A stretch of 64,000 nucleotides of DNA from Opitutales bacterium (lineage in GTDB: Bacteria > Verrucomicrobiota > Verrucomicrobiia > Opitutales > UBA2987), in the NCBI GenBank assembly GCA_965226885.1, contig CBDDEL010000012.1, positions 352,001-416,000 of the forward strand, given 5' to 3'. A program made the translations under genes and the position numbers. This document shows positions 1 through 64,000 of the stretch, one piece after another (position 1 is the stretch's first letter; each line of letters begins with the position of its first letter). Under the pieces are notes generated by a model that was given only the letters and a program-made list of their open reading frames with translations, did no database searches and was not told where the DNA came from.

Positions 1-1
1 C

Positions 2-499
2 AAGTTTACCTTTGTCCACAAAAGACGCAGCTGTGAATTTGCGGACATGTATCTGGAAGAGCAAGGATGGCCCAAAAAAAGCATTTTCGCCGTCCAGCAC
101 CTCATCAGCTGCACTGGGCCTCGCAGCCTCATCGATGCCATACCTTTTTACAACAAATTGGAAAAAATCATGGGCATGGCGGTGTGCACGGCGGATTATC
201 TGGGGCAAATGAGCGACCCCAAATACATTAAAAAATTGCCCGTCCTCTTCCTGGAGTTTGAGGAATCCGATGACTATCGCGAAATCGCCAAAGAGGATCG
301 CATTTTCAAAAGCTGTGACGAATTGCTCCGGGGCACGCCTTTTTTCTGGTTCAATATCGTCATCCCAAAACTCGATAACGACTGCGAATCTCTCTACAAA
401 TTTCTGGCCGAACCGTATCCCGACGGCATCAACTCATACGTGCTGGAAATCGAGAGCAATGTGGATACAGTCAAGGAAATGATGGGCATAACTGCCTGA
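2..499 (+). CDS. HD-like metal-dependent phosphohydrolase, 5' end outside window
   Basis: Frame open from position 2 (KFTFVHKRRS...); TADYLGQM..Y..KL..LF.EF.E motif. Confidence 0.55.
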   Translation, partial: KFTFVHKRRSCEFADMYLEEQGWPKKSIFAVQHLISCTGPRSLIDAIPFYNKLEKIMGMAVCTADYLGQMSDPKYIKKLPVLFLEFEESDDYREIAKEDRIFKSCDELLRGTPFFWFNIVIPKLDNDCESLYKFLAEPYPDGINSYVLEIESNVDTVKEMMGITA

Positions 500-560
500 A
501 TGAGGGCTGTTGTTTTAAGATAGACAGACGTTTCTTTGTCCCGTTAAATCATTCCGCTTT

Positions 561-2121
561 ATGCTGGCGGTAGTATCATCGGGCACACTACAGGGAATTG
601 ACGCAATTTCCGTCCAGGTCGAAGTCAATACCGGAGAAAGCGGCGAACCGAGGATGATTCTGGTGGGCCTCCCCGGGGCGGCCGTGAAGGAGTCCAACGA
701 TCGGGTTGTTTCCGCCATAACCAACAGCGGATGGCGGGCCCCCACCACCCGTACAACCATCAACCTGGCGCCGGGCAGCATCCGCAAAGAGGGTCCCGTT
801 TACGATTTGCCCATAGCCTTGGGCATACTGGCCTCCACCGGGCAATTGACGGCCCCCCGTCTGGGTGACTATCTTATCGCTGGAGAACTCAGCCTTTCAG
901 GCAAAACCCGGCCGATTAAAGGGGCTCTCCCCCTCGCTCTGCTGGCCAAAGAGGAAAAAAAATCCGGCATTATCCTGCCCCCCATATCGGCTGAAGAAGC
1001 CACCTTGGTGGAAACTCAACCCGTTTACAAAGTCCATTCCCTGGACGAGGCGGTGCTTTTTCTTTCCGGCAAAAAAATGCTCCCGCGGGTCAAGCCGACG
1101 CTATACGCCCGACCCGGAGAGCAGGCCGGGGCCAGCGGTTACGACCGTGATTTTTCTGAAATCCGGGGCCAGCAAAACGTTCGGCGAGCCGTCGAAATAG
1201 CCGTCACGGGAGGCCATAATATGCTTATGATCGGCCCACCCGGATCAGGCAAATCGATGATTTCAAAACGCATTCCGACTATCTTTCCGGAGCCGACGAT
1301 GGAAGAATTCCTGGAAATTCTGAGCATCCGCTCCGCATCCGGGAATACTTTGAACGACAAACTTAAGCCGTTCCAGCGGCCTTTCCGCTCCCCGCACCAC
1401 ACCATCAGCGATGTGGGGTTGCTGGGCGGTGGCGCCATTCCCGGCCCCGGAGAGATTTCCCTGGCCCACCACGGGGTGCTCTTTCTGGACGAATTGCCGG
1501 AGTTCAAGCGCTCGGCCCTGGAGGTCCTCCGCCAGCCGCTGGAGGATGGATATGTCACCATTTCCCGCAGCGCGGCCAAGATCACCCTGCCGTGCTCCTT
1601 CATGCTGGTGGCCGCTATGAACCCCTGCCCCTGAGGTTATTTGGGCGATCATCGCAGAGAGTGCCGGTGCACACCGCCGCAAATCCAGCGTTACCGCACA
1701 AGTATTAGCGGGCCGCTACTGGACCGGGCCGCTACTGGACCGCATTGATATCCATGTGGAAGCTCCCTCCCTTTCCATCGGCGAATTGCGCAAAGATACT
1801 CCGGCGGAGGCCTCTGAACCCATGCGCAACCGCATCGCCGAAGCCAGGTGCATTCAGCAAAAACGCTTCCACGGCAGCAGGATTCACTGCAACGGCCGCA
1901 TGAGCCAGTCCCACCTGAAAAAGAATTGCCGGATCAGCTCCACTTCGGGCGATTTGCTGCAGCAAGCCATGGAGCAACTGCACCTCTCGGCCCGAGCCTA
2001 CGACCGCATCCTCAAGGTTTCCCGCACCATCGCGGACCTGGCCGATTCCGAAAATATCGAAACTCCCCACCTGCTCGAAGCCATCCAATACCGCAGCCTG
2101 GACCGCAATATCTTTTATTGA
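561..2121 (+). pseudogene. comM: ComM/YifB Mg-chelatase-like AAA+ ATPase, disrupted
   Basis: [25 protein letters not shown] motifs. TGA at 1632-1634 replaces Cys in NPCPCGY; a 16-bp tandem duplication at 1709-1740 shifts the frame; C-terminus ([19 protein letters not shown]) is in 1756-2121. Confidence 0.92.
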
Positions 2122-2159
2122 AACTGAAGCCATAACCCACCTAGGTAAAAAAATTAAAG

Positions 2160-3095
2160 ATGCACAAATACACATTCTTATGCGCCATATTACTATCATT
2201 GAACATCTGCGCCGGAGCCGATTCATCCGATTATCCAAAGGCCAAAATCGCCGTTTTGGGCGGCACTTTCCTCAATGACGCCATGTTCGACTCGGGTTAT
2301 TTAAAGGAGAGTTTCACCATCGAGACCAGGGCCGGAACCTCTCCCGAGATTCACTACGGCGAGGTCCAAGAGACGCCATTTTATTACATCCACGGGCATG
2401 GCGGCGGCAAATGGGTGGAAACCTTCGCCGCTCTCTATGAATTGGGAGTGAAAGAGCTCATTGGCGGCGCCACGGCCGGCTCCCTCAATCCCTTGCTCAA
2501 CGATTTCGACCTCATCCTGCCGAACGACATCATTGATTTTAACACGACCCGAAAACCCTATATTGTTCCGCAGGTAATGGGCCCCGATGCGCGCGTCACG
2601 GCCCGCATGAACCCGGCAACCGATCCGCTTTTGAGGCAAATTTTGCTCGAAGAAGGCCGGCGCGCACTGCGTTCCAGGGAGGATTTAATCGACGTTAACA
2701 TTCTGAACGGAGGTACTCTCGTACAAGCCCGCGGGGGGCGTTTTGAAAGCCCCGCCGAGATAAGATTCTTCAAAAACTCGGGGGGAGACCTGGTAACCAT
2801 GAACAATGGCACGGAAATGTCCTACGCCCGGCAACTGGGCATCCATTACGCGTGTATGAACCTTATTTCGAACCCGGCCGAAAGTCTTGGGGATTGGGAA
2901 TGGTCCGGCCTTGCGCGCATCTACCAGCGGATGAACCCCGTCTGCCTGAAAATCGTGGCCGCCGCCATTCCGCGCATCGCCGCCATCGAGGAGGGAACCC
3001 CCAGAGTGATGGACAAACTTCTGCGCATGAAACAAAATTTCACCTACAAAAAGAACCCCGAGGAAGCCGAAGAGCGCCCATTTGCGGTGGAATAA
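2160..3095 (+). CDS. MTAP/purine nucleoside phosphorylase family protein with signal-peptide-like N-terminus
   Basis: IAVLGGT, ATAGSL, GGRFESPAEIR, GDLVTM..TE..YARQLG motifs. Confidence 0.8.
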   Translation: MHKYTFLCAILLSLNICAGADSSDYPKAKIAVLGGTFLNDAMFDSGYLKESFTIETRAGTSPEIHYGEVQETPFYYIHGHGGGKWVETFAALYELGVKELIGGATAGSLNPLLNDFDLILPNDIIDFNTTRKPYIVPQVMGPDARVTARMNPATDPLLRQILLEEGRRALRSREDLIDVNILNGGTLVQARGGRFESPAEIRFFKNSGGDLVTMNNGTEMSYARQLGIHYACMNLISNPAESLGDWEWSGLARIYQRMNPVCLKIVAAAIPRIAAIEEGTPRVMDKLLRMKQNFTYKKNPEEAEERPFAVE

Positions 3096-3189
3096 CCAGA
3101 ATCTTTAAAAAAGGGTGAAGTGGCCGGGGCAAATGAAGGATCACCGAAAAAGAATGAAAGGTATGGGCATAGTTTTCGACTATTCGTAG

Positions 3190-3846
3190 ATGAACAATAT
3201 AATAAAAAAGCATAAGTTATCTCTATTGATTAATCGAAAAACCCTCATCTTTTCTTTGATTGTTCCCATACTATTTTTTACCGGTTCAAGTTATGGTGCA
3301 AGAAACGACCGGAACGGACCTAGCCATGGGGTGCAAGGCGCGGCAAAAGGAGGGATGGGAGGCGCTGCCTTGGGAGCGTTAATCGGAGCCGCCGCAGGAG
3401 ACGCGGGTAAAGGCGCCGCTATCGGAGCCGTCAGCGGCCTCGTTCTGGGCGGAGCCATGGGCCACTCTCGAGATGTGCGGGAGAATGAAGAGGCGAGATA
3501 CCAGGAACGGTTAGGCCAGGAAAGGGCTTATCAACAAGAAGTTATCGGCATTCGTGAAAGAGAATCTCGTGAATCCAGACAGCGGGCTGAAATTCTGGCC
3601 ATTCAAGAAGGATACAATATCACTCCGACCGAAGTCCGTGCGGCTCAAAAACGAGCCGATGAAGCGGAAAGACGACTGAATAAACTCCAGGCTGAGGTAG
3701 CAAATGCCAAAACGCGGGATAATTCCCTTAAAGAAGCAATCGAGCGAGAGGAAGAAGCCGAGGCAAAAATTCGAGAACTCAAGGCCCAGCTTGAAGCCTT
3801 GAAAAAAGCGAATGAGGAGGGGGAAAGTCCCGAATCCTCATATTGA
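3190..3846 (+). CDS. Glycine-zipper protein with C-terminal coiled coil
   Basis: GAAKGGMGGAALGALIGAAAGDAGKGAAIGA zipper; E/R/K-rich tail; hydrophobic N-terminus. Confidence 0.75.
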   Translation: MNNIIKKHKLSLLINRKTLIFSLIVPILFFTGSSYGARNDRNGPSHGVQGAAKGGMGGAALGALIGAAAGDAGKGAAIGAVSGLVLGGAMGHSRDVRENEEARYQERLGQERAYQQEVIGIRERESRESRQRAEILAIQEGYNITPTEVRAAQKRADEAERRLNKLQAEVANAKTRDNSLKEAIEREEEAEAKIRELKAQLEALKKANEEGESPESSY

Positions 3847-3887
3847 CCTAGCCCAAATCCCAAAGGGGACAGGTGAATGCGTGTTCT

Positions 3888-5123
3888 TCATGCGGCCGAG
3901 GTGGAAAATGATTTGGGCAGGGTTATGCTGCCCGTGGCCAGTTTCATGAGGAAAAGAGCGGTTAGCCGGATGCGTTCGGGCAGGCTGTCGAGGTAAACGT
4001 GTTCTTTGTCGCTGTGTATGTCCCCTACGCGCACGCCGAGGGTGTCGAGGGTGGGCAGACCGGCAACGGCCAGGTTGTTGCCATCGCTGCAACCTCCTGA
4101 ATCCCGCCAGTCGAGGCTCATCCCGAGGTCGCGGGCGCAGTGGTCGCGGGCGCAGTGGTCGCGGGCGCAGTCTTTGTAAAAACCGAAAAGCTGCTCAATT
4201 TGCGGAGTCAATTCCTTGGGAGGCCGGTTGAAGGTTCCGTCCATTTCCAAGTGGAGGTCTTCCTGCCGATTGGCTTTGCACAACAGCTCCCGGATACAAT
4301 TTTGAATAACGGCAATATCCTCACAACGGTCGATGCGAATATTGAACTGGGCGGCAGCGTACTCGGGAACGATGTTTACCGGTCCGCCACCGGAAATATT
4401 TCCCACGTTAAAAATGGCCCCGGGAATTTCTCCGTTCAACCTTTGAACCTCAGAAACAAAATTGCAGAGCGCGGCCACGGCGTTGCGACCAAGTGAAAAA
4501 TCCCGTCCCACGTGAGCAGACTTCCCTTTGGCTGTGACCTTGAATGTGCCCGCTCCCTTGCGCTTGCGGATTAAGGCCCCGTCCCTGAGGGAGGATTCGA
4601 AAACCAGGCCCAGATGATGGCGGCGGGCGGCATCCTGCAAAATCCGGGCGCTGCCGGGAGAGCCGATCTCCTCGTCCGGCCCGATATAGACCTCCCAACC
4701 CAAATTTCCGGCAAAGGGAGCGCGTTCAAAGATTTCCAGCGCCTTCAACATGACGAGGAGCCCGCCCTTCATGTCGGCAACTCCCGGACCGTTGAGTATA
4801 TTTTCATCGATCAGACGGCATTTCTGAAACGGGTGCTCAGGGCCGTAAACCGTGTCCATGTGGCCGTTGAGAAACACTTGCACGGGCGCTTGCGGGCGGC
4901 AGATGAGCTGTAAACCCCGGCCTGGCGTTTGCGCCAATTCCATTTCCCTTATTCGGCCAGGTAAACAGGAGAATCCGGTTTTCAGCGCCTCCATCATACG
5001 GAACAAGCCATCAGGGTTTTGGCTCCCGGAATTGATACCGCACCAGGAGATGAGGAGGTCGCGCATCTCCGCCACTTCCATTTCCGTCTCGATACCTCGC
5101 AAATAGGGTTGAAAATCGTCCAT
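3888..5123 (-). CDS. M20 family metallohydrolase (carboxypeptidase G2-like)
   Basis: GHMDTV, GPGVADMKGG, DEEIGS, GGCSDGN, IHSDKE motifs. Confidence 0.88.
   Translation of the reverse strand: MDDFQPYLRGIETEMEVAEMRDLLISWCGINSGSQNPDGLFRMMEALKTGFSCLPGRIREMELAQTPGRGLQLICRPQAPVQVFLNGHMDTVYGPEHPFQKCRLIDENILNGPGVADMKGGLLVMLKALEIFERAPFAGNLGWEVYIGPDEEIGSPGSARILQDAARRHHLGLVFESSLRDGALIRKRKGAGTFKVTAKGKSAHVGRDFSLGRNAVAALCNFVSEVQRLNGEIPGAIFNVGNISGGGPVNIVPEYAAAQFNIRIDRCEDIAVIQNCIRELLCKANRQEDLHLEMDGTFNRPPKELTPQIEQLFGFYKDCARDHCARDHCARDLGMSLDWRDSGGCSDGNNLAVAGLPTLDTLGVRVGDIHSDKEHVYLDSLPERIRLTALFLMKLATGSITLPKSFSTSAA
4127..4171. repeat. 15-bp tandem repeat x3, in frame (CARDH CARDH CARD)
   Basis: GGTCGCGGGCGCAGT repeated three times exactly. 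Confidence 0.95.
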
Positions 5124-5341
5124 GGTAAACAAAAAGAATGGTTAATACTTGTCAAAGACAAGAGCGGGCAGCGGCCTACTTGCCTATATCCAATTATGCG
5201 GCATTTTCAGGAGAAAATAAAGGCTTGAGTGAGCCATGCAATTCTGAGCTTATATCATGCACAAATTTATTGGCATAGCTAAGCAACGGGAAAACCAAAA
5301 ACGCCAGGAATCTGGCCTTAATACCGGCAATTGAAGGCAGA

Positions 5342-6769
5342 ATGAGTCAAGGCCAACCTTTCAACGAGGCTCCAGAACAGAATGTGGAGGGCCGCCAGGC
5401 TCGTTTGTGGGAAGCCATTCTCCCGGTTGCGGCTTTGATATTTTTCCTCGCCCTCAATATTAAACTTTACGGCGGTGAACCGCATATTCCGCTGGTGCTC
5501 GGCACGGTAGTGGCGGCGATTGTGGGAATTCGTCTGGGTTATTCCTGGAAATTAATTGAGGAGGGCATGGTTAGCGGGATCGTTATTGCCCTCAAGGCGG
5601 TGCTCATTTTGCTCGTAATCGGCATCCTCATTGGCGTCTGGATAGCCAGCGGGGTGGTGCCACTCATGATTTTCTACGGCCTGAAATTGCTCACCCCGGA
5701 AATATTTCTCATCGCCGCTTGTATCATCTGTTCCATCGTATCGCTGGCCACGGGCAGCTCCTGGACGACCGCCGGAACGGTCGGCGTGGCCCTCATCGGG
5801 GTGGGGCAAGGGCTGGGCATGCACCTCGGGATGGTAGCCGAGGCAATTATTTCGGGCGCTTACTTCGGCGATAAAATGTCTCCCCTGTCCGACACCACCA
5901 ACCTGGCCCCGGCAGTGGCCGGTTCCGAGCTTTTCGACCACATTCGCCACATGACCTACACCACAGTCCCGGGCCTAATAATCGCCCTCATTCTCTATGC
6001 CGTGCTGGGGCTAACCGTTAGTGGCAATGGAGAATCTTCGAGCGGTGGAATTGCCCTCATCCTCGACACCATCGACGCGGGTTTCAACCTCAGCCCCCTG
6101 CTGCTGCTGCCGCCGTTGCTGGTTTTCGTCATGGTCATTTACCGGATACCGGCTTTACCCGCCTTGCTGGGGGGAGCCGCCCTGGGGGGAATCCTGGGCA
6201 TGGTTTTTCAGGGTATGAGCCTGGGCGACGTTTTCTCGGTGGCCAAAGACGGCTATGCCGCCACCACCGGAGTAAGCGATGTCGATGCCCTCCTCAGCCG
6301 CGGCGGCATGATCGGGATGATGAACACCATCGCCCTCATCCTCTGCGCCATGTCGTTTGGCGGGATTATGGAAAAAACCGGCATGCTCATGGTGTTGGCC
6401 AATGCCATTTTAAAAATGGCAAAAAGCGCCGGTTCGCTGGTCGCCTCGACGGTGGCCACCTGCGTGGCCATGAACATCATCGCGCCCGACCAATACCTGT
6501 CCATCGTGGTGCCGGGCCGGATGTATCGAGATGCTTTTGAAAAAGCCAACCTGCACCCGAAAAACCTCTCCCGCTGCCTGGAAGACGCCGGCACCCTCAC
6601 CTCGCCGTTAGTGGCCTGGAACACCTGCGCCGTTTACATGTTCGGGGCTCTCGGCGTTTCCCCCTTTGTTTACCTGCCCTTCGCCTTCCTCAACCTGGCC
6701 ACGCCCCTCATCTCCATCTTCTACGGATACACCGGCTGGACCATGCAGCCGCTGAAAGGGAAAGATTAA
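5342..6769 (+). CDS. nhaC: NhaC-family Na+/H+ antiporter or amino acid transporter
   Basis: TGSSWTT.GT.G, SGAYFGDKMSPLSDTTNLA, SRCLEDAGT motifs; many TM helices. Confidence 0.9.
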   Translation: MSQGQPFNEAPEQNVEGRQARLWEAILPVAALIFFLALNIKLYGGEPHIPLVLGTVVAAIVGIRLGYSWKLIEEGMVSGIVIALKAVLILLVIGILIGVWIASGVVPLMIFYGLKLLTPEIFLIAACIICSIVSLATGSSWTTAGTVGVALIGVGQGLGMHLGMVAEAIISGAYFGDKMSPLSDTTNLAPAVAGSELFDHIRHMTYTTVPGLIIALILYAVLGLTVSGNGESSSGGIALILDTIDAGFNLSPLLLLPPLLVFVMVIYRIPALPALLGGAALGGILGMVFQGMSLGDVFSVAKDGYAATTGVSDVDALLSRGGMIGMMNTIALILCAMSFGGIMEKTGMLMVLANAILKMAKSAGSLVASTVATCVAMNIIAPDQYLSIVVPGRMYRDAFEKANLHPKNLSRCLEDAGTLTSPLVAWNTCAVYMFGALGVSPFVYLPFAFLNLATPLISIFYGYTGWTMQPLKGKD

Positions 6770-6793
6770 CAGGAAGAGGAAGTTGTGGCGAAT

Positions 6794-7789
6794 TCATTCC
6801 TCAGCGTCGATCTCGGCGGTGCGGAGGCAGGCGACGTGGCGGCGGTTTTGGTAGTTTTCCAGTTCGGGAATGGTTTGGGCGCAGGCTTCGGTGGCGAAGG
6901 CGCAGCGAGGGTGAAAGGCGCAGCCGCTTGGCGGGTTGATGGGTGAAGGGGGATCGCCCTCCAGCACGAGGCGGGTGCGGGTGCGTTCTTTGTCGGGATC
7001 GGGCACCGGGATGGCGCTGACGAGGGCCTTGGTGTAGGGATGCAAAGGGTTTTCCATGACCTCAGTGGCGTCACCTACTTCCACCAGTTTGCCCAAATAC
7101 ATGACGGCGATGCGGTCGGCGATGTATTTGACCACCGAGAGGTCGTGAGAGATGAAGATCATGGTCAATTCCATCTCCCGGCAGAGTTTCTGGATGAGGT
7201 TTAAAATTTGCGATTGGATGGAGACGTCGAGGGCGGAAACGGGCTCGTCAGCGAGGACGAGTTTGGGCTCGGGGGCGAGGCAGCGGGCGATGGCAATGCG
7301 CTGCCTTTGGCCGCCGGAAAACTCGTGGGGGTATTTTTTCATCTGGGCGGGGGAGAGGCCCACCGTTGACATCAATTTCCCGACCCTGCCCAGCATTTCC
7401 CGGCCCTTGCATTTGTGGCGCGTGTTGATGGCCTCGGCCAGGGTGTTGAATACGGTCATGCGGGGGTTGAGGGAGGCGTAGGGATCCTGAAAAATCATCT
7501 GGAAATTGATGCGCTCGGCCCGCACCTCGGCTTTGCTCAGGCAGCAGAGGTCCCGCCCTTCGAGAACGATGGTTCCGCTGGTCGCAGGCAGTAATTGCAT
7601 GATGGTGCGGGCCAGCGTCGATTTTCCACAGCCGGACTCGCCCACCAAGCCGAGGATTTCCCCCTTTTTCAGACTCAGCGAAATACCGTCAACGGCCTTG
7701 ACGTGGCCGATCACTTTGCGGCGGATGACACCCTTAATAACCGGAAAATGGGTTTTAACGGACTCGAGCGTTAGAAAGGATTCACTCAT
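6794..7789 (-). CDS. oppF: Oligopeptide ABC transporter ATP-binding subunit
   Basis: GESGCGKST, FSGGQRQR, DPPSPINPPSGC.FHPRC. Confidence 0.92.
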   Translation of the reverse strand: MSESFLTLESVKTHFPVIKGVIRRKVIGHVKAVDGISLSLKKGEILGLVGESGCGKSTLARTIMQLLPATSGTIVLEGRDLCCLSKAEVRAERINFQMIFQDPYASLNPRMTVFNTLAEAINTRHKCKGREMLGRVGKLMSTVGLSPAQMKKYPHEFSGGQRQRIAIARCLAPEPKLVLADEPVSALDVSIQSQILNLIQKLCREMELTMIFISHDLSVVKYIADRIAVMYLGKLVEVGDATEVMENPLHPYTKALVSAIPVPDPDKERTRTRLVLEGDPPSPINPPSGCAFHPRCAFATEACAQTIPELENYQNRRHVACLRTAEIDAEE

Positions 7790-7814
7790 CTGCGTTTAAA
7801 AATAGAATTATTGT

Positions 7815-8807
7815 TCACATTTCGATGGCTGAGGGGTCTTCCCGCTGGTAACGTAGGCAAGAGGTGCTGTGGTCGGGCTGGAGGTCTTTGAGGATGGTGG
7901 GGGTGCTCGCACAGGGGTCTTCTTTGGCCACCGGGCAGCGTTCGTAAAAGGGGCATCCTGTGAATTCGTGGGAGAGATCGGGCGGCATCCCGGGAATGGT
8001 GTAAAGCTCCCTTCCTTTCTCCTGCAGCGAGGGTATCGATTTGAGCAGCGAGAGGGTGTAAGGGTGGCGGGATCGGTAATAGATTTCGCCGGTAGCGCCG
8101 GATTCGATAATCCTGCCGGCATACATGACGTTAACGCGATCGCAGAAACCGGCCACCACGCCAAGATCGTGCGTGATGAATATAACGGCGGTGCCGAGTT
8201 CCTTCTGGCGTTTTTTAATAAGCTCGAGAATTTGAGCCTGGACGGTCACATCAAGGGCGGTGGAGGGCTCGTCGGCAATCAGGATTTCAGGATGGGTGAT
8301 GAGGGCCATGGCGATCATGACCCGCTGACGCATTCCGCCAGAAAATTCGTGGGGGTAAAAAAGGACCCGCTTGGAGGCGTCCTGAATGCCAACTTCTTCG
8401 AGAGCCGCAATGGCCCTTTTGAGGGCCTCCTTTTTTCCTATTCCCTCGTGAATAAGCAGGGGTTCGATGAGTTGGGTGGAAACCCGCAGGTAGGGGTTGA
8501 GGGACGTCATGGGATCCTGGAAAATCATGGAGATGCGTTTGCCACGGATTTTCCTGAGCGTTTCCTTCGGGCAGCAGAGCAAATCCGTGCCGTCGAAAAT
8601 GGCCCGCCCACTCTCGATCCTGCCCGGCGGCTGCGGGATGAGTCCCATGATGGAATAGCAGGTGACCGATTTTCCGGAGCCGGACTCCCCCACGATGCCC
8701 AGTGTTTCCCCCGGCTCCAGGCTGAAGGAAATGCCGTCCACGGCCCGCACAATGCCATTGCGGGTGTGGAAGTGGGTGGCCAGGTTATCGACTTCGAGCA
8801 GAGGCAT
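7815..8807 (-). CDS. oppD: Oligopeptide ABC transporter ATP-binding subunit
   Basis: [26 protein letters not shown]. Confidence 0.92.
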
Positions 8808-8810
8808 TAA

Positions 8811-9728
8811 TTAATCCTTGGAGGAGCGGGGATCAAGGGCGTCGCGCAGGCCGTCGCCAAGAAAGTTGAGGGAAAAGAGGGTGGCCGAGAAAAAGATGGC
8901 CGGGGCGATCAAGAGCCAGGGAAAAACGGTCATGCCGTCGGCGCCTTCCTTGATGAGGACGCCCCAGGAACTCATCGGCGGGGGCACGCCCAGGCCGAGA
9001 AAACTGAGCACCGCTTCTAGCAGCATGACGGCGGGAACCGTCAAAGTGGCGTAAACGATGACCGGTCCGAGCACGTTGGGGATAAGGTGCCGCAGAATGA
9101 TGCGGGTATTGCTGTGCCCAAGGGAAATGGCGGCTTCGACGAATTCCTGTTTTTTCAGGGAGAGGATTTGGCCGCGCACGATTCGAGCCATTGTCAGCCA
9201 TTCGACCGCCCCGATGGCGATAAACAAGAGCACCACGCTGCGTCCGAAGATGACCATCAGCAAAATGACAAAAATGGTGAACGGGAGGGCATAGAGAATA
9301 TCCACGCAACGCATCATAAAGGCGTCCGTCTTGCCGCCCAGATAACCGGAAACGGCCCCGTAAACAACCCCGATAAGGAGGGAAACAGCAGTGGCCAGGA
9401 AGCCCACCCCGAGGGATACCCGCCCCCCATGCAGGATGCGGGTCAACTGGTCCCGGCCTAGCGAATCGGTTCCCAGCCAATGTTCGGCGTTGGGAGGTTG
9501 GGCATTATAGGCAAGGTCTTGCTCCTCATTCGAGTAAGGGGATGCCAGTGGGCCGACCATGCACAAAACAGTCATTAAGATGAAAAAAATCAAACTGGCA
9601 AAGGCGAGGTGATTTTTGCGCAGCCGGTGCCAAGCATCCTTCCAAAGGGAACTACCATCTTCCATTTTCTCAAGCGGGATAACCGGCAGATCTTGCGGGC
9701 TTAATGTTTTCATCGATTCCAGGGACAT
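8811..9728 (-). CDS. oppC: Oligopeptide ABC transporter permease
   Basis: HWLGTDSLGRD; EFVEAA..LG EAA motif. Confidence 0.92.
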   Translation of the reverse strand: MSLESMKTLSPQDLPVIPLEKMEDGSSLWKDAWHRLRKNHLAFASLIFFILMTVLCMVGPLASPYSNEEQDLAYNAQPPNAEHWLGTDSLGRDQLTRILHGGRVSLGVGFLATAVSLLIGVVYGAVSGYLGGKTDAFMMRCVDILYALPFTIFVILLMVIFGRSVVLLFIAIGAVEWLTMARIVRGQILSLKKQEFVEAAISLGHSNTRIILRHLIPNVLGPVIVYATLTVPAVMLLEAVLSFLGLGVPPPMSSWGVLIKEGADGMTVFPWLLIAPAIFFSATLFSLNFLGDGLRDALDPRSSKD

Positions 9729-9746
9729 AACGTGGCGGGGCCTCTT

Positions 9747-10751
9747 CTACTCGTATTTAAGTTTCGGGTTCATGATGACCTGCACGATGTCCACCAGCAA
9801 ATTCATGATGATGATAAAAGAGGCGTAAAAAAGGACCGTCCCCAGGACCATGGTATAATCGCGGTTGAAGGCGGAATTGATAAAATGGCGGCCCAAACCG
9901 GGGATTTGAAAAATGGTCTCGATGACGAAGGAACCACTGATCATGCCCGCCAGAGCCGGTCCCATAAAGGATACGACCGGGAGGAGGCCGCCCTTGAAGG
10001 AGTGCTTGATAATTACTTTGGACTCCGGCACACCCTTGGCCCGGGCGGTGCGAATGAAATCCTGGGATAATATTTCGAGCATTCCGCCGCGCGTGAGACG
10101 GGCCACATAAGCCGCATAAAAAAGGCCGAGAGTGAGCGAGGGCAGAATGATATCGCTCCAGGTAAACCAACCGGAAACGTTGACCCAGCCCAGCCAGAGA
10201 CCGAAAACCAGGGCCAGGATGGGACCCATGACAAATGTGGGCAGGCATATCCCGACCATGGCTACCGACATGGGCACATAGTCGAGGGCGGTGTTTTTGC
10301 CGATTGAGGCGATGATTCCCGCCGGAACGCCCAAACACAGGGCGACGGCCAGTGCCACCAGGCCCAACTTCATGGAAACCGGGAAAGATTCGGCAATGAG
10401 TTCGTTCACGGTGCGCCCTTCGTATTTATAGGAGGGCCCAAGATCGATGCCGAATATTTCTTTGAGGTTGAAATTAAAAACTCTCCGCTCCAAAGACTCA
10501 TCATAAACAAAGAGTTCGAGAGGATTGAATTTTTTTGGGCAAAGTTTGACCAAATAATTCCAGTATTGGACAGGGAGGGAGTCGTTGAGCCCGTAATACT
10601 CGTTCATCTTTTCGAGAATTTCCGGCCTTACGTTGCGCTCTTGGCTAAAGGGGCCGCCCGGGGCGGCATGGACCATGAAAAAAGTCATCGTGGCAATGGC
10701 CAGCAACACCGGGATGATCTGAAGAAAACGATAAAGGATGAACTTTAACAT
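9747..10751 (-). CDS. oppB: Oligopeptide ABC transporter permease
   Basis: APGGPF, DFIRTARAKG, ETIFQIPGLG, NRDY motifs. Confidence 0.92.
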   Translation of the reverse strand: MLKFILYRFLQIIPVLLAIATMTFFMVHAAPGGPFSQERNVRPEILEKMNEYYGLNDSLPVQYWNYLVKLCPKKFNPLELFVYDESLERRVFNFNLKEIFGIDLGPSYKYEGRTVNELIAESFPVSMKLGLVALAVALCLGVPAGIIASIGKNTALDYVPMSVAMVGICLPTFVMGPILALVFGLWLGWVNVSGWFTWSDIILPSLTLGLFYAAYVARLTRGGMLEILSQDFIRTARAKGVPESKVIIKHSFKGGLLPVVSFMGPALAGMISGSFVIETIFQIPGLGRHFINSAFNRDYTMVLGTVLFYASFIIIMNLLVDIVQVIMNPKLKYE

Positions 10752-10812
10752 ACCCTGTGCTACATGCTACATTTGACTCTACCTTAAGCGGAATCCGGCC
10801 CGGTTGTTTACC

Positions 10813-12465
10813 TCACTCATCCAGATCAAAATAAATATACTTGTAAGGCCGGTTATCGAGTAATTTTGGATTCCAGTTTTTTACTATTGGGTCGAGCAAA
10901 TAGGTTCTGGTGTACCAATAAATCGGCACGATGGGAACCTCTGTGAGTAGAAGTTCCTCGGCTGATTCCAAGGCTTCAAAATGTACTTGCGGGCTCTTAG
11001 CTTGTTTGGCCTTGCTGATGAGTCGGTCGTATTGGGAGTTGGACCAGCCGGTGTCGTTGTTGCCGTTGCCGGTCGTGTACATGTCCAGAAATGTAATGGG
11101 GTCGGTAAAATCGGCAATCCAGCCCGAACGTGAAATATCGTATTGCAGACTAGACTGGGCATCGAGGTAAACCTTCCATTCCTGATTGGATATCGTGATG
11201 GGTATATTCAGGTTTTTACGCCACATTTCCTGGATGGCTTGGGCAATTTTTCGATGGTTTTCCTCCGTATTGATGAGTATGTCCGTGGGGGGGAATCCCT
11301 CCCCGTTGGGAAACCCGGCCTCGGCCAAAAGGCGGCGGGCTTTTTCCACATCGTAACTCAATTTTTGGGGAGTTGAATAACCCGACATGCCGTCGGGCGT
11401 GTAGCCGTAAGCGGGGCGCTGCCCTCCTTGGGTCACCTGTTCGACGATGAGCAGGCGGTCAAGGGAGAGGTTGAGGGCCATACGCACGCGAACATCATCC
11501 ATGGGAGGGCGGGTGACATTAAGACGGTAGAAATAGACGCCATGGTAAGGATCGAGATGGATGATTTCCGGATTGTTTTTCAAATGATAAGGAATCTTAT
11601 CTTGAGGTATGGTATTTGTGTTGTGGGCCTGCCCGGCCAAAAACGCCGTCTCCTCGGTGCTGGGATTTTCGATGGGAAAAAAACGGATCTCGTTGAGTTT
11701 CATCATATCGCGGTCCCAGTAAGTCGGGCTTTTGGTCACACGCACAATCTGGTTGGTTTTCCATTCGGCGAGGATGAAGGGTCCGTTGCCGACAAAATTT
11801 TCCGGTCGCGACCAGAGGGAAACGCGATCATCGATTTTGCCGAATTTTTCAATGGTTCCCGGATGCACCGGAAACCATGAATAATGCTTGAGCATGGAGA
11901 GGTAATAAGGGGTCGGCCCAACCAAAGTCACTCGCAGGGTTTTGTCATCAATCGCTTTTACCCCCACCTGCTCAAAATCGGTTGTATCCCCACGATTATA
12001 GGCTTCACCCCCTTCTAGGATGTAAAGCATGTCGGCGTATTCAGCGCCAAGGTTGGGGGAGAGCATTCGTTTAAAGGAATAGACGAAATCCTGCGCCCGG
12101 ACCGGATCGCCGTTGGACCAGAGGGCGTCCTGACGTAGAAAAAAGGTCCAAACCTTGTAGTTTTCAGACGGTTCCCAGCTCTCGGCCACGCCCGGTGCGG
12201 GAATGGAGTCATCATCCACATGGTAGGCGATCAAACCTTCGATGAGGGCCGAGATGATGTGGTTCTCAGGAACGCCGGTAACGATGTGGGGATCCAGTCC
12301 CTTGGGTTCCGTGCCGTTATTGAAAAGAAGGATGCCTTGGCGGGCGGCAACCACCGACTGTCTTTCTTTTTTTCCGCATCCGGAATTTAATAAAACCAGC
12401 CATGCAGCCAATCCAATAAGAGCCCACACTTTGAAGATTTTTTTAGTTTTAGCGATTTTCATCAT
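10813..12465 (-). CDS. oppA: Oligopeptide ABC transporter substrate-binding lipoprotein
   Basis: Lipobox (LNSGC); EPKGLDP, EGL, WSNGDPV, VGNGPF motifs; start taken as MMKIAK. Confidence 0.9.
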   Translation of the reverse strand: MMKIAKTKKIFKVWALIGLAAWLVLLNSGCGKKERQSVVAARQGILLFNNGTEPKGLDPHIVTGVPENHIISALIEGLIAYHVDDDSIPAPGVAESWEPSENYKVWTFFLRQDALWSNGDPVRAQDFVYSFKRMLSPNLGAEYADMLYILEGGEAYNRGDTTDFEQVGVKAIDDKTLRVTLVGPTPYYLSMLKHYSWFPVHPGTIEKFGKIDDRVSLWSRPENFVGNGPFILAEWKTNQIVRVTKSPTYWDRDMMKLNEIRFFPIENPSTEETAFLAGQAHNTNTIPQDKIPYHLKNNPEIIHLDPYHGVYFYRLNVTRPPMDDVRVRMALNLSLDRLLIVEQVTQGGQRPAYGYTPDGMSGYSTPQKLSYDVEKARRLLAEAGFPNGEGFPPTDILINTEENHRKIAQAIQEMWRKNLNIPITISNQEWKVYLDAQSSLQYDISRSGWIADFTDPITFLDMYTTGNGNNDTGWSNSQYDRLISKAKQAKSPQVHFEALESAEELLLTEVPIVPIYWYTRTYLLDPIVKNWNPKLLDNRPYKYIYFDLDE

Positions 12466-12515
12466 GTATTCGAATACTATTGGTGGATTGGCTCGGGGGA
12501 CGCCTGGATGCAAGT

Positions 12516-14618
12516 TTACTCGATACCGAGCTTTTTCAAAAACGGTTTCATGGATTGTTGGCGGCCTAAAAAGGTTTCGATGGATTCGCGCACATCGCGG
12601 GAATCGCCGGTGGCGTATATCTCGTTGCGTAATCTCCGGCCTACTTTGGGGTCGAGGTATCCGCCGGGTGCGTTTTCGAAAACGCTGGCCATGTCTGCGG
12701 CAATGACATCGGCCCAGGCATAACCATAATAACCGGCATCGTAGCCCGTGAGATGCCCAAAATAAGCGACGAAGGCGGAGTTTTCGGGCGCGGGCAAAAA
12801 TGCACTCTCAAAAAATTGGTTGGACACTTTGAGTAGGTCGAACTCTTCCTCGGCCTCTTTGGGTCCGTGCAGGGACATATCCATGGTGGCAAAAAGAAGC
12901 TGGCGGCTGTAGGTCGTGGCCACGGTGGCTTTTTTGGCCTCGATTATTCTGGTGATGGTTTCGGCCGGAATTTTTTTCGAAGGATCGCGATAATCGGCGG
13001 CAAAGCGGTCGAGCACTTCCTTGCTTTGCAGCCAGTATTCAAGCATTTGCGAAGGGGCTTCGACAAAATCACGGGGGACGCTTGTGCCGGAGAAGCGGTA
13101 ATAATTCGCCTGCGTCAACACGGAGTGAAGGACATGGCCGAATTCGTGAAACAGAGTTTCCACATCGTCAGGGGAAAGCAGCGATGGTTTATCCTGTCCC
13201 GGGGTGGGAAAATTGCAGATAAGGGCTACAGTGGGCCTCTGCTTTTGGCCATTGGGCAGGCGCCTGGCATCGATGATGGAAAACTGGGCGAAATGGTTGT
13301 ATTTACCGGGCCGGGGAAACATATCGAGGTAAAACAGGCCCAAAGGTTCCCCTGTTTCCGAGTCGGAAACAACATGCAGGGTGACATCTTTGTGCCAACG
13401 ATAAGGATTGACGATTTCCTCGATTTCAAGGCCGAAGGTTTCCTCATAAATCCCGAACATGCCCTCAAGGGTCGCCTCGTAGGGGAAAAAGACTTTCAAG
13501 GCTTCGGCATCCACCTGGTATTTCTCCTTCATATACTGGTTGCGGTAGTAGCGCCAGTCCCAGATTTTTATTTCCGCTTTCGCATGGCCGGTGTCTTTGG
13601 CCTTGAGGGCCTGGAAGGCCGCTATCTCGGCCTTGAATTTAGGTTTCAGCCCGGAATTGAGGTTTTCCAGAAAGGACAGGACATTGGCCGTATTGCCGGC
13701 CATCCTGGTTTCCGTCCGGTAATCGCCCCAGGATGCATAGCCCAGTTTGGAGGCAATATGGCCGCGTGTTTTTAAAATCTCTGAAAGCAGTTGGATGTTC
13801 TTTTCCCGGGCCAGAGAGTAGCGGGCGATCTTCATCCTCTTTCTCGTATCCTCTTTGCGCGCATTGCGCATAACGGTTAAAAAATGCCAGGTAATGTTGG
13901 CCATGAGGGTGTATTCATCCTCGCCAGTTTTAATTCCCTCCTGGTTGAGGAAAGATTCGGGCACACCGGCAAGTTCCTTCGCCGTAAAAGTGAGCGGCCT
14001 GGAGGCGTCGGCGATGTTGGTGTCGAAATCGTTGGAGAGTTCCGACAACCGTTTTTTCAAAAGCTCTATTTCTCCTTTCGCCTCCTTGGAAAGATCGAAT
14101 CCATTCCTCTTGTAGTCCAATAGGGTCTCTATGAACAGTTTCGCTTTTTCACCCTCCAGCGACGGCCCGATATCGGCATAACTTTTGATGGCCTCGTAAA
14201 TATCTTCCCGGTAATTCAGGGATACCTCCCATTGGTCGTATTTTTTCAGGGCCTCGGCGGCGGCCTCCCGGATGGCCGGATCGGGCGAGGCATTTTTCAG
14301 AATAGAGATCATACCGATGTCCGATCCGATCCGAAAAAATAGGTCGTCAAGAGCGCCGACCGTGTTTTCAAAGGAAACCTCGTCTTTTTTGAATCTGGCG
14401 ATGGCGTCCCCTCTCATGTCGCCCACAGCCAGATAGTGCAGGAGGGATTTTTTGATTTCCTCTGGGGTTTTGGCAAATACCGGCGCTTTTATGGTCGAAT
14501 GATATTGCTGAGCTTTTTTTTGATAATGCTCCAGGGTATTTAAGCCGGCATGAGTTTTGATCGAGGGCAGGAGCAAGCCTGCCGCGAGGGTAGTAAATAG
14601 AAGGTGAGCAATGTTCAT
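12516..14618 (-). CDS. M3 family metallopeptidase (thimet oligopeptidase-like), exported
   Basis: TLFHEFGH, DFVEAPSQMLE, GYDAGYYGYAW; signal peptide. Confidence 0.92.
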   Translation of the reverse strand: MNIAHLLFTTLAAGLLLPSIKTHAGLNTLEHYQKKAQQYHSTIKAPVFAKTPEEIKKSLLHYLAVGDMRGDAIARFKKDEVSFENTVGALDDLFFRIGSDIGMISILKNASPDPAIREAAAEALKKYDQWEVSLNYREDIYEAIKSYADIGPSLEGEKAKLFIETLLDYKRNGFDLSKEAKGEIELLKKRLSELSNDFDTNIADASRPLTFTAKELAGVPESFLNQEGIKTGEDEYTLMANITWHFLTVMRNARKEDTRKRMKIARYSLAREKNIQLLSEILKTRGHIASKLGYASWGDYRTETRMAGNTANVLSFLENLNSGLKPKFKAEIAAFQALKAKDTGHAKAEIKIWDWRYYRNQYMKEKYQVDAEALKVFFPYEATLEGMFGIYEETFGLEIEEIVNPYRWHKDVTLHVVSDSETGEPLGLFYLDMFPRPGKYNHFAQFSIIDARRLPNGQKQRPTVALICNFPTPGQDKPSLLSPDDVETLFHEFGHVLHSVLTQANYYRFSGTSVPRDFVEAPSQMLEYWLQSKEVLDRFAADYRDPSKKIPAETITRIIEAKKATVATTYSRQLLFATMDMSLHGPKEAEEEFDLLKVSNQFFESAFLPAPENSAFVAYFGHLTGYDAGYYGYAWADVIAADMASVFENAPGGYLDPKVGRRLRNEIYATGDSRDVRESIETFLGRQQSMKPFLKKLGIE

Positions 14619-14898
14619 ATAGACTGTTTGGGATATATTGGTGCCAGGGAAAGTTCCTCTTTATTTCGGTCTCTGGCATTAGGCCGTATTAAATCTACGA
14701 TGGCAACGGCAAAAGAAAGCAGCCACGCCCATTCGAGAGGCGGAAAAGATTCCCTATTTAATTGAATCCATTTACAGGTAATCGGTTGTCATAAGAACAA
14801 AATGAACATAATCAATAAGGGTAAATGGTTCTGCACAAAAGAGTCGTGTATTCTCATTTCATCCATGAACCTGCTAATTTCAAAAAGATAGGTATGCC

Positions 14899-15630
14899 AT
14901 GAAATCCATGAAAAGTTTCTCGCCAGTCATAACCGGATCGTTGATCGCAATTTCGGTTTTATTTTTAACGGGCTGTGATCTTTCGTTCGGCGGGGTCAAA
15001 GGCGAGGGTGAAATAAGAGAGGAAGTGCGGTCGCTGCCGTCCTTCGACAGTATCGATTTCAGCGGGAAGGGACAGATCGCGCTCATCACTGGGGACAAGT
15101 ATGGAATCCGGGTGGAAACTTACGAAAACCTTCTACCTTTGCTCATAACCGAGGTGAAAAACAACCGATTGAAAGTAAAATTTGAGAAATCTGTGCGTAG
15201 CGATAAACCGATTCGCTTTTATATAACGGCGCCGGAATACAGAGAACTTTCTTTCAGCGGCGGAGTTTCCGTTAAATCGGCGGGGCCTTTGGTGTCGAAA
15301 AAGATCGAGCTGGATTTTTCGGGGGCCAGCGAAGGGATACTGGAAATCCAATCCGATATTTTGGAGACCTCTATTTCCGGGGCTGGTGAGATGACCTTTT
15401 CCGGCGTTGCCGAAAACCACAAAATTGTGGTCAGCGGGGCGGCGGAAATCAAAGCCTTCGATTTGCGGACAAAAAAGACGCAAATGACCATCAGTGGGGC
15501 GGGCGACGCCGAAATTCATGCCGAAGAGGAACTTATAGTGAAAATTTCAGGCGCGGGAGATGTGGTCTATAAAGGTGACCCCGTGGTCGAGAAAAAAATC
15601 AGCGGCGCCGGTAGTATAAAAAAATATTAG
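14899..15630 (+). CDS. DUF2807/GIN-domain beta-helix lipoprotein
   Basis: LTGC lipobox; repeated SGAG motifs; V.YKGDP. Confidence 0.85.
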   Translation: MKSMKSFSPVITGSLIAISVLFLTGCDLSFGGVKGEGEIREEVRSLPSFDSIDFSGKGQIALITGDKYGIRVETYENLLPLLITEVKNNRLKVKFEKSVRSDKPIRFYITAPEYRELSFSGGVSVKSAGPLVSKKIELDFSGASEGILEIQSDILETSISGAGEMTFSGVAENHKIVVSGAAEIKAFDLRTKKTQMTISGAGDAEIHAEEELIVKISGAGDVVYKGDPVVEKKISGAGSIKKY

Positions 15631-15784
15631 ATACGCGGCCCCAGCCGGACAAAGCGTTTTCGTGTTGATTGCCGGATGGCTCTACGGCATAGTTTTTCCT
15701 GTTATGCCGGACCCAAGTTCCATTCGTCCAGCTGATTTAAGAAACCCTCACCCACTGCCACTGCATCCATTGGATAACTCAACT

Positions 15785-18604
15785 ATGAAAACGATGATCA
15801 ACGCCTTCCAATCGAAAATAATCTCGACACTCATTGGCCTCGCCCTATTGCCGATGGCTCTTGCGGCCGGGGAAACTGCGAATTTCGATGGCTTCAAAAA
15901 TATCCGGGAAATGGGCGGCATCGAAGAATACCTTCTGGAGGAAAACGGCTTGACGGTTCTTCTGATGGAAGATCATTCGGCCCCGGTGGCAACTTTTATG
16001 GTCACCTACCTGGTGGGCTCGCGAAATGAAGTTACCGGCACAACCGGCGCAACACACATATTGGAGCATTTGATGTTCAAAGGGACGAAAAAATTCAACA
16101 AGGACGACCAAACCGACCCGACGAGGCTACTGCAAAACGTGGGCGCGCTCATCAATGCCACCACATGGTACGACCGGACGAATTATTATGCCAATCTGCC
16201 TATCGATCATTTGGAAATGACGATTGAGATTGAGGCCGACCGGATGCGTAATTTGCTCCTTCATGACGAGGATCGGCAGTCCGAAATGACGGTCGTGCGC
16301 AACGAATTCGAGCGGGGAGAAAACGATCCCGTACGCAGCCTGTTAAAGGAGATTTACCAGGCTGCTTTCGTCGCTCATCCCTACCACCATTCCACCATCG
16401 GTTGGCGGTCGGATATCGAGAAGGTTGCCATCGAAAAATTGCGTCAATTTTACGACACTTTTTATTGGCCCAACAATGCGATCGTTTCGGTGATTGGAGA
16501 TTTTCAGAAAAAGGAGGTTTTGGAAACGATCATGCAATACTATGGCACGATACCATCTTCTCCCCTCCCAATCCCGGAAATGTATACGGAGGAGCCCGAA
16601 CAAAGAGGTCCCCGGCGGGTTACCCTGAAGCGCAACGGACAGCTGGGCGTGGTCAGCATTGCCCACAAGATTCCGAAGGGCCTGCATGAAGATACTTTTG
16701 CCCTCAGCGTGTTGGAGAGAATACTCTCTTCGGGCAAAAACAGCCGTTTTTACAAACTCCTCATGGATAAGGGATTGGCGGTTAATGTTTTCCTCTGGAA
16801 CTTTCCCTTTCACGATCCCGGTCTGTTCGCGCCATTTATTTTTATGACGCCGGGAACCTCTCACGAATCGGTGGAAAATATTATTCTGGAGGAGTATGAA
16901 AATATCAAAACCAACGGCGTCGGGCAGGAGGAAGTGGATCGGGCCATCAGCCAGATACAGGCTGATACCGCCTATGCCCGGGATGGCTCCTTTTCCATCG
17001 CCAGCGTTCTCAATGAAACCATTGCGATGGGTGATTGGACCTTTTATTTTCGTTATTCCGAGAAAGTGGCCAAAGTCACCCCGGCAGACGTCCGGAGGGT
17101 GGCTGAAACTTATTTGGTAGAAGATCATAGCACAACCGGTTATTTCATCCCCGAGATTCCGGGCGGCGGATCCCAGGGCGATGCCAGGCCTCAACAATTT
17201 TCACCGGGAAACAGCGTCCTCTATTACCGCAATGCGGGCATCTCCACGGGAACTGCATTAGCCGCCGCAGCTGTGAAAACCCGAGAAGCAAAAACGGGCG
17301 CGGCTTCGGCTTCTACTGCAAATACGCCGTCCTATTCCACCGGTATCGTGCAAAACCGCATTCATGGAATCGATGTCATCTCGATGAAAACGGAGGTTCA
17401 GGATGTTGTCACCATTGTTGGAAGTCTCCCGGCGGGCGATGTTTTCAGTCCGCAGCGCAATTCAGCCATCGCCGATCTAACCGGTAACATGCTGGACAAA
17501 GGAACGATGCAAACGGGCAAATTCGAGTTGGCGGAAAAACTGGAAAGAGTCGGGGCTTCCCTAAATTTCTCAGTCGGCCCGCACCGGCTGAGCATTAGCG
17601 GCAAGTGCCTGAAAAAAGATTTGCCACTGCTGGCGAACCTGTTGGCCGAACAGTTGCGGGAGCCGGCTTTTGATGCGGAAGAGTTGGAAAAACTTAAAAA
17701 ACTTCGCACCGGAGAACTGAAACAGCTTCTGGAGGACCCCAACCACCAGGCTTCCGATGCCCTCGCACGGCTTGTTTTTCCACAAGGCCACCCCAATCAT
17801 CACCCATCCGTGGAAGAGGTAATCAAGGACCTGGAATCCGTCACGGTGGAGGATTTACGAGCATTCCACCAATCGGTTTACGGTCCCAAATCAATGATTC
17901 TGGTGGCGGTGGGCGACTTGCAGACCGACGTCCTGCATGCCACCATAAAAAGCGCTTTTAAAAAATGGTCTGGAGGCATAAAAATTCCCTCTTACGAACG
18001 AGCTGGAAAACACAACCGAGGGCATGAGGAGACGGTTCACATGGTGGACAAACCGAGCGTGAGCGTGCGCCTGGCCATGGCCTCCGATTTACAAAAAAAC
18101 GATCCCGATTACCTCGACCTGATGATGGGGACCTATATCCTGGGAGGAAACTTCTCCGCCCGGCTCATGCAAACGGTTCGCGATGAGGAGGGCCTCACCT
18201 ATGGCATAAGTTCACGCTTGAGCAACGACCTCTACAGCGACGGTCTCTGGCGGATCAGTGCCACTTTCGCTCCACAACTGCTGGAGAAAGGCCTAGCCTC
18301 GACCCATAAGCAATTGAACCTCTGGTATGAGGAAGGAGTTACGGAAGAGGAATTGAAAGCCAAAAAGACCACATTAATCGGCTCTTACAAGGTGCGGCTG
18401 GCCAATACCGGCGGCATGGCCGGGAGAATCCACTCGTTCGCCCAAATGGGACGCCCCGTGAGTTACCTGGACCAATACCCCAAAGACCTCGAAGCGCTTC
18501 AGCTCAAATTCGTCAATGCCGCCATAAAGCGCTATTTGAACCCCAAAGACATGATCACCGTAATGGCCGGAAGCGTGGAGCCGGTTGAGGCGCTGAACGA
18601 ATAA
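15785..18604 (+). CDS. M16 zinc protease (pitrilysin/PqqL-like), exported
   Basis: HILEH inverted zinc motif, NATT..DRT, VRDEEGLTY; signal peptide after MKTMI. Confidence 0.92.
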   Translation: MKTMINAFQSKIISTLIGLALLPMALAAGETANFDGFKNIREMGGIEEYLLEENGLTVLLMEDHSAPVATFMVTYLVGSRNEVTGTTGATHILEHLMFKGTKKFNKDDQTDPTRLLQNVGALINATTWYDRTNYYANLPIDHLEMTIEIEADRMRNLLLHDEDRQSEMTVVRNEFERGENDPVRSLLKEIYQAAFVAHPYHHSTIGWRSDIEKVAIEKLRQFYDTFYWPNNAIVSVIGDFQKKEVLETIMQYYGTIPSSPLPIPEMYTEEPEQRGPRRVTLKRNGQLGVVSIAHKIPKGLHEDTFALSVLERILSSGKNSRFYKLLMDKGLAVNVFLWNFPFHDPGLFAPFIFMTPGTSHESVENIILEEYENIKTNGVGQEEVDRAISQIQADTAYARDGSFSIASVLNETIAMGDWTFYFRYSEKVAKVTPADVRRVAETYLVEDHSTTGYFIPEIPGGGSQGDARPQQFSPGNSVLYYRNAGISTGTALAAAAVKTREAKTGAASASTANTPSYSTGIVQNRIHGIDVISMKTEVQDVVTIVGSLPAGDVFSPQRNSAIADLTGNMLDKGTMQTGKFELAEKLERVGASLNFSVGPHRLSISGKCLKKDLPLLANLLAEQLREPAFDAEELEKLKKLRTGELKQLLEDPNHQASDALARLVFPQGHPNHHPSVEEVIKDLESVTVEDLRAFHQSVYGPKSMILVAVGDLQTDVLHATIKSAFKKWSGGIKIPSYERAGKHNRGHEETVHMVDKPSVSVRLAMASDLQKNDPDYLDLMMGTYILGGNFSARLMQTVRDEEGLTYGISSRLSNDLYSDGLWRISATFAPQLLEKGLASTHKQLNLWYEEGVTEEELKAKKTTLIGSYKVRLANTGGMAGRIHSFAQMGRPVSYLDQYPKDLEALQLKFVNAAIKRYLNPKDMITVMAGSVEPVEALNE

Positions 18605-18668
18605 TATGGAGCGCACAAAATTTTTGGCCGCCCGAAAGCCCGAATACTGGACTGGAGGGAGAGGTTGA

Positions 18669-18763
18669 GAAAAATTGCACCGAAGGATCCGACGGTCACT
18701 TATGAACAATGGCGTATTGTCTATAGGCGCTAGGACACCATCAACCGCCGGATCCCTCAGTGC
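18669..18763 (-). ncRNA. Candidate structured RNA: long hairpin followed by U-tract
   Basis: 18744-18763 and 18677-18696 form a continuous 20-bp stem with 3 G-U pairs on the minus strand. Confidence 0.4.
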
Positions 18764-18910
18764 CAATATAACTACCGGATCGGTTAATTTTACTTAACAT
18801 GGCGATTATATTGCTGAGTCTGTTTAACAGTGGGTTTATTTCTGTTGCAGATTGCATAAAACATAATTGGGGAAATTAAAAGAAAATTTATTAATTAAAT
18901 GGCATTTTTT

Positions 18911-18940
18911 TGAATCCCCAGCTCCATCGGGCGCATCAAA
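18911..18940 (+). promoter_or_regulatory. Putative ECF-type promoter of the DUF6249-sigma operon
   Basis: TGAATCC...CATCAAA just before the ATG at 18963; similar TGAATCC...GTCATA at 14763-14793. Confidence 0.35.
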
Positions 18941-18962
18941 ACAGGAAAAAACAAAGAAAAAC

Positions 18963-19613
18963 ATGTCTAAAATTCATTCCATCATTCTCTGTCTTTGCTT
19001 GATTATCGCTTTCTCGGCTCCGTACGGCGCACCTTCGGCCTCGGCCCAGGAAGAGGAAAGCGAGAAAAATATTGACGTTCAAACCAATGCCGATGCCATT
19101 GAGCCGGAACCGGTTTCGGAGGAAGACGAAGAGGATATTGTGGTTGTGGCCGGGGACGATTTTTTTGACGATTTCGATTCCCATTTTAGTGGAGGCGATG
19201 ACGACGATCATGGATTATCCATATCCCTTTCCGAGGGGAGCGGGATCAAGCTGTTGACGGCGATTGTCCTCTGCTCGATAATCTTTTTTTCACCCGCAAT
19301 ATTTCTTGGAGTGATTCTTTATTACTTTTACCGGCGCCGCAAACTGTCCCACGAGACCGCCTATTTGCTGGCCGAAAAAGGCCTGGAAATCCCACCGGCG
19401 CTTCTCAGGCCGCAAAAAAAGGATTTGCGCAATGGTATTCTGTTGATTACAGGTGGAATAGGAATTTCCAGCTTTTTCCTGGCCGTGGCCGATGGCATGT
19501 GGGGTCTGGGGCTATTCCCCTTATTCCTGGGTCTGGGCTATTTGATCGTCTGGAAACTGGGAAACAAGAACAAGACGGGTATCGCCAATGAAGCCGATAT
19601 CAGGAATTTATAG
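18963..19613 (+). CDS. DUF6249-like membrane protein
   Basis: EKGLEIPPALL...DLRNGILLI..GIG...GLFPLFLGLGYLI; first gene of ECF operon. Confidence 0.75.
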   Translation: MSKIHSIILCLCLIIAFSAPYGAPSASAQEEESEKNIDVQTNADAIEPEPVSEEDEEDIVVVAGDDFFDDFDSHFSGGDDDDHGLSISLSEGSGIKLLTAIVLCSIIFFSPAIFLGVILYYFYRRRKLSHETAYLLAEKGLEIPPALLRPQKKDLRNGILLITGGIGISSFFLAVADGMWGLGLFPLFLGLGYLIVWKLGNKNKTGIANEADIRNL

Positions 19614-19631
19614 ATTAGCAGTGGACCAGAA

Positions 19632-20174
19632 GTGCCCCTTACAGATGCAAATCTCATTGACCGGGTTCTGCATGATGACGACCGCAATGCTTTCAACGAG
19701 TTGGTCCGCCGTCACCAATCGGCCGTTCGCGGATTGCACCGCAGGCTTACCAACGGCAACGAGACCCTGTCTGACGATTTGGCTCAAATCACTTTTATTC
19801 GCGCCTACCGCTCTTTGGGCAAATTCCGGCGCAAGTCCAAATTCGGCACCTGGCTCTACAGGATCGCCTACAATGTTTTTCTCAGCGAAGTGCGACGCTC
19901 CCGGCCCCATTTGCAAATGGAACTGGATGAAGCCATCCACGAGGACGCGGAGCCATCGCATTCCGACAAAGTCAGCCTTAAACAAGATTTGGAGGACGCC
20001 ATGAAGCGATTGACAGAACCGGAGCGGACGGCACTATTTTTATGCTACAATGAAGGCCTTTCCCACGAAGAGGCGTCCGCGGCTTTGCATCTGCCGCTGG
20101 GCACAATAAAAACCCACATCCTGCGCGGAAAAGCGAAATTGCGTCAATACCTCAAAGACTGGGCTCCTTCCTGA
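19632..20174 (+). CDS. ECF RNA polymerase sigma factor
   Basis: DDLAQITFI.AY, TWLYRIAYN, GLSHEE...LPLGTIKTHI.RG. Confidence 0.93.
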   Translation: MPLTDANLIDRVLHDDDRNAFNELVRRHQSAVRGLHRRLTNGNETLSDDLAQITFIRAYRSLGKFRRKSKFGTWLYRIAYNVFLSEVRRSRPHLQMELDEAIHEDAEPSHSDKVSLKQDLEDAMKRLTEPERTALFLCYNEGLSHEEASAALHLPLGTIKTHILRGKAKLRQYLKDWAPS

Positions 20175-20204
20175 AAACCGAATCCGTTAAAAGTTTGAAA
20201 TGAA

Positions 20205-20558
20205 ATGAATCCCGAAGAAAAAAAAGATTGGATGGAGAGCTGCTTGCTCGATAACGCCAGTTACATTGCCGATGACGGGTTCTCGGCCAGGGTAATGCAG
20301 ACCTTGCCGCCATTGCAGCCGGCCAGGGTTAGGGATTGGAGGCGTTTTGCCGTATTTTCGGGAATGACCGCTCTGGCCTTCGTGGCGACCGTATTTCAGA
20401 TGCCCGATCCTCAGATTGTCCTGGCCCAAATAACAATGGCTTTCAACCTGCAATCCCTCGGTTCCCAGCTGCTCCCTTTCCTTATTTTTGGTGGCGCCGC
20501 CCTCGGAGCAACAGCCATCCTCGGGTCCGGCCTGGCAGCTTTTTTGCAGTCCGATTGA
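20205..20558 (+). CDS. Putative membrane anti-sigma factor (DUF5056-like)
   Basis: IADDGFSARVM..LP plus two TM segments, directly after the ECF sigma. Confidence 0.65.
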   Translation: MNPEEKKDWMESCLLDNASYIADDGFSARVMQTLPPLQPARVRDWRRFAVFSGMTALAFVATVFQMPDPQIVLAQITMAFNLQSLGSQLLPFLIFGGAALGATAILGSGLAAFLQSD

Positions 20559-20610
20559 TAATTTTCCAGCAGGGCGCCCCTGATTGGCGGCGAGGAGGGG
20601 AAATCCTCAA

Positions 20611-21139
20611 TCAATCTCCCATACGGCGGGTCGCATCTCTCAAGGTCAGGCTCGTATCGTTTTTCGGGTTCTCGGGGTCGAACTCCGATAGGTTGGCGGT
20701 GCTGGCCCCCAGCCTGGAACCCGTGACACTGCCGCCCATAGTTTGACGCTCCCAGGTCCAGTCCAACATGGCCATAAGCCTCTCCGGCTCCCGACCTCAC
20801 AATTTCACCTCCCAGGGCAACCTTCTCCTTCAACTGGCTAATAATCTGATCCGTAAGGTCGGTCCCGTTCTTATCGGTTAAGGCATAGATTTCGACCATT
20901 TTTGTCTCCAGGTCGGCAGTAAACCAAAACTTCTTTCCCCGGTGATTGGTGGCGATGCCAGTAACCTGATTTTCGTGCCACACCAAATTGTCGCTTAATG
21001 AAATTGGGTTATTGTCAGTTTCCTTGGAAAAACCGTGTTGCCATAGGACAACAGCGGGGTTGGTGGAGGCGCAACCCATAAAAAACAAGATTGGCGCGGC
21101 TAAAATAAGGAGCGTGAGTGGGGTAGTTATTTTATTCAT
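20611..21139 (-). pseudogene. Hypothetical lipoprotein, frameshifted paralog of 21247-21780
   Basis: FMGC lipobox; aligns with neighbour, but the LDWTW...LTLR C-terminus is in another frame after ~20800. Confidence 0.75.
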
Positions 21140-21246
21140 ATATTGGAGACGTGTGAATAGCAAAGATTCAGAAGATATTCCGGTTATTCTGGATACAACA
21201 TCCAGTTAACTACATAAAAATCCAGGTGTAAATAAATGAATTCTCG

Positions 21247-21780
21247 CTATAATCCCTTCTTTCGACGAAGAGTTAAGCCCGAGATTTTTCTCAAATCGTC
21301 AACGCTGTTGACGATTTCCAGGTTATCGGCTCCGAATCCCAAGTAGGAACTTGTTGAAGAAATTACCATACCGCTGCGCACCCAGGTCCAATCCAATTGC
21401 TCCATGGCCTGATTGGCTGCGTCCCCTTCGACGGCAAATAATAGTTCTTCGCCGCCCTCATTAAAGACTTCATCCATTAGCTTCTGAATATCTTCAGAGC
21501 GATCAATGCCTTCCATATCCTTTATGGAAAAAATATTTACTTTCTTAGTGTTGGTATTGGCGACAAACCAGAATTTACTACCTTTACGGTTGGTGGCCAG
21601 CCCAATGATGTGACCATCATTAGAGACGATCCGGTCGCCCAGGTAGATGGGATTATTATCGACCTCTTTGGAAAAACCGTGCTTCCAGAGTTCGACCGAG
21701 GGACTAGTGGCGCAGCCGACAAAAAACAGAAAAGTTGAGATTAAACTGAGGGAAAGCAGAACTCCTTTTGCGATTTTCAT
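21247..21780 (-). CDS. Hypothetical lipoprotein
   Basis: FVGC lipobox; W.HGFSKE.DNNPI and KFWF motifs shared with paralog. Confidence 0.75.
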   Translation of the reverse strand: MKIAKGVLLSLSLISTFLFFVGCATSPSVELWKHGFSKEVDNNPIYLGDRIVSNDGHIIGLATNRKGSKFWFVANTNTKKVNIFSIKDMEGIDRSEDIQKLMDEVFNEGGEELLFAVEGDAANQAMEQLDWTWVRSGMVISSTSSYLGFGADNLEIVNSVDDLRKISGLTLRRKKGL

Positions 21781-22058
21781 GATTAATGGCGTTTTTTTCA
21801 GGTTATTAGAAAACAGAGTGAATTGGGAACCCGGTCCCTTCAATAGGCTCAAGGCTCAAGACAAAATATCGATTTTGTGCATCATCGGCAAGAATCTGGT
21901 TTTTAGTATGCGTAATTTGTCCAGTTGGGTAAACAAACTATAACCACTTTTACATCAGTGTAAAGAAGTATCATTTAATTTTCTAATAAGTGAGAACAAT
22001 TTTTCTAAAGGCCTAATGGCCTAATTCTCCATCCGGGGAATTTAGCAAAAAAGTGATA

Positions 22059-22733
22059 TTACCGAACGCGGATAACCGGCACGGATGCTTTGGCGTCTTT
22101 GATCCTGAGCCAGTAGCTTTCCCCTCTTTTCCTGATGATGATTTCGGTGTCGGTAAATTTTCTGGCATAGGTGCCGCCCGTTTTGCCCTGTTTCCAGACC
22201 TGTCCGTTTTCGAGATGAAAAACGGTGTTGCCCCTCCAGCCGTAAAAATCTCCCAGGATTCGCGATTCGATGGCCTCGACCACTTCCTCGGCGGCGATTT
22301 CCTTCAGTTTGTCCTCGCGATTGAAAAACCCGAAGAAACGCTCTTTGGTCTTGCGCCTTTCGACGCGCATCTTTTCCTCCTTTTGGACCATTTCGACGCG
22401 TATTTCTTCTTCCTTTTTAACCATTTCGACGCGCATCTTTTCCTCTTTTTGGACCATTTCGACGCGTATTTCTTCTTCCTTTTTGACCATTTCGACGCGC
22501 ATCTTTTCCTCTTCTTGGCCGAGGTAGCCACGCATCCAGGAGTTTAGCTGCTCCATTTGTTCCGGCTCCAGTTGATCGAGGCCGGATTGTTTCATTTCCT
22601 TCCGGCTCATTTCCTTGCCAAAATCAAACAGCTCCTTGCTTTTGCCTGGATCGGCAGCCGAAGCCATCAACGGACACATTGAAACCATACAAATAGCGAT
22701 AGCAGTGAAAATGAATCTATAAAAAAGGTTCAT
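22059..22733 (-). CDS. Exported hypothetical protein with 11-aa repeats and F.GW.G.T.F.L.NGQVW domain
   Basis: Signal peptide; repeats of EE(K/E)(M/I)RVEMV(K/Q)K. Confidence 0.7.
   Translation of the reverse strand: MNLFYRFIFTAIAICMVSMCPLMASAADPGKSKELFDFGKEMSRKEMKQSGLDQLEPEQMEQLNSWMRGYLGQEEEKMRVEMVKKEEEIRVEMVQKEEKMRVEMVKKEEEIRVEMVQKEEKMRVERRKTKERFFGFFNREDKLKEIAAEEVVEAIESRILGDFYGWRGNTVFHLENGQVWKQGKTGGTYARKFTDTEIIIRKRGESYWLRIKDAKASVPVIRVR
22358..22515. repeat. 33-bp coding tandem repeat, ~4.7 units, alternating A/B
   Basis: TTTCGACGCG anchor every 33 bp. Confidence 0.9.
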
Positions 22734-22834
22734 AGTTAATTAATCCTCTCTCTATTAAGCATTAGGTTGGGATAAAGATTATCTTCAATTTTACCCAGTT
22801 CAAGGCTGAATCCTGTAGTATTTATGGGAAGACA

Positions 22835-22872
22835 AACCAAAGAGCCAGGGCTGATGCCCTGGCTCTTTGGTT
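22835..22872 (-). terminator. Rho-independent terminator of TonB receptor gene
   Basis: Perfect 17-bp inverted repeat AACCAAAGAGCCAGGGC-TGAT-GCCCTGGCTCTTTGGTT. Confidence 0.85.
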
Positions 22873-22901
22873 AATTGTGAAAAGATGTTTGAAGATTTTA
22901 T

Positions 22902-25900
22902 TTAGAGCTTCTTCTTGATGCTTATCCAGAGAAACTGCACTTCCGCCGTATAGAGGAAGCCAGGATAGCCCTGGGTGTTTCCGAAATTGGCAAAGGCGCT
23001 CGGGGGTTTCTGGGCGAAGACATTGTCCACACCAACCGTGACGGTTGTGCCGCCCCACCATTTTTCTGAATCTTTGAAGAAGGTGTAGGAAGACTGAACG
23101 TCCCAAATCCAGCGGGCATGAACTCTGTCGATATTCCCCCAGTTTGGAGGAGATGCTTCATCATAATCGACGAATCCATCAGTAAAGTAACCGCTCATTG
23201 TGGTGCTGAGGTTACGCCAGTTCCAGGTCAGGGACTGGTTGAATTTCCACTCCAAATAGGCGTCGCTGGCCGATCCGGATTGGGAGACAACCTGGGTTTG
23301 GCTGCCGAAAGGTCCAATTATGGTCTCACCGGCAGTTTGGTCATTGTCCACCAGGATAAAGTCGGCATCAGTGGAATGGCCCACCCTATCGAATCTCGGT
23401 AAATCCCCAGTATCTGCAAGCTGGTATTTCAACAACTTGGTGGCGTTGACGGTAAAGGAGAAAGTTCCCCAGTTCTCGGTTTCCAGCAGGTAGCTGGCGG
23501 CGAAATCGAGGCCTTTCACATCGGTGCGTCCCTGATTCAAGAAGACCGTGCCGAGAAGAATAATCTCGTCGGTACTGGAGAGATCGACAAACTCACCCGG
23601 AAAGAGTGTTTCACCGGCAAAGAAACGGTCAACCGTATCCTGCGCATTAAAACTGACGGTGCCTTCACGTTTGACGTTCCAGAGGTCCACGCTGACAGTA
23701 GCGCCCTTGATGAACTTGGGCGAATAAACAACGCCCAAATTCCAGGATGCGGTATCCTCGGGAGAGAGGCCGGTGTTACCGAGAAAAACGGTGTCCTGCT
23801 CCTGCTCGAACCTGCCCGTTCTCGGGTTGCTGATAGGCGTGAGCGAGAAGGTGGAGGTGGAGTACAGTTCATAGAGGGACGGTTGGCGAAACCCCTCGCC
23901 CCAGCTTGCCCTCAAGACCAACTGCTCAACAGGAGCCAAGCGAACCGAAAATTTCGGAACATTTCGGAACGAAAGTACTAATGTCGGTTTGAAGGAACTT
24001 TTCATAACGTCCGGACGCGTTGACTTCCAGGGAATGAACAAAGCTATCCGATTCCGGGCTGATGACCGGTATGTTAAATTCGAAGAAAAGCGAACCGACT
24101 CTCCTGCGGCCCCGGGTGACGGCAGCCGTAGACGAGCCGATGACATCACCTGTGGTGCCTGACGAATCAGGACTCTGGAAGAGTTCCTCCTGTCGCCAGT
24201 CCCAACCAGCGGCAAATCCCACACCGCCGGCAGGGAGATTGAATAGCTCAGACGTGGTCATATTTCCCCAGGCCTGGAGCAATTCCGATTCGTTGCGATT
24301 TTTCTGCTCAACGATACCCGTTGGGGCCAGGAGCACATTGTTGGGCAATGGGTTTTCCCAATAAACGAATGGATTGAAGGCCGTTGTGGTCCCAAGGTAA
24401 TCGCTGCTGGTGGGATCGAAAAACGAGTCATTCGAATTGACCAGGCGGTTGAATGTGCTGATGGAGACCAATTTGTTAAAAGCGGTTTCGTTGATTTTAC
24501 CGAAGCCAAAACCAACATCCGCGTTCCACTTGTTCCACAGGTTGGTGGCTCTCATGCCCCAATTAACGTTGAAGGCCTCCGTCTTGGTTATATAGATGCG
24601 GTTACCGAAATCAAAGAGGCGGATGCGGGTACGTCCTTCCAGATCCATGTTGAAAGGATTGAACTCGTTGAAGGCGCCATCAGCTACTTCTGGAATTCGT
24701 CCTTCCCGGTCCGCCCGGATGAATGGGTTGGGCGTATTGGCCGGGATGACCAGGGATACACCGCCCGGATTGGAGAAACTGCCGGTGGCCGAAGGGGCCA
24801 ACTGGTTGTCAGACTCAGCATTTTGGTAGCTGAACATGCCATAGGTTTCCACATTATCCGTGCCGAAGAGCTTGTGACGGAAATTCATGAATGCGCCAAT
24901 ACGCTTGAGTTCAGGTAAGGAGCCGGACTCGGCGTTGAAGTTGTACTTCGAGTACGGGCCGCCAAATCCGCCCATGTAAGTATATAAATTTGCCGGCACA
25001 TCGCCTTGGTTATTGGCATTTTGACTTGTCGGGAGGGGAACCCCAAAGGCGTCCGTAGGACCAGAGGTGACGAGAATTATATCGTCTTGCCCGATTGCCT
25101 CGCCTTCCAGACCGGGGATATCAGCGCCTGCAGCAAGACCCAGGGCATCCCTCGCCGTCTGTCCCGATATCTCGATATTGAGAGGGCTCGAATTGGAGCT
25201 GAGGAATGGGGGAAGCGAGAAGTCGTTGTCGCCGTTGAACATGGGGTTGCGCGTGTAGTAGTTCATCCCCACGGTAATGCTGCCCTTTTCGCTCTTTACG
25301 CCGTAAACGGCACTGAGCAGAAATTCGGAAGAATCGTTGCCGCTGGACTCATTGCCGTAGCGAACAGTCAATTCACCGCCTTCATAGTTGTCGCGCATGA
25401 TGATATTGATCACGCCGGCAACAGCGTCCGCGCCGTAAGTAGCGGAAGCGCCATCCTTGAGCACCTCGATGCGCTGGATAGCGGAAGCGGGTATAGAGCT
25501 CAGGTCAACAAAAGCGGTGGTTCCGCCAGTGCCGGTCGGGAAAACAGGCAAGCGGCGTCCGTTGATGAGAACCAAGGTGGTGTCCGGGCCAAGGCCGCGC
25601 AAGGATGCGGAGGTGGCGCCGGAGGTAAACCCGGTGGCATTGTTGGATACAGGAACGGTATTCCCATTGTTGACGGTGAGTTTCTGGAGCAGTTCCTCAG
25701 CCGTGACAAAACCGGTCTGGTCGATCTGGAAGCGTTCCAGCACCTGAACGGGTGTGGCGCGGGTTTCGTAGGCTGTTTCAGTAGTGGGAATCATGGAGCC
25801 GGTGATAATCATCTCCTCGAGTTCCTCCTCTTCATCCTGAGCCGTCAGGTTGATCGCGAATAGAAGCGCGGGAACAACCAGAAGCCATCCAAAACGAAGG

Positions 25901-25941
25901 AGTAGTGGGTTGGTATTGTTTTCTTGTAGTTTGTTTTTCAT
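22902..25941 (-). pseudogene. TonB-dependent receptor, frameshifted
   Basis: ITGSMIP, SLRGLG..TLVLINGRR, IEVLKDGASATYGADAVAGVINII, LRASWGEGFRQPSL. A 10-bp duplication at 23951-23970 splits the ORF. Confidence 0.92.
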
Positions 25942-25972
25942 GCTATCAGTTTTTTTCTGTTAACGTTAACTA

Positions 25973-27807
25973 GAGGCTGTCCCAAAAATATAAAGATTTT
26001 ATAGTCAACTGGATGACGTTGATAAAAAGAGCCGGAAAGAGCAAGTTTCTGCTCGATCCGGCCAAAAAAGGGTTCTATAATTGAGTTAGCGAAAATCAAT
26101 ATAGCCCTTTCTATGAAAATAGCCCTTTCTATGAAAAATATAGCCATCCAATGCCTCCTGCGTCCAGCTTTAACTGTGGTCGACCGGTGCCTCGATTACG
26201 ATAACTTCCGCGCCACCATTGATCGAATCGATCGGCTGCTGATCGACTCGGAGGTGGAATCGCAGGCCATTGAGCTGGCCTTGGAGGGGTGGCCGCCAAT
26301 GGGTCTAAAGGCCCGGCGGCAGCGGGCCAGTTTTGCCATCAAGGCACTGCGCATGGATACGCTGGGCCGTCTGCTCGGAGGGATTTCGTTTCGGCATTTG
26401 TCGCGGGCTCTGGGCAGCAGCGATCTGTTGGCCGACTTTTGCCGTGTCCGGCAGATCGATGGCATCAGGGGCATCTCCAAAAGCACCCTGGAGCGGGCCT
26501 CGAAGTTTTTCAGCGAAGAGCAGTTGAGGGCCTTGCACCGGACCTTGACTGAGGTGGTGGCCGATGCCCTTCTGGCCCGGCAGGTGGGATTGGACAAGCC
26601 GATTGACACCACCATTTGCCTGATCGACGGCACCTGTTTGGAGGCTAACATTCATTGGCCGACGGACTGGGTATTACTCAAGGATGTAGCCGGCACGTTG
26701 CTCAAAGCGATCCGGCTGATCCGCGAGAAGGCCGGTTTGCGCCATCGCATGCCGATCGAACCGGAGCCCTTGGCTCGGCAGATGAATCGGCTGTGCATAC
26801 AGATGACCCACAGCCGGCGGCGAAAGGACAGCGCGCGGCAGCGCAAGGGTATCTTGAGGCAGATGAAAAAGCTGCTCAAACGGATCGGGGAGCATGCCCG
26901 CAGTCACCGGGAATTATTGCAAGCCTGCTGGGAGCAAAGCGATTACAGCGAAAAACAGGTCCAACAGATCCTCGCCCGGATGGAGCGCATGAGCGAGCAA
27001 ATCCCGGTGGTCATCAAACAGGCGCACGAGCGGATCATTGGCGGCCGCCAGGTGAAAAACGCAGAGAAAGTCTTGAGTGTTTACGAACTCGATGGGCAGG
27101 TGATTGTGCGAGGTAAAGCGGGCCAAGAGGTCGAGTTCGGCAACACCCTGTTTTTGGGAGAAAGCGTTGAAGGGTACCTGCTGGACTGGAAACTCTACGG
27201 CAGCCGAACTCCAAGCGAAAATGAACAAATGCAAGAGAGTTTGCAAAGACAGAACCGCTTCAACCTGGAAGAACCCATAGCGGCCATGTGCGCGGACCGG
27301 GGATTTGCCTCCCAGCGGGCCCGCCGGCAGTTAGCCCAGGAGGGAATCTACGACGCGCTCTGTCCACGCGATCCGAAGCAGTTGAAAAAACGGATGGAGG
27401 AACCACTGTTCAGACAATTGCAAAAGCGCCGGGCCAGCACCGAAGGGCGGATCGGGGTATTGAAGAATCGCTGGCAGGCCGGGCGGTTGCGCAGCAAAGG
27501 CTTTGCCAACCGCTCGATCAGCGTAGCCTGGTCGGTACTCTCGCACAACCTATGGAAAGTAGCCAAGATGCTGGCCCAGCAAGACGAACTAAAAACCAAA
27601 GCGGCGGCCTAGAGAGCGGAAAAGCAAGGACAATACTTTTTCACAGCCGTACTGTCGGCTCATACAAAGAAAACCAGGCAACCGGACCCCAAAACCAGTA
27701 TCCTAACGTCATAGGAGAGCAAAGTTGATACTCTCCCAAATGCAAATACCTCTAAAATGAGCGCCTATCAAAAGCCCTCGCAAAAATCACCCTTTTGGGA
27801 CAGCCTC
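25973..27807 (+). mobile_element. IS element (IS5/ISNCY-like), 1835 bp
   Basis: Perfect 15-bp IR GAGGCTGTCCCAAAA; 6-bp TSD TAACTA (25967-25972, 27808-27813). Confidence 0.93.
26113..27612 (+). CDS. DDE transposase
   Basis: IDGT.LEANIH.PTD..LL, GKAG..VEFG, ADRGF, R..TEGRIG motifs. Confidence 0.88.
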   Translation: MKIALSMKNIAIQCLLRPALTVVDRCLDYDNFRATIDRIDRLLIDSEVESQAIELALEGWPPMGLKARRQRASFAIKALRMDTLGRLLGGISFRHLSRALGSSDLLADFCRVRQIDGIRGISKSTLERASKFFSEEQLRALHRTLTEVVADALLARQVGLDKPIDTTICLIDGTCLEANIHWPTDWVLLKDVAGTLLKAIRLIREKAGLRHRMPIEPEPLARQMNRLCIQMTHSRRRKDSARQRKGILRQMKKLLKRIGEHARSHRELLQACWEQSDYSEKQVQQILARMERMSEQIPVVIKQAHERIIGGRQVKNAEKVLSVYELDGQVIVRGKAGQEVEFGNTLFLGESVEGYLLDWKLYGSRTPSENEQMQESLQRQNRFNLEEPIAAMCADRGFASQRARRQLAQEGIYDALCPRDPKQLKKRMEEPLFRQLQKRRASTEGRIGVLKNRWQAGRLRSKGFANRSISVAWSVLSHNLWKVAKMLAQQDELKTKAAA

Positions 27808-27813
27808 TAACTA

Positions 27814-28020
27814 TGGAGTTTTTGGTGGGACCGTTTGCAAAAGCTCGGTCGCCACATAGAATCGATAAGATCAGCCAGTGAAACTTAGGCAAAGGAAGAC
27901 CGCGGATACTTGGGCGATTCCGAAAAACCGCACCGCAGCTTCTTCTGTTTAGCTGGCGATCCGTTTAGGAGATTTAGTTTTTAATCCCTTTCCGGGATTG
28001 TTTGGCGCTAGTCATAGAGT
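27814..28020 (-). promoter_or_regulatory. Structured 5' leader of the TonB receptor gene, now separated by the IS
   Basis: Several nested stems with G-U pairs on the minus strand. Confidence 0.4.
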
Positions 28021-28369
28021 AGTTGAAATGGTTATTTCGTTTATCCTTATCCAAAAAAACCGTCTCAGGGGCATCCGATTTTTATGAACAGCTAATAGGA
28101 CAAAGGACAAAGGATTTCAGAAAAAATGTCTATACTTAATGTAAATATTTTATAAAAAATTTGAACGCGTGTTAATTTACTTGAATTGACACAAACCCCG
28201 GAACCTTTTTGCGGCAAATTTAACTAAAAAGCTAACTAATGTCGGCCCAAAATAACCATCGGCGGGATTCCGCCCCGGCGCCCAATGCGGACTTGCCAGA
28301 AGCAGGGCAACCGGTAGAAGTGCATTTTGTTTTGCCTCGGTTCCGGCAGTTGCAGTATTAAAATTGAAG

Positions 28370-29771
28370 ATGTTGTGTTGAATAGCGGAATTTCCAGTTT
28401 TTCCCTTTCCAAGGCCCCGCCCCGCCGCGTGTATTGATCGCCGACGACCAGCCCGATGTGTTAAAAGCCATGGCCCTCCTGCTTAAAGGAGAGGGCTATA
28501 AAACCAGGATGACGACCTCGCCGCAGGAAGTCCTCAGCGCTCTGTGCAAAAGCGATTTCGATGTGGCCTTGATCGACCTCAACTACACACGGGACACCAC
28601 CTCGGGGCGCGAAGGGCTCGACCTGCTGCAAAAAATCCGCGCCCTGGACGCCGATCTGCCCATTGTGGTGATGACGGCTTGGGCCACAATCGACGTGGCG
28701 GTCGAGTGCATGAGGCAAGGGGCTTGCGATTTTGTGCAAAAACCGTGGGACAACGCCCGAGTTCTTTCCATCGTCCGCACTCACACCCAGTTTTACCGCA
28801 CGGTTAAGAGGAAAAACCTTTTGGAGGAAGAAAATCGTCTGCTCAGAGGACAGGACGGGGTCACCTTGTTGGCCCAATCGAAGGCCATGGAACCAGTGCT
28901 GGAAATTATTGAAAGCGTGGGGCCTTCCGATGCCAATATACTTATTACCGGTGAAAACGGGACCGGCAAAGGCGTCGTGGCGCGGGTTCTGCATGAAAAA
29001 TCAGACCGGCGGGACAAACCCCTGGTCAGCGTCAACATGGGCAGCTTGCCGGAGGGGGTTTTCGAGAGCGAGCTGTTCGGCCACGTCAAAGGTGCCTTTA
29101 CCGATGCCAAGGCGGACCGGGCCGGTCGTTTCGAAATGGCTGCCGGGGGCACTTTGTTCTTGGATGAAATCGCCAACATCCCACTGGCCCAGCAAAACAA
29201 GCTGCTGCGGTTGCTGGAAACAGGCGAATTCGAGCGGGTGGGCTCCTCTAAAACGCAAAATGTCGATGTGCGGTTGATCAGCGCCACCAATGCCGATCCT
29301 CAAAAGGAAGTGGCCGAGGGGCGTTTCCGGCAGGATCTCCTTTACCGGCTCAACACCATCCACCTGCACCTGCCTTTATTAAGCGAGAGAATCGAGGACA
29401 TCCCGCTATTAGCCGATCATTTCCTGCAAAAGCATCTGCAAAAATACCGCAAGGAAATCACTGGTTTTGCCTCCACTGCTCTGGAGACCCTGCGCTCGTA
29501 TGCCTGGCCGGGAAATGTGCGGGAACTGGATCATTGCATCGAACGCGCTGTCCTCCTGGCCAAGGGAACGCAAATTCAGCCGTTGGACCTGGGCCTCAGC
29601 GCGACCGAGGCGGGGCCTTCCTCCCTCGACGATATGACTATTGACGAAGTCGAGAAATACCTCATAAAACGCACCCTTCTGCGGCATCAGGGCAACGCCA
29701 CCCAGGCAGCCAAGGCCCTGGGTCTGAGCCGCAGCGCATTTTACCGCCGCCTGCAGCGATTCGATCTGTAA
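28370..29771 (+). CDS. NtrC-family sigma54-dependent response regulator; N-terminus probably frameshifted
   Basis: IADD, DLNY, GENGTGK, ESELFGHVKGAFTDA, WPGNVREL, Fis HTH. Continuous ORF from 28434. Confidence 0.88.
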
Positions 29772-29868
29772 TCCTTTCCCGGCAAGTAATTTACTCTCCC
29801 GAAGTTTAATCTATTCAAGGTGAGTCCCAAATTTATCATTTATCAGAAGAAAAAAGCAGGGGAAGCAC

Positions 29869-31160
29869 ATGCGCCGTCTGCTATGGCTGGCCCTGTTGAG
29901 TGGGTTGCCAGGGGTGTTGGGCACCATCCTGCTGCTGCAAATCGGGAACTACCCTTTGAAAGTCCACCTGACCCTGCTGACCTTTGTTGTAGGGTTCTGG
30001 CTCCTATTTGTCACGATGCTGCGAAACCGCGTCATCCGGCCCCTGCAAGCGGCATCGAACATGCTCTCCGCATTGCGCGAAGGCGACTACTCCCTCCAAT
30101 CGCACGGCGGCGACAACGAAGACCCCATGGGCCAGGTCATGCACGAGATCAATGCCCTGACCGATGTCTTACGCAGCCAGCGCATGGGGGCCATCGAGGC
30201 CTTCACCCTTTTAAACAAGGTGGTGGAGGAGATCGATGTGGCTATCTTTACCTTCGATGAAGACGACCGTCTGGGCATGGTCAACCGGGCGGGTGAAAAA
30301 TTGCTGGCCCAGCCAGCGGACCAGTTGAGCGGTAAAAAAGCAGCCGATCTGGGTCTGAAAAATTGCCTCACCCGGCTGACTAGGGAAAATCAACTGATGG
30401 CCGTTCCAGCCGTTGGTACATTAAGACGGGCCACTTCCGGGAAGCGGGCAAACCACACCAACTTCTGCTCTTGACCGATGTCAGCCAGCCGCTCCGCGAG
30501 GAAGAACGAATGGCCTGGCGCCGCCTCATAAGGGTTCTGGGGCATGAGCTGAACAACTCCTTGGCCCCCATCAAATCGCTGGCTGGCAGCATGGAACAAA
30601 TCCTTACCCGACAACCCTTGCCACCGGATTGGAAGGAGGATATCAACGAAAGCCTCCGCATTATCGGGTCGAGGGCAGAGGGGCTGAGCCGGTTTCTGGA
30701 AGATTTTTCCCGAATCGCCAAACTGCCGCCGCCGCAAAAGGAACCCGTCCAAGTGGGCCAAATGGTGGAACAGGTGGCTGGGCTTTCCACCAGCGCTTTT
30801 GGGCAGATTCAAATAGAAAAAGGGCCACCATGCACCGTCATGGCCGATCGCAGCCAGATCGAGCAGCTCCTCATCAACCTGGTCAAAAATGCCGTCGATG
30901 CGGTTGAGGCGACCAAGGGCAGCATTCGCGCTGGCTGGGACGAGCTGGAAGGCCGGGTGGAAATCTGGGTTGAAGATGAAGGGCCGGGCATTGCCAACCC
31001 CAGCAACCTCTTCGTGCCCTTTTTCTCCACCAAGCCTGGAGGCTCGGGAGTCGGCCTCACCCTCAGCCGTCAAATAGCCGAAGCCCACGACGGAACCGTA
31101 GAGGTAGTCAACCGAACTGGCCAACCCGGCTGCCGGGCCACCCTCACCCTGCCCATATGA
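29869..31160 (+). pseudogene. Sensor histidine kinase (HAMP/PAS), frameshifted near 30385-30400
   Basis: TM-HAMP-PAS part in one frame; HELNNSL, NLVKNA, DEGPG, FFSTK.GGSGVGL in another. Confidence 0.88.
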
Positions 31161-31238
31161 TCCATCAGCCCGCGCCGCCCCAATTATGAATTATGACCGT
31201 TGGCTCTATTTTTCTTCTCAATTCGTCTTGCCATTGGC

Positions 31239-32093
31239 CTAAAACTGAAGATTGGCAGTCACGGGAAAATGGTCGGAGGGGTAACGGCCTTCCTTTTCAG
31301 TCCGAACGATAGAAGCATGCAATGTAGTGACGCTCGGTGAAACAAATATACAGTCTACCTTCGGACCATTTGATCGTCCTTTAAAACCATTGAAAGTCCC
31401 GACGACTTCGGCCTCAGGGTGAAGAATGCGAAAAGTATCCGCCATTTTTCCTTTTCCCTTCAGGTATTCAATAGCCGGGTTGTCTTCTCCGGCATTAAAA
31501 TCTCCAGTTAAGACAAACGGATCCGGGTGTGTTCGCTTTTGTATGAAATCCACTATCAGCCGAACACTCTTTTCCCTTGAGGGTTGGGACCTGTGATCTA
31601 GGTGAGTATTGTAGATATAAAAGGCCAACCCCGACTGCCTGTCCAAAAGACGCGCCCAGCTGCAGATACGGCGAATTCGGTTGCCCCAATGCGTTGAAGG
31701 GACCTCCGGTGTATCCGAAAGCCAGAAAGTTCCCGACTCATACACATCGAATCGATCGAGCCGATAGAGAATGGCTGAATACTCCCCTTCCGTTCCGCCG
31801 TCCCGCCCCACACCTGTCTCGCCGTACTGCGGAAGACTCTTCCTGATTTCATCCATCTGAAAGCGGAGCGCCTCCTGCAATCCCAGGACATCCGGTGAAT
31901 ATTGGCGGATGACATCAATAACCTGTCCCTTCCGATTATCCCAATGGTTCTCACCATCACGAGTTGTCCCATAGCGGATGTTGAAACTCATGACATCAAC
32001 ATCGAAAGATTCCGCTGCATCTTCGCGAACCGTATAACAGCCAGCCATCAGCAGCGCTAATAATACCAGTGCCAGAAAGTATGTTTTTTTCAT
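31239..32093 (-). CDS. Endonuclease/exonuclease/phosphatase-family lipoprotein (cassette gene)
   Basis: MAGC lipobox; SFNIR, GLQE, NTHLDH, GDFN, SDHFPV. Confidence 0.88.
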   Translation of the reverse strand: MKKTYFLALVLLALLMAGCYTVREDAAESFDVDVMSFNIRYGTTRDGENHWDNRKGQVIDVIRQYSPDVLGLQEALRFQMDEIRKSLPQYGETGVGRDGGTEGEYSAILYRLDRFDVYESGTFWLSDTPEVPSTHWGNRIRRICSWARLLDRQSGLAFYIYNTHLDHRSQPSREKSVRLIVDFIQKRTHPDPFVLTGDFNAGEDNPAIEYLKGKGKMADTFRILHPEAEVVGTFNGFKGRSNGPKVDCIFVSPSVTTLHASIVRTEKEGRYPSDHFPVTANLQF

Positions 32094-32103
32094 ATCGTCT
32101 CCC

Positions 32104-32215
32104 GTTGAACGATTAAGCATGAGGCACGGCATTGATGCAGGACCGGGGTTGGAATTATGGTAAGTCATTCGAACTCAAGGCGAGTCAGCCGTTGCTCTCC
32201 ATGCGCTTGTTAGGT
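32104..32215 (-). mobile_element. Integron attC site, 112 bp
   Basis: R'' ACCTAAC, L'' GCATGGAG, L' CTCATGC, R' GTTCAAC; imperfect palindrome with extrahelical bases. Confidence 0.75.
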
Positions 32216-32970
32216 CCAGATCGTTCGGTCTCAATGGAGCCTTCTAGGAACCGCGCCTCGATTCGCGTTTCGACGACTTGGTCATTCAGCATCTCGACGC
32301 GGTAGGCAGCCGCTTCTACCCTTGAACTCACAACCTCCACCAGATCTGTTCCTTGAAAGTGGAGGGCAGCTCCGTCATCAGCTGCATACCCCCATTGTAG
32401 CCCTTCCAGAATCAATCGATGATATGTGGGGCGGCGCTCTTCCTCGCCGTCGTAGTGTGGGCATGCCGTAGCGTCAATAAGCCCTAAACCGTCGGTCAGG
32501 CCATCAAGATCTCCGTAAGAGTCCGTAACCCCGCCCCGGAACCAGCAGATCATGCCAGCGCTCACTCCGCACAGTATTGCGCCGCGTGACCATGCGTCAC
32601 GGAGCAACTTGTCCAAGCCATGAGCCCGCCACATTGCAAGTAGGTTCGCAGTGTTTCCACCCCCGACATGGATTATGTCCTGGGCACTGATAAAGTCGGC
32701 CAGATCTAATCTACGCGACGGTTGCCTGGGAAGAGAAGGTGGGTCAAAGAGCGTCAGATCGGTGGGTATGGCACGCCCGCTAAAGGCACGATAGAACTTT
32801 GCAATGTATGCAGCCGAATCGGCGCTGGCGGTAGGAACGAAACATACCTTTGCAGGTTGATGTACCGAGAGTGACAGAATGAAGGAATCGAGGAGCGGGT
32901 CATCCGGCTCCATGGAGAAGCCGCCGCCCCCCAATGCGACGATATGCCCTGGATTTGTTATCGAAGTCAT
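32185..32970 (-). CDS. Peptidase E / S51 family (cassette gene)
   Basis: GGGGFSME, PTASAD, VGGGNT, GVSAG nucleophile, CPHYD. Confidence 0.88.
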   Translation of the reverse strand: MTSITNPGHIVALGGGGFSMEPDDPLLDSFILSLSVHQPAKVCFVPTASADSAAYIAKFYRAFSGRAIPTDLTLFDPPSLPRQPSRRLDLADFISAQDIIHVGGGNTANLLAMWRAHGLDKLLRDAWSRGAILCGVSAGMICWFRGGVTDSYGDLDGLTDGLGLIDATACPHYDGEEERRPTYHRLILEGLQWGYAADDGAALHFQGTDLVEVVSSRVEAAAYRVEMLNDQVVETRIEARFLEGSIETERSGPNKRMESNG

Positions 32971-33156
32971 TCTGTTGCTGAAGGTCGGTCCAAGACTTGT
33001 TTACATTTACGCCTAACTATACATAGGCGGTAAATATGCCGCGAAAATTAAGTATATTATTCTTACGTCCGATATTTTCAAGAATATTTGTAATTCTTTG
33101 ACGAACAACAGGATCGCAGTGTGTTTCTTGAAGTGGAACAACGAATTGAAAATCGG

Positions 33157-34179
33157 TCAGCCTCCGATATAGGACATTTCTACTTTGTGGGGGTGGAGGT
33201 GCTTTTTGAGGATTTCGGTGCGTAGTTCCGAGTAGCGGTCGTGGCGGTTTTCCCAGATGGCGCGCAGGGTCTCGCGGATGTCTTTGTCGGATTCGCCGTT
33301 GCGGAGGATTTCGCGCAGGTCCCAGCCTTCGTTGGCGAAAAGGCAGGTGTATAGTTTGCCGTCGGCGGATAAGCGGGCACGAACGCAGTTTTCGCAAAAG
33401 GGCTGGGTGACCGAGGCAATGACGCCGATTTCCACCTCCGTGCCGGTGTAGCGGTAGCGGCGGGCCACCTCCCCGCGGTAGTTCGGATTGAGGGGTTCCA
33501 GAGCAAATTCGGTCTGGATGAGTTCGACAATCCGGCGAGAGGGAAAGACCTTTTCCATTTTCCAGCCGTTGAGGTTACCCACGTCCATGAATTCAATAAA
33601 TCGCAGGGTATGGCCGCTTTGTTTAAAAAACCGGGCCATTGGCAGAATCTCTTTCTCGTTGACGCCTTTTTGCACCACCATGTTGATTTTGATGGCTAAA
33701 CCCGCCGCTGCGGCAGCCTCAATGCCTTTTAAAACGGTTTCCACCTGCACATTGCGGCCGTTCATCTTCTGGAAACAGTTGTTGTCGAGGGCGTCCAGGC
33801 TTATCGTAATGCGCCCCATACCGGCATTTTTAAGACGCTCCGCAAATCTTGGCAGGAGCACCCCGTTGGTGGTCAGCGCGAGGTCGTCAATCCTCGGAAT
33901 ATCGATCAGCATCTTAATCAATTGGTCGAGGTCTTTGCGGAGCAGGGGCTCCCCGCCGGTGAGGCGGATTTTGTGCACGCCCAAGTCGGCGGCGATTCGG
34001 GTCAAACGTGTAATTTCCTCGAAATTGAGCAACTCGTCCCGTTTCAAAAAAGCGTATTGGCTGCCGAAAACCTCGGCAGGCATGCAATAGGGGCAGCGGA
34101 AATTGCACTGGTCGATAACCGATATGCGCAAGTCCTTTAGTGGCCTCTTGAGAGTGTCGATCGGGTAATCCATAATCAC
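33157..34179 (-). CDS. moaA: GTP 3',8-cyclase (radical SAM)
   Basis: CNFRCPYC, LTGGEP, FC..C.RARLSADG, MSYIGG. Confidence 0.96.
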   Translation of the reverse strand: MIMDYPIDTLKRPLKDLRISVIDQCNFRCPYCMPAEVFGSQYAFLKRDELLNFEEITRLTRIAADLGVHKIRLTGGEPLLRKDLDQLIKMLIDIPRIDDLALTTNGVLLPRFAERLKNAGMGRITISLDALDNNCFQKMNGRNVQVETVLKGIEAAAAAGLAIKINMVVQKGVNEKEILPMARFFKQSGHTLRFIEFMDVGNLNGWKMEKVFPSRRIVELIQTEFALEPLNPNYRGEVARRYRYTGTEVEIGVIASVTQPFCENCVRARLSADGKLYTCLFANEGWDLREILRNGESDKDIRETLRAIWENRHDRYSELRTEILKKHLHPHKVEMSYIGG

Positions 34180-34289
34180 AAATAGCAGTCCACTTAATAC
34201 AATGCTGCAAAAGTATGCAATTGTCCAGTGCTATAATGAATGGGCCAATAATCGTTGCCCTCCGCTCATTCCCTGTCTTCTATTTTAGC

Positions 34290-35501
34290 ATGTCCTTAAT
34301 CGCTGTCAAAGAGGCCGCCCTTATCATTGAGGAAGCCATTGAAATCCTACCCACGGTGGAAGTTTCCCTGGTGGATTCCATCGGCCGGGCGCTGCGCCAG
34401 CCGGTGCGGGCCGACCGGGAGGTGCCTCCGTATGATCGGGTCATGATGGATGGGATCGCTTTTAGCTACCGGGATTGGCAGAATGGGGTGCGCCAATTTT
34501 CCATTGCCGGAACGCAGGGGGCGGGTTCGCCCCCGAAAACTCTTTCCGGTTCCGGAAACTGTTTCGAGATCATGACCGGTTCGGTTCTGGCAAACGGCTG
34601 CGATTGCGTGGCGCCCTATGAAGAAGTCGAAATCAACGAGGGCAAAGCGCAAATAATCGATGGATTTACGCCACAGCCGGGTCGATTTATTCACAAAACG
34701 GGCTCCGATTATCCATCCGGGGCAACCCTGTTGCGGCCGGGCTGTCGGTTGACTTCACGGCAAGTCGCGGTGGCCGCATCCAGCGGCTGCGCTCATTTGA
34801 GGGTAACCCGGCTTCCCAAAATCAGCCTTATCTCCACCGGCGATGAACTGGTGGAAATCGACCAGCTGGTGGAGCGGCATCAAATCCGCACCTCCAATGC
34901 CTATTCGCTACAAGCAGGACTGGCCGCTTTGGGGATTTCCACCGTCAACCGCTGTCATCTCAACGATAGGCCCGAGGAACTGGAAAAAAAGCTGGCTAGT
35001 CTTCTGGAAGATTTCGATGTGCTCATTCTGAGCGGAGGCGTCTCCAAGGGCCGCTACGATTATGTTCCGGAAATTCTGCAAAAACTGGGTGTTAAAAAGC
35101 TTTTTCACGGCGTCGCCCAGCGGCCCGGCAAACCCTTTTGGTTCGGAGTTAAAGAGGGAGGGCCTCCCGTATTTGCCCTTCCCGGCAATCCCCTTTCCAC
35201 CCTGGTTTGCTTTCATCGGTTCGTCGTTCCTGCTCTTCAGAAAATGCTCGGTTTGTTGCCGCCGCAACCGCTTTGGGCTGCTCTGACCGAGCCTTTTGAC
35301 TTTAAGCGGCCCATGACATTTTTCCTGCCGGTAATAACAGAAAGCCGAACGAATGGACTCCTATCCGCCACTCCGCGACCCGTCAGCAATTCCGGGGATT
35401 ACGCCTCCATCGTCGAAACTTCGGGATTTGTGGAACTGCCCGGTGGGGATTTGAACGATTTTCCTACTGGATATGTTGCAAAGTATTTTGGATGGATATA
35501 A
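34290..35501 (+). CDS. moeA: Molybdopterin molybdenumtransferase
   Basis: PPYDR..MDG, IMTG, STGDEL, SGGVSKG, ALPGNP. Confidence 0.94.
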   Translation: MSLIAVKEAALIIEEAIEILPTVEVSLVDSIGRALRQPVRADREVPPYDRVMMDGIAFSYRDWQNGVRQFSIAGTQGAGSPPKTLSGSGNCFEIMTGSVLANGCDCVAPYEEVEINEGKAQIIDGFTPQPGRFIHKTGSDYPSGATLLRPGCRLTSRQVAVAASSGCAHLRVTRLPKISLISTGDELVEIDQLVERHQIRTSNAYSLQAGLAALGISTVNRCHLNDRPEELEKKLASLLEDFDVLILSGGVSKGRYDYVPEILQKLGVKKLFHGVAQRPGKPFWFGVKEGGPPVFALPGNPLSTLVCFHRFVVPALQKMLGLLPPQPLWAALTEPFDFKRPMTFFLPVITESRTNGLLSATPRPVSNSGDYASIVETSGFVELPGGDLNDFPTGYVAKYFGWI

Positions 35502-35515
35502 GATACTAAAACAAA

Positions 35516-35992
35516 ATGACCAGCCTATCCCACATCAATCCCGATAATCAACCAGAGATGGTCGATGTCGGCTCAAAATCGATTACCCAGCGCGAAGCCC
35601 ACGCGCGGGCCATCGTTTTGCTGAACGGTGAAATCATGGAGCAGCTCATCGGCGGTGAACTCATGAGCAAAAAGGGGCCCGTTTTCCAAACCGCAAACAT
35701 TGCCGGAATCATGGCCGCAAAAAAGACCCACGAGCTCATTCCATTATGCCATCCGGTGGTTATCGAAGATTGTAAAATTCAAATCCGGCCCGCGGACGAC
35801 AACCGGGTGGTCATCGATTGCACAACCAAGGCCACCCACAAAACGGGCGTCGAAATGGAAGCCCTGACGGGAGCTGCGGCGGCCGCCCTGACCATCTACG
35901 ACATGTGCAAGTCCGTCTCCAAGGAAATCGTTATCGAAAACGTCCGACTGATAAAAAAGACGGGCGGAAAAAGCGATTTCGAAGCCGTTTAA
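35516..35992 (+). CDS. moaC: Cyclic pyranopterin monophosphate synthase
   Basis: MVDVG, LIPLCH, TGVEMEAL, YDMCK, KTGGKS. Confidence 0.96.
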   Translation: MTSLSHINPDNQPEMVDVGSKSITQREAHARAIVLLNGEIMEQLIGGELMSKKGPVFQTANIAGIMAAKKTHELIPLCHPVVIEDCKIQIRPADDNRVVIDCTTKATHKTGVEMEALTGAAAAALTIYDMCKSVSKEIVIENVRLIKKTGGKSDFEAV

Positions 35993-36000
35993 ATTTCGAG

Positions 36001-36627
36001 ATGGCGCCCACCTCCAACCACGACATTTACGGGCTCGTTCTGGCGGGAGGGCGCAGCGCCCGCATGGGCAAGGACAAGGCCGGGCTTCGCTATGGCGGGA
36101 GGACCCAACTGGAAAACGCCTTGGATCTTGCAAAAAATGTATGCGCCAAGGTTTTTCTTTCCCTGCGGAAGGGGCAGCCCGCGCCCATGGAGGCGGAAAA
36201 TACGGAGGTCAACCTTACCATTCTGCGAGACAGGTGGGAGAACATCGGCCCTCTCGGAGGCATTATAACCGCCCTCGAAAAGCACCCCGATCATCCCTGG
36301 CTGGGCATGGCCGTGGACCTTCCTTTCCTTGACGCGAACACCTTGGCCCACTTGATTACAAACCGTAATCGCAAGCGGCCCTTCACCGCATACAGGAGCA
36401 ACTTTGACGGCCTCCCGGAGCCTCTCTGTGCCCTCTACGAACCGATGGCTTTGTCGATATTGCACCAATTTTCCACAGAAAAACAGATGCATTGTCCGCG
36501 CAAGATAATGATGCGTTCCAATACCCGGCTGCTGGCGCTTCCCCATGAACGCGCCCTTGACAATATCAACACGCCTGACGATTACAGGGAGGCCTTGCAG
36601 ATTCTAAAAACTTCCATCAAATCATGA
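36001..36627 (+). CDS. mobA: Molybdenum cofactor guanylyltransferase
   Basis: LAGGRSARMGKDK, GPLGG, DLPF, EPL.A.Y, NINTP. Confidence 0.92.
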   Translation: MAPTSNHDIYGLVLAGGRSARMGKDKAGLRYGGRTQLENALDLAKNVCAKVFLSLRKGQPAPMEAENTEVNLTILRDRWENIGPLGGIITALEKHPDHPWLGMAVDLPFLDANTLAHLITNRNRKRPFTAYRSNFDGLPEPLCALYEPMALSILHQFSTEKQMHCPRKIMMRSNTRLLALPHERALDNINTPDDYREALQILKTSIKS

Positions 36628-36878
36628 TTACAGAGCCAAAAAAGGTTTCCCTGCTGTATTTTGCCTTACTGCGTGAACAAAGAGGCCTTGACTCGGAGAA
36701 TCGCGCCACCGAGGCAGCCACCACGGGCGAGCTTTATGATGATTTAAAAAAAGAATACGGTTTTTCTTTAGCCCGCGCGGATTTGCGCGTTTCTATAAAT
36801 GGCGATTTCGTGGATTTCGACAGGCCCATTAATGAAGGTGACGAAATTGTATTCCTTCCGCCCGTGGCCGGGGGTTGA
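36624..36878 (+). CDS. moaD: Molybdopterin synthase sulfur carrier
   Basis: YFALLRE...PPVAGG C-terminus. Confidence 0.94.
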   Translation: MITEPKKVSLLYFALLREQRGLDSENRATEAATTGELYDDLKKEYGFSLARADLRVSINGDFVDFDRPINEGDEIVFLPPVAGG

Positions 36879-36922
36879 AGGGTTGATCTGAATACCTAGA
36901 AAATGAAAGAACTTCCTCAGCC

Positions 36923-38305
36923 ATGAATACAAGTCCGGGAAATGCCGTAACCATCCGTTTGAAACTCGACCATCGCGCCGGAGTGCTGGCCAGCGCAACA
37001 GCCGTAATTGGAAAATGCGGCGGAAATATCGGAGCCATCGACATCATACGAATTGAAGAGGGCAAAATCGTTCGCGATATCACCGTGGACACCTCGGGAG
37101 CCGAGCATAGCGAGGAGATCGCCAAAGCCCTCAGCCAGGTCGAAGGACTGGAAGTAGTCCATGTCACGGACCGCACGTTTCTCATACATCTGGGGGGGAA
37201 AATTGAGGTTTGCAGCAAAATTCCCATTAAGACCCGGGACGAACTTTCGATGGCCTATACGCCCGGCGTGGCACGCGTTTGCATGGCCATCCACGAACAA
37301 CCAGAAAAAGCCAGCAATTTGACCATTAAAAAAAAAACCATTGCGGTGGTCAGCGATGCCACGGCCGTGCTCGGCCTGGGCGACATCGGCCCGCAGGCGG
37401 CCATGCCGGTGATGGAAGGCAAAGCCATGCTTTTCAAGGAATTCGGGGGCGTCGATGCTTTTCCCATCTGCCTGGATACTAAAGACCCGGATGAGATTGT
37501 GGAGACGGTAAAAAACATCGCGCCGGGATTTGGGGGCATCAACCTGGAGGATATATCGGCCCCGCGCTGTTTTCAAATCGAACGACGCCTGATAAAAGAA
37601 CTCGATATTCCGGTTTTCCATGATGATCAGCACGGGACTGCCGTGGTTATGATCGCCGCGCTCATTAATGCGCTCAAGGTGGTGCAAAAGAATATTGCAG
37701 ACCTCCGGGTGGTAGTGGCAGGGATGGGCGCGGCCGGCATTGCCTGCACCGAAATAATGATGTCGCTGGGGGTCGAAAACATTATCGGATGCGACCGCAA
37801 AGGCGCCATTAACGCAGATCGGACCGATTTGAATGAAGAAAAAAGGCGTATGGCGGAAATTACCAATCCCGGACGGGAGAAAGGGACCTTGCAGGAAGTG
37901 TTGCGCGGGGCGGACCTCTTTGTGGGCGTATCGGGCCCCGACCTTTTAACGGTCGAGGATGTCAAAACCATGAACCCCGACCCCATCCTCTTCGCCATGG
38001 CCAATCCAATGCCGGAAATCGCCCCGGAGCTGGCGGAGCCGCATGTTTCTGTAATGGCTACCGGCCGGAGCGATTATCCCAATCAAATAAACAACGTTCT
38101 CTGTTTTCCGGGTATTTTTCGAGGCGTCCTCGACTGTCAAGCGACCAAGATCAACGAAGAGATGAAAATAGCCGCCGCCTATGCCATCGCCTCGGTTGTC
38201 AAAGATGAGAATCTTTCACCCTACTACATCGTGCCCAGTGTATTCGATCGTACCGTGGCCAATGCCGCCGTAAAATCGGGATTGTCGCGCCGTGGCCACC
38301 AATGA
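36923..38305 (+). CDS. NAD(P)-dependent malic enzyme with N-terminal ACT domain
   Basis: YTPGV, GGINLEDI, HDDQHGT, ATGRSDYPNQINN. Confidence 0.93.
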   Translation: MNTSPGNAVTIRLKLDHRAGVLASATAVIGKCGGNIGAIDIIRIEEGKIVRDITVDTSGAEHSEEIAKALSQVEGLEVVHVTDRTFLIHLGGKIEVCSKIPIKTRDELSMAYTPGVARVCMAIHEQPEKASNLTIKKKTIAVVSDATAVLGLGDIGPQAAMPVMEGKAMLFKEFGGVDAFPICLDTKDPDEIVETVKNIAPGFGGINLEDISAPRCFQIERRLIKELDIPVFHDDQHGTAVVMIAALINALKVVQKNIADLRVVVAGMGAAGIACTEIMMSLGVENIIGCDRKGAINADRTDLNEEKRRMAEITNPGREKGTLQEVLRGADLFVGVSGPDLLTVEDVKTMNPDPILFAMANPMPEIAPELAEPHVSVMATGRSDYPNQINNVLCFPGIFRGVLDCQATKINEEMKIAAAYAIASVVKDENLSPYYIVPSVFDRTVANAAVKSGLSRRGHQ

Positions 38306-38770
38306 ACGAACCGCAGAACCCAGGATATTCCCATCTTCACTTTATCCGAAGAACCGCTTGAGAATCTAGACCTGAAGGGCCCCCTTCACCGCCGGGACGC
38401 CGGTGGCTGCGTCGAATTTTCAGGAATGGTGAGGAAATTCAATCAAGGCAGAGCCGTTGCCAGTCTGGATTATCAAGCTTATGCCGGACTGGCGGAAAAA
38501 GAGGGCGCCCTCATCCTGAAGGAAGCCCGGGAAAAGTTCGACATACTGGACGCCCGCTGTTTTCACCGTAGCGGTCACCTGCAATTGGGAGATATGGCTG
38601 TGTGGGTTGGGGTGGCCTCCGTTCACCGCAAGGACGCCTTTGCCGCCTGCCAGTATATCATGGACGAACTGAAGCAGCGGCTCCCCATCTGGAAAAAAGA
38701 GCATTACAGCGACGGTGATTCCGGTTGGATTCGCTCCGAAGTTCCGCCCAATAAATCCAGCAATCCATAG
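38302..38770 (+). pseudogene. moaE: Molybdopterin synthase catalytic subunit; 5' end probably frameshifted
   Basis: GG.V.F.G.VR, HR.G.L..GD, HR..AF, PIWKKE. The ATG at 38302 joins the frame only if one GAAC of GAACGAAC (38304-38311) is removed. Confidence 0.7.
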
Positions 38771-38803
38771 CCTTATCAATTTCTAGAAACTATTATGACA
38801 AAT

Positions 38804-40134
38804 CACTAGTGTCCAGTTAAGCGGCCAGTCTAAAGTCGTATTTCGTTGATGATGTGTTTGTTGAGTAGCCACATGGATGTGACGCATTTGAAGTTAGCTG
38901 GCGCTTTCCGCACCCTTTTTGAGACTGGGCAGCATGAACGAAGGCCGCCTTGCATTCACGCAGGCGATGGATTTGCTCCATCGCGAACAGTTCGAACGCT
39001 GCGTTAGTCTTTATCCCATGCCAAGAACCAGTCGTAGTTTCAGTGCCCGTGATCAGTTCTTGAGCATGGCCTTTGCGCAAATGACATTCCGTGAGAGTTT
39101 GCGTGACATCGAGGCGTGTCTGCGGGGAAGTCCTCACTTGTATGCGATGGGAATCCGGGGCAATGTGACACGCACGAACTTGGCCTACGCCAACGAGCAT
39201 CGCAACTGGCGCCTTTACGAAGCATTGGCTCAAGTGCTCATCGCCAAGGCGCGCCGTTTGTATGCCCAAGACGCGATTGGATTGAATGTAGACGAGATGG
39301 TTTATGCCCTGGATGCCTCGACCATAGACCTGTGCCTGTCGTTGTTTTCGTGGGCAACATTTCGCCGCACCAAGGCGGCCATCAAACTGCATACGATGAT
39401 GGACTTGCGTGGCTCCATCCCTATATTCATCAGTATTACAGACGCAAGCGTGCATGACGTGAACATCCTTGATGAACTGGCTTTTGAACCCGCAAGCATT
39501 TACGTAATGGATCGTGGTTACGTCGATTTTCAGCGGCTCTTTCGCATCCATTTGGCTGCTGCCTTCTTCGTCACCCGCGCCAAAAGCAATATGAGTTTTT
39601 ACGTTAGTGCTTCCCAACCCGTGGACCGATCCAGCGGAATCAGTTGCGACCAGATCATCGGATTGAAAGTCGCCAAAAGCAAAAGCCAATACCCCGGCAA
39701 GCTCCGGCGCATTCGCTACCGCGATGGCGCAACTGGCCAGAGGCTGGTCTTCCTCACCAACAACTTCACCTTGCCCGCCTTGACTATCGCGGCCATTTAC
39801 AAAAGCCGCTGGCGCATTGAGCTGTTCTGCTGGCGCATTGAGCTGTTCTTTAAGTGGATCAAGCAAAACCTCCGCATCAAGGCTTTCTACGGCACCACCG
39901 AAAACGCCGTGAAGACCCAAATTTGGGTAGCCATATGCGTTTATCTCATGGTCGCCTGTTTGAAAAAAGTGCATGGAGTCACTGAAAGTCTGAGTCGGAT
40001 TCTGCAAGTTTTGAGTGTGAACGTCTTTCAAAAAGATCCTGTATATCAACTACTTGCAAAGTTCGAAACAAGAAAGCCAAACTTAGCATTACACAACCAG
40101 TTGATGCTCAAGGGCTTTTAACTGGACACTAGTG
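38804..40134 (+). mobile_element. IS4-family element, 1331 bp
   Basis: IR CACTAGTGTCCAGTTAA; 9-bp TSD ATGACAAAT (38795-38803, 40135-40143). Confidence 0.94.
38934..40121 (+). CDS. IS4-family transposase (DUF4372 plus DDE)
   Basis: DASTI, HDV, DRGY, Y..RW.IE..FK signature with an in-frame 21-bp duplication at 39808-39849. Confidence 0.92.
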
Positions 40135-41637
40135 ATGACAAATGAAAAATCCGATATAGGACTCATTGGCCTGGCCGTGATGGGTCAAAACCTCGCTCTT
40201 AACATTGCCGATCACGGTTTCCGGATTTCGGTCTATAACCGGACGACTTCGAAAACCGAAACCTTTGTGGCCGCCAATCCCGATACTCCCGGCGGCATTG
40301 AGGGGACGGATACGCTTGAGGGTTTTGTCCAGTCTCTGGCCCAACCGCGAAAAATCATCATGCTTGTGCAGGCCGGAAAAGCCACCGACGCGGTAATTGA
40401 GGGGCTCGTTCCGCTGCTTGATCCAGACGACATCGTGATTGATGGCGGTAACTCCCAGTGGACCGACACCATTCGCCGGGAAAAGGAATTGCGCGAAAAG
40501 GGCCTCCGTTTTGTCGGATCGGGAGTATCCGGGGGCGAAGAAGGCGCCCGCTACGGTCCCTCACTCATGCCCGGCGGGGCGGTGGAAGCCTGGAATGAAA
40601 TAAAACCCATCTGGCTGGCCATGGCGGCAAAAGTCGATGCCACCACCGGCAAACAGTTGGAGGGGGCGGAACCGGGCAAACCGATTGATGGCGGGGTAGC
40701 CTGCGCCGCCCATATCGGCCCCGATGGAGCGGGTCATTATGTTAAAATGATCCACAACGGTATCGAATACGGCGACATGCAGATGATCTGCGAAGTCTAT
40801 CACCTCATGGACGGGCTTTTAGGCATGGAAGCAGCGGAAATCGGCCAGGTGTTTGCCCGTTGGAACGAGGGGCTCCTTGATTCCTATCTCATTGAAATAA
40901 CGGCCGATATTTTGCAGCAGACGGACCCCGTTACGGGTGGCCCGTTGGTCGATATCGTTCTCGATGCGGCCGGGCAAAAGGGCACCGGCAAGTGGACCAG
41001 CATCAATGCGCTCGATATGGGCATTTGCGCACCCACTATCTCGGAGGCGGTTTTTGCCCGCTGCCTGAGCGCGATCAAAGAAGAGCGAGTGGCCGCCAGC
41101 ACGCTTTTAAAGGGGCCATCCTGTGAATTTACGGAGAACAAGGATGAATTTATCCAAATCCTGCACGACGCTCTCTATTGCTCTAAAATCTGTTCCTACT
41201 CCCAAGGGTTTCAATTGATGGGGGAGGCGCAAAAGGAATATAATTGGACACTGGATTTCGGCCAAATTGCCCAAATCTGGCGAGGCGGCTGCATCATCCG
41301 GGCGGCCTTTTTGCAAAAAATCACGGAGGCTTACGGGCGCGACCCATCATTGGCCAATTTGCTGCTCGATCCTTATTTTATAGACGCCATCGAAAATGCC
41401 CAGTCGAATTGGCGTAGGGCGGTCTCGGCCGCTATCAGCCACGGCATTCCCACACCCACGCTTTCTTCCTCATTGGCTTATTACGATGGCTATCGTAGCG
41501 CCCGCCTGCCACAAAATCTTTTGCAGGGGCAGCGGGATTATTTCGGCGCCCACAGCTATGAGCGCACGGATCATCCGCGCGGAGAGTTTTTCCATATCGA
41601 TTGGCCCCACCCGAATCGGCCGCAATCCGCGGTTTGA
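40135..41637 (+). CDS. gnd: 6-phosphogluconate dehydrogenase, decarboxylating
   Basis: [43 protein letters not shown]. Confidence 0.96.
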
Positions 41638-41667
41638 AAAGGAATGGGGGCGTCCGCCCTCCCCTGC

Positions 41668-43371
41668 TCAAGCCAGCTGCAAAGTAGCCAACTGCACTTC
41701 CTGCTCCAGTTTGGCCGCTTGCTCTATAAGCTCATCGGCAAATTCTTCCTCGCTCTCTCCCGTGTGTAAATATTTCCTCAGAATTTTCCACCCGGGCTGC
41801 ACCAGAATTTCATTGTTGTCTTCAAGCAAAGAGGAACCGCTGCAGCCGACGCCTACTTTTTTGCACAGAAAATTGGCCACATTAACAATGGCGGTCAATT
41901 CGACATCGGAGAGGGCTTTTTCCGGAAACCGGTGAAAACGGACGGCTGTCTTGACTGCGCCGGGAAGTCTTTGTTTTTCTATAAAAGCGGCTCCGGCTTC
42001 TTCATGCGTCATCGAAAAACAACTATATTCGGCTTCGGTCAGGAGTATTTTTTCCTGCCGGGATCTGGCCAGCACGGCGTTGTATTCTTTGGGAAATAGA
42101 TGGGCCAGGACGGTTTTGCCGACATCGTGGAGCAAACCTGCCATATAAACTTCGGGGTAGTGGGGCAGGTCAAGCAGGTCGTTCACCCGCTGGCAAAGGC
42201 GCGCCGTTCCGACCTGATGGGCCCAAAAACCCTGTCCATCGATAGACATGAAAAGTTTTTCAAAGGGTGTGATATTTCTGGTTTTGAGGAGTATATTTTC
42301 CAGGTTTCCGATGCCAATTAACTGAAGGGCTGATGAGATGTCGTTGACCGAACTTTTGGAGGCAACATAGGTGGAATTGGCTATCGACAGAATTTGCAGG
42401 CAAAGCCCCGGCTCCATTTTCAAGTAGTCCACGGCATCGTCCAGTCCGAGATGCCCTCTGCTTGTCGCGTCCCGAATGAAGGACAAGACCGGCTCCATCA
42501 CCGGCAGGTGGTTTAACCGCGATATGGCCTGGAAAATTTCCGTTCCACTCTGGTCCAACACAATACTTTTGGCAACCGGCCTTTTTTGGATGGATGGCGG
42601 AGCTACCGCTTCCGATTGTTTAGGGGCAGACTGTGGCGAAAAAGGCGGCTTTGCTCCAAGACTTCCCTTTCCGATCAGCATTACCAGCAAGTTCCTCAGA
42701 ATTTCGATTCGCGAAAGATAATGAGCCGCTTGCTCTCTGGTGGCTGCCCGATTGGACATGGCAAATTCGACAATCAGGTCATTCATCACGGAAATCCCGG
42801 TTTCCTTGGCTAAAAAGCCGAGAATTCGCACCGCGGTATTGACCTGCTTAAAATTTTCGTTCTTGAGGGTCGCGGACAATTTTGGCAAAAACCAGTTCAA
42901 CGCGGTTAACGTTTCCCGGTATCTTTTAAGGGGAATGCCAGAAGAAATATTGGTCGATGCATGCAGTTTGTTCAGGTTGGGACAAAGTTTTGCCCTCCAG
43001 TTGTTTTGCTCGATCGCCTTTGCCGCCGAAGCGACAATTTTTCCCTCCAGATTGGATTGGACAAGGTAATTTTGAACTCCCAGGCGTAGAAACCCGATCA
43101 CCGTTTCCCGCTCTGTGCGCTCGCTGATAATGATAACCGGAATCTTTTTGAAAACTGGGTCCTGGCGGATATTTCTTAACAGCAGGTAGTTATCTTCCGC
43201 CCCCGCAAAGTCCGCCAGGACAATAAGATCGATCAGGATTTCCTTATCCAGAAGGTTTGCCGCGGAGCTGATGTCGTGGGCCGTGAAGACTTCGTAAGCC
43301 GCTTTCTCCAGGATGCGCTCAAGGCGTTCGAGGAACGCTCCAGGCTGTCCCGCTGCCAATATTTTTCCCAT
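41668..43371 (-). CDS. Receiver plus HDOD domain signalling protein
   Basis: N-terminal REC-like fold; LSIANS, FWAH, GLLHDVGK, H...GA, HRFP. Confidence 0.85.
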   Translation of the reverse strand: MGKILAAGQPGAFLERLERILEKAAYEVFTAHDISSAANLLDKEILIDLIVLADFAGAEDNYLLLRNIRQDPVFKKIPVIIISERTERETVIGFLRLGVQNYLVQSNLEGKIVASAAKAIEQNNWRAKLCPNLNKLHASTNISSGIPLKRYRETLTALNWFLPKLSATLKNENFKQVNTAVRILGFLAKETGISVMNDLIVEFAMSNRAATREQAAHYLSRIEILRNLLVMLIGKGSLGAKPPFSPQSAPKQSEAVAPPSIQKRPVAKSIVLDQSGTEIFQAISRLNHLPVMEPVLSFIRDATSRGHLGLDDAVDYLKMEPGLCLQILSIANSTYVASKSSVNDISSALQLIGIGNLENILLKTRNITPFEKLFMSIDGQGFWAHQVGTARLCQRVNDLLDLPHYPEVYMAGLLHDVGKTVLAHLFPKEYNAVLARSRQEKILLTEAEYSCFSMTHEEAGAAFIEKQRLPGAVKTAVRFHRFPEKALSDVELTAIVNVANFLCKKVGVGCSGSSLLEDNNEILVQPGWKILRKYLHTGESEEEFADELIEQAAKLEQEVQLATLQLA

Positions 43372-43543
43372 TGTGACGACAACGAATTTAAAATGGAGTT
43401 CTCTCTGGAGTCATGGAACGGTTTATCTAAACCGGAGGCCGGTAAAGCGTTGCCTCATGTCGCTAGTTGAAGGGTTGGTTTTCCGTCAATTGATTGAGGA
43501 TTTCCAAATCGGCTGCACAGAGTTCTTTGCCTCCCTCTCCTAA

Positions 43544-45110
43544 CCCGGATATTTCATGAAGGGTAAAGTTTGGCTCGTTATTGCTATTGGAGATGGATTT
43601 CTTTGTATTTTGGGCGGATCGTCTTGATTTTGAGGTGTTTTTCAGGGTGTAGAGACACTTCCCCCTTTCCCCCATTGGTTCGGTAGCGCCGGGGGCAGCG
43701 CCAATGCGCCCTTTAGGTTGGCACCAACCGGCGGGCCGCATGGTTGAAAAGACTGGCCCATGGATAACTTTCACTTAGATGAAAGTGAATCGTTCGGGTG
43801 TTGCGCACGATGACCGCTCCGATCTTGATTAATTTTAGCCGTAGACTGTGGCATTGGAGCCGCGCCCACTTCGTCCCTTTTAATGCGAACCGGCGCAAGG
43901 CTTCCATCAAGGTGTAGGCCAGCCCCGACAAGAGCAATCGCCACTGGTTGGCCCACCATTTATGCGCGCTGGTGCGTTCGCTGAACAATTGCATCTGTTC
44001 CTTGATCCGGTTCTCCATCTCACCGCGGCCACAGTATACTTTGTCGTAAAGCTCTTGGGGATCGCCCTGCAGGTTCGTCACCACGAAGCGCGGGTTGGAC
44101 CCCTGTGCGGTGTGTTCGGCTTTGTGGATGATAAGGCGTTGGCGCCGCCACGATTTTGCCCCATACTCGAAGTGCTGAAACAGCCGTTGCTTTTTGCCGC
44201 TACCCTCGAACCATTGTTTGGCTTGCTCCTGCAACTGCCGGGCCGCTTGCTGCAAGCGTGCATGGCGGGCCGTTCCCACTATAAAATAAACCTCGTTGCG
44301 CTCGCACCACGAGAGAATCCGATCCCGGCAGAATCCGCTGTCGGCACGCCAAATAATCCGCGTATGGGGCCAGCTTTGGCGAATCCGTTTAACCAGCAAT
44401 TTGAGGATGGCCCCGGCATGCTTGCTCGCATCGATCTTGCTGGGCCGCAGGTAGGCCACCAGAAGCTGATCGCCGCAAAAAACATACAGCGGCAAAAAAC
44501 AGTAATGATCATAATAACCGTGGAAAAAACGTCCCTCCTGGAGCCCGTGCACCGGATTGTCGGTGGCGTCAAAGTCCAGGATGATCTCTTCGGGTTCCTC
44601 GGCAAAGGATCCGATGAACTGTTCGACCAGCAACTCGTTCAGGGCAAAGGCTGCCCGCCGATCCTGCCCGTTTTCAAAACGACACAAAGTCGGCGCGCTG
44701 GCCAACGCTTCAGTGCGCCCCGTTACCGTTTGCAACAAAGGATCGCGGCGCAGGGTGTCAAAGTCGTTCAAATCCTCATAGCCCGCCCCCAGCCCGTAAA
44801 CGCGCTGCCGGATCATGGCCAGCATCTCATGGCGCACTTTGCCCTTCTGCCGTTTGTCTACTAATTGCCGGGCCGCTTGCTCGGTCAAGCCCAACCGCCG
44901 ATCCACTTCCCGGATCAAAAGCAGCCCGGCATCCGAAGTAACCTCACCGCCCTTAAAATCAACCCGCACACGGCGGCCTTTTACCCTTGTCAACTGTAGT
45001 TCTAATTGTTTACTTTTTGTCATCGCTGATATTGCTTTAATGTTTAATCTATCCTGCTGTATATCAGCAGATAAGCATATCAGCGATACTTTTTTTATGA
45101 AATTTCCGGG
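43544..45110 (-). mobile_element. IS1380-family element, 1567 bp
   Basis: IR CCCGGA(T/A)ATTTCAT; 4-bp TSD CTAA (43540-43543, 45111-45114). Confidence 0.92.
43713..45023 (-). CDS. IS1380-family transposase
   Basis: TSDAGL, GYEDLND, LDFDATD..HG.QE, RADSGF, RG.MENRIKE. Confidence 0.94.
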   Translation of the reverse strand: MTKSKQLELQLTRVKGRRVRVDFKGGEVTSDAGLLLIREVDRRLGLTEQAARQLVDKRQKGKVRHEMLAMIRQRVYGLGAGYEDLNDFDTLRRDPLLQTVTGRTEALASAPTLCRFENGQDRRAAFALNELLVEQFIGSFAEEPEEIILDFDATDNPVHGLQEGRFFHGYYDHYCFLPLYVFCGDQLLVAYLRPSKIDASKHAGAILKLLVKRIRQSWPHTRIIWRADSGFCRDRILSWCERNEVYFIVGTARHARLQQAARQLQEQAKQWFEGSGKKQRLFQHFEYGAKSWRRQRLIIHKAEHTAQGSNPRFVVTNLQGDPQELYDKVYCGRGEMENRIKEQMQLFSERTSAHKWWANQWRLLLSGLAYTLMEALRRFALKGTKWARLQCHSLRLKLIKIGAVIVRNTRTIHFHLSESYPWASLFNHAARRLVPT

Positions 45111-45702
45111 CTAAACCTCCACCGCCATCTCCATCGCTGTTTTCGATCAAGGATTTCACAGTATCGCTGAAATACTTTCCTCCCTTGAGGATGGTTTCGA
45201 GGGCTTCGTTAAACTCCTTCAAGCCAGCTATTTTATCAATGAAACCGTCTGCCCCGGCATCGCAAGCCTGGCGCAGCAGGCTGGGCGTATAAGCTGAGGA
45301 AAAGACCAGCACTTTTATCCCGGCGTTCTCCTTGCGCAGCGTTTTGAGGACCTCGATTCCATTGAGACCCGGCAAATGCAAGTCCAGAATGACCAAGTCG
45401 GGCTTCCTCGCGGCGCATTGCGACAAAGCCTCAATACCATCCGTGCAAGCCCCAGCGATTTCAAACCAGGGATTGGATTCAATATAGTCGGTAATGAAAT
45501 TAAGAAGGAGCGTCTCGTCCTCCACTATTAAAATTTTTTTTCTCATTAAATTACTTTCCCTCGAAATCGATTTCACCCAACATTTATCGGACAGACGCAT
45601 CTAAAACTTAAACGACAGCGAGCGGACGCGGCCTGCATTCCCATGCAATCGTGCTGGCGCAACGGAAAATCCCTCAAGTTCCGGACCGTTTTGGGTAATG
45701 CC

Positions 45703-46440
45703 CTAAATTGAGAGGGCGTACTGGAGGATACCCAACGCTACCGTGACGGCTGTTTCCACTCGCAATACGTTTGGCCCGAGAGAAACCGGTTTAAAGCCGT
45801 GTTCATAGGCGATGGCATACTCTTCGCCGGTTAGATCGCCTTCCGGGCCGATGAGCCAGATGGCCTCCGTGGGCAAGGGTTTATCAAGAATCAGTTGACG
45901 GGCCGGCTCTTTTGAGTCCAGCGAGGCCAACAGTTTCAGAGTATGCGGGGACGGGCTTGAGCAGAATTCGGCCAGGGGCATCGGAGGATTGATTCGCGGA
46001 AGGAAAGGATTGCCCGACTGTTTACAGGCTTCGATGGCGATTTTGCGCCAACGGGAAAGTTTGAATTCGCGACGGGAGGGGTTGACGCCGGCTTCGCAAT
46101 GGTCGGTTGCCAGTGGCTGAATGCGCCACGTTCCCAATTCGGAGGCTTTCTGCACGATTCGCTCCATAACCTTGCCCTTGGGTAGGGCCTGGGCCAGGGT
46201 CACAGTGCAAGGCGGGGGCACGGCTCTGCGGTGGCTGAGAACAGCCAGGCGGGCAATCTTATGGTCGGTTCCGGCCAGGCGGCACTGCCATTGATTGCCC
46301 TCGCCGTCAAAAACCACCAACTCTTCACCGATTCGGGCCCTGCGCACCTTCAAAAGGTGGCGGCTTTCCGAGTCGTCCAACCGGATTTGTTGGCCGTCAA
46401 AATCCTCGGCGGGCGAAAAATAACAACGAATTCCCGGCAT
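45703..46440 (-). CDS. rsmE: 16S rRNA m3U1498 methyltransferase
   Basis: HLLKVRR, KASELG, EACKQSG, IGPEG, LGPNVLRVETA. Confidence 0.9.
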   Translation of the reverse strand: MPGIRCYFSPAEDFDGQQIRLDDSESRHLLKVRRARIGEELVVFDGEGNQWQCRLAGTDHKIARLAVLSHRRAVPPPCTVTLAQALPKGKVMERIVQKASELGTWRIQPLATDHCEAGVNPSRREFKLSRWRKIAIEACKQSGNPFLPRINPPMPLAEFCSSPSPHTLKLLASLDSKEPARQLILDKPLPTEAIWLIGPEGDLTGEEYAIAYEHGFKPVSLGPNVLRVETAVTVALGILQYALSI

Positions 46441-46488
46441 GGGCGTAAACAAACAATAAAGTTTAATACTACACAATAAAGTTTAATA

Positions 46489-46580
46489 CCCGCGGTCTTG
46501 AAAAGGACAGTGAACGGAGTATCCCCATATCCAAGGCGGTTCAGGTGAGCTTCGGTCATGCCCTAGCAAGGGACGCGGGG
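46489..46580. ncRNA. Candidate structured RNA (three-way junction) upstream of rsmE
   Basis: Nested pairings CCCGCG/CGCGGG, CTTG/CAAG, AGGGCA/TGTCCT (minus), TGAAC/GTTCA. Confidence 0.35.
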
Positions 46581-46589
46581 CAATTGTAT

Positions 46590-46676
46590 AGTTGACTGTT
46601 TGTAGTCATGAGCTTTCTGGCAATTTCTCCGGAAAGACTCTCACTAACAACGGTCGTGTTTTTGGCAGTCAGATCC
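46590..46676 (-). mobile_element. Left-end remnant of an IS3-family (IS407-like) element
   Basis: Clear similarity to 53447-53514 (CTTTC.GG.AATTTCTCC.GAAAGACTCTCACT), ending at an orfA-like ATG. Confidence 0.75.
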
Positions 46677-46678
46677 GT

Positions 46679-48206
46679 TTACCACAGAGCGACCTTTCGC
46701 TGAACCGTTCCCGATGCTCGACCATGCTCAATTTGCAGGCAACGAAGCAATTCCTCTTTCGGCCCATTACAGGCAGGATTGTTGTATTGGTTCTGATTTT
46801 CAAAGGGATCATCACTGAGATTGTATGATTGCATCACTGAGATTGTATGATTGTATAGCTCTCCCTGCGTCAATACAGGATAGACCGTAAGCCGCCATTC
46901 GTTGGTGCAAATAGAGTAATTAAAGTACTCAGACCCGCGGCAGTACCATGCAGCGGAGAGTGCATATTCGCGGAATTGATTGTTCCCGCTACGTGTAAGG
47001 GGCAATCCCTGGAACTCCTCCGGGATTGAAATACCGCAGCGGTAAAGGAGTTCGGGCGCGACGTCTATATTACTGCTGATGGAGTCAACACGATCCTTTG
47101 GTCCATTGGGCTCGGCAATGATCAGCGGTATGTTTAATAGCGATCTGCAACAGAACGGACCTTTGAAAAGCATTCCGTGATCGCCGAGGAAGTCTCCATG
47201 ATCTGAAGTAAAAACGACAATGGTGTTTTCATCCAAACCAAGATCGGAAAGGCGGGTTAGAATTCGTCCGATACTTGCGTCGATGAGCGCAATCATACCG
47301 TGTGTGTGGGCAAGTACGGCTTGGTATACTTCGCCTCGAAACGATGGATAATGGTGCGCGCACCCGTTACCCTCGAAGGGGGATTGGGTCATAGCCTCCC
47401 GCCACGGTAGCGGCTTGTTTTCGTTCTCGCCAACGACGTAGTGAGGTTCGGGAAATTCCACGTCGTCAAACATCGAAGCATAGGGCTCTGGCGGCGTGAA
47501 AGGATGGTGTGGATCGGGGAAAGAGACTTGAAGGTAAAACGGACAGGTTCCATCCTGTCTCTCAATCGCGGCAATCGCGCGGTCAGCCACCCACGTGCTG
47601 TGGTGGGCTTCGACGGGAATGGCGGATTTATAGCATTGGAATTCCGGATCCCGTAAGTAATCTTGGGCGCCTTCAAACCTCAACTTCAGATTCGGGAAGT
47701 TGTGCTCCCGCCAACGCCCGTAATGTCCTTCGTAATGTCCTTCGACTTGTTCCCCATGGCCAGCGGTGATTTCCACATGGTCGAAACCGTAGTAGGGGCC
47801 GTTCCAATCATCGAGTTCACCATTTTTCCACCTTGCCTTGCTCTCCATCGATGGCGAGACGGGGTCGTGTTGATAAGGCTGAAAGTGCGCCTTGCCAATC
47901 AGTGCTGTATTATAACCGTGCTCCTTAAATACCGCCGGTAATGTCAGCTCAGTCTCAGGCATGAACAATCCATTCTCTCGAACCCCATGGGTTCCCATGG
48001 GTTTGAGGATAGCGGCTCGTGAGGAAAGAAACACGGCTCGGCGTGCAAACCGGGTTGACGGATTGATGGTTCGTATAGAGGGTCCCCCTCGCGGCCAAAA
48101 AGTCGATGACCGGCGTACGGGCGAGCCTGTTGCCCATGCAACCGAGGCCATCGGCTCGCAGTTGGTCCGTTTGGATAACGATTATGTTCTTTCTGCGCGG
48201 ATTCAT
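46679..48206 (-). pseudogene. Sulfatase (formylglycine-dependent), frameshifted
   Basis: TDQLR, CTPSR, GKAH, DPHHPF, TSDHGD, GELY. A 10-bp duplication at 47984-48003 shifts the frame. Confidence 0.9.
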
Positions 48207-48283
48207 CGAGATTCATCGAGCTACAGATTGTTCGATTATAATAGGGCAGGTTTATCAGTTATCAGGCAGGTGAATCAATCGGT

Positions 48284-48319
48284 AAAAAAAAGACGCCGCA
48301 GAACAAAGTCTGCGGCGTC
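48284..48319 (-). terminator. Rho-independent terminator
   Basis: GACGCCGCAGA-N6-TCTGCGGCGTC with 8 U on the minus strand. Confidence 0.88.
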
Positions 48320-48402
48320 ACCCACTGCTTAACAAACTACAAACCAGACTGAAACTTAAAACTAAACTCTCGCTCTAGTCTCTCCAATCAGGTTAGATTT
48401 CA
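48284..48402 (-). ncRNA. Candidate sRNA, sibling 1
   Basis: GAAC-N17-GTCTAA upstream; 24-nt shared core; 11-bp hairpin plus U8. Confidence 0.65.
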
Positions 48403-48407
48403 ATTTC

Positions 48408-48436
48408 TTAGACGGACTGGAAAGCAGAACGTTCAA
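48408..48436 (-). promoter_or_regulatory. ECF (sigmaE-like) promoter
   Basis: TTGAACGTT...GTCTAA; GAAC-N17-GTC spacing. Confidence 0.55.
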
Positions 48437-48492
48437 TAATGATCGGAATTGTTTTCCCTCGAGCCAATGGATTTCCGGCTGCCGGGAGCCTT

Positions 48493-48622
48493 TAAAAGTG
48501 CAGGCGCCGCCGGAATAAACCGGCGGCGCCTACAAGAGTTAACCAAACTACAAACCAGACTGAAACTATGAACTTTAACCCTTGCTTCCAAATTCCATAG
48601 GGCCAGCATAGGGCCAGACTTG
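48493..48622 (-). ncRNA. Candidate sRNA, sibling 2
   Basis: TTGAACGTT...GTCT upstream (48628-48657); same 24-nt core; 12-bp hairpin at 48502-48531. Confidence 0.6.
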
Positions 48623-48752
48623 TAATTAGAGACTTCGCATGGGGATAAAACGTTCAAAATTCTTGTTTTTAAATTGGCCCATTCGCATTTTTCGTTGAAA
48701 AATGATGGGATGCGGGATGCGGGTATTTACTTGAATTGAAAACGCGGCCGGA

Positions 48753-49331
48753 ATGAGAATCACAGGGGGCAGGGCGAGGGGCGCACCGCTGAAAAGCCCT
48801 CCCAAAAATGTGCGTCCGGCCACCGACCGCACACGTCAGGCGGTTTTTTCCAGCCTGGGCGGTTCGATCGTCGGGTCTTCCGTTTTGGATTTGTTTGCCG
48901 GAAGCGGCTCCTATGGTCTTGAGGCCATCAGCCGTGGCGCCATACGCTGCCATTTTGTGGAAAAAAACCGAAGAACCCTGGCTTGTCTGATGGAAAATCT
49001 GAACGTCCTCAACAAGGCCCTAAAAGGACAGCAGGCGGCACAGGCCGTTAGCCGTGTGACACAAAAAGATGTCTTTAAATGGCGGACTGAAAGACCGGAA
49101 GGCTTCGATTTCATCTTTCTGGACGCGCCCTACTCGCTGGCCGTCGAGCGTTCGGATTCGCTTTTTGCCCTGGCCGCTAAATTTATTGGTCAAAACCCGG
49201 CTGGCCGCCTTTTGTTTGAAATGCCCGGCGATTTTCATCCCGAGCCAGCAGGCTGGGAACTGGCACGTAGCCTGGGCAGCCGAAAATCTGGAGAACCGGC
49301 TATGAATATTTATAAAAAAACTGCCACCTGA
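48753..49331 (+). CDS. rsmD: 16S rRNA m2G966 methyltransferase
   Basis: MRITGG..G, RP.TD..R, LDLFAGSG, EAISRGA, FLDAPY. Confidence 0.9.
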   Translation: MRITGGRARGAPLKSPPKNVRPATDRTRQAVFSSLGGSIVGSSVLDLFAGSGSYGLEAISRGAIRCHFVEKNRRTLACLMENLNVLNKALKGQQAAQAVSRVTQKDVFKWRTERPEGFDFIFLDAPYSLAVERSDSLFALAAKFIGQNPAGRLLFEMPGDFHPEPAGWELARSLGSRKSGEPAMNIYKKTAT

Positions 49332-49371
49332 ATGTGAGACTGGAATGATCGCAGTGGTGCGGGCATCCCAT

Positions 49372-50100
49372 TCACATCAGCCCCATTTTTGCCGCCATGA
49401 TCGATATGGCGGCGATGGTTGCCGTTTCTATCCTCAAGACGCGTTCGCCCAGATGGACGAGAGTGAAACCGGACTCCCGTAGAGTGTCTCTTTCTCCAGC
49501 GGACCATCCGCGTTCCGGCCCAACCGCGAGCAGGCAGTCGTGTTTTTCATCTCCATCCATTGGATACCTGGAAAGCGCCGCCGCCGATTCATAGTTATCG
49601 AGGCCGATTCGGGTTTGACCTTCCGCAAAATCATTCAAAGCCGCTCTCAAGGTGGGGAAATGGGAAACTTGTGGGATAACGGTGGAAAAAGCCTGTTCAG
49701 CCCCTTGGGCCAATTGCCGGCGCCACTCGCCGGTACTCCACAACTTGCTTTTTTTATAAGATGGCTCCCCTTTTTCAGTCTCGAAAAACACGATCCTGAC
49801 GAGTCCAAAACTGGCGCTTTCGCGAAGCAGCTTTCTAGCCGTTTGAGGCCTGGGCAGGCCTGCCAGCAAAGAAATCGGGCAAGGCTTCGGAACATCTTCT
49901 CCCCATTCGATTTTTAGGCGCAGCTCCTCGGCGGAAGCATCGTTCAAAATAACCGCCTTCCCCCTTGGCCCGTTGACGAGGCCGATATCCAAACGGTCGC
50001 CTTTTTGCATTCCGAGAACTTCCCGTATATGCACGGCGCGCCGGTCGTCGCCGGGGAGCGTCTCATAATCCGATTTTTTCTGAAAAAGAATCAAGTTCAT
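49372..50100 (-). CDS. rsmE: RsmE-family methyltransferase, second paralog
   Basis: GLPRP, GAEQA, VGPERGW, LGERVLRIETA. Confidence 0.85.
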   Translation of the reverse strand: MNLILFQKKSDYETLPGDDRRAVHIREVLGMQKGDRLDIGLVNGPRGKAVILNDASAEELRLKIEWGEDVPKPCPISLLAGLPRPQTARKLLRESASFGLVRIVFFETEKGEPSYKKSKLWSTGEWRRQLAQGAEQAFSTVIPQVSHFPTLRAALNDFAEGQTRIGLDNYESAAALSRYPMDGDEKHDCLLAVGPERGWSAGERDTLRESGFTLVHLGERVLRIETATIAAISIMAAKMGLM

Positions 50101-50151
50101 GGCAGGAGTGAAAAATGGAAAAAAACCACCACTCATGGAGAACAAAAATTC

Positions 50152-50598
50152 TTACTTCCATTTCGCCTGTATCATCTTGCAGACAGCTTGCAAAACGGAG
50201 CGCCGAAAAATTACTCCAACGACTTTTTTGTTTTCTACTACCGGATAACAATAAAAATGATGTTTGGTAAACAAATCAATTGCCTTGTAGATATCTGTAT
50301 CAGGTTTAATAGGAATAATTTTTTTCGACATGTAATCGCGCACTTTCTGTGCCTGGTTGTTGTAATATTTCATGTCGATCTCGGATTTTAAGCAGTCCTT
50401 CTCCGACAGAAACCCGACGGGCTCTTTATTCTCATTAATTACAGGCGCTCCCGAGATATTTTTTTTCACCAAAATATTTGAAGCCTCAACAATGTTCATA
50501 TCCTCTGTAAACGAGGTAAACGCCCTAAGCATAATATCCTTTACGGTAATCTCTTTGTCTCTTTGTTGTTTAAGTGTTTTTGGCGTGTAATTGACCAT
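50152..50598 (-). CDS. CBS-domain pair protein, AT-rich
   Basis: ISGAPV, GFLSEKD, V.DYM, YPVV...VGVI. Confidence 0.85.
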   Translation of the reverse strand: MVNYTPKTLKQQRDKEITVKDIMLRAFTSFTEDMNIVEASNILVKKNISGAPVINENKEPVGFLSEKDCLKSEIDMKYYNNQAQKVRDYMSKKIIPIKPDTDIYKAIDLFTKHHFYCYPVVENKKVVGVIFRRSVLQAVCKMIQAKWK

Positions 50599-50826
50599 AT
50601 CAACTCTCCTTCTATATTAACCGGAATTTCCCAAATGACTGGTATGAATCGTTAAAATCATCGTAGCGAAATCTGTAGCTTTTGAGTGCATCATGCTCCT
50701 TTCAATACGTTTTGGCAAATCGTTTTGGCAAATGTCTTTTTTCTTGATATTTATCAGTTGCATAGGAGGCAGTGATGTGCACTGGAAAAAGTGGACACGA
50801 GATTCTCCTAAATGGAGAATCGAAGC

Positions 50827-51123
50827 ATGGGAAGAAGACGCTTTAGTATAGAGTTCAAAAATGAGGCAGTTCAACTGATGATACTCGATGGTCTGAGCGC
50901 CACCGAGGTATCGACCAAACTTGGGGTCAACACCAACCAATTGTATAGGTGGAAGAGGCTCTATCTGGACGATCAGCAGGGCGAAGCCACCTCAAAGCGA
51001 CAGAGCAGTCCGAAGGAGATGGCGGCCGAGATAGATCGTCTTCGCAAAGAGCTGCGCCGCTCGGAGCGGATCAACCAGATACTAAAAAAAACGGTGGGCT
51101 ACTTTGCCAAGGACGAACAATGA
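50827..51123 (+). CDS. IS3 transposase OrfA
   Basis: F..EFK.EAV HTH; ILKKTVGYFAK. Confidence 0.9.
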   Translation: MGRRRFSIEFKNEAVQLMILDGLSATEVSTKLGVNTNQLYRWKRLYLDDQQGEATSKRQSSPKEMAAEIDRLRKELRRSERINQILKKTVGYFAKDEQ

Positions 51124-52037
51124 AGTACCAGTTTGTCAAAGACAACGAGGGGCGCTTCAAGATCGAGGAAATATGCTCGGCGATGGGGATTTGTCGCAGT
51201 GGCTATTACTGCTGGAGGCACCGAGCGCCCTCGGCCCGGCGGATCGAGGACGAGGGAATCAAGGGGGCGATCCTGAAGGTACACAAAGAGGCCAAGGGCC
51301 GCTATGGGCATCGGCCAATGCACCGCCATCTGAAGGATGATGAGGGCATCGATTGCGGCCGTGACCGGGCTCTGCGTCTGATGCGTGAAATGGGAATCAA
51401 AAGCACCCAGAGTAAACGCTTTAAGCCATTAAGAACCAACAGTAACCATCCCTATGGTTACAGCCCCAATGTGCTTAAAAAGCATGGCCAGCCGACCCAT
51501 ATCGACGAGGTCTGGGTGGCGGACACGACCTACCTACGGACCCTGGCCGGTTGGATGTACTTGGCCACGGTGATGGACCTGTTCAGCCGACGCCTGCTGG
51601 GCTGGAGCGTTTCCAACCACAACGACGCGAAGCTGGTTGGCAAGGCCCTCAAAGCCGCGGCCATGACCCGCGGCACACTGCGCACCGGGATTATTCATCA
51701 CAGCGATCGGGGCAGCCCCTACGCCAGCGACGACTATCAGAGGCTGGTCTCTGAACTAGGCATGAAGCCGAGCATGAGCGCCCAAGGCAACTGCTACGAC
51801 AACGCGGCCATGGAATCGTTCTACGGCCGCTTCAAGACCAGCACGATTCGAGGCCGCCACTTTGCCGACGAGCGCGAACTGCGATCAACTGTCTTCGAAT
51901 ACGTGGAAATCTTCTACAACCGATATCGCAAACATTCCTCTCTGAGTTACCAAAGCCCAGTCCAATTCGAGGAAAATATTTGCCCCCCATGGGGGGCAAC
52001 GAGAAAACAAAACCCTTTACCAAAACAAGCCGCCTGA
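51120..52037 (+). CDS. IS3 transposase OrfB (DDE)
   Basis: W.AD.TY, DLFSR, HHSDRGS, GNCYDNA.MES. Confidence 0.92.
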   Translation: MKYQFVKDNEGRFKIEEICSAMGICRSGYYCWRHRAPSARRIEDEGIKGAILKVHKEAKGRYGHRPMHRHLKDDEGIDCGRDRALRLMREMGIKSTQSKRFKPLRTNSNHPYGYSPNVLKKHGQPTHIDEVWVADTTYLRTLAGWMYLATVMDLFSRRLLGWSVSNHNDAKLVGKALKAAAMTRGTLRTGIIHHSDRGSPYASDDYQRLVSELGMKPSMSAQGNCYDNAAMESFYGRFKTSTIRGRHFADERELRSTVFEYVEIFYNRYRKHSSLSYQSPVQFEENICPPWGATRKQNPLPKQAA

Positions 52038-52240
52038 CACACTAATCAATAAACAATGAATATAAGAGAATCCCGTGTCCAACAAATCCAGTACACGTCA
52101 GCAGTGACTACTTGAGTAACGAATTGAATTTCTTTTCGGAGAGCTACCGCTGGATTCGGAATTTTGAATCATCTATCGCTGTTAGAACAAAGAGCCGAAG
52201 GCAATGGTATTGACTTCTGTTTGATCGGACCCCATCTTTG

Positions 52241-53185
52241 CTACCACTTTAAGTGAGAGTATTTCCGTAGGTTTGGTATTGTAGGTTTTGCAGCGGGTGG
52301 CGCAATGAGGCCGTAGGCCGAATGGAGCCAGCCGCTGCTTTGTTCTTTGTTGATTGTTCGCCAGAGTCTGGCAAATGTATTTGGGGAGAGAAAGCCTAAT
52401 CGGCTGTGGGGGTGTTTCGCGTTGTATTTGTGTCGCCATTGTTCGACCACCACACGCGCTTCGGTCACGCTCAGGAACAGTTCCTGGTTAAGGCATTCAT
52501 CGCGCAAACGATTATGAAAGGATTCTATATGTCCATTCTGCCAAGGGCTTCCTGGATCAATGTATGCGATGGCAATTTCCTGTCGCTGCAGTTCTTCTTT
52601 GACTTGGTGGGCTATAAACTCCGATCCGTTGTCCGAGCGGATGCACTGAGGTTTGCCGTTCTCTCTTATGGCATCGTTCAATACCTCTACCACATCGGCA
52701 CTTTTCAGTGAGCGCGCAACCTTAATGGCCAGGCATTGACGGGTATGTTCATCGATCAGTGTCAAGAGCCTGAGCGGACCGCCCCGGTCGGTGCGATCCG
52801 CCACGAAGTCCCAACTCCACACATGGTTGGGCTGCACTGCTCGGGTCGGGGTAGCCGTGGATTGGCCCTGCCGGCGACGGCGCTTGCCAGACGGGCGCAC
52901 ACCCAGTCCTTCGAAACGACGCACTTTTTGGACGAATTTGCGACTCACGGGCCAACCTTCATGGGCCAACAAAGCGCGGATCCGACGATAGCCATAGCGC
53001 GGATGCTTCTTCGAAAAGGCAATGATGCGTGCCACCAGTTTATGCCTATACTCAGTAGCTTTCTTGGGTTCATACAGGTAGGTTGAGCGGTGCAACCCAA
53101 AATACTGACAGGCCCGACGCAGCGAGCACGACCCTTGGGCCAATACATGCTTCACCGCTTCCTTTTTCTGCTTCGGGCCTACCAT
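52241..53185 (-). CDS. IS3 transposase OrfB
   Basis: WSWDF, RSDNGSEF, PGSPWQNG..ESF. Confidence 0.92.
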   Translation of the reverse strand: MVGPKQKKEAVKHVLAQGSCSLRRACQYFGLHRSTYLYEPKKATEYRHKLVARIIAFSKKHPRYGYRRIRALLAHEGWPVSRKFVQKVRRFEGLGVRPSGKRRRRQGQSTATPTRAVQPNHVWSWDFVADRTDRGGPLRLLTLIDEHTRQCLAIKVARSLKSADVVEVLNDAIRENGKPQCIRSDNGSEFIAHQVKEELQRQEIAIAYIDPGSPWQNGHIESFHNRLRDECLNQELFLSVTEARVVVEQWRHKYNAKHPHSRLGFLSPNTFARLWRTINKEQSSGWLHSAYGLIAPPAAKPTIPNLRKYSHLKW

Positions 53186-53446
53186 TTTTTTGCGTTCACC
53201 TCCTTGAGCACACGGTTCTCCAGCATCTGCTCGGCTACTATCTTCTTAAGCTGCGTGTTTTCGCGCTCCAGCTCCTTCAGCCGCTTGGCGCCACGCAGCT
53301 CCATGCGGCCATACTTTTTACGCCAACGATGGTAGCTTTGAGGACTGATATTGTGGGACCGACAGACATCCTGAATGCCTTTGCCTGCGTCTACTTCGCG
53401 CAGTATCGTTATGATTTGTTCAGGGGTGGATTGTTTTTTGCTTCAT
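53179..53446 (-). pseudogene. IS407-group OrfA, +1 frameshift in an A6 run after the ATG
   Basis: TPEQIITILRE...RLKELERENTQLKK...KKW* is out of frame with the ATG at 53446. Confidence 0.75.
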
Positions 53447-53585
53447 AGGTCTTTCCGGTAATTTCTCCAGAAAGACTCTCACTGGCAATGGTAGTGTTTT
53501 CGGCGGTCACATCATGTTGGCCGCAATCTATGGTGAAAATTAGTAACGGAAAACGTTACCTTTAATTGAAAACTCGAGAGAATGA

Positions 53586-54379
53586 ATGATGAAAAAAGCA
53601 GCAGTTGAGAAAATCAGTGATTTAAATGACAACCTGGAGGCCTATCGGGCATCGGCCCTTGCGGTGAGGAAAGGGCCCACCCGAACCGGAAATCTGGCCC
53701 TGGCCAGTGCTGCTGCCGGTGGGGCCGCTCTGGCCATCACACCTGCGGCTGAAGCCGCCATACAGTACAGTGGAGTGGACCACAGAGTATTATGTTGACG
53801 GGCACATCCTATGGTAGTGCGTATTATAGTGATTACTTGTTAATCGATATGGACAGTGATGGTTCAAATGACTTTGTTTTAGTCCAAGATCCTGGCTCTG
53901 ACGCCGCCTACATCGTTCCAATAGGTGAATTTGATGGGACTGGTAAGGCGGGCGTAATTAAATACACCGATGCTCCCGGTCCCTTTCTCAAGACCTTGAC
54001 TGCGAACTACAACATCGCCGACACCCTTGATACTGCCGGAAGTGGATACTGGAAATACGGTACCATCGGCCCTCCTCAATATTTTGGCAAAAGTAATATT
54101 GGCCCCTTCCAAGGTCAGGGCAACAAATACATCGGCGTCCGGTTTACGAATGAAACAGGCGAACACTTTGGCTGGATCCGGGTCAACCTTGCGGCCAGCA
54201 GCACCTCAATCAATATTATAGACTGGGCCTGGGAGGACACGCCCGGCACATCCATCCCAGCAGGGTCGACCACTGCCGTCATCCCAACGTTGAACGAGTG
54301 GGGGATCATCGTATTGATGACCCTATTGGCTGGCGCCGCCGCCTGGAAAATGAACAAGCCCGAGCTTCTGCAGACTTAA
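53586..54379 (+). pseudogene. IPTL-CTERM sorted surface protein, frameshifted
   Basis: C-terminal IPTLNEWG+TM+K signal. Removing one AGTGG at 53769-53778 joins the two ORFs (AIQYSGPQSIML). Confidence 0.82.
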
Positions 54380-54496
54380 GGACCGGCTAGAATACAGGTT
54401 ATGGCTTGGCTTGTGTGGTTATGAAAACCACGGAACTGGGGCCATTGCAGAAATTACTTTGTCAAATCCGTAATTCTGTTTATCTATTCCAGTTAT

Positions 54497-56749
54497 ATGA
54501 ATAACTTTTTTAGTTTAAACTGGATCAAAATCAATGGGTGCCAATGGCAGCTGGGAGTATTAGGGTCTTTGGTGACGCTGAGCTTATTGCCCCTGCAATC
54601 GGCAGAAAGCAAACCCCAGGCGGTTTACCTGACCTGGCAGGGCGATACCAGCAGCACCATAACCGTTAATTACCTGACGGCGGAAGAAGACGCCAGAAGC
54701 ATTGTTTATTACGATACCGAATCCCGGGGGGGCGATCCGGAGAAATATCGTTTTTCAGCCAGCGGACGCAGCCACAGTTTGTCCAAAGTTGCCAACGGGC
54801 CGAAAGTGCATTGGACGGAACTGAAAAATCTTTCACCGGGTAAATCCTATTTCTTTATCGCTGGCGATCCGCGTTACGGAGTCTCGGCGGAGCGTAAATT
54901 CCGCACCGTTCCCAATGATGGGTCAGCCATCAGGTTTGTAACCGGGGGCGATATGGGTGTGTCGGATGAGGTGCGCCAGATCATTCGCCAGTCCGCAGCC
55001 AGGGAGCCTCATATTGCGCTCATCGGGGGAGATGTCGCATATGCCAATGGCAACCCAAAAAACCTGCACCTGTGGGAAGACTGGATGAGCCAATGGACAG
55101 AGGAAATGATAACGCCCAAGGGATATACCGTCCCGGTGGCCTTGGCCATCGGGAATCATGAGGTCAGCAGCCGCTATGATGGCAAGATTGAAGATGCGCC
55201 CTTCTTTTTCGGTTTTTTTGCCCAAAACAGCAAAAGGAGCTACTTCCGCCGCCAGTTCGGGCCCAACATGGTGGTTTATTTTCTCGATTCAGGCCACATC
55301 GCTTCACACCAAAGCCAGACCACCTGGCTGAAAAGTCAAATGGAGGCCGATAGGGACATTCCCAACCGGTTCGCCATTTACCATGTTCCGCTTTATCCCA
55401 GCCACCGCGTTTATAATGGGCAAAAGTCTGAACTTGGGCGCTTGCATTGGGAACCTCTTTTCAGTCATTACGAATTGACGGCCGCATTTGAAAACCACGA
55501 CCACACCTTTAAAAGAACGAAAAAACTGATGAACGGTGAAGTTGCCCCCGATGGCCAGGGCGTTCTCTACCTTGGAGACGGCTGCTGGGGACGTAATCCC
55601 CGGGCGATTCCCATCCAAAAACGCTGGTACCTGGATAAAACGATCTCCGTCATGCATTTCTGGCAGGTGGATGTTTCCAGTCAAAAGACGCAATACAGGG
55701 CCGTCACCAGGAGGGGGCTCGATTTCGATGTTTATCCTATGGAATCCAAAGACTACGCTACTTCAGAAGCTTATTTCCAAACTTTGACCCAACAATACCT
55801 GGTGCAGCCGGAAGCCCTCATAATTAGCCCGCTGTTATCTGAAAATAAGCGATTTAAAAAAGATTCATTTACGGTTACACTGACCAACAAGGAGCTTTAC
55901 CCCCTGGAAGGCAGAATTTCCATGTCCGTCCCCGATGGTTTGCGGATCAAGCCTTCCACTCGAACCGTTAATTTATCGCCCGGTGATTCCGATACCCTCA
56001 AATTCACCCTCAGTTCAAGCGCCGCTGCCGATGTTCTCTCAATCCCGCCTGTTCAAATGGAGCTCTTCCTGGATTACAGGGACGAGGAACGAACCATAAG
56101 CCAAAAGGTCGTCCGCGAAATCAAGGTTGATCGCTTGTTTTCAGCCCGTCGCCTGGCCCGAGCCCCGAATATCGATGGAAATCTCGAAGAATGGACTAAC
56201 CTACCCTATGAGTTTATACGCCCTACAGCATTTGCGCCGTTAAAGATGGCCGATTTTTGGGAAGGTTCTGACGACGCTTCCCTCAAATTTGCAGTGGCTT
56301 ATGATCAAAAAGCTGTTTACCTGGCCATCGAAACAACCGATGATCAGGTTCAGACTCGATTAGACTATACCGCTGACCGCCAGGACAGCCTCTATTTGTG
56401 GTTCGATATATTCCCCGGCGGCGAAGGAGACGACAATCCGCTCTTTGCCGTGGCCCCCAGCAATACGCCGGAAGAATCGCGGTTATTTGTTTTGGAAGAT
56501 ATAAATGGTGACATTCGGGCAACATCGGTAATAACGGAAACCGGTTACAACACAGAAATCGCTTTTCCCATGGACGCTTTTCGCCCGGCCCTGGAGGACC
56601 GTGGCGGAGGAAAAATGGAATATGTCCGGTTGAACATAGCCATCATGGACAAAGACCATTCCGGGCAGAGACCTTTACGGATTTTCTGGAGGCCGAGGTG
56701 GGAAGATCCGGGTGACTATATCTGGTCCGGAGTGTTCAAACTCGATTAG
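54497..56749 (+). CDS. Exported purple-acid-phosphatase-like metallophosphoesterase with C-terminal CBM9-like domain
   Basis: GD, GGDVAY, GNHE, YHVP, HDH; PNIDGNLEEW. Confidence 0.85.
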   Translation: MNNFFSLNWIKINGCQWQLGVLGSLVTLSLLPLQSAESKPQAVYLTWQGDTSSTITVNYLTAEEDARSIVYYDTESRGGDPEKYRFSASGRSHSLSKVANGPKVHWTELKNLSPGKSYFFIAGDPRYGVSAERKFRTVPNDGSAIRFVTGGDMGVSDEVRQIIRQSAAREPHIALIGGDVAYANGNPKNLHLWEDWMSQWTEEMITPKGYTVPVALAIGNHEVSSRYDGKIEDAPFFFGFFAQNSKRSYFRRQFGPNMVVYFLDSGHIASHQSQTTWLKSQMEADRDIPNRFAIYHVPLYPSHRVYNGQKSELGRLHWEPLFSHYELTAAFENHDHTFKRTKKLMNGEVAPDGQGVLYLGDGCWGRNPRAIPIQKRWYLDKTISVMHFWQVDVSSQKTQYRAVTRRGLDFDVYPMESKDYATSEAYFQTLTQQYLVQPEALIISPLLSENKRFKKDSFTVTLTNKELYPLEGRISMSVPDGLRIKPSTRTVNLSPGDSDTLKFTLSSSAAADVLSIPPVQMELFLDYRDEERTISQKVVREIKVDRLFSARRLARAPNIDGNLEEWTNLPYEFIRPTAFAPLKMADFWEGSDDASLKFAVAYDQKAVYLAIETTDDQVQTRLDYTADRQDSLYLWFDIFPGGEGDDNPLFAVAPSNTPEESRLFVLEDINGDIRATSVITETGYNTEIAFPMDAFRPALEDRGGGKMEYVRLNIAIMDKDHSGQRPLRIFWRPRWEDPGDYIWSGVFKLD

Positions 56750-57055
56750 GTCGTGTTTTCAAAAACCAAATGTTGATGGCAACAGCGTTTATTATGTCTG
56801 TAAGTTCTCACATGGACGAAACGGACTTAAGAGGAACGGTTAACCGCTGTGGCATTGATCTCCAGAGCACATGAAGAGGGTGGAAAACGTAAATCAGGAT
56901 TTTCTCGAGTTTATAAAATTACTCGAAAGTGATCAGGTAAGGTATCTCATCGTGGAAGTTTATGCGGTTGGCCTTTTGTGAGGAGAACGCCGATTAAATT
57001 CTGGATGTATTTGATTCTTTCGGATTTTGGGAAATTGGTACAATAATTTGTCCTA

Positions 57056-57811
57056 ATGTTACCTAAAACCACAGATCACGCACTTAAAATCATGAGAAAT
57101 CCATACAGATGCTTTTTTACAACTATCGTTTTCATTTATGGTGCTTCGTCCCTTACGGGCACAGGCGAGGAGTTGCCGGCCTTTATCGCGGCGATGGAAG
57201 GCTCGCCGGTTCCGGCGCTTTCCCCGGCCAGGGCGCCGGAAGCGTGGATTCTGGCTCATATCGATGTGGAGACTACGGGGCTGGTTCCCGGTTATCATGA
57301 GATGATCGATATCGGAATCGTTATGACCGCTCTGGAGGGAAGGGAACTGGATCGATTGTTTCTGCGTATCATGCCGGATTATCCAGAGCGGGCCGCCCCC
57401 GGCGCCGTGGCGGTGAATGGTTTCTCGGTTGATCTGTGGAAGGAACGGGGATTTATCAGCACGGGAAAAGCGGTGGAAAAAATGATCGCTTTTCACAAGC
57501 GGGTGGCGGACGGCAGAAATGTGCTCTTCGTTGCCTATAACGCTTGGTTCGACATTTCCTTCGTGGACCACCTTTTCCGCGCCTCAGGGAAGACCTGGCG
57601 CGAGCTTTACCACTACTTCATCCTCGCTCTGCCCTCCATGGCGTGGAGCCTGGGCGTGCGGGATTTGTTTGGTGGCGAATTGTCGCAAAAATTGGAAATC
57701 GCTCCGGAAACCAGCGACCCGCTCAAGCATACCGGAATGACAGGCGCGGAATCCAATGTTAATGTTTATCGGGCTGTGCTGAAAAAAGCGCGGATAATGC
57801 GGGAAAACTGA
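57056..57811 (+). CDS. DEDDh 3'-5' exonuclease-like protein; start uncertain
   Basis: IDVETTG, YNAWFD, H..E motifs. Confidence 0.75.
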   Translation: MLPKTTDHALKIMRNPYRCFFTTIVFIYGASSLTGTGEELPAFIAAMEGSPVPALSPARAPEAWILAHIDVETTGLVPGYHEMIDIGIVMTALEGRELDRLFLRIMPDYPERAAPGAVAVNGFSVDLWKERGFISTGKAVEKMIAFHKRVADGRNVLFVAYNAWFDISFVDHLFRASGKTWRELYHYFILALPSMAWSLGVRDLFGGELSQKLEIAPETSDPLKHTGMTGAESNVNVYRAVLKKARIMREN

Positions 57812-57826
57812 CCGAGATTTACCTCT

Positions 57827-60800
57827 TTAATCCTCCTCCACCGTGAGCCGGATTTCGGCCCCGTTGGCCCGGATTTCGGGCACATACATGGCGTGACCCA
57901 GCACCGGCAAGGCATGGAATTCGCCCGGTGTTTCGGCCCGCAGCCGGTAGCGGATTTCCCAAAATCCCTCGGGCAGCTTGTCGATAAAGAAGGCCATCTT
58001 CCGGTCGCGCAACTCCTGGTAAACCCAGCGGCGTTTCCCGGTTAGGCGTTCGCTCTCTTCAGCCGCATCGGCGTTCACATCGGCGGCCTTGATTTCGCTG
58101 GCGTAAAGCGCTTCCCCGCTGCGAATTTGCACGGCTTCCACCCCGGCGGGTTTGAGGTCCTCAAAAACCAGGTATTCGTAATCGTTTTTGCCTTCGATGG
58201 TCAGGACTACTTCGATGCGGTCGCCGCTCTGCAGTGAATCCCCGTCGTTAAGCGGCGCTTTCTCCTCGACGAATCCCTTGAGCAAGGTGGGAACCGACCG
58301 CAGCCGGTAATAATCGCGCCGCACAAAGATCTCGTTTCCGGCCGCCGGGACCGGTTCTTCTAGACTGAAAAATTCCGCCTGGATGGAAAAATAAAGGCTT
58401 CCCTGACCCGAGAGGCGGCGAATTTCCACCTGGTTACCGCCATCCAGCAGCCATTCGTGGGGAACCTGCCAATTACTCTGGCCGGCCAGCCAGTTGCCGC
58501 CTCCGCTGTGCCCCTCTGCCAGAACATGCCCGTTGACCATTATTTCGTAGTCAAGGTCCGATTCCAGTTCCTTTGTCATTTCCAGGTATTGGTTGAGGGC
58601 CAGCAGGGCGATGGCGGAGTCCCGCGTGTTGCTCCAGTGCCCGCCCCGGCGGTTTTTAACCAGCCAATTCATGACTGGCTCGATCAAATCGCTTTCCGGT
58701 TCGATCGCCAGAAGAGCCATTAGGGCGAATGAGGTCGCTTCCACCCCTCCGTCGGACCATCGCCAATAGACGCCGCCCTCGCTCCAATGGGCAGTGGCCA
58801 TGACGGCGGGTGATGTTTCCCCGTTTTGCGTGATCAGGATCGACTGGTCGGGAGATTTGTCGATTTTAACGCCGTCTCGCAGGTTCTGCACCAGCAATCC
58901 GGCCTCTTCCTCAGAACCGAAATGCCAGGCCGACAAGGCCAGCAGGGCGCGAGTAAAGGAATTGAGCTGCTCGCGATTCCGCATGAGGTTGAGGAAGGCA
59001 GAGGCTTCGAAACGCGATGGCCGTTTGTCCTTGGCATCGCTAAAACGCACCGCCAGGGCATGGAGCAGCCAGGCCTGCAGGTCGTAGGCGAATTCGGCTT
59101 CGACAAGAACTTTTTCCAGATAGGATCGGGCCTGATCAAGGGTTGATTCTTTTACCTCGACTCCGGCCTGCCCGGCCAAAGTCAATCCCCAGACTACATA
59201 GGCGCTCATGTAAGGGTCGGTAGATCCCTTTTTCCACCAGCCCCAACCGCCGTCCGCATGTTGAAAATCGTAGAGCCGCTCAAGGCCGGCCTCAACCATT
59301 TTGGGCAACTGGTTCATATCCCCGGGGCCTCTGCGGTGGGCGGCATCGGCGTATTCTTTTTCCAGTCCGCCGAACATTTTTCCGGCGATGTCGGCGGGTT
59401 CCAGGTTCAACCCGCGAAGGGTTTTGGCCACCAGGACCGAGGGCAGAAAACGGCTCAAAGTCTGCTCCGTGCAGCCGTAGGGATAATCCAATGAGGTAGG
59501 GCAGCGCGTCCAGCATGGCCACCGCCAGGCTGGTTGTTGCCTGGACGCTGAAGGCGGTCGATGCTTTTTTCCGCTCGGCCGGAATGTTGAGCGAAACCGT
59601 CACGGCATCGCCTTTGAGACGTCCGGATTTTCCGATAAATTTTTCAATCCCATGTTCGTAAACGGGATAGGTTTTTTCCATGGCATCGGCGAAATTGCGG
59701 CTCTTGCCGGTCAGCTTAACCCGGACTTCTCCAGGGAGAATCGGCGTTACAAGCCAATCGAGACGCGTTTGCGAATTAGCGGGAATAGAGACGGCTCCGG
59801 AGGGACTTTCGAGAATCTCGAGCCCGCCATCCGTTTCCAGCAATGCCTCCAATGGCATGGGTACGGAGGTGTTGTTATGAAAAACACCGGTGATGAGCAA
59901 GCGGTCGCCGGTTATGAAGAAACGCGGCGCTTGAAGGCCGGCAATGAGGGGCAGGCGGGTTCGCCGGGTGTCGGCGGCGGTTCCGAACCGGCTTTTTTGA
60001 GACACCGCGCGAGCCGTCGCCCGCCAAGTAGTGAGGGAATCGGGAAGGGTCACCTCGACTTTGGCCAAACCATTTTCGTCCGTCAGGATATCCGGCTGCC
60101 AGAAAACCGTCTCCCGAAAATCGGCCCGCACCTGAACGGCCGGTTCTTCCCTCAATTGCCGCAATGAGGCTTCGGGAGCCGCTAAACTTTGGGCATCGGC
60201 AGAAAACTCTTCCAACTCAGTTTGGCCTCGGCTCCGAACACCAATACTAAGATTCGATTGATGATAAGCCACCTGGCCTAGGTCGCCCATAAGTGCGCCC
60301 ATTACCACTCCTCCGATTGCCCCAGATTTTTTCTCCCCAACCTCCTTGACCTTGAAATACGGCTTCTGGTTAAAAGTGCTGGCCGTCTGGATGGCGTAAT
60401 GCCGTTTCTCTCCGTAGAAGAATTGCCGGATGTCGGGGGCCAGTTCCGATTGGATGTAATAGACGGCATCATCGACCAGTCCGAGGGAGATTTCGGCGGA
60501 GACGGGCTCGCCCTGCCAATCGGTCGCACGAATGCTATAGGAACCTTTTTCACCCGGATGGTAGCCTTCGGCGTCGGCGGAGACCTCGATTTTCAGAAAG
60601 TTCTGTTCGGGGGGGACGACGATCTCCTTTTGCTCCATAAACATTTCGTGCCCGGATACCATGAGGGCTTCGAGGAAGGTGTTGGGAATGTGTTCGTCGC
60701 CAATGTCCAGGTAGAGCAGCTTAACGGTGCCGTCGAGTCGCAGAATTTGGTAGGATTGCAGGTGGGCGGCTCCCACAGTGAAGAGAACGGTGCGCCCCGA

Positions 60801-63707
60801 GGCCGGGGTGGAGATCATGACGGGCGCTTTTTCTCCCGGACGGAAGCTGTCCTTGTCCACCACGATAGAGACCCCACCGGGGCGGTAGCCGATCTCGGTA
60901 TCGCCTTCGCGGGAGGACCAGAATGCGGTCTCGGCCTTGATGGGTTGCCCATTTTCCTCGCGGCTGACCCAGGCCACTTTGAAATAACCTTCTCTGGGAA
61001 CAGAGATTTTGTAAATGGCTTCCCCTTTCTCATCGGTCGCCAGGGAAGTCACTTCGATTTCCTCAACCTTGTAGCCTTTTTCCTTCAGGCGATAATCGCC
61101 GGCCGAGGCGCCGAAAGAGAAACGCCGGAAGGACTTTTCCCGCAGTTCTTCCATCTGCTGGCTGGAAATTTCCCTACCCCCATCGTCGATCCAGATTTCC
61201 CGCCAGTATTCGCGGGTGAGCCGCAAACGACCCTCGGCCGAGATAGGGCGGCTATTGGCGTCCATCGTGCGGATGGCGATTTCCGCAGTGTCTCCCGGCT
61301 GGTAAATCTGATGTTCCAGTTTCAGATAAACATAGTAGCCCTGGCGGGTCACTTTAAGGGTTTTTGAGGCGGTGATTTCGCGCCTGGAAGCGTCCGTCAC
61401 CCTTGCTTCGACGGTGTATTGGTAGTCGTTTTCGGAAGATTGAGGCGTCTCGAAGGTAAACGTGGCGGAGCCGGTGGTATCGGTTTGCAAAGTCTCCTTC
61501 TTAATGACGGAACCGGGGCCGCCGTAACCAAAATTCCGGTAGCGGTTTTGATGGTCCCGATCGGCATAGAGCCAACTGTATTCGCGCTCTGGCAGCCACC
61601 AGTGGTAAAACGGCCGCTGGTAGATGACCAACTCGATTTGGGCGTTGGGGACCGGGCCGCCGAAATGATAGTCGGCCTGAATCTCACCCATCACTGAATC
61701 GCCGAGACGGAAAACCTCAACCGCAGAGTCTTCCCCGCGCGCAATGCCGATCTCGACCTTGAATTCCGGCAGTTTGTATTCTTCCAAACGAAAAAGCTGG
61801 GCCCGTCCAATATACTCCTGGTTAGAATAGCGGGTGAACTGGATTTGGTAGGGGCCAAGAGGCATATCCTCGTTGAGTGCGGTTTCACCCCAGGCGGCTC
61901 CGAAGGCATTCAGCCTGAGGACTCCGTCGTCCACTTTCTGGCCGCGAGGATCTGTGATCGTAAACCGGATTTGCTCATCGGTAGGCACACGGTAGGAATC
62001 CGCATCGTGCTGGCGGGCGATGACCTTCCATTGGGCGGTGCTGCCGGGGCGGTAGGCGGGTCGGTCGGTGTAGGCATAGACCTGCCATTGCAAATCCTGG
62101 AAATTCCCGTAATAATATCCCTGTGACAGGGCGAAGGCCTGGCGGTCTTCATGCCGCGCGGCGGCGAAATATTCCCGGTGTTCTCGTTTGCCGGACAACT
62201 GAAAGAGGGCCAAGCCATCGCTGCCGGTAGTCCCGGACTTGCTGCTTAAATGCCAATTGCGCCCATCGAACCCGCGCTCCCAAAGCACCACTTGGGCCTC
62301 TTCCAGGGGCGCTCCAGTAAATGAGTCGCAAAAATAAGCGAGGACTTCGTTTTCGGTTGATTTGAGGACCAGCGCAGCATCCGTGACGAGTAGAATGTCG
62401 CGGGTTTTACCGGCGCTACTCCCTCCATCGGCCTCGACGATATAGGCGCCAGCGGGAATTTCCAGGTCTAGCCGGTGCTGTTCAGTCAAGGGGTAGTAGG
62501 GCCGTTCAGCCTCCTGGTCTAAAGTAAATGAATGCCAAGGATCCATCTCCCTGGTGTCGATGGTGTCAACCCAACCGTGCAGGCTTCTTTTTTTAGGATT
62601 GGCAAAACGGACCGCCTCGTTCAGGTCGACCGGATAAAGGGAAACCTCCACCTCTTCGGCATTGCGCCAATTGAGATTAATTTGCGGCTCGGAACCCGGC
62701 AGGTAGGCGTGGGTGACGAATACATTTACATACGGCTTGACGATGTTTTCAATAGCTTGTCGAGCGGAACGGTAATAGCCGGTCTCACCCTCATCGTATT
62801 CATCAAGGATGCGCCGATAGAGGCGGATGGCCTTTTCATAATCGGGTTCCAGGCGCTGATCTCCGTTTTCGTCATAAGTCAAATGGCCGCTTTGGGAAGA
62901 CCACTGGGCGTATTGAAATAAGGCATCGTCGTACCACGCGCTGTGCGCGCCCAATTCAATAGCGAAGGCAATTTCCTCAGCCACCCGTGCCAGCATTTGC
63001 GGCCTGCCGCCCTGCTGGCGCAGGGTTATGGCCAGCAGGTAATGGGCGTGGGCTTGATCGGCGGACGTTTCCGCAATCCTGAGAGCATTTTCGATGATTT
63101 CCAAAGGCAGGGCATTGCCACGCCGACCCCGATAGTGAAGACTCTGCCCGCCGGGATCGGGTATACCGACGGCCTTCCAGACGATATTCAGGTATCGGTG
63201 GCGAGCCGTTGGCAGGTCCTTGGAGCCCGCCAACCAGTTGAGGACAATCTTATAATGCGCCCAGGCTTGGCTCCAGTTATTAAACGGCTGCCGGTTCCAG
63301 AAGGAATCGCCCAGGGATTCCTCGATATCGGCCCAGAGCGCAGGCGGCGGCCCCTCCAGTTCATCAAGTTCGCGGGCCAGTCTTTCGAGTTCCCGGCGGG
63401 ATTCCGGGATCGGGCCCGGCTCATATTGGCCAGCGGCGGCATGTGCCCGCCATTGCGCATCGGCCAACCGAAAATCCATCCACCGTTTTTCTTCGGCCGT
63501 AAGTTCCAAGCCCTGCATGCGCTTATAAATTTCATGGGCAAGGGAAAAGCTTTTATTCGAGTAATGGGCTTCGGCCTCCTCTTTCAACTCGGCAAATCCC
63601 AGTTCTTGGGGGTTTGTAACAGTTTCTGGGAGCAGTTCCTCTACTTGGCCAAAGACAAGGGACAATGTCAGGCTTACCCAAAAAATGGCTGTTGCGATTA
63701 ATTTCAC
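57827..63707 (-). pseudogene. Bacterial alpha-2-macroglobulin, +1 frameshift at ~59489
   Basis: TDRPAYRPG, EEYKLP, LPDSLTTW, YPYGCTEQT thioester, DGGWGWW, MYVPE. Confidence 0.92.
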
Positions 63708-64000
63708 TTTTAAGCAATTGTCTCCATGAATAGAAAACGGCCTGTTCGATTGAGTTCCGTTATTAAAAGATTTTTATTTTAATTTCGATAAAAGAATATA
63801 CGAAAATAAGGATCGGAAATTAGAAATTAATCGAAATTATTTGTCGTGGCCGTGGCCCTGCCGTGAGTCTTCCATCTTCAATATTTAATATGATTGCGCC
63901 TCCCAAGGATATTCAAGCCATTGGAAAAGAAATCGCCATTCTTTGGCAGAATGGCCGCGAGGACTATTTTTCCATGGAAAAACTGCGGGCTCATTCACCC

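Follow-up and report, generated by a model that had tools for sequence, protein, structure and literature searches.

Tandem small RNA-like units with ECF-type promoters in the sulfatase-rsmD gap point to a new sRNA family in the order Opitutales

We analysed a 64,000-nt stretch of DNA from a marine-type verrucomicrobium of the order Opitutales (the window), in which the gap between a sulfatase gene and rsmD holds two consecutive units on the minus strand. Transcript starts were predicted by assuming the discriminator length of 5-6 nt known from E. coli sigmaE promoters. The features of the locus, together with a candidate target site elsewhere in the window, are as follows.

48753..49331, plus strand: rsmD (Cons_hypoth95), divergent; the conserved syntenic neighbour of the sRNA locus
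48652..48657, minus strand: -35 box of unit 2, TTGAAC, with a T-rich tract upstream; PWM score 21.9 bits, rank 2 in the window genome
48630..48633, minus strand: -10 box of unit 2, GTCT (aGTCTcTAA), 18 nt past TTGAAC/GAAC; predicted start near 48621
48492..48622, minus strand: predicted transcript of unit 2, about 130 nt, of the 'GUUAACUCUUG' linker type by sequence comparison
48596..48617, minus strand: 11-nt tandem duplication (two copies of CATAGGGCCAG) in the 5' part of unit 2; single copy in relatives
48544..48567, minus strand: core of unit 2, AGUUUCAGUCUGGUUUGUAGUUUG, an array of GU-rich boxes
48494..48534, minus strand: predicted terminator of unit 2, a 15-bp hairpin (48499-48534) followed by just four T (48494-48497)
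48431..48436, minus strand: -35 box of unit 1, TTGAAC; PWM score 29.8 bits, the top score in the window genome
48410..48413, minus strand: -10 box of unit 1, GTCT (cCGTCTAA), 17 nt past GAAC; predicted start near 48401
48284..48402, minus strand: predicted transcript of unit 1, about 118 nt, of the 'UUAAGCAGUGGG' linker type by sequence comparison; overlapped by an RNA-library contig
48333..48356, minus strand: core of unit 1, identical to that of unit 2
48284..48319, minus strand: predicted intrinsic terminator of unit 1, GACGCCGCAGA/TCTGCGGCGTC, an 11-bp hairpin (48292-48319), 100% complementary, followed by T8 (48284-48291)
46679..48151, minus strand: sulfatase gene, downstream on the same strand; a neighbour that is not conserved
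25924..25935, minus strand: candidate target site AACAAACUACAA, in codons 3-6 of a TonB-dependent-receptor-like ORF (23926-25941)

The original prediction had proposed a pair of sibling sRNA genes at this place, and the layout that it described was recovered. The two minus-strand units, said to lie about 210 bp apart, form a 73-nt direct repeat with a spacing of 211 nt. Both carry TTGAACGTT at the start and consist, in this order, of a TTGAAC-N17/18-GTCT box, a divergent 5' part, the identical 24-nt core, a GC hairpin and a T-run. The claimed distance of 17 or 18 nt from GAAC to GTCT proved to be 17 nt in unit 1 and 18 nt in unit 2. The hairpins, which had been said to differ by compensatory changes, have arms that are 100% complementary in unit 1 and 93% complementary over 15 nt in unit 2. 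The consensus terminator scan did not call the hairpin of unit 2, and this terminator is probably leaky. The duplication in unit 2, likewise present as claimed, is particular to the window genome (G000) and missing in all three same-genus relatives. Homologues of the unit 2 linker type were found in relatives G002, G003, G004, G006 and G008.

Sixty-seven distinct units gathered from relatives share the layout of the window pair, far beyond what chance would give. A hairpin precedes the T-run in all 67, and 98.6% of 779 cells in the terminator stems pair, compared with 66.6% after shuffling and no more than 58.6% when the partners are slid. Compensatory change extends to the family, with double-sided changes at 11/11 terminator pairs in an alignment fitted to the covariance model, which had been seeded with 10 of the 67 units and followed by re-alignment. 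The terminator was not visible to MAFFT and RNAalifold over all 67 units because the stem and loop lengths vary. BLAST detected the family in 20 of 61 relatives, and the covariance model (R2) did so in 94 of the 151 Opitutales genomes, usually with one to three copies per genome and at most nine. The exact core was found among about 186,000 species genomes in 49 records, all 49 labelled Verrucomicrobiota or Opitutales; two cultured Cerasicoccus type strains carry it. Conservation of the core in relatives, proposed as a check, thus holds in the BLAST, model and species-collection searches. The second proposed check, synteny with rsmD, showed this gene on the upstream side of the sRNA at 35 of the 74 loci retrieved, a count that includes duplicates, with RsmD identity down to 37%.

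Outside the order, the model gave 12 weak matches, three of which involved only the terminator half of the model and were set aside. Seven of the nine inspected had no box, including three terminators at the ends of one orthologous gene; one match (L092) had both the box and a GU-rich tract, and the upstream sequence of another (L094) was too short to judge the box. An E-value scan of positions 47900-49100 against Rfam 15 returned nothing at gathering score, the best minus-strand match being Spot_42 (23.1 bits vs 80), and a search of the published literature found no paper describing a matching RNA, in agreement with the claim that the pair is new in this lineage. Judged from comparative sequence evidence, the units belong to a real and new sRNA family that spans the order Opitutales.

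The promoter consensus of the family consists of two blocks, ttttTTGAACg-N-cCGTCTnA. A loose promoter pattern precedes 64 of the 67 units, and the strict pattern TTGAAC-N17/18-GTC precedes 53, compared with 0/67 on the opposite strand, 4/67 downstream and 0.15% in shuffles. The occurrence of TGAAC in 64/64 promoters is partly imposed by the search pattern. Positions that were not imposed are also conserved, namely G after the -35 (52/64), C before GTC (55/64) and T after GTC (54/64), as is a T-rich tract upstream of the -35 that the search did not demand. Thirty-five units have a spacer of 17 nt between TTGAAC and GTC, and 29 have one of 18 nt. The two promoters of the window are the two best PWM matches in its whole genome, and unit 1 reads TGAACGT-N16-TCTAA. 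In the available parts of the sources, E. coli sigmaE promoters are given as GGAACTT-N16-TCAAA with an A/T-rich UP region (PMC1312014), and the rule for group IV -35 elements as G, then AAC, then a T-tract (PMC1540707). The family consensus agrees with group IV in its -35 element, its short CGTC/TC-type -10, its fixed 16-17-nt spacing and its A/T-rich upstream sequence. The resemblance to sigmaE-class promoters noted for the pair extends to the family-wide consensus, and, as far as sequence can tell, the predicted promoter architecture is that of E. coli sigmaE or group IV promoters.

The core had two matches at up to three mismatches in the window, where none was expected from 100 shuffles, and two in the entire window genome of 5,479,947 bases. 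Its alignment has 16 invariant columns over 67 sequences. Nearly invariant across the family, it is built from (U)AGUUUG boxes, with three AGUUU boxes per 24-nt core in 30/67 units and two in 34/67; two GUUUG boxes are present in 64/67. The core may fold into a G.U-rich hairpin according to structure prediction, and its predicted accessibility was not above the shuffled control (0.44 vs 0.44).

We lean, by a modest measure, towards the reading that positions 48284-48660 of the minus strand hold two tandem paralogous sRNA genes with an ECF promoter and a GU-rich effector core acting on envelope-uptake mRNAs. A sigmaE-like ECF (group IV) sigma would read the promoter, and the RNAs would therefore be made on a cell-envelope or similar extracytoplasmic signal. 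As the effector, the GU-rich core would most likely pair with C/A-rich stretches around start codons and lower translation. The target mRNAs would encode envelope nutrient-uptake proteins, with TonB-dependent receptors as the best candidates, and the RNAs would act without Hfq, perhaps aided by a single RRM protein. We regard a role in the envelope or in nutrient uptake as plausible, not as proven.

The candidate site AACAAACUACAA is a perfect 12-nt complement of positions 15-24 of the unit 1 core plus the next two U, and it is invariant in 4/4 same-genus orthologues. Relative G001 retains this coding-region site, though model R2 found no sRNA in its assembly, which is 93% complete. We treat the site in the receptor ORF strictly as a hypothetical sRNA target. 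Among 10 orthologue leaders of three receptor genes (window genome left out), a complement of at least 8 nt was present in 9 and of at least 9 nt in 8, an excess over dinucleotide shuffles (P = 0.003 and 0.0007, respectively) in genes that were picked because the window-genome copy matched and whose orthologues are kin. The enrichment in receptor leaders of the window genome was marginal (P = 0.057 with composition matched). The signal was not replicated in the 30 receptor genes of family f38, where a complement of at least 8 nt occurred in 7/30 (P = 0.16) and of at least 9 nt in 1/30 (P = 0.77). In genome-wide searches of the window genome, k-mer matches near starts lay inside the spread of shuffled seeds, and RNAduplex energies at 5' ends were no better than within genes. 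For the proposed seed pairing with outer-membrane-protein mRNAs the signs are mixed, with leader complementarity in the window's genus on one side and the results from family f38 and the genome-wide searches on the other.

In some families, the GU-rich module also lies, without a promoter, directly behind TonB-dependent receptor, porin and periplasmic binding-protein genes. These copies begin at or near the stop codon of outer-membrane beta-barrel genes, i.e., in the 3' UTR. Among the genes so tagged are those for Plug-domain receptors, of which five exceed the Pfam cut-off, for periplasmic binding proteins and for one porin, and the background of Plug matches in those two genomes (4.5 and 4.8 Mb) is just 47 and 20. 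Such core-plus-terminator copies could give rise to mRNA-derived RNAs with the same seed. A bolder extension, which we hold to be possible but doubtful, is that the (U)AGUUUG-box module and its terminator form a portable post-transcriptional element that exists in two forms, as ECF-fired RNAs and as the 3' ends of receptor, porin and binding-protein mRNAs, in an Hfq-independent nutrient-uptake network. The two forms would be connected via a shared seed or via a shared RRM-type or cold-shock-type protein partner. If true, the network would balance envelope uptake, for example by choosing among polysaccharide-uptake systems or by shutdown in envelope stress.

The (U)AGUUUG boxes might instead bind a single-strand RNA-binding protein, such as an RRM or cold-shock-domain protein, so that the RNA serves as a decoy or platform; the same protein would bind these boxes where they occur in the 3' UTRs of mRNAs for receptors, porins and binding proteins, and the promoter-driven RNA would compete for it or deliver it. 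We consider this fairly improbable. The core is indeed an array of short repeats (two or three AGUUU boxes in 64/67 units), and divergent and 3'-UTR variants keep at least two boxes and lose the remainder of the core. Invariance over 22 nt across an order exceeds a typical seed, the same module occurs in 3' UTRs of envelope-protein genes, and base-pairing targets were not detectable genome-wide. The window genome, 96.3% complete, gave no match to Hfq (PF17209) and no CsrA or ProQ, and it encodes one RRM protein (RRM_1, at C13:112989-113201 of that genome); the multicopy FopS sRNAs of Bacteroides are bound by an RRM protein, RbpB, according to the available text of the report (PMC11697453). However, the RRM protein of this lineage has no known binding preference, and the excess complementarity in receptor leaders of the window's genus speaks for pairing. 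Known protein-sponge RNAs also have many more binding sites than two or three.

The preferred reading, paired effector RNAs under an ECF sigma, depends on a sigma factor that recognises the box. The window genome has 17 sigma-70-family genes, and for three of its ECF sigmas the score against RpoE is the best or close to it (152, 149 and 132 bits), with none of the genome's sigmas reaching the RpoE equivalog cut-off (236 bits). The box was found within 300 nt upstream of 0/17 sigma-70-family genes, save one chance match within an ORF, and a search of five relatives yielded no sigma gene preceded by it. A regulon was sought as well. PWM matches ranking below both sRNA promoters were no more numerous in the window genome than in the shuffled genome, and in five relatives the box was about as frequent as the reversed control when an IS-like repeat was set aside. 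The claimed dependence on an ECF sigma was not borne out by these searches. The IS-like repeat, with about 90 copies and a spacing of 12, swamped the scan of TTGAAC...CGTCT spacings and is unrelated to the sRNAs.

The lack of a cognate sigma, an autoregulatory box or a regulon in these searches would fit real RNAs whose promoter is recognised by a different alternative sigma or, given an atypical -10, by the primary sigma; the RNAs would therefore not be stress-induced. The housekeeping promoter consensus is poorly defined in this lineage, with a sigma-70-like site (up to three mismatches) at just 8 of 49 tRNA genes, which points the same way. However, the box is missing upstream of all 49 tRNA genes, and the G-AAC-T-tract -35, the CGTC-type -10 and the 16/17-nt spacing fit group IV and not TTGACA/TATAAT, so we regard a promoter independent of ECF sigmas as unlikely.

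RybB, MicA and MicL are sigmaE-dependent envelope-stress sRNAs of E. coli and Salmonella, and FoxI and FoxJ reportedly play this part in Fusobacterium, also under sigmaE. In the available text of one report, VrrA and MicV of Vibrio cholerae are a sigmaE-dependent sibling pair with one shared conserved effector sequence (PMC6694218). The predicted Opitutales RNAs resemble such sRNAs in being short, with an intrinsic terminator and an ECF-type promoter (TC-containing -10, 16/17-nt spacer, A/T-rich sequence upstream), and in their apparent link to outer-membrane proteins; like MicV and VrrA, the siblings have one conserved effector sequence in common. Unlike the sigmaE sRNAs, to which they have no sequence or Rfam relationship, their conserved segment is internal and GU-rich, as opposed to a 5'-terminal seed, their host has no Hfq, and no sigma operon autoregulated through the box came to light.

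A second likeness is to FopS/GibS, a multicopy sRNA family of Bacteroides thetaiotaomicron described together with RbpB. As far as the available text of that report goes (PMC11697453), both systems comprise lineage-specific paralogous sRNAs with a conserved segment followed by a terminator, a dedicated promoter motif and at least one 3'-UTR-derived member; both hosts are without Hfq, CsrA and ProQ and have single-domain RRM protein(s), and the genomic surroundings are rich in polysaccharide-utilisation genes. The Opitutales family differs in phylum and sequence, has no Rfam match, carries an ECF-like promoter and is usually present in one to three copies (maximum nine). GcvB has a long conserved G/U-rich single-stranded region that pairs with C/A-rich sites in periplasmic binding-protein and transporter mRNAs, and DapZ is a 3'-UTR-derived RNA with a GcvB-like seed. 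The long conserved G/U-rich region of the Opitutales RNAs, reused in 3' UTRs, recalls both, as a resemblance only; the promoter and the structure are different from those of GcvB, and the GcvB model (RF00022) scores 17.1 bits against a gathering score of 42.

Opitutales are major degraders of sulfated polysaccharides in marine and soil environments, and to our knowledge RNA-based regulation in Verrucomicrobiota is almost wholly unexplored. The available text of one survey counts 8 sRNA families in the Planctomycetes-Verrucomicrobia-Chlamydiae group vs 345 in Proteobacteria (PMC9029176). Through this family, a further phylum, one without Hfq, would join those in which an alternative sigma is coupled to a non-coding repressor arm, and the family could reveal how many TonB-dependent uptake systems are coordinated in Opitutales. 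It is directly testable, being an order-wide regulator whose promoter is clear, which has cultured hosts (Cerasicoccus) and for which a covariance model and a concrete candidate target exist.

It is very unlikely that the units act in cis, as tandem leaders or attenuators of the downstream sulfatase or as mere elaborate terminators. The sulfatase does start 133 nt past unit 1 on the same strand, in relative G045 a receptor gene and a sulfatase flank one module, and RNA-library contigs cross the interval between unit 2 and unit 1. However, a sulfatase adjoins the sRNA locus in the window genome only (5/74 loci, all duplicate records of its own loci), each unit has its own promoter, and the T8 terminator of unit 1 is strong. 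In a blind sample, moreover, 14/20 divergent matches were promoter-plus-terminator units in unrelated contexts. The downstream gene differs among genomes, and the units would therefore be free-standing genes and not leaders. One RNA-library contig spans 48326-48453 with 0 differences; contigs reach about 50 nt further upstream than the predicted start, and one runs 134 nt past the terminator. These contigs, from three runs of one study in which DNA carry-over is possible, do not show discrete small transcripts, and the flanking genes had zero contig cover in the three runs. Runs with a word share of 0.08-0.12 are uninformative on habitat.

We give almost no credence to mobile or repetitive DNA (MITE or REP) or a small protein-coding gene, despite the tandem-duplicate arrangement and a 74-aa TTG frame that starts within the promoter box and runs across unit 2: the units are not repeats, because the core occurs just twice in the 5.48-Mb genome, they have no terminal inverted repeats beyond the terminators, and rsmD synteny persists at 40% protein identity. 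In line with the earlier claim of no credible ORF, this frame is the sole one at the units and is broken by an 11-nt indel between close relatives, and in the core all positions alike are invariant and no third-codon pattern is seen.

The two units lie in tandem on the minus strand of the gap between rsmD and a sulfatase gene, spaced 211 nt apart. On re-measurement, the twin layout, promoter boxes, identical core and hairpins of the original prediction all proved correct. The features of the locus, in window coordinates, are as follows.

46679-48151, minus strand: sulfatase gene, one border of the gap
48292-48319, minus strand: hairpin of unit 1 (downstream), perfect 11 bp, followed by a run of eight T
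48333-48356, minus strand: core of unit 1
48410-48413, minus strand: GTCT box of unit 1
48431-48436, minus strand: TTGAAC box of unit 1
48499-48534, minus strand: hairpin of unit 2 (upstream), 15 bp, followed by a run of four T
48544-48567, minus strand: core of unit 2
48596-48617, minus strand: 11-nt tandem duplication in unit 2, absent from unit 1
48630-48633, minus strand: GTCT box of unit 2
48652-48657, minus strand: TTGAAC box of unit 2
48753-49331, plus strand: rsmD, the gap border on the 5' side of the units

The 24-nt core is identical in both units. No further copy was found in the window at up to three mismatches (0 expected by chance) or elsewhere in the 5.48-Mb genome. A terminator scan called the hairpin of unit 1 and missed that of unit 2, which fits a leaky first terminator. 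Two genes for RsmE-like RNA methyltransferases (PF04452, 257 aa each; 45703-46476 and 49372-50145, both minus strand) flank the locus on either side, beside rsmD. With 22% identity between them (E = 1e-15), the pair are distant paralogues and do not stem from a recent duplication.

We searched for relatives of the units by BLAST, exact core matching and a covariance model. By BLAST, 20 of 61 genomes from the order matched the 377-nt region, and they spread across many families. The exact core scan of bacteria and archaea (one N allowed, one genome per species) returned 49 stretches, and all 49 records were labelled Verrucomicrobiota, mostly Opitutales or Puniceicoccaceae; carriers included Cerasicoccus frondis, C. 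maritimus, Ruficoccus, Oceanipulchritudo and Ca. Moanabacter. The covariance model, proposed with the original prediction for searching Rfam and related genomes, was seeded with 10 of the 67 distinct units gathered from family loci, with the terminator supplied as structure, and was rebuilt from 71 matches in 58 of 75 loci, the remainder (mostly duplicate fetches) being omitted. It revealed an order-wide family, present in 94 of 151 sampled genomes (86 of 130 high-quality ones) with up to nine copies per genome. Many of the genomes of the order that gave no match are 1.3 Mb or smaller. Rfam 15 contained no matching family, and literature searches on sRNAs and structured RNAs of Verrucomicrobia, Opitutales and Puniceicoccaceae yielded no such RNA. 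The units belong to no described RNA family and are very probably genuine members of a new, order-wide sRNA family characterised by a sigmaE-like promoter together with a GU-rich effector module (core plus terminator).

Within the family, three genera, the window's own among them, have tandem pairs with the window's two linker types; other tandem pairs were found elsewhere, so the duplication is old and recurrent. In the genus of genome G007, a stretch upstream of a single unit-1-type gene resembles a decayed remnant of a unit-2-type terminator; judging from this sequence, one twin seems to have been lost there. Outside the order, weak model matches were obtained in 12 of 131 genomes of the class (best E = 5.5e-6). 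In nine inspected matches, the promoter box was absent from seven, the upstream sequence was too short in one, and a single match, in a genus of another order, carried TTGAAC-N18-GTCTAC and, ~60 nt further on, a GU-rich tract (GUAGUUUGUUUUUGUUUGG) with a terminator; this locus may be a distant relative. In three genomes of one genus (g94) of another order, one orthologous gene (C-terminus ...HALAMHS) is followed, directly after its stop codon, by a GU-rich tract and terminator, and 3'-UTR elements rich in GU may have a wider distribution across the class.

The predicted RNAs are 87-132 nt long (median 100), with a variable 5' part of 20-58 nt between start and core. Sixteen core columns are invariant across the 67 sequences; the core is made up of arrayed (U)AGUUUG boxes and has the sequence AGUUU-CAGUCU-(A/G)GUUU-GU-AGUUU-G. 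In the divergent family f34 it is reduced to AGUUUGU(A/U)GUUUGUU and the promoter is kept. A strong hairpin precedes a T-run in each of the 67 units. The covarying terminators first noticed in the twins extend to the family, with compensatory changes in 11 of 11 pairs; 98.6% of alignment cells pair, versus 66.6% in shuffled and at most 58.6% with slid partners, in an alignment that was fitted to the structure and is biased in favour of pairing.

A loose promoter pattern (TTGAAC with at most one mismatch, N15-18, then GTC, GAC or ATC) precedes 64 of the 67 units, and the strict TTGAAC-N17/18-GTC precedes 53. The strict pattern occurred on the opposite strand in 0/67, in 0.15% of shuffles and downstream in 4/67, the last probably being the promoter of the next tandem unit. 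The consensus, ttttTTGAACg...cCGTCTnA, is also conserved outside the searched positions; 35 units have a 17-nt spacer and 29 an 18-nt one. Rhodius et al. (PMC1312014) give E. coli sigmaE promoters as GGAACTTTT and (T/C)GGTCAAAA; the preferred GGAACTT-TCAAA spacer is 16 nt, the UP region is rich in A/T and the discriminator measures 5-6 nt. According to Lane and Darst (PMC1540707), a -35 element of group IV consists of an AAC motif with a G before it and a T-tract after it. The unit 1 promoter, TGAACGT-N16-TCTAA after a T-rich tract, shares this architecture. The proposed sigmaE-class promoter holds in architecture, but no tie to a particular sigma was found: none of the 17 sigma-70-family genes of the window's genome has the box upstream. 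It is not a housekeeping promoter; 0/49 tRNA genes carry the box upstream. For three ECF sigmas, RpoE was the best or near-best NCBIfam match, all far below cut-off. With a weight matrix built from the family, no site in the genome outscored the two window promoters (29.8 and 21.9 bits), and matches below them were at the level of the shuffled-genome null; no regulon of the box was found in five relatives. From the promoter architecture, we suggest that an ECF sigma drives the units. One gene for such a sigma (180 aa; 19701-19904, plus strand; contig C12:371701-371904) lies ~6 kb away from the receptor gene considered as a candidate target (23926-25941); no box was found upstream of the sigma gene.

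Other occurrences of the pattern were of several kinds. In the search of the five relatives, the same box (TTGAACGTTTT...CCGTCT, after a T-run) was seen in genome G039 (C1:67281-67308, minus strand), followed by ~100 nt without an ORF or GU-rich core; it may mark another small RNA, unrelated to the family and controlled by the same sigma. In G008, of the same family, a repeat with TTGAACCGCGCGTTGAGGGCCACGTCT appeared 23 times among the pattern matches (e.g., C1:79808-79834) and is a high-copy element that mimics the promoter by chance. The window itself holds one copy (~50820-50875, minus strand; C12:402858) of a ~90-copy repeat, presumably an insertion sequence, with 36 identical over 78 nt among the 40 matches listed from this genome. 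It contains TTGAAC-N12-CGTCT and a GTG start, and its box spacing of 12 versus 17/18 rules it out as a relative of the sRNA promoter.

By their genomic contexts, the units are free-standing genes and not leaders. The sulfatase lies downstream only in the window's genome among 74 fetched loci, which speaks against a sulfatase leader. The anticipated synteny with rsmD was borne out, a divergent rsmD lying upstream in 35 of the 74 (duplicates included), and it persists where RsmD identity is down to 37-48%. In a blind sample of 20 lower-scoring model matches (20 genomes, 15 families), 14 had the promoter box, in unrelated contexts. Metatranscriptome contigs from three runs of one study cover unit 1: a 128-nt contig in run X2 (48326-48453, 0 differences) and contig coverage of 48284-48453 in run X1 (7 differences). 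The same runs cover the cores of relatives' units. The unit 1 contigs extend to ~50 nt before the predicted start, and the X1 coverage continues for 134 nt past the terminator. Read-through from unit 2 or DNA in the library could account for them, and they are no proof of discrete small RNAs.

Where a genome has many copies, the extra modules mostly lack a promoter and start at a large gene's stop codon or close to it. Eight of the nine copies in G045 were examined, the ninth being promoter-bearing: one had the box, six followed ORFs of 711-1127 aa and one followed nothing recognisable. A Plug domain scored above the Pfam cut-off in two of the six ORFs and sub-threshold (17.6 bits) in one; the other three, N-terminally cut by the ends of the fetched loci, have a common C-terminal sequence. 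Neighbours included a sulfatase, a rhamnogalacturonan lyase and a GH32. In G130 (6/6 examined), two copies had the box, three followed Plug-domain ORFs of 988-1197 aa ending in F, and the sixth had no assignment. In G085 (5/5 examined), two were tandem promoter-bearing units, and the others followed a porin, a PstS-like binding protein and, as a weak match, a rhodopsin. The six promoter-less copies of the blind sample followed a periplasmic amino-acid-binding protein, a receptor-like C-terminus and, with weak or degenerate cores, a heavy-metal-domain protein, a thioredoxin-like protein and GroEL; one with a degenerate core had no upstream ORF call. Since Plug genes number only 47 in G045 and 20 in G130, the association of the module with outer-membrane receptors is strong, but it is inflated by paralogous gene duplication. 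The window's own genome had no 3'-UTR copies.

Taken as a whole, the data are best explained, by a modest balance of probability, by sRNAs of a new family that are driven by an ECF sigma and pair with mRNAs for envelope nutrient uptake. An ECF sigma would transcribe the units, which would act on these mRNAs by base pairing. In outline, the family resembles its closest known counterparts, which are the sRNAs that depend on sigmaE, above all the sibling pair MicV and VrrA, and FopS/RbpB of Bacteroides. The main rival, in which the box array is a protein-binding element, is rather improbable in our judgement. The genome encodes one RRM_1 protein, and no Hfq, CsrA or ProQ was found in it. The core has a mean predicted unpaired probability of 0.44, equal to the shuffled control, and RNAalifold places it within a G.U-rich hairpin that its invariant sequence leaves without covariation to judge by.

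For base pairing, genome-wide target searches in the window's genome were negative. Narrowing the test to TonB-dependent receptors yielded a signal. Core complements of at least 8 nt occur in 5/18 unique TonB-dependent receptor leaders versus 147/4828 genes (Fisher P = 1.5e-4), a level that composition-matched shuffled probes reach in 5.7% of trials. A perfect 12-nt complement lies at codons 3-6 of the receptor-like ORF at 23926-25941, unchanged in 4/4 same-genus orthologues while adjacent codons vary. Orthologous leaders of two other receptor genes carry 7-10-nt complements at differing positions or registers. Excluding the window's genome, orthologue leaders matched in 9/10 (at least 8 nt; P = 0.003 against dinucleotide shuffles) and 8/10 (at least 9 nt; P = 0.0007), versus 2 and 0 for the reversed probe; because the genes were picked for the match in the window's genome and the relatives share descent, these counts represent about two additional independent events. 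In an unbiased set of 30 Plug genes from G045 and G130, the enrichment was not replicated (at least 8 nt, 7/30, P = 0.16; at least 9 nt, 1/30, P = 0.77). Four Plug-domain receptor genes of the window's genome had identical scores (C9:18452-18817, C10:132135-132500, C11:166298-166663 and C16:949255-949620); three of them encode the same 780-aa protein and agree in their 3' flanks, which places a receptor gene inside a large repeated segment.
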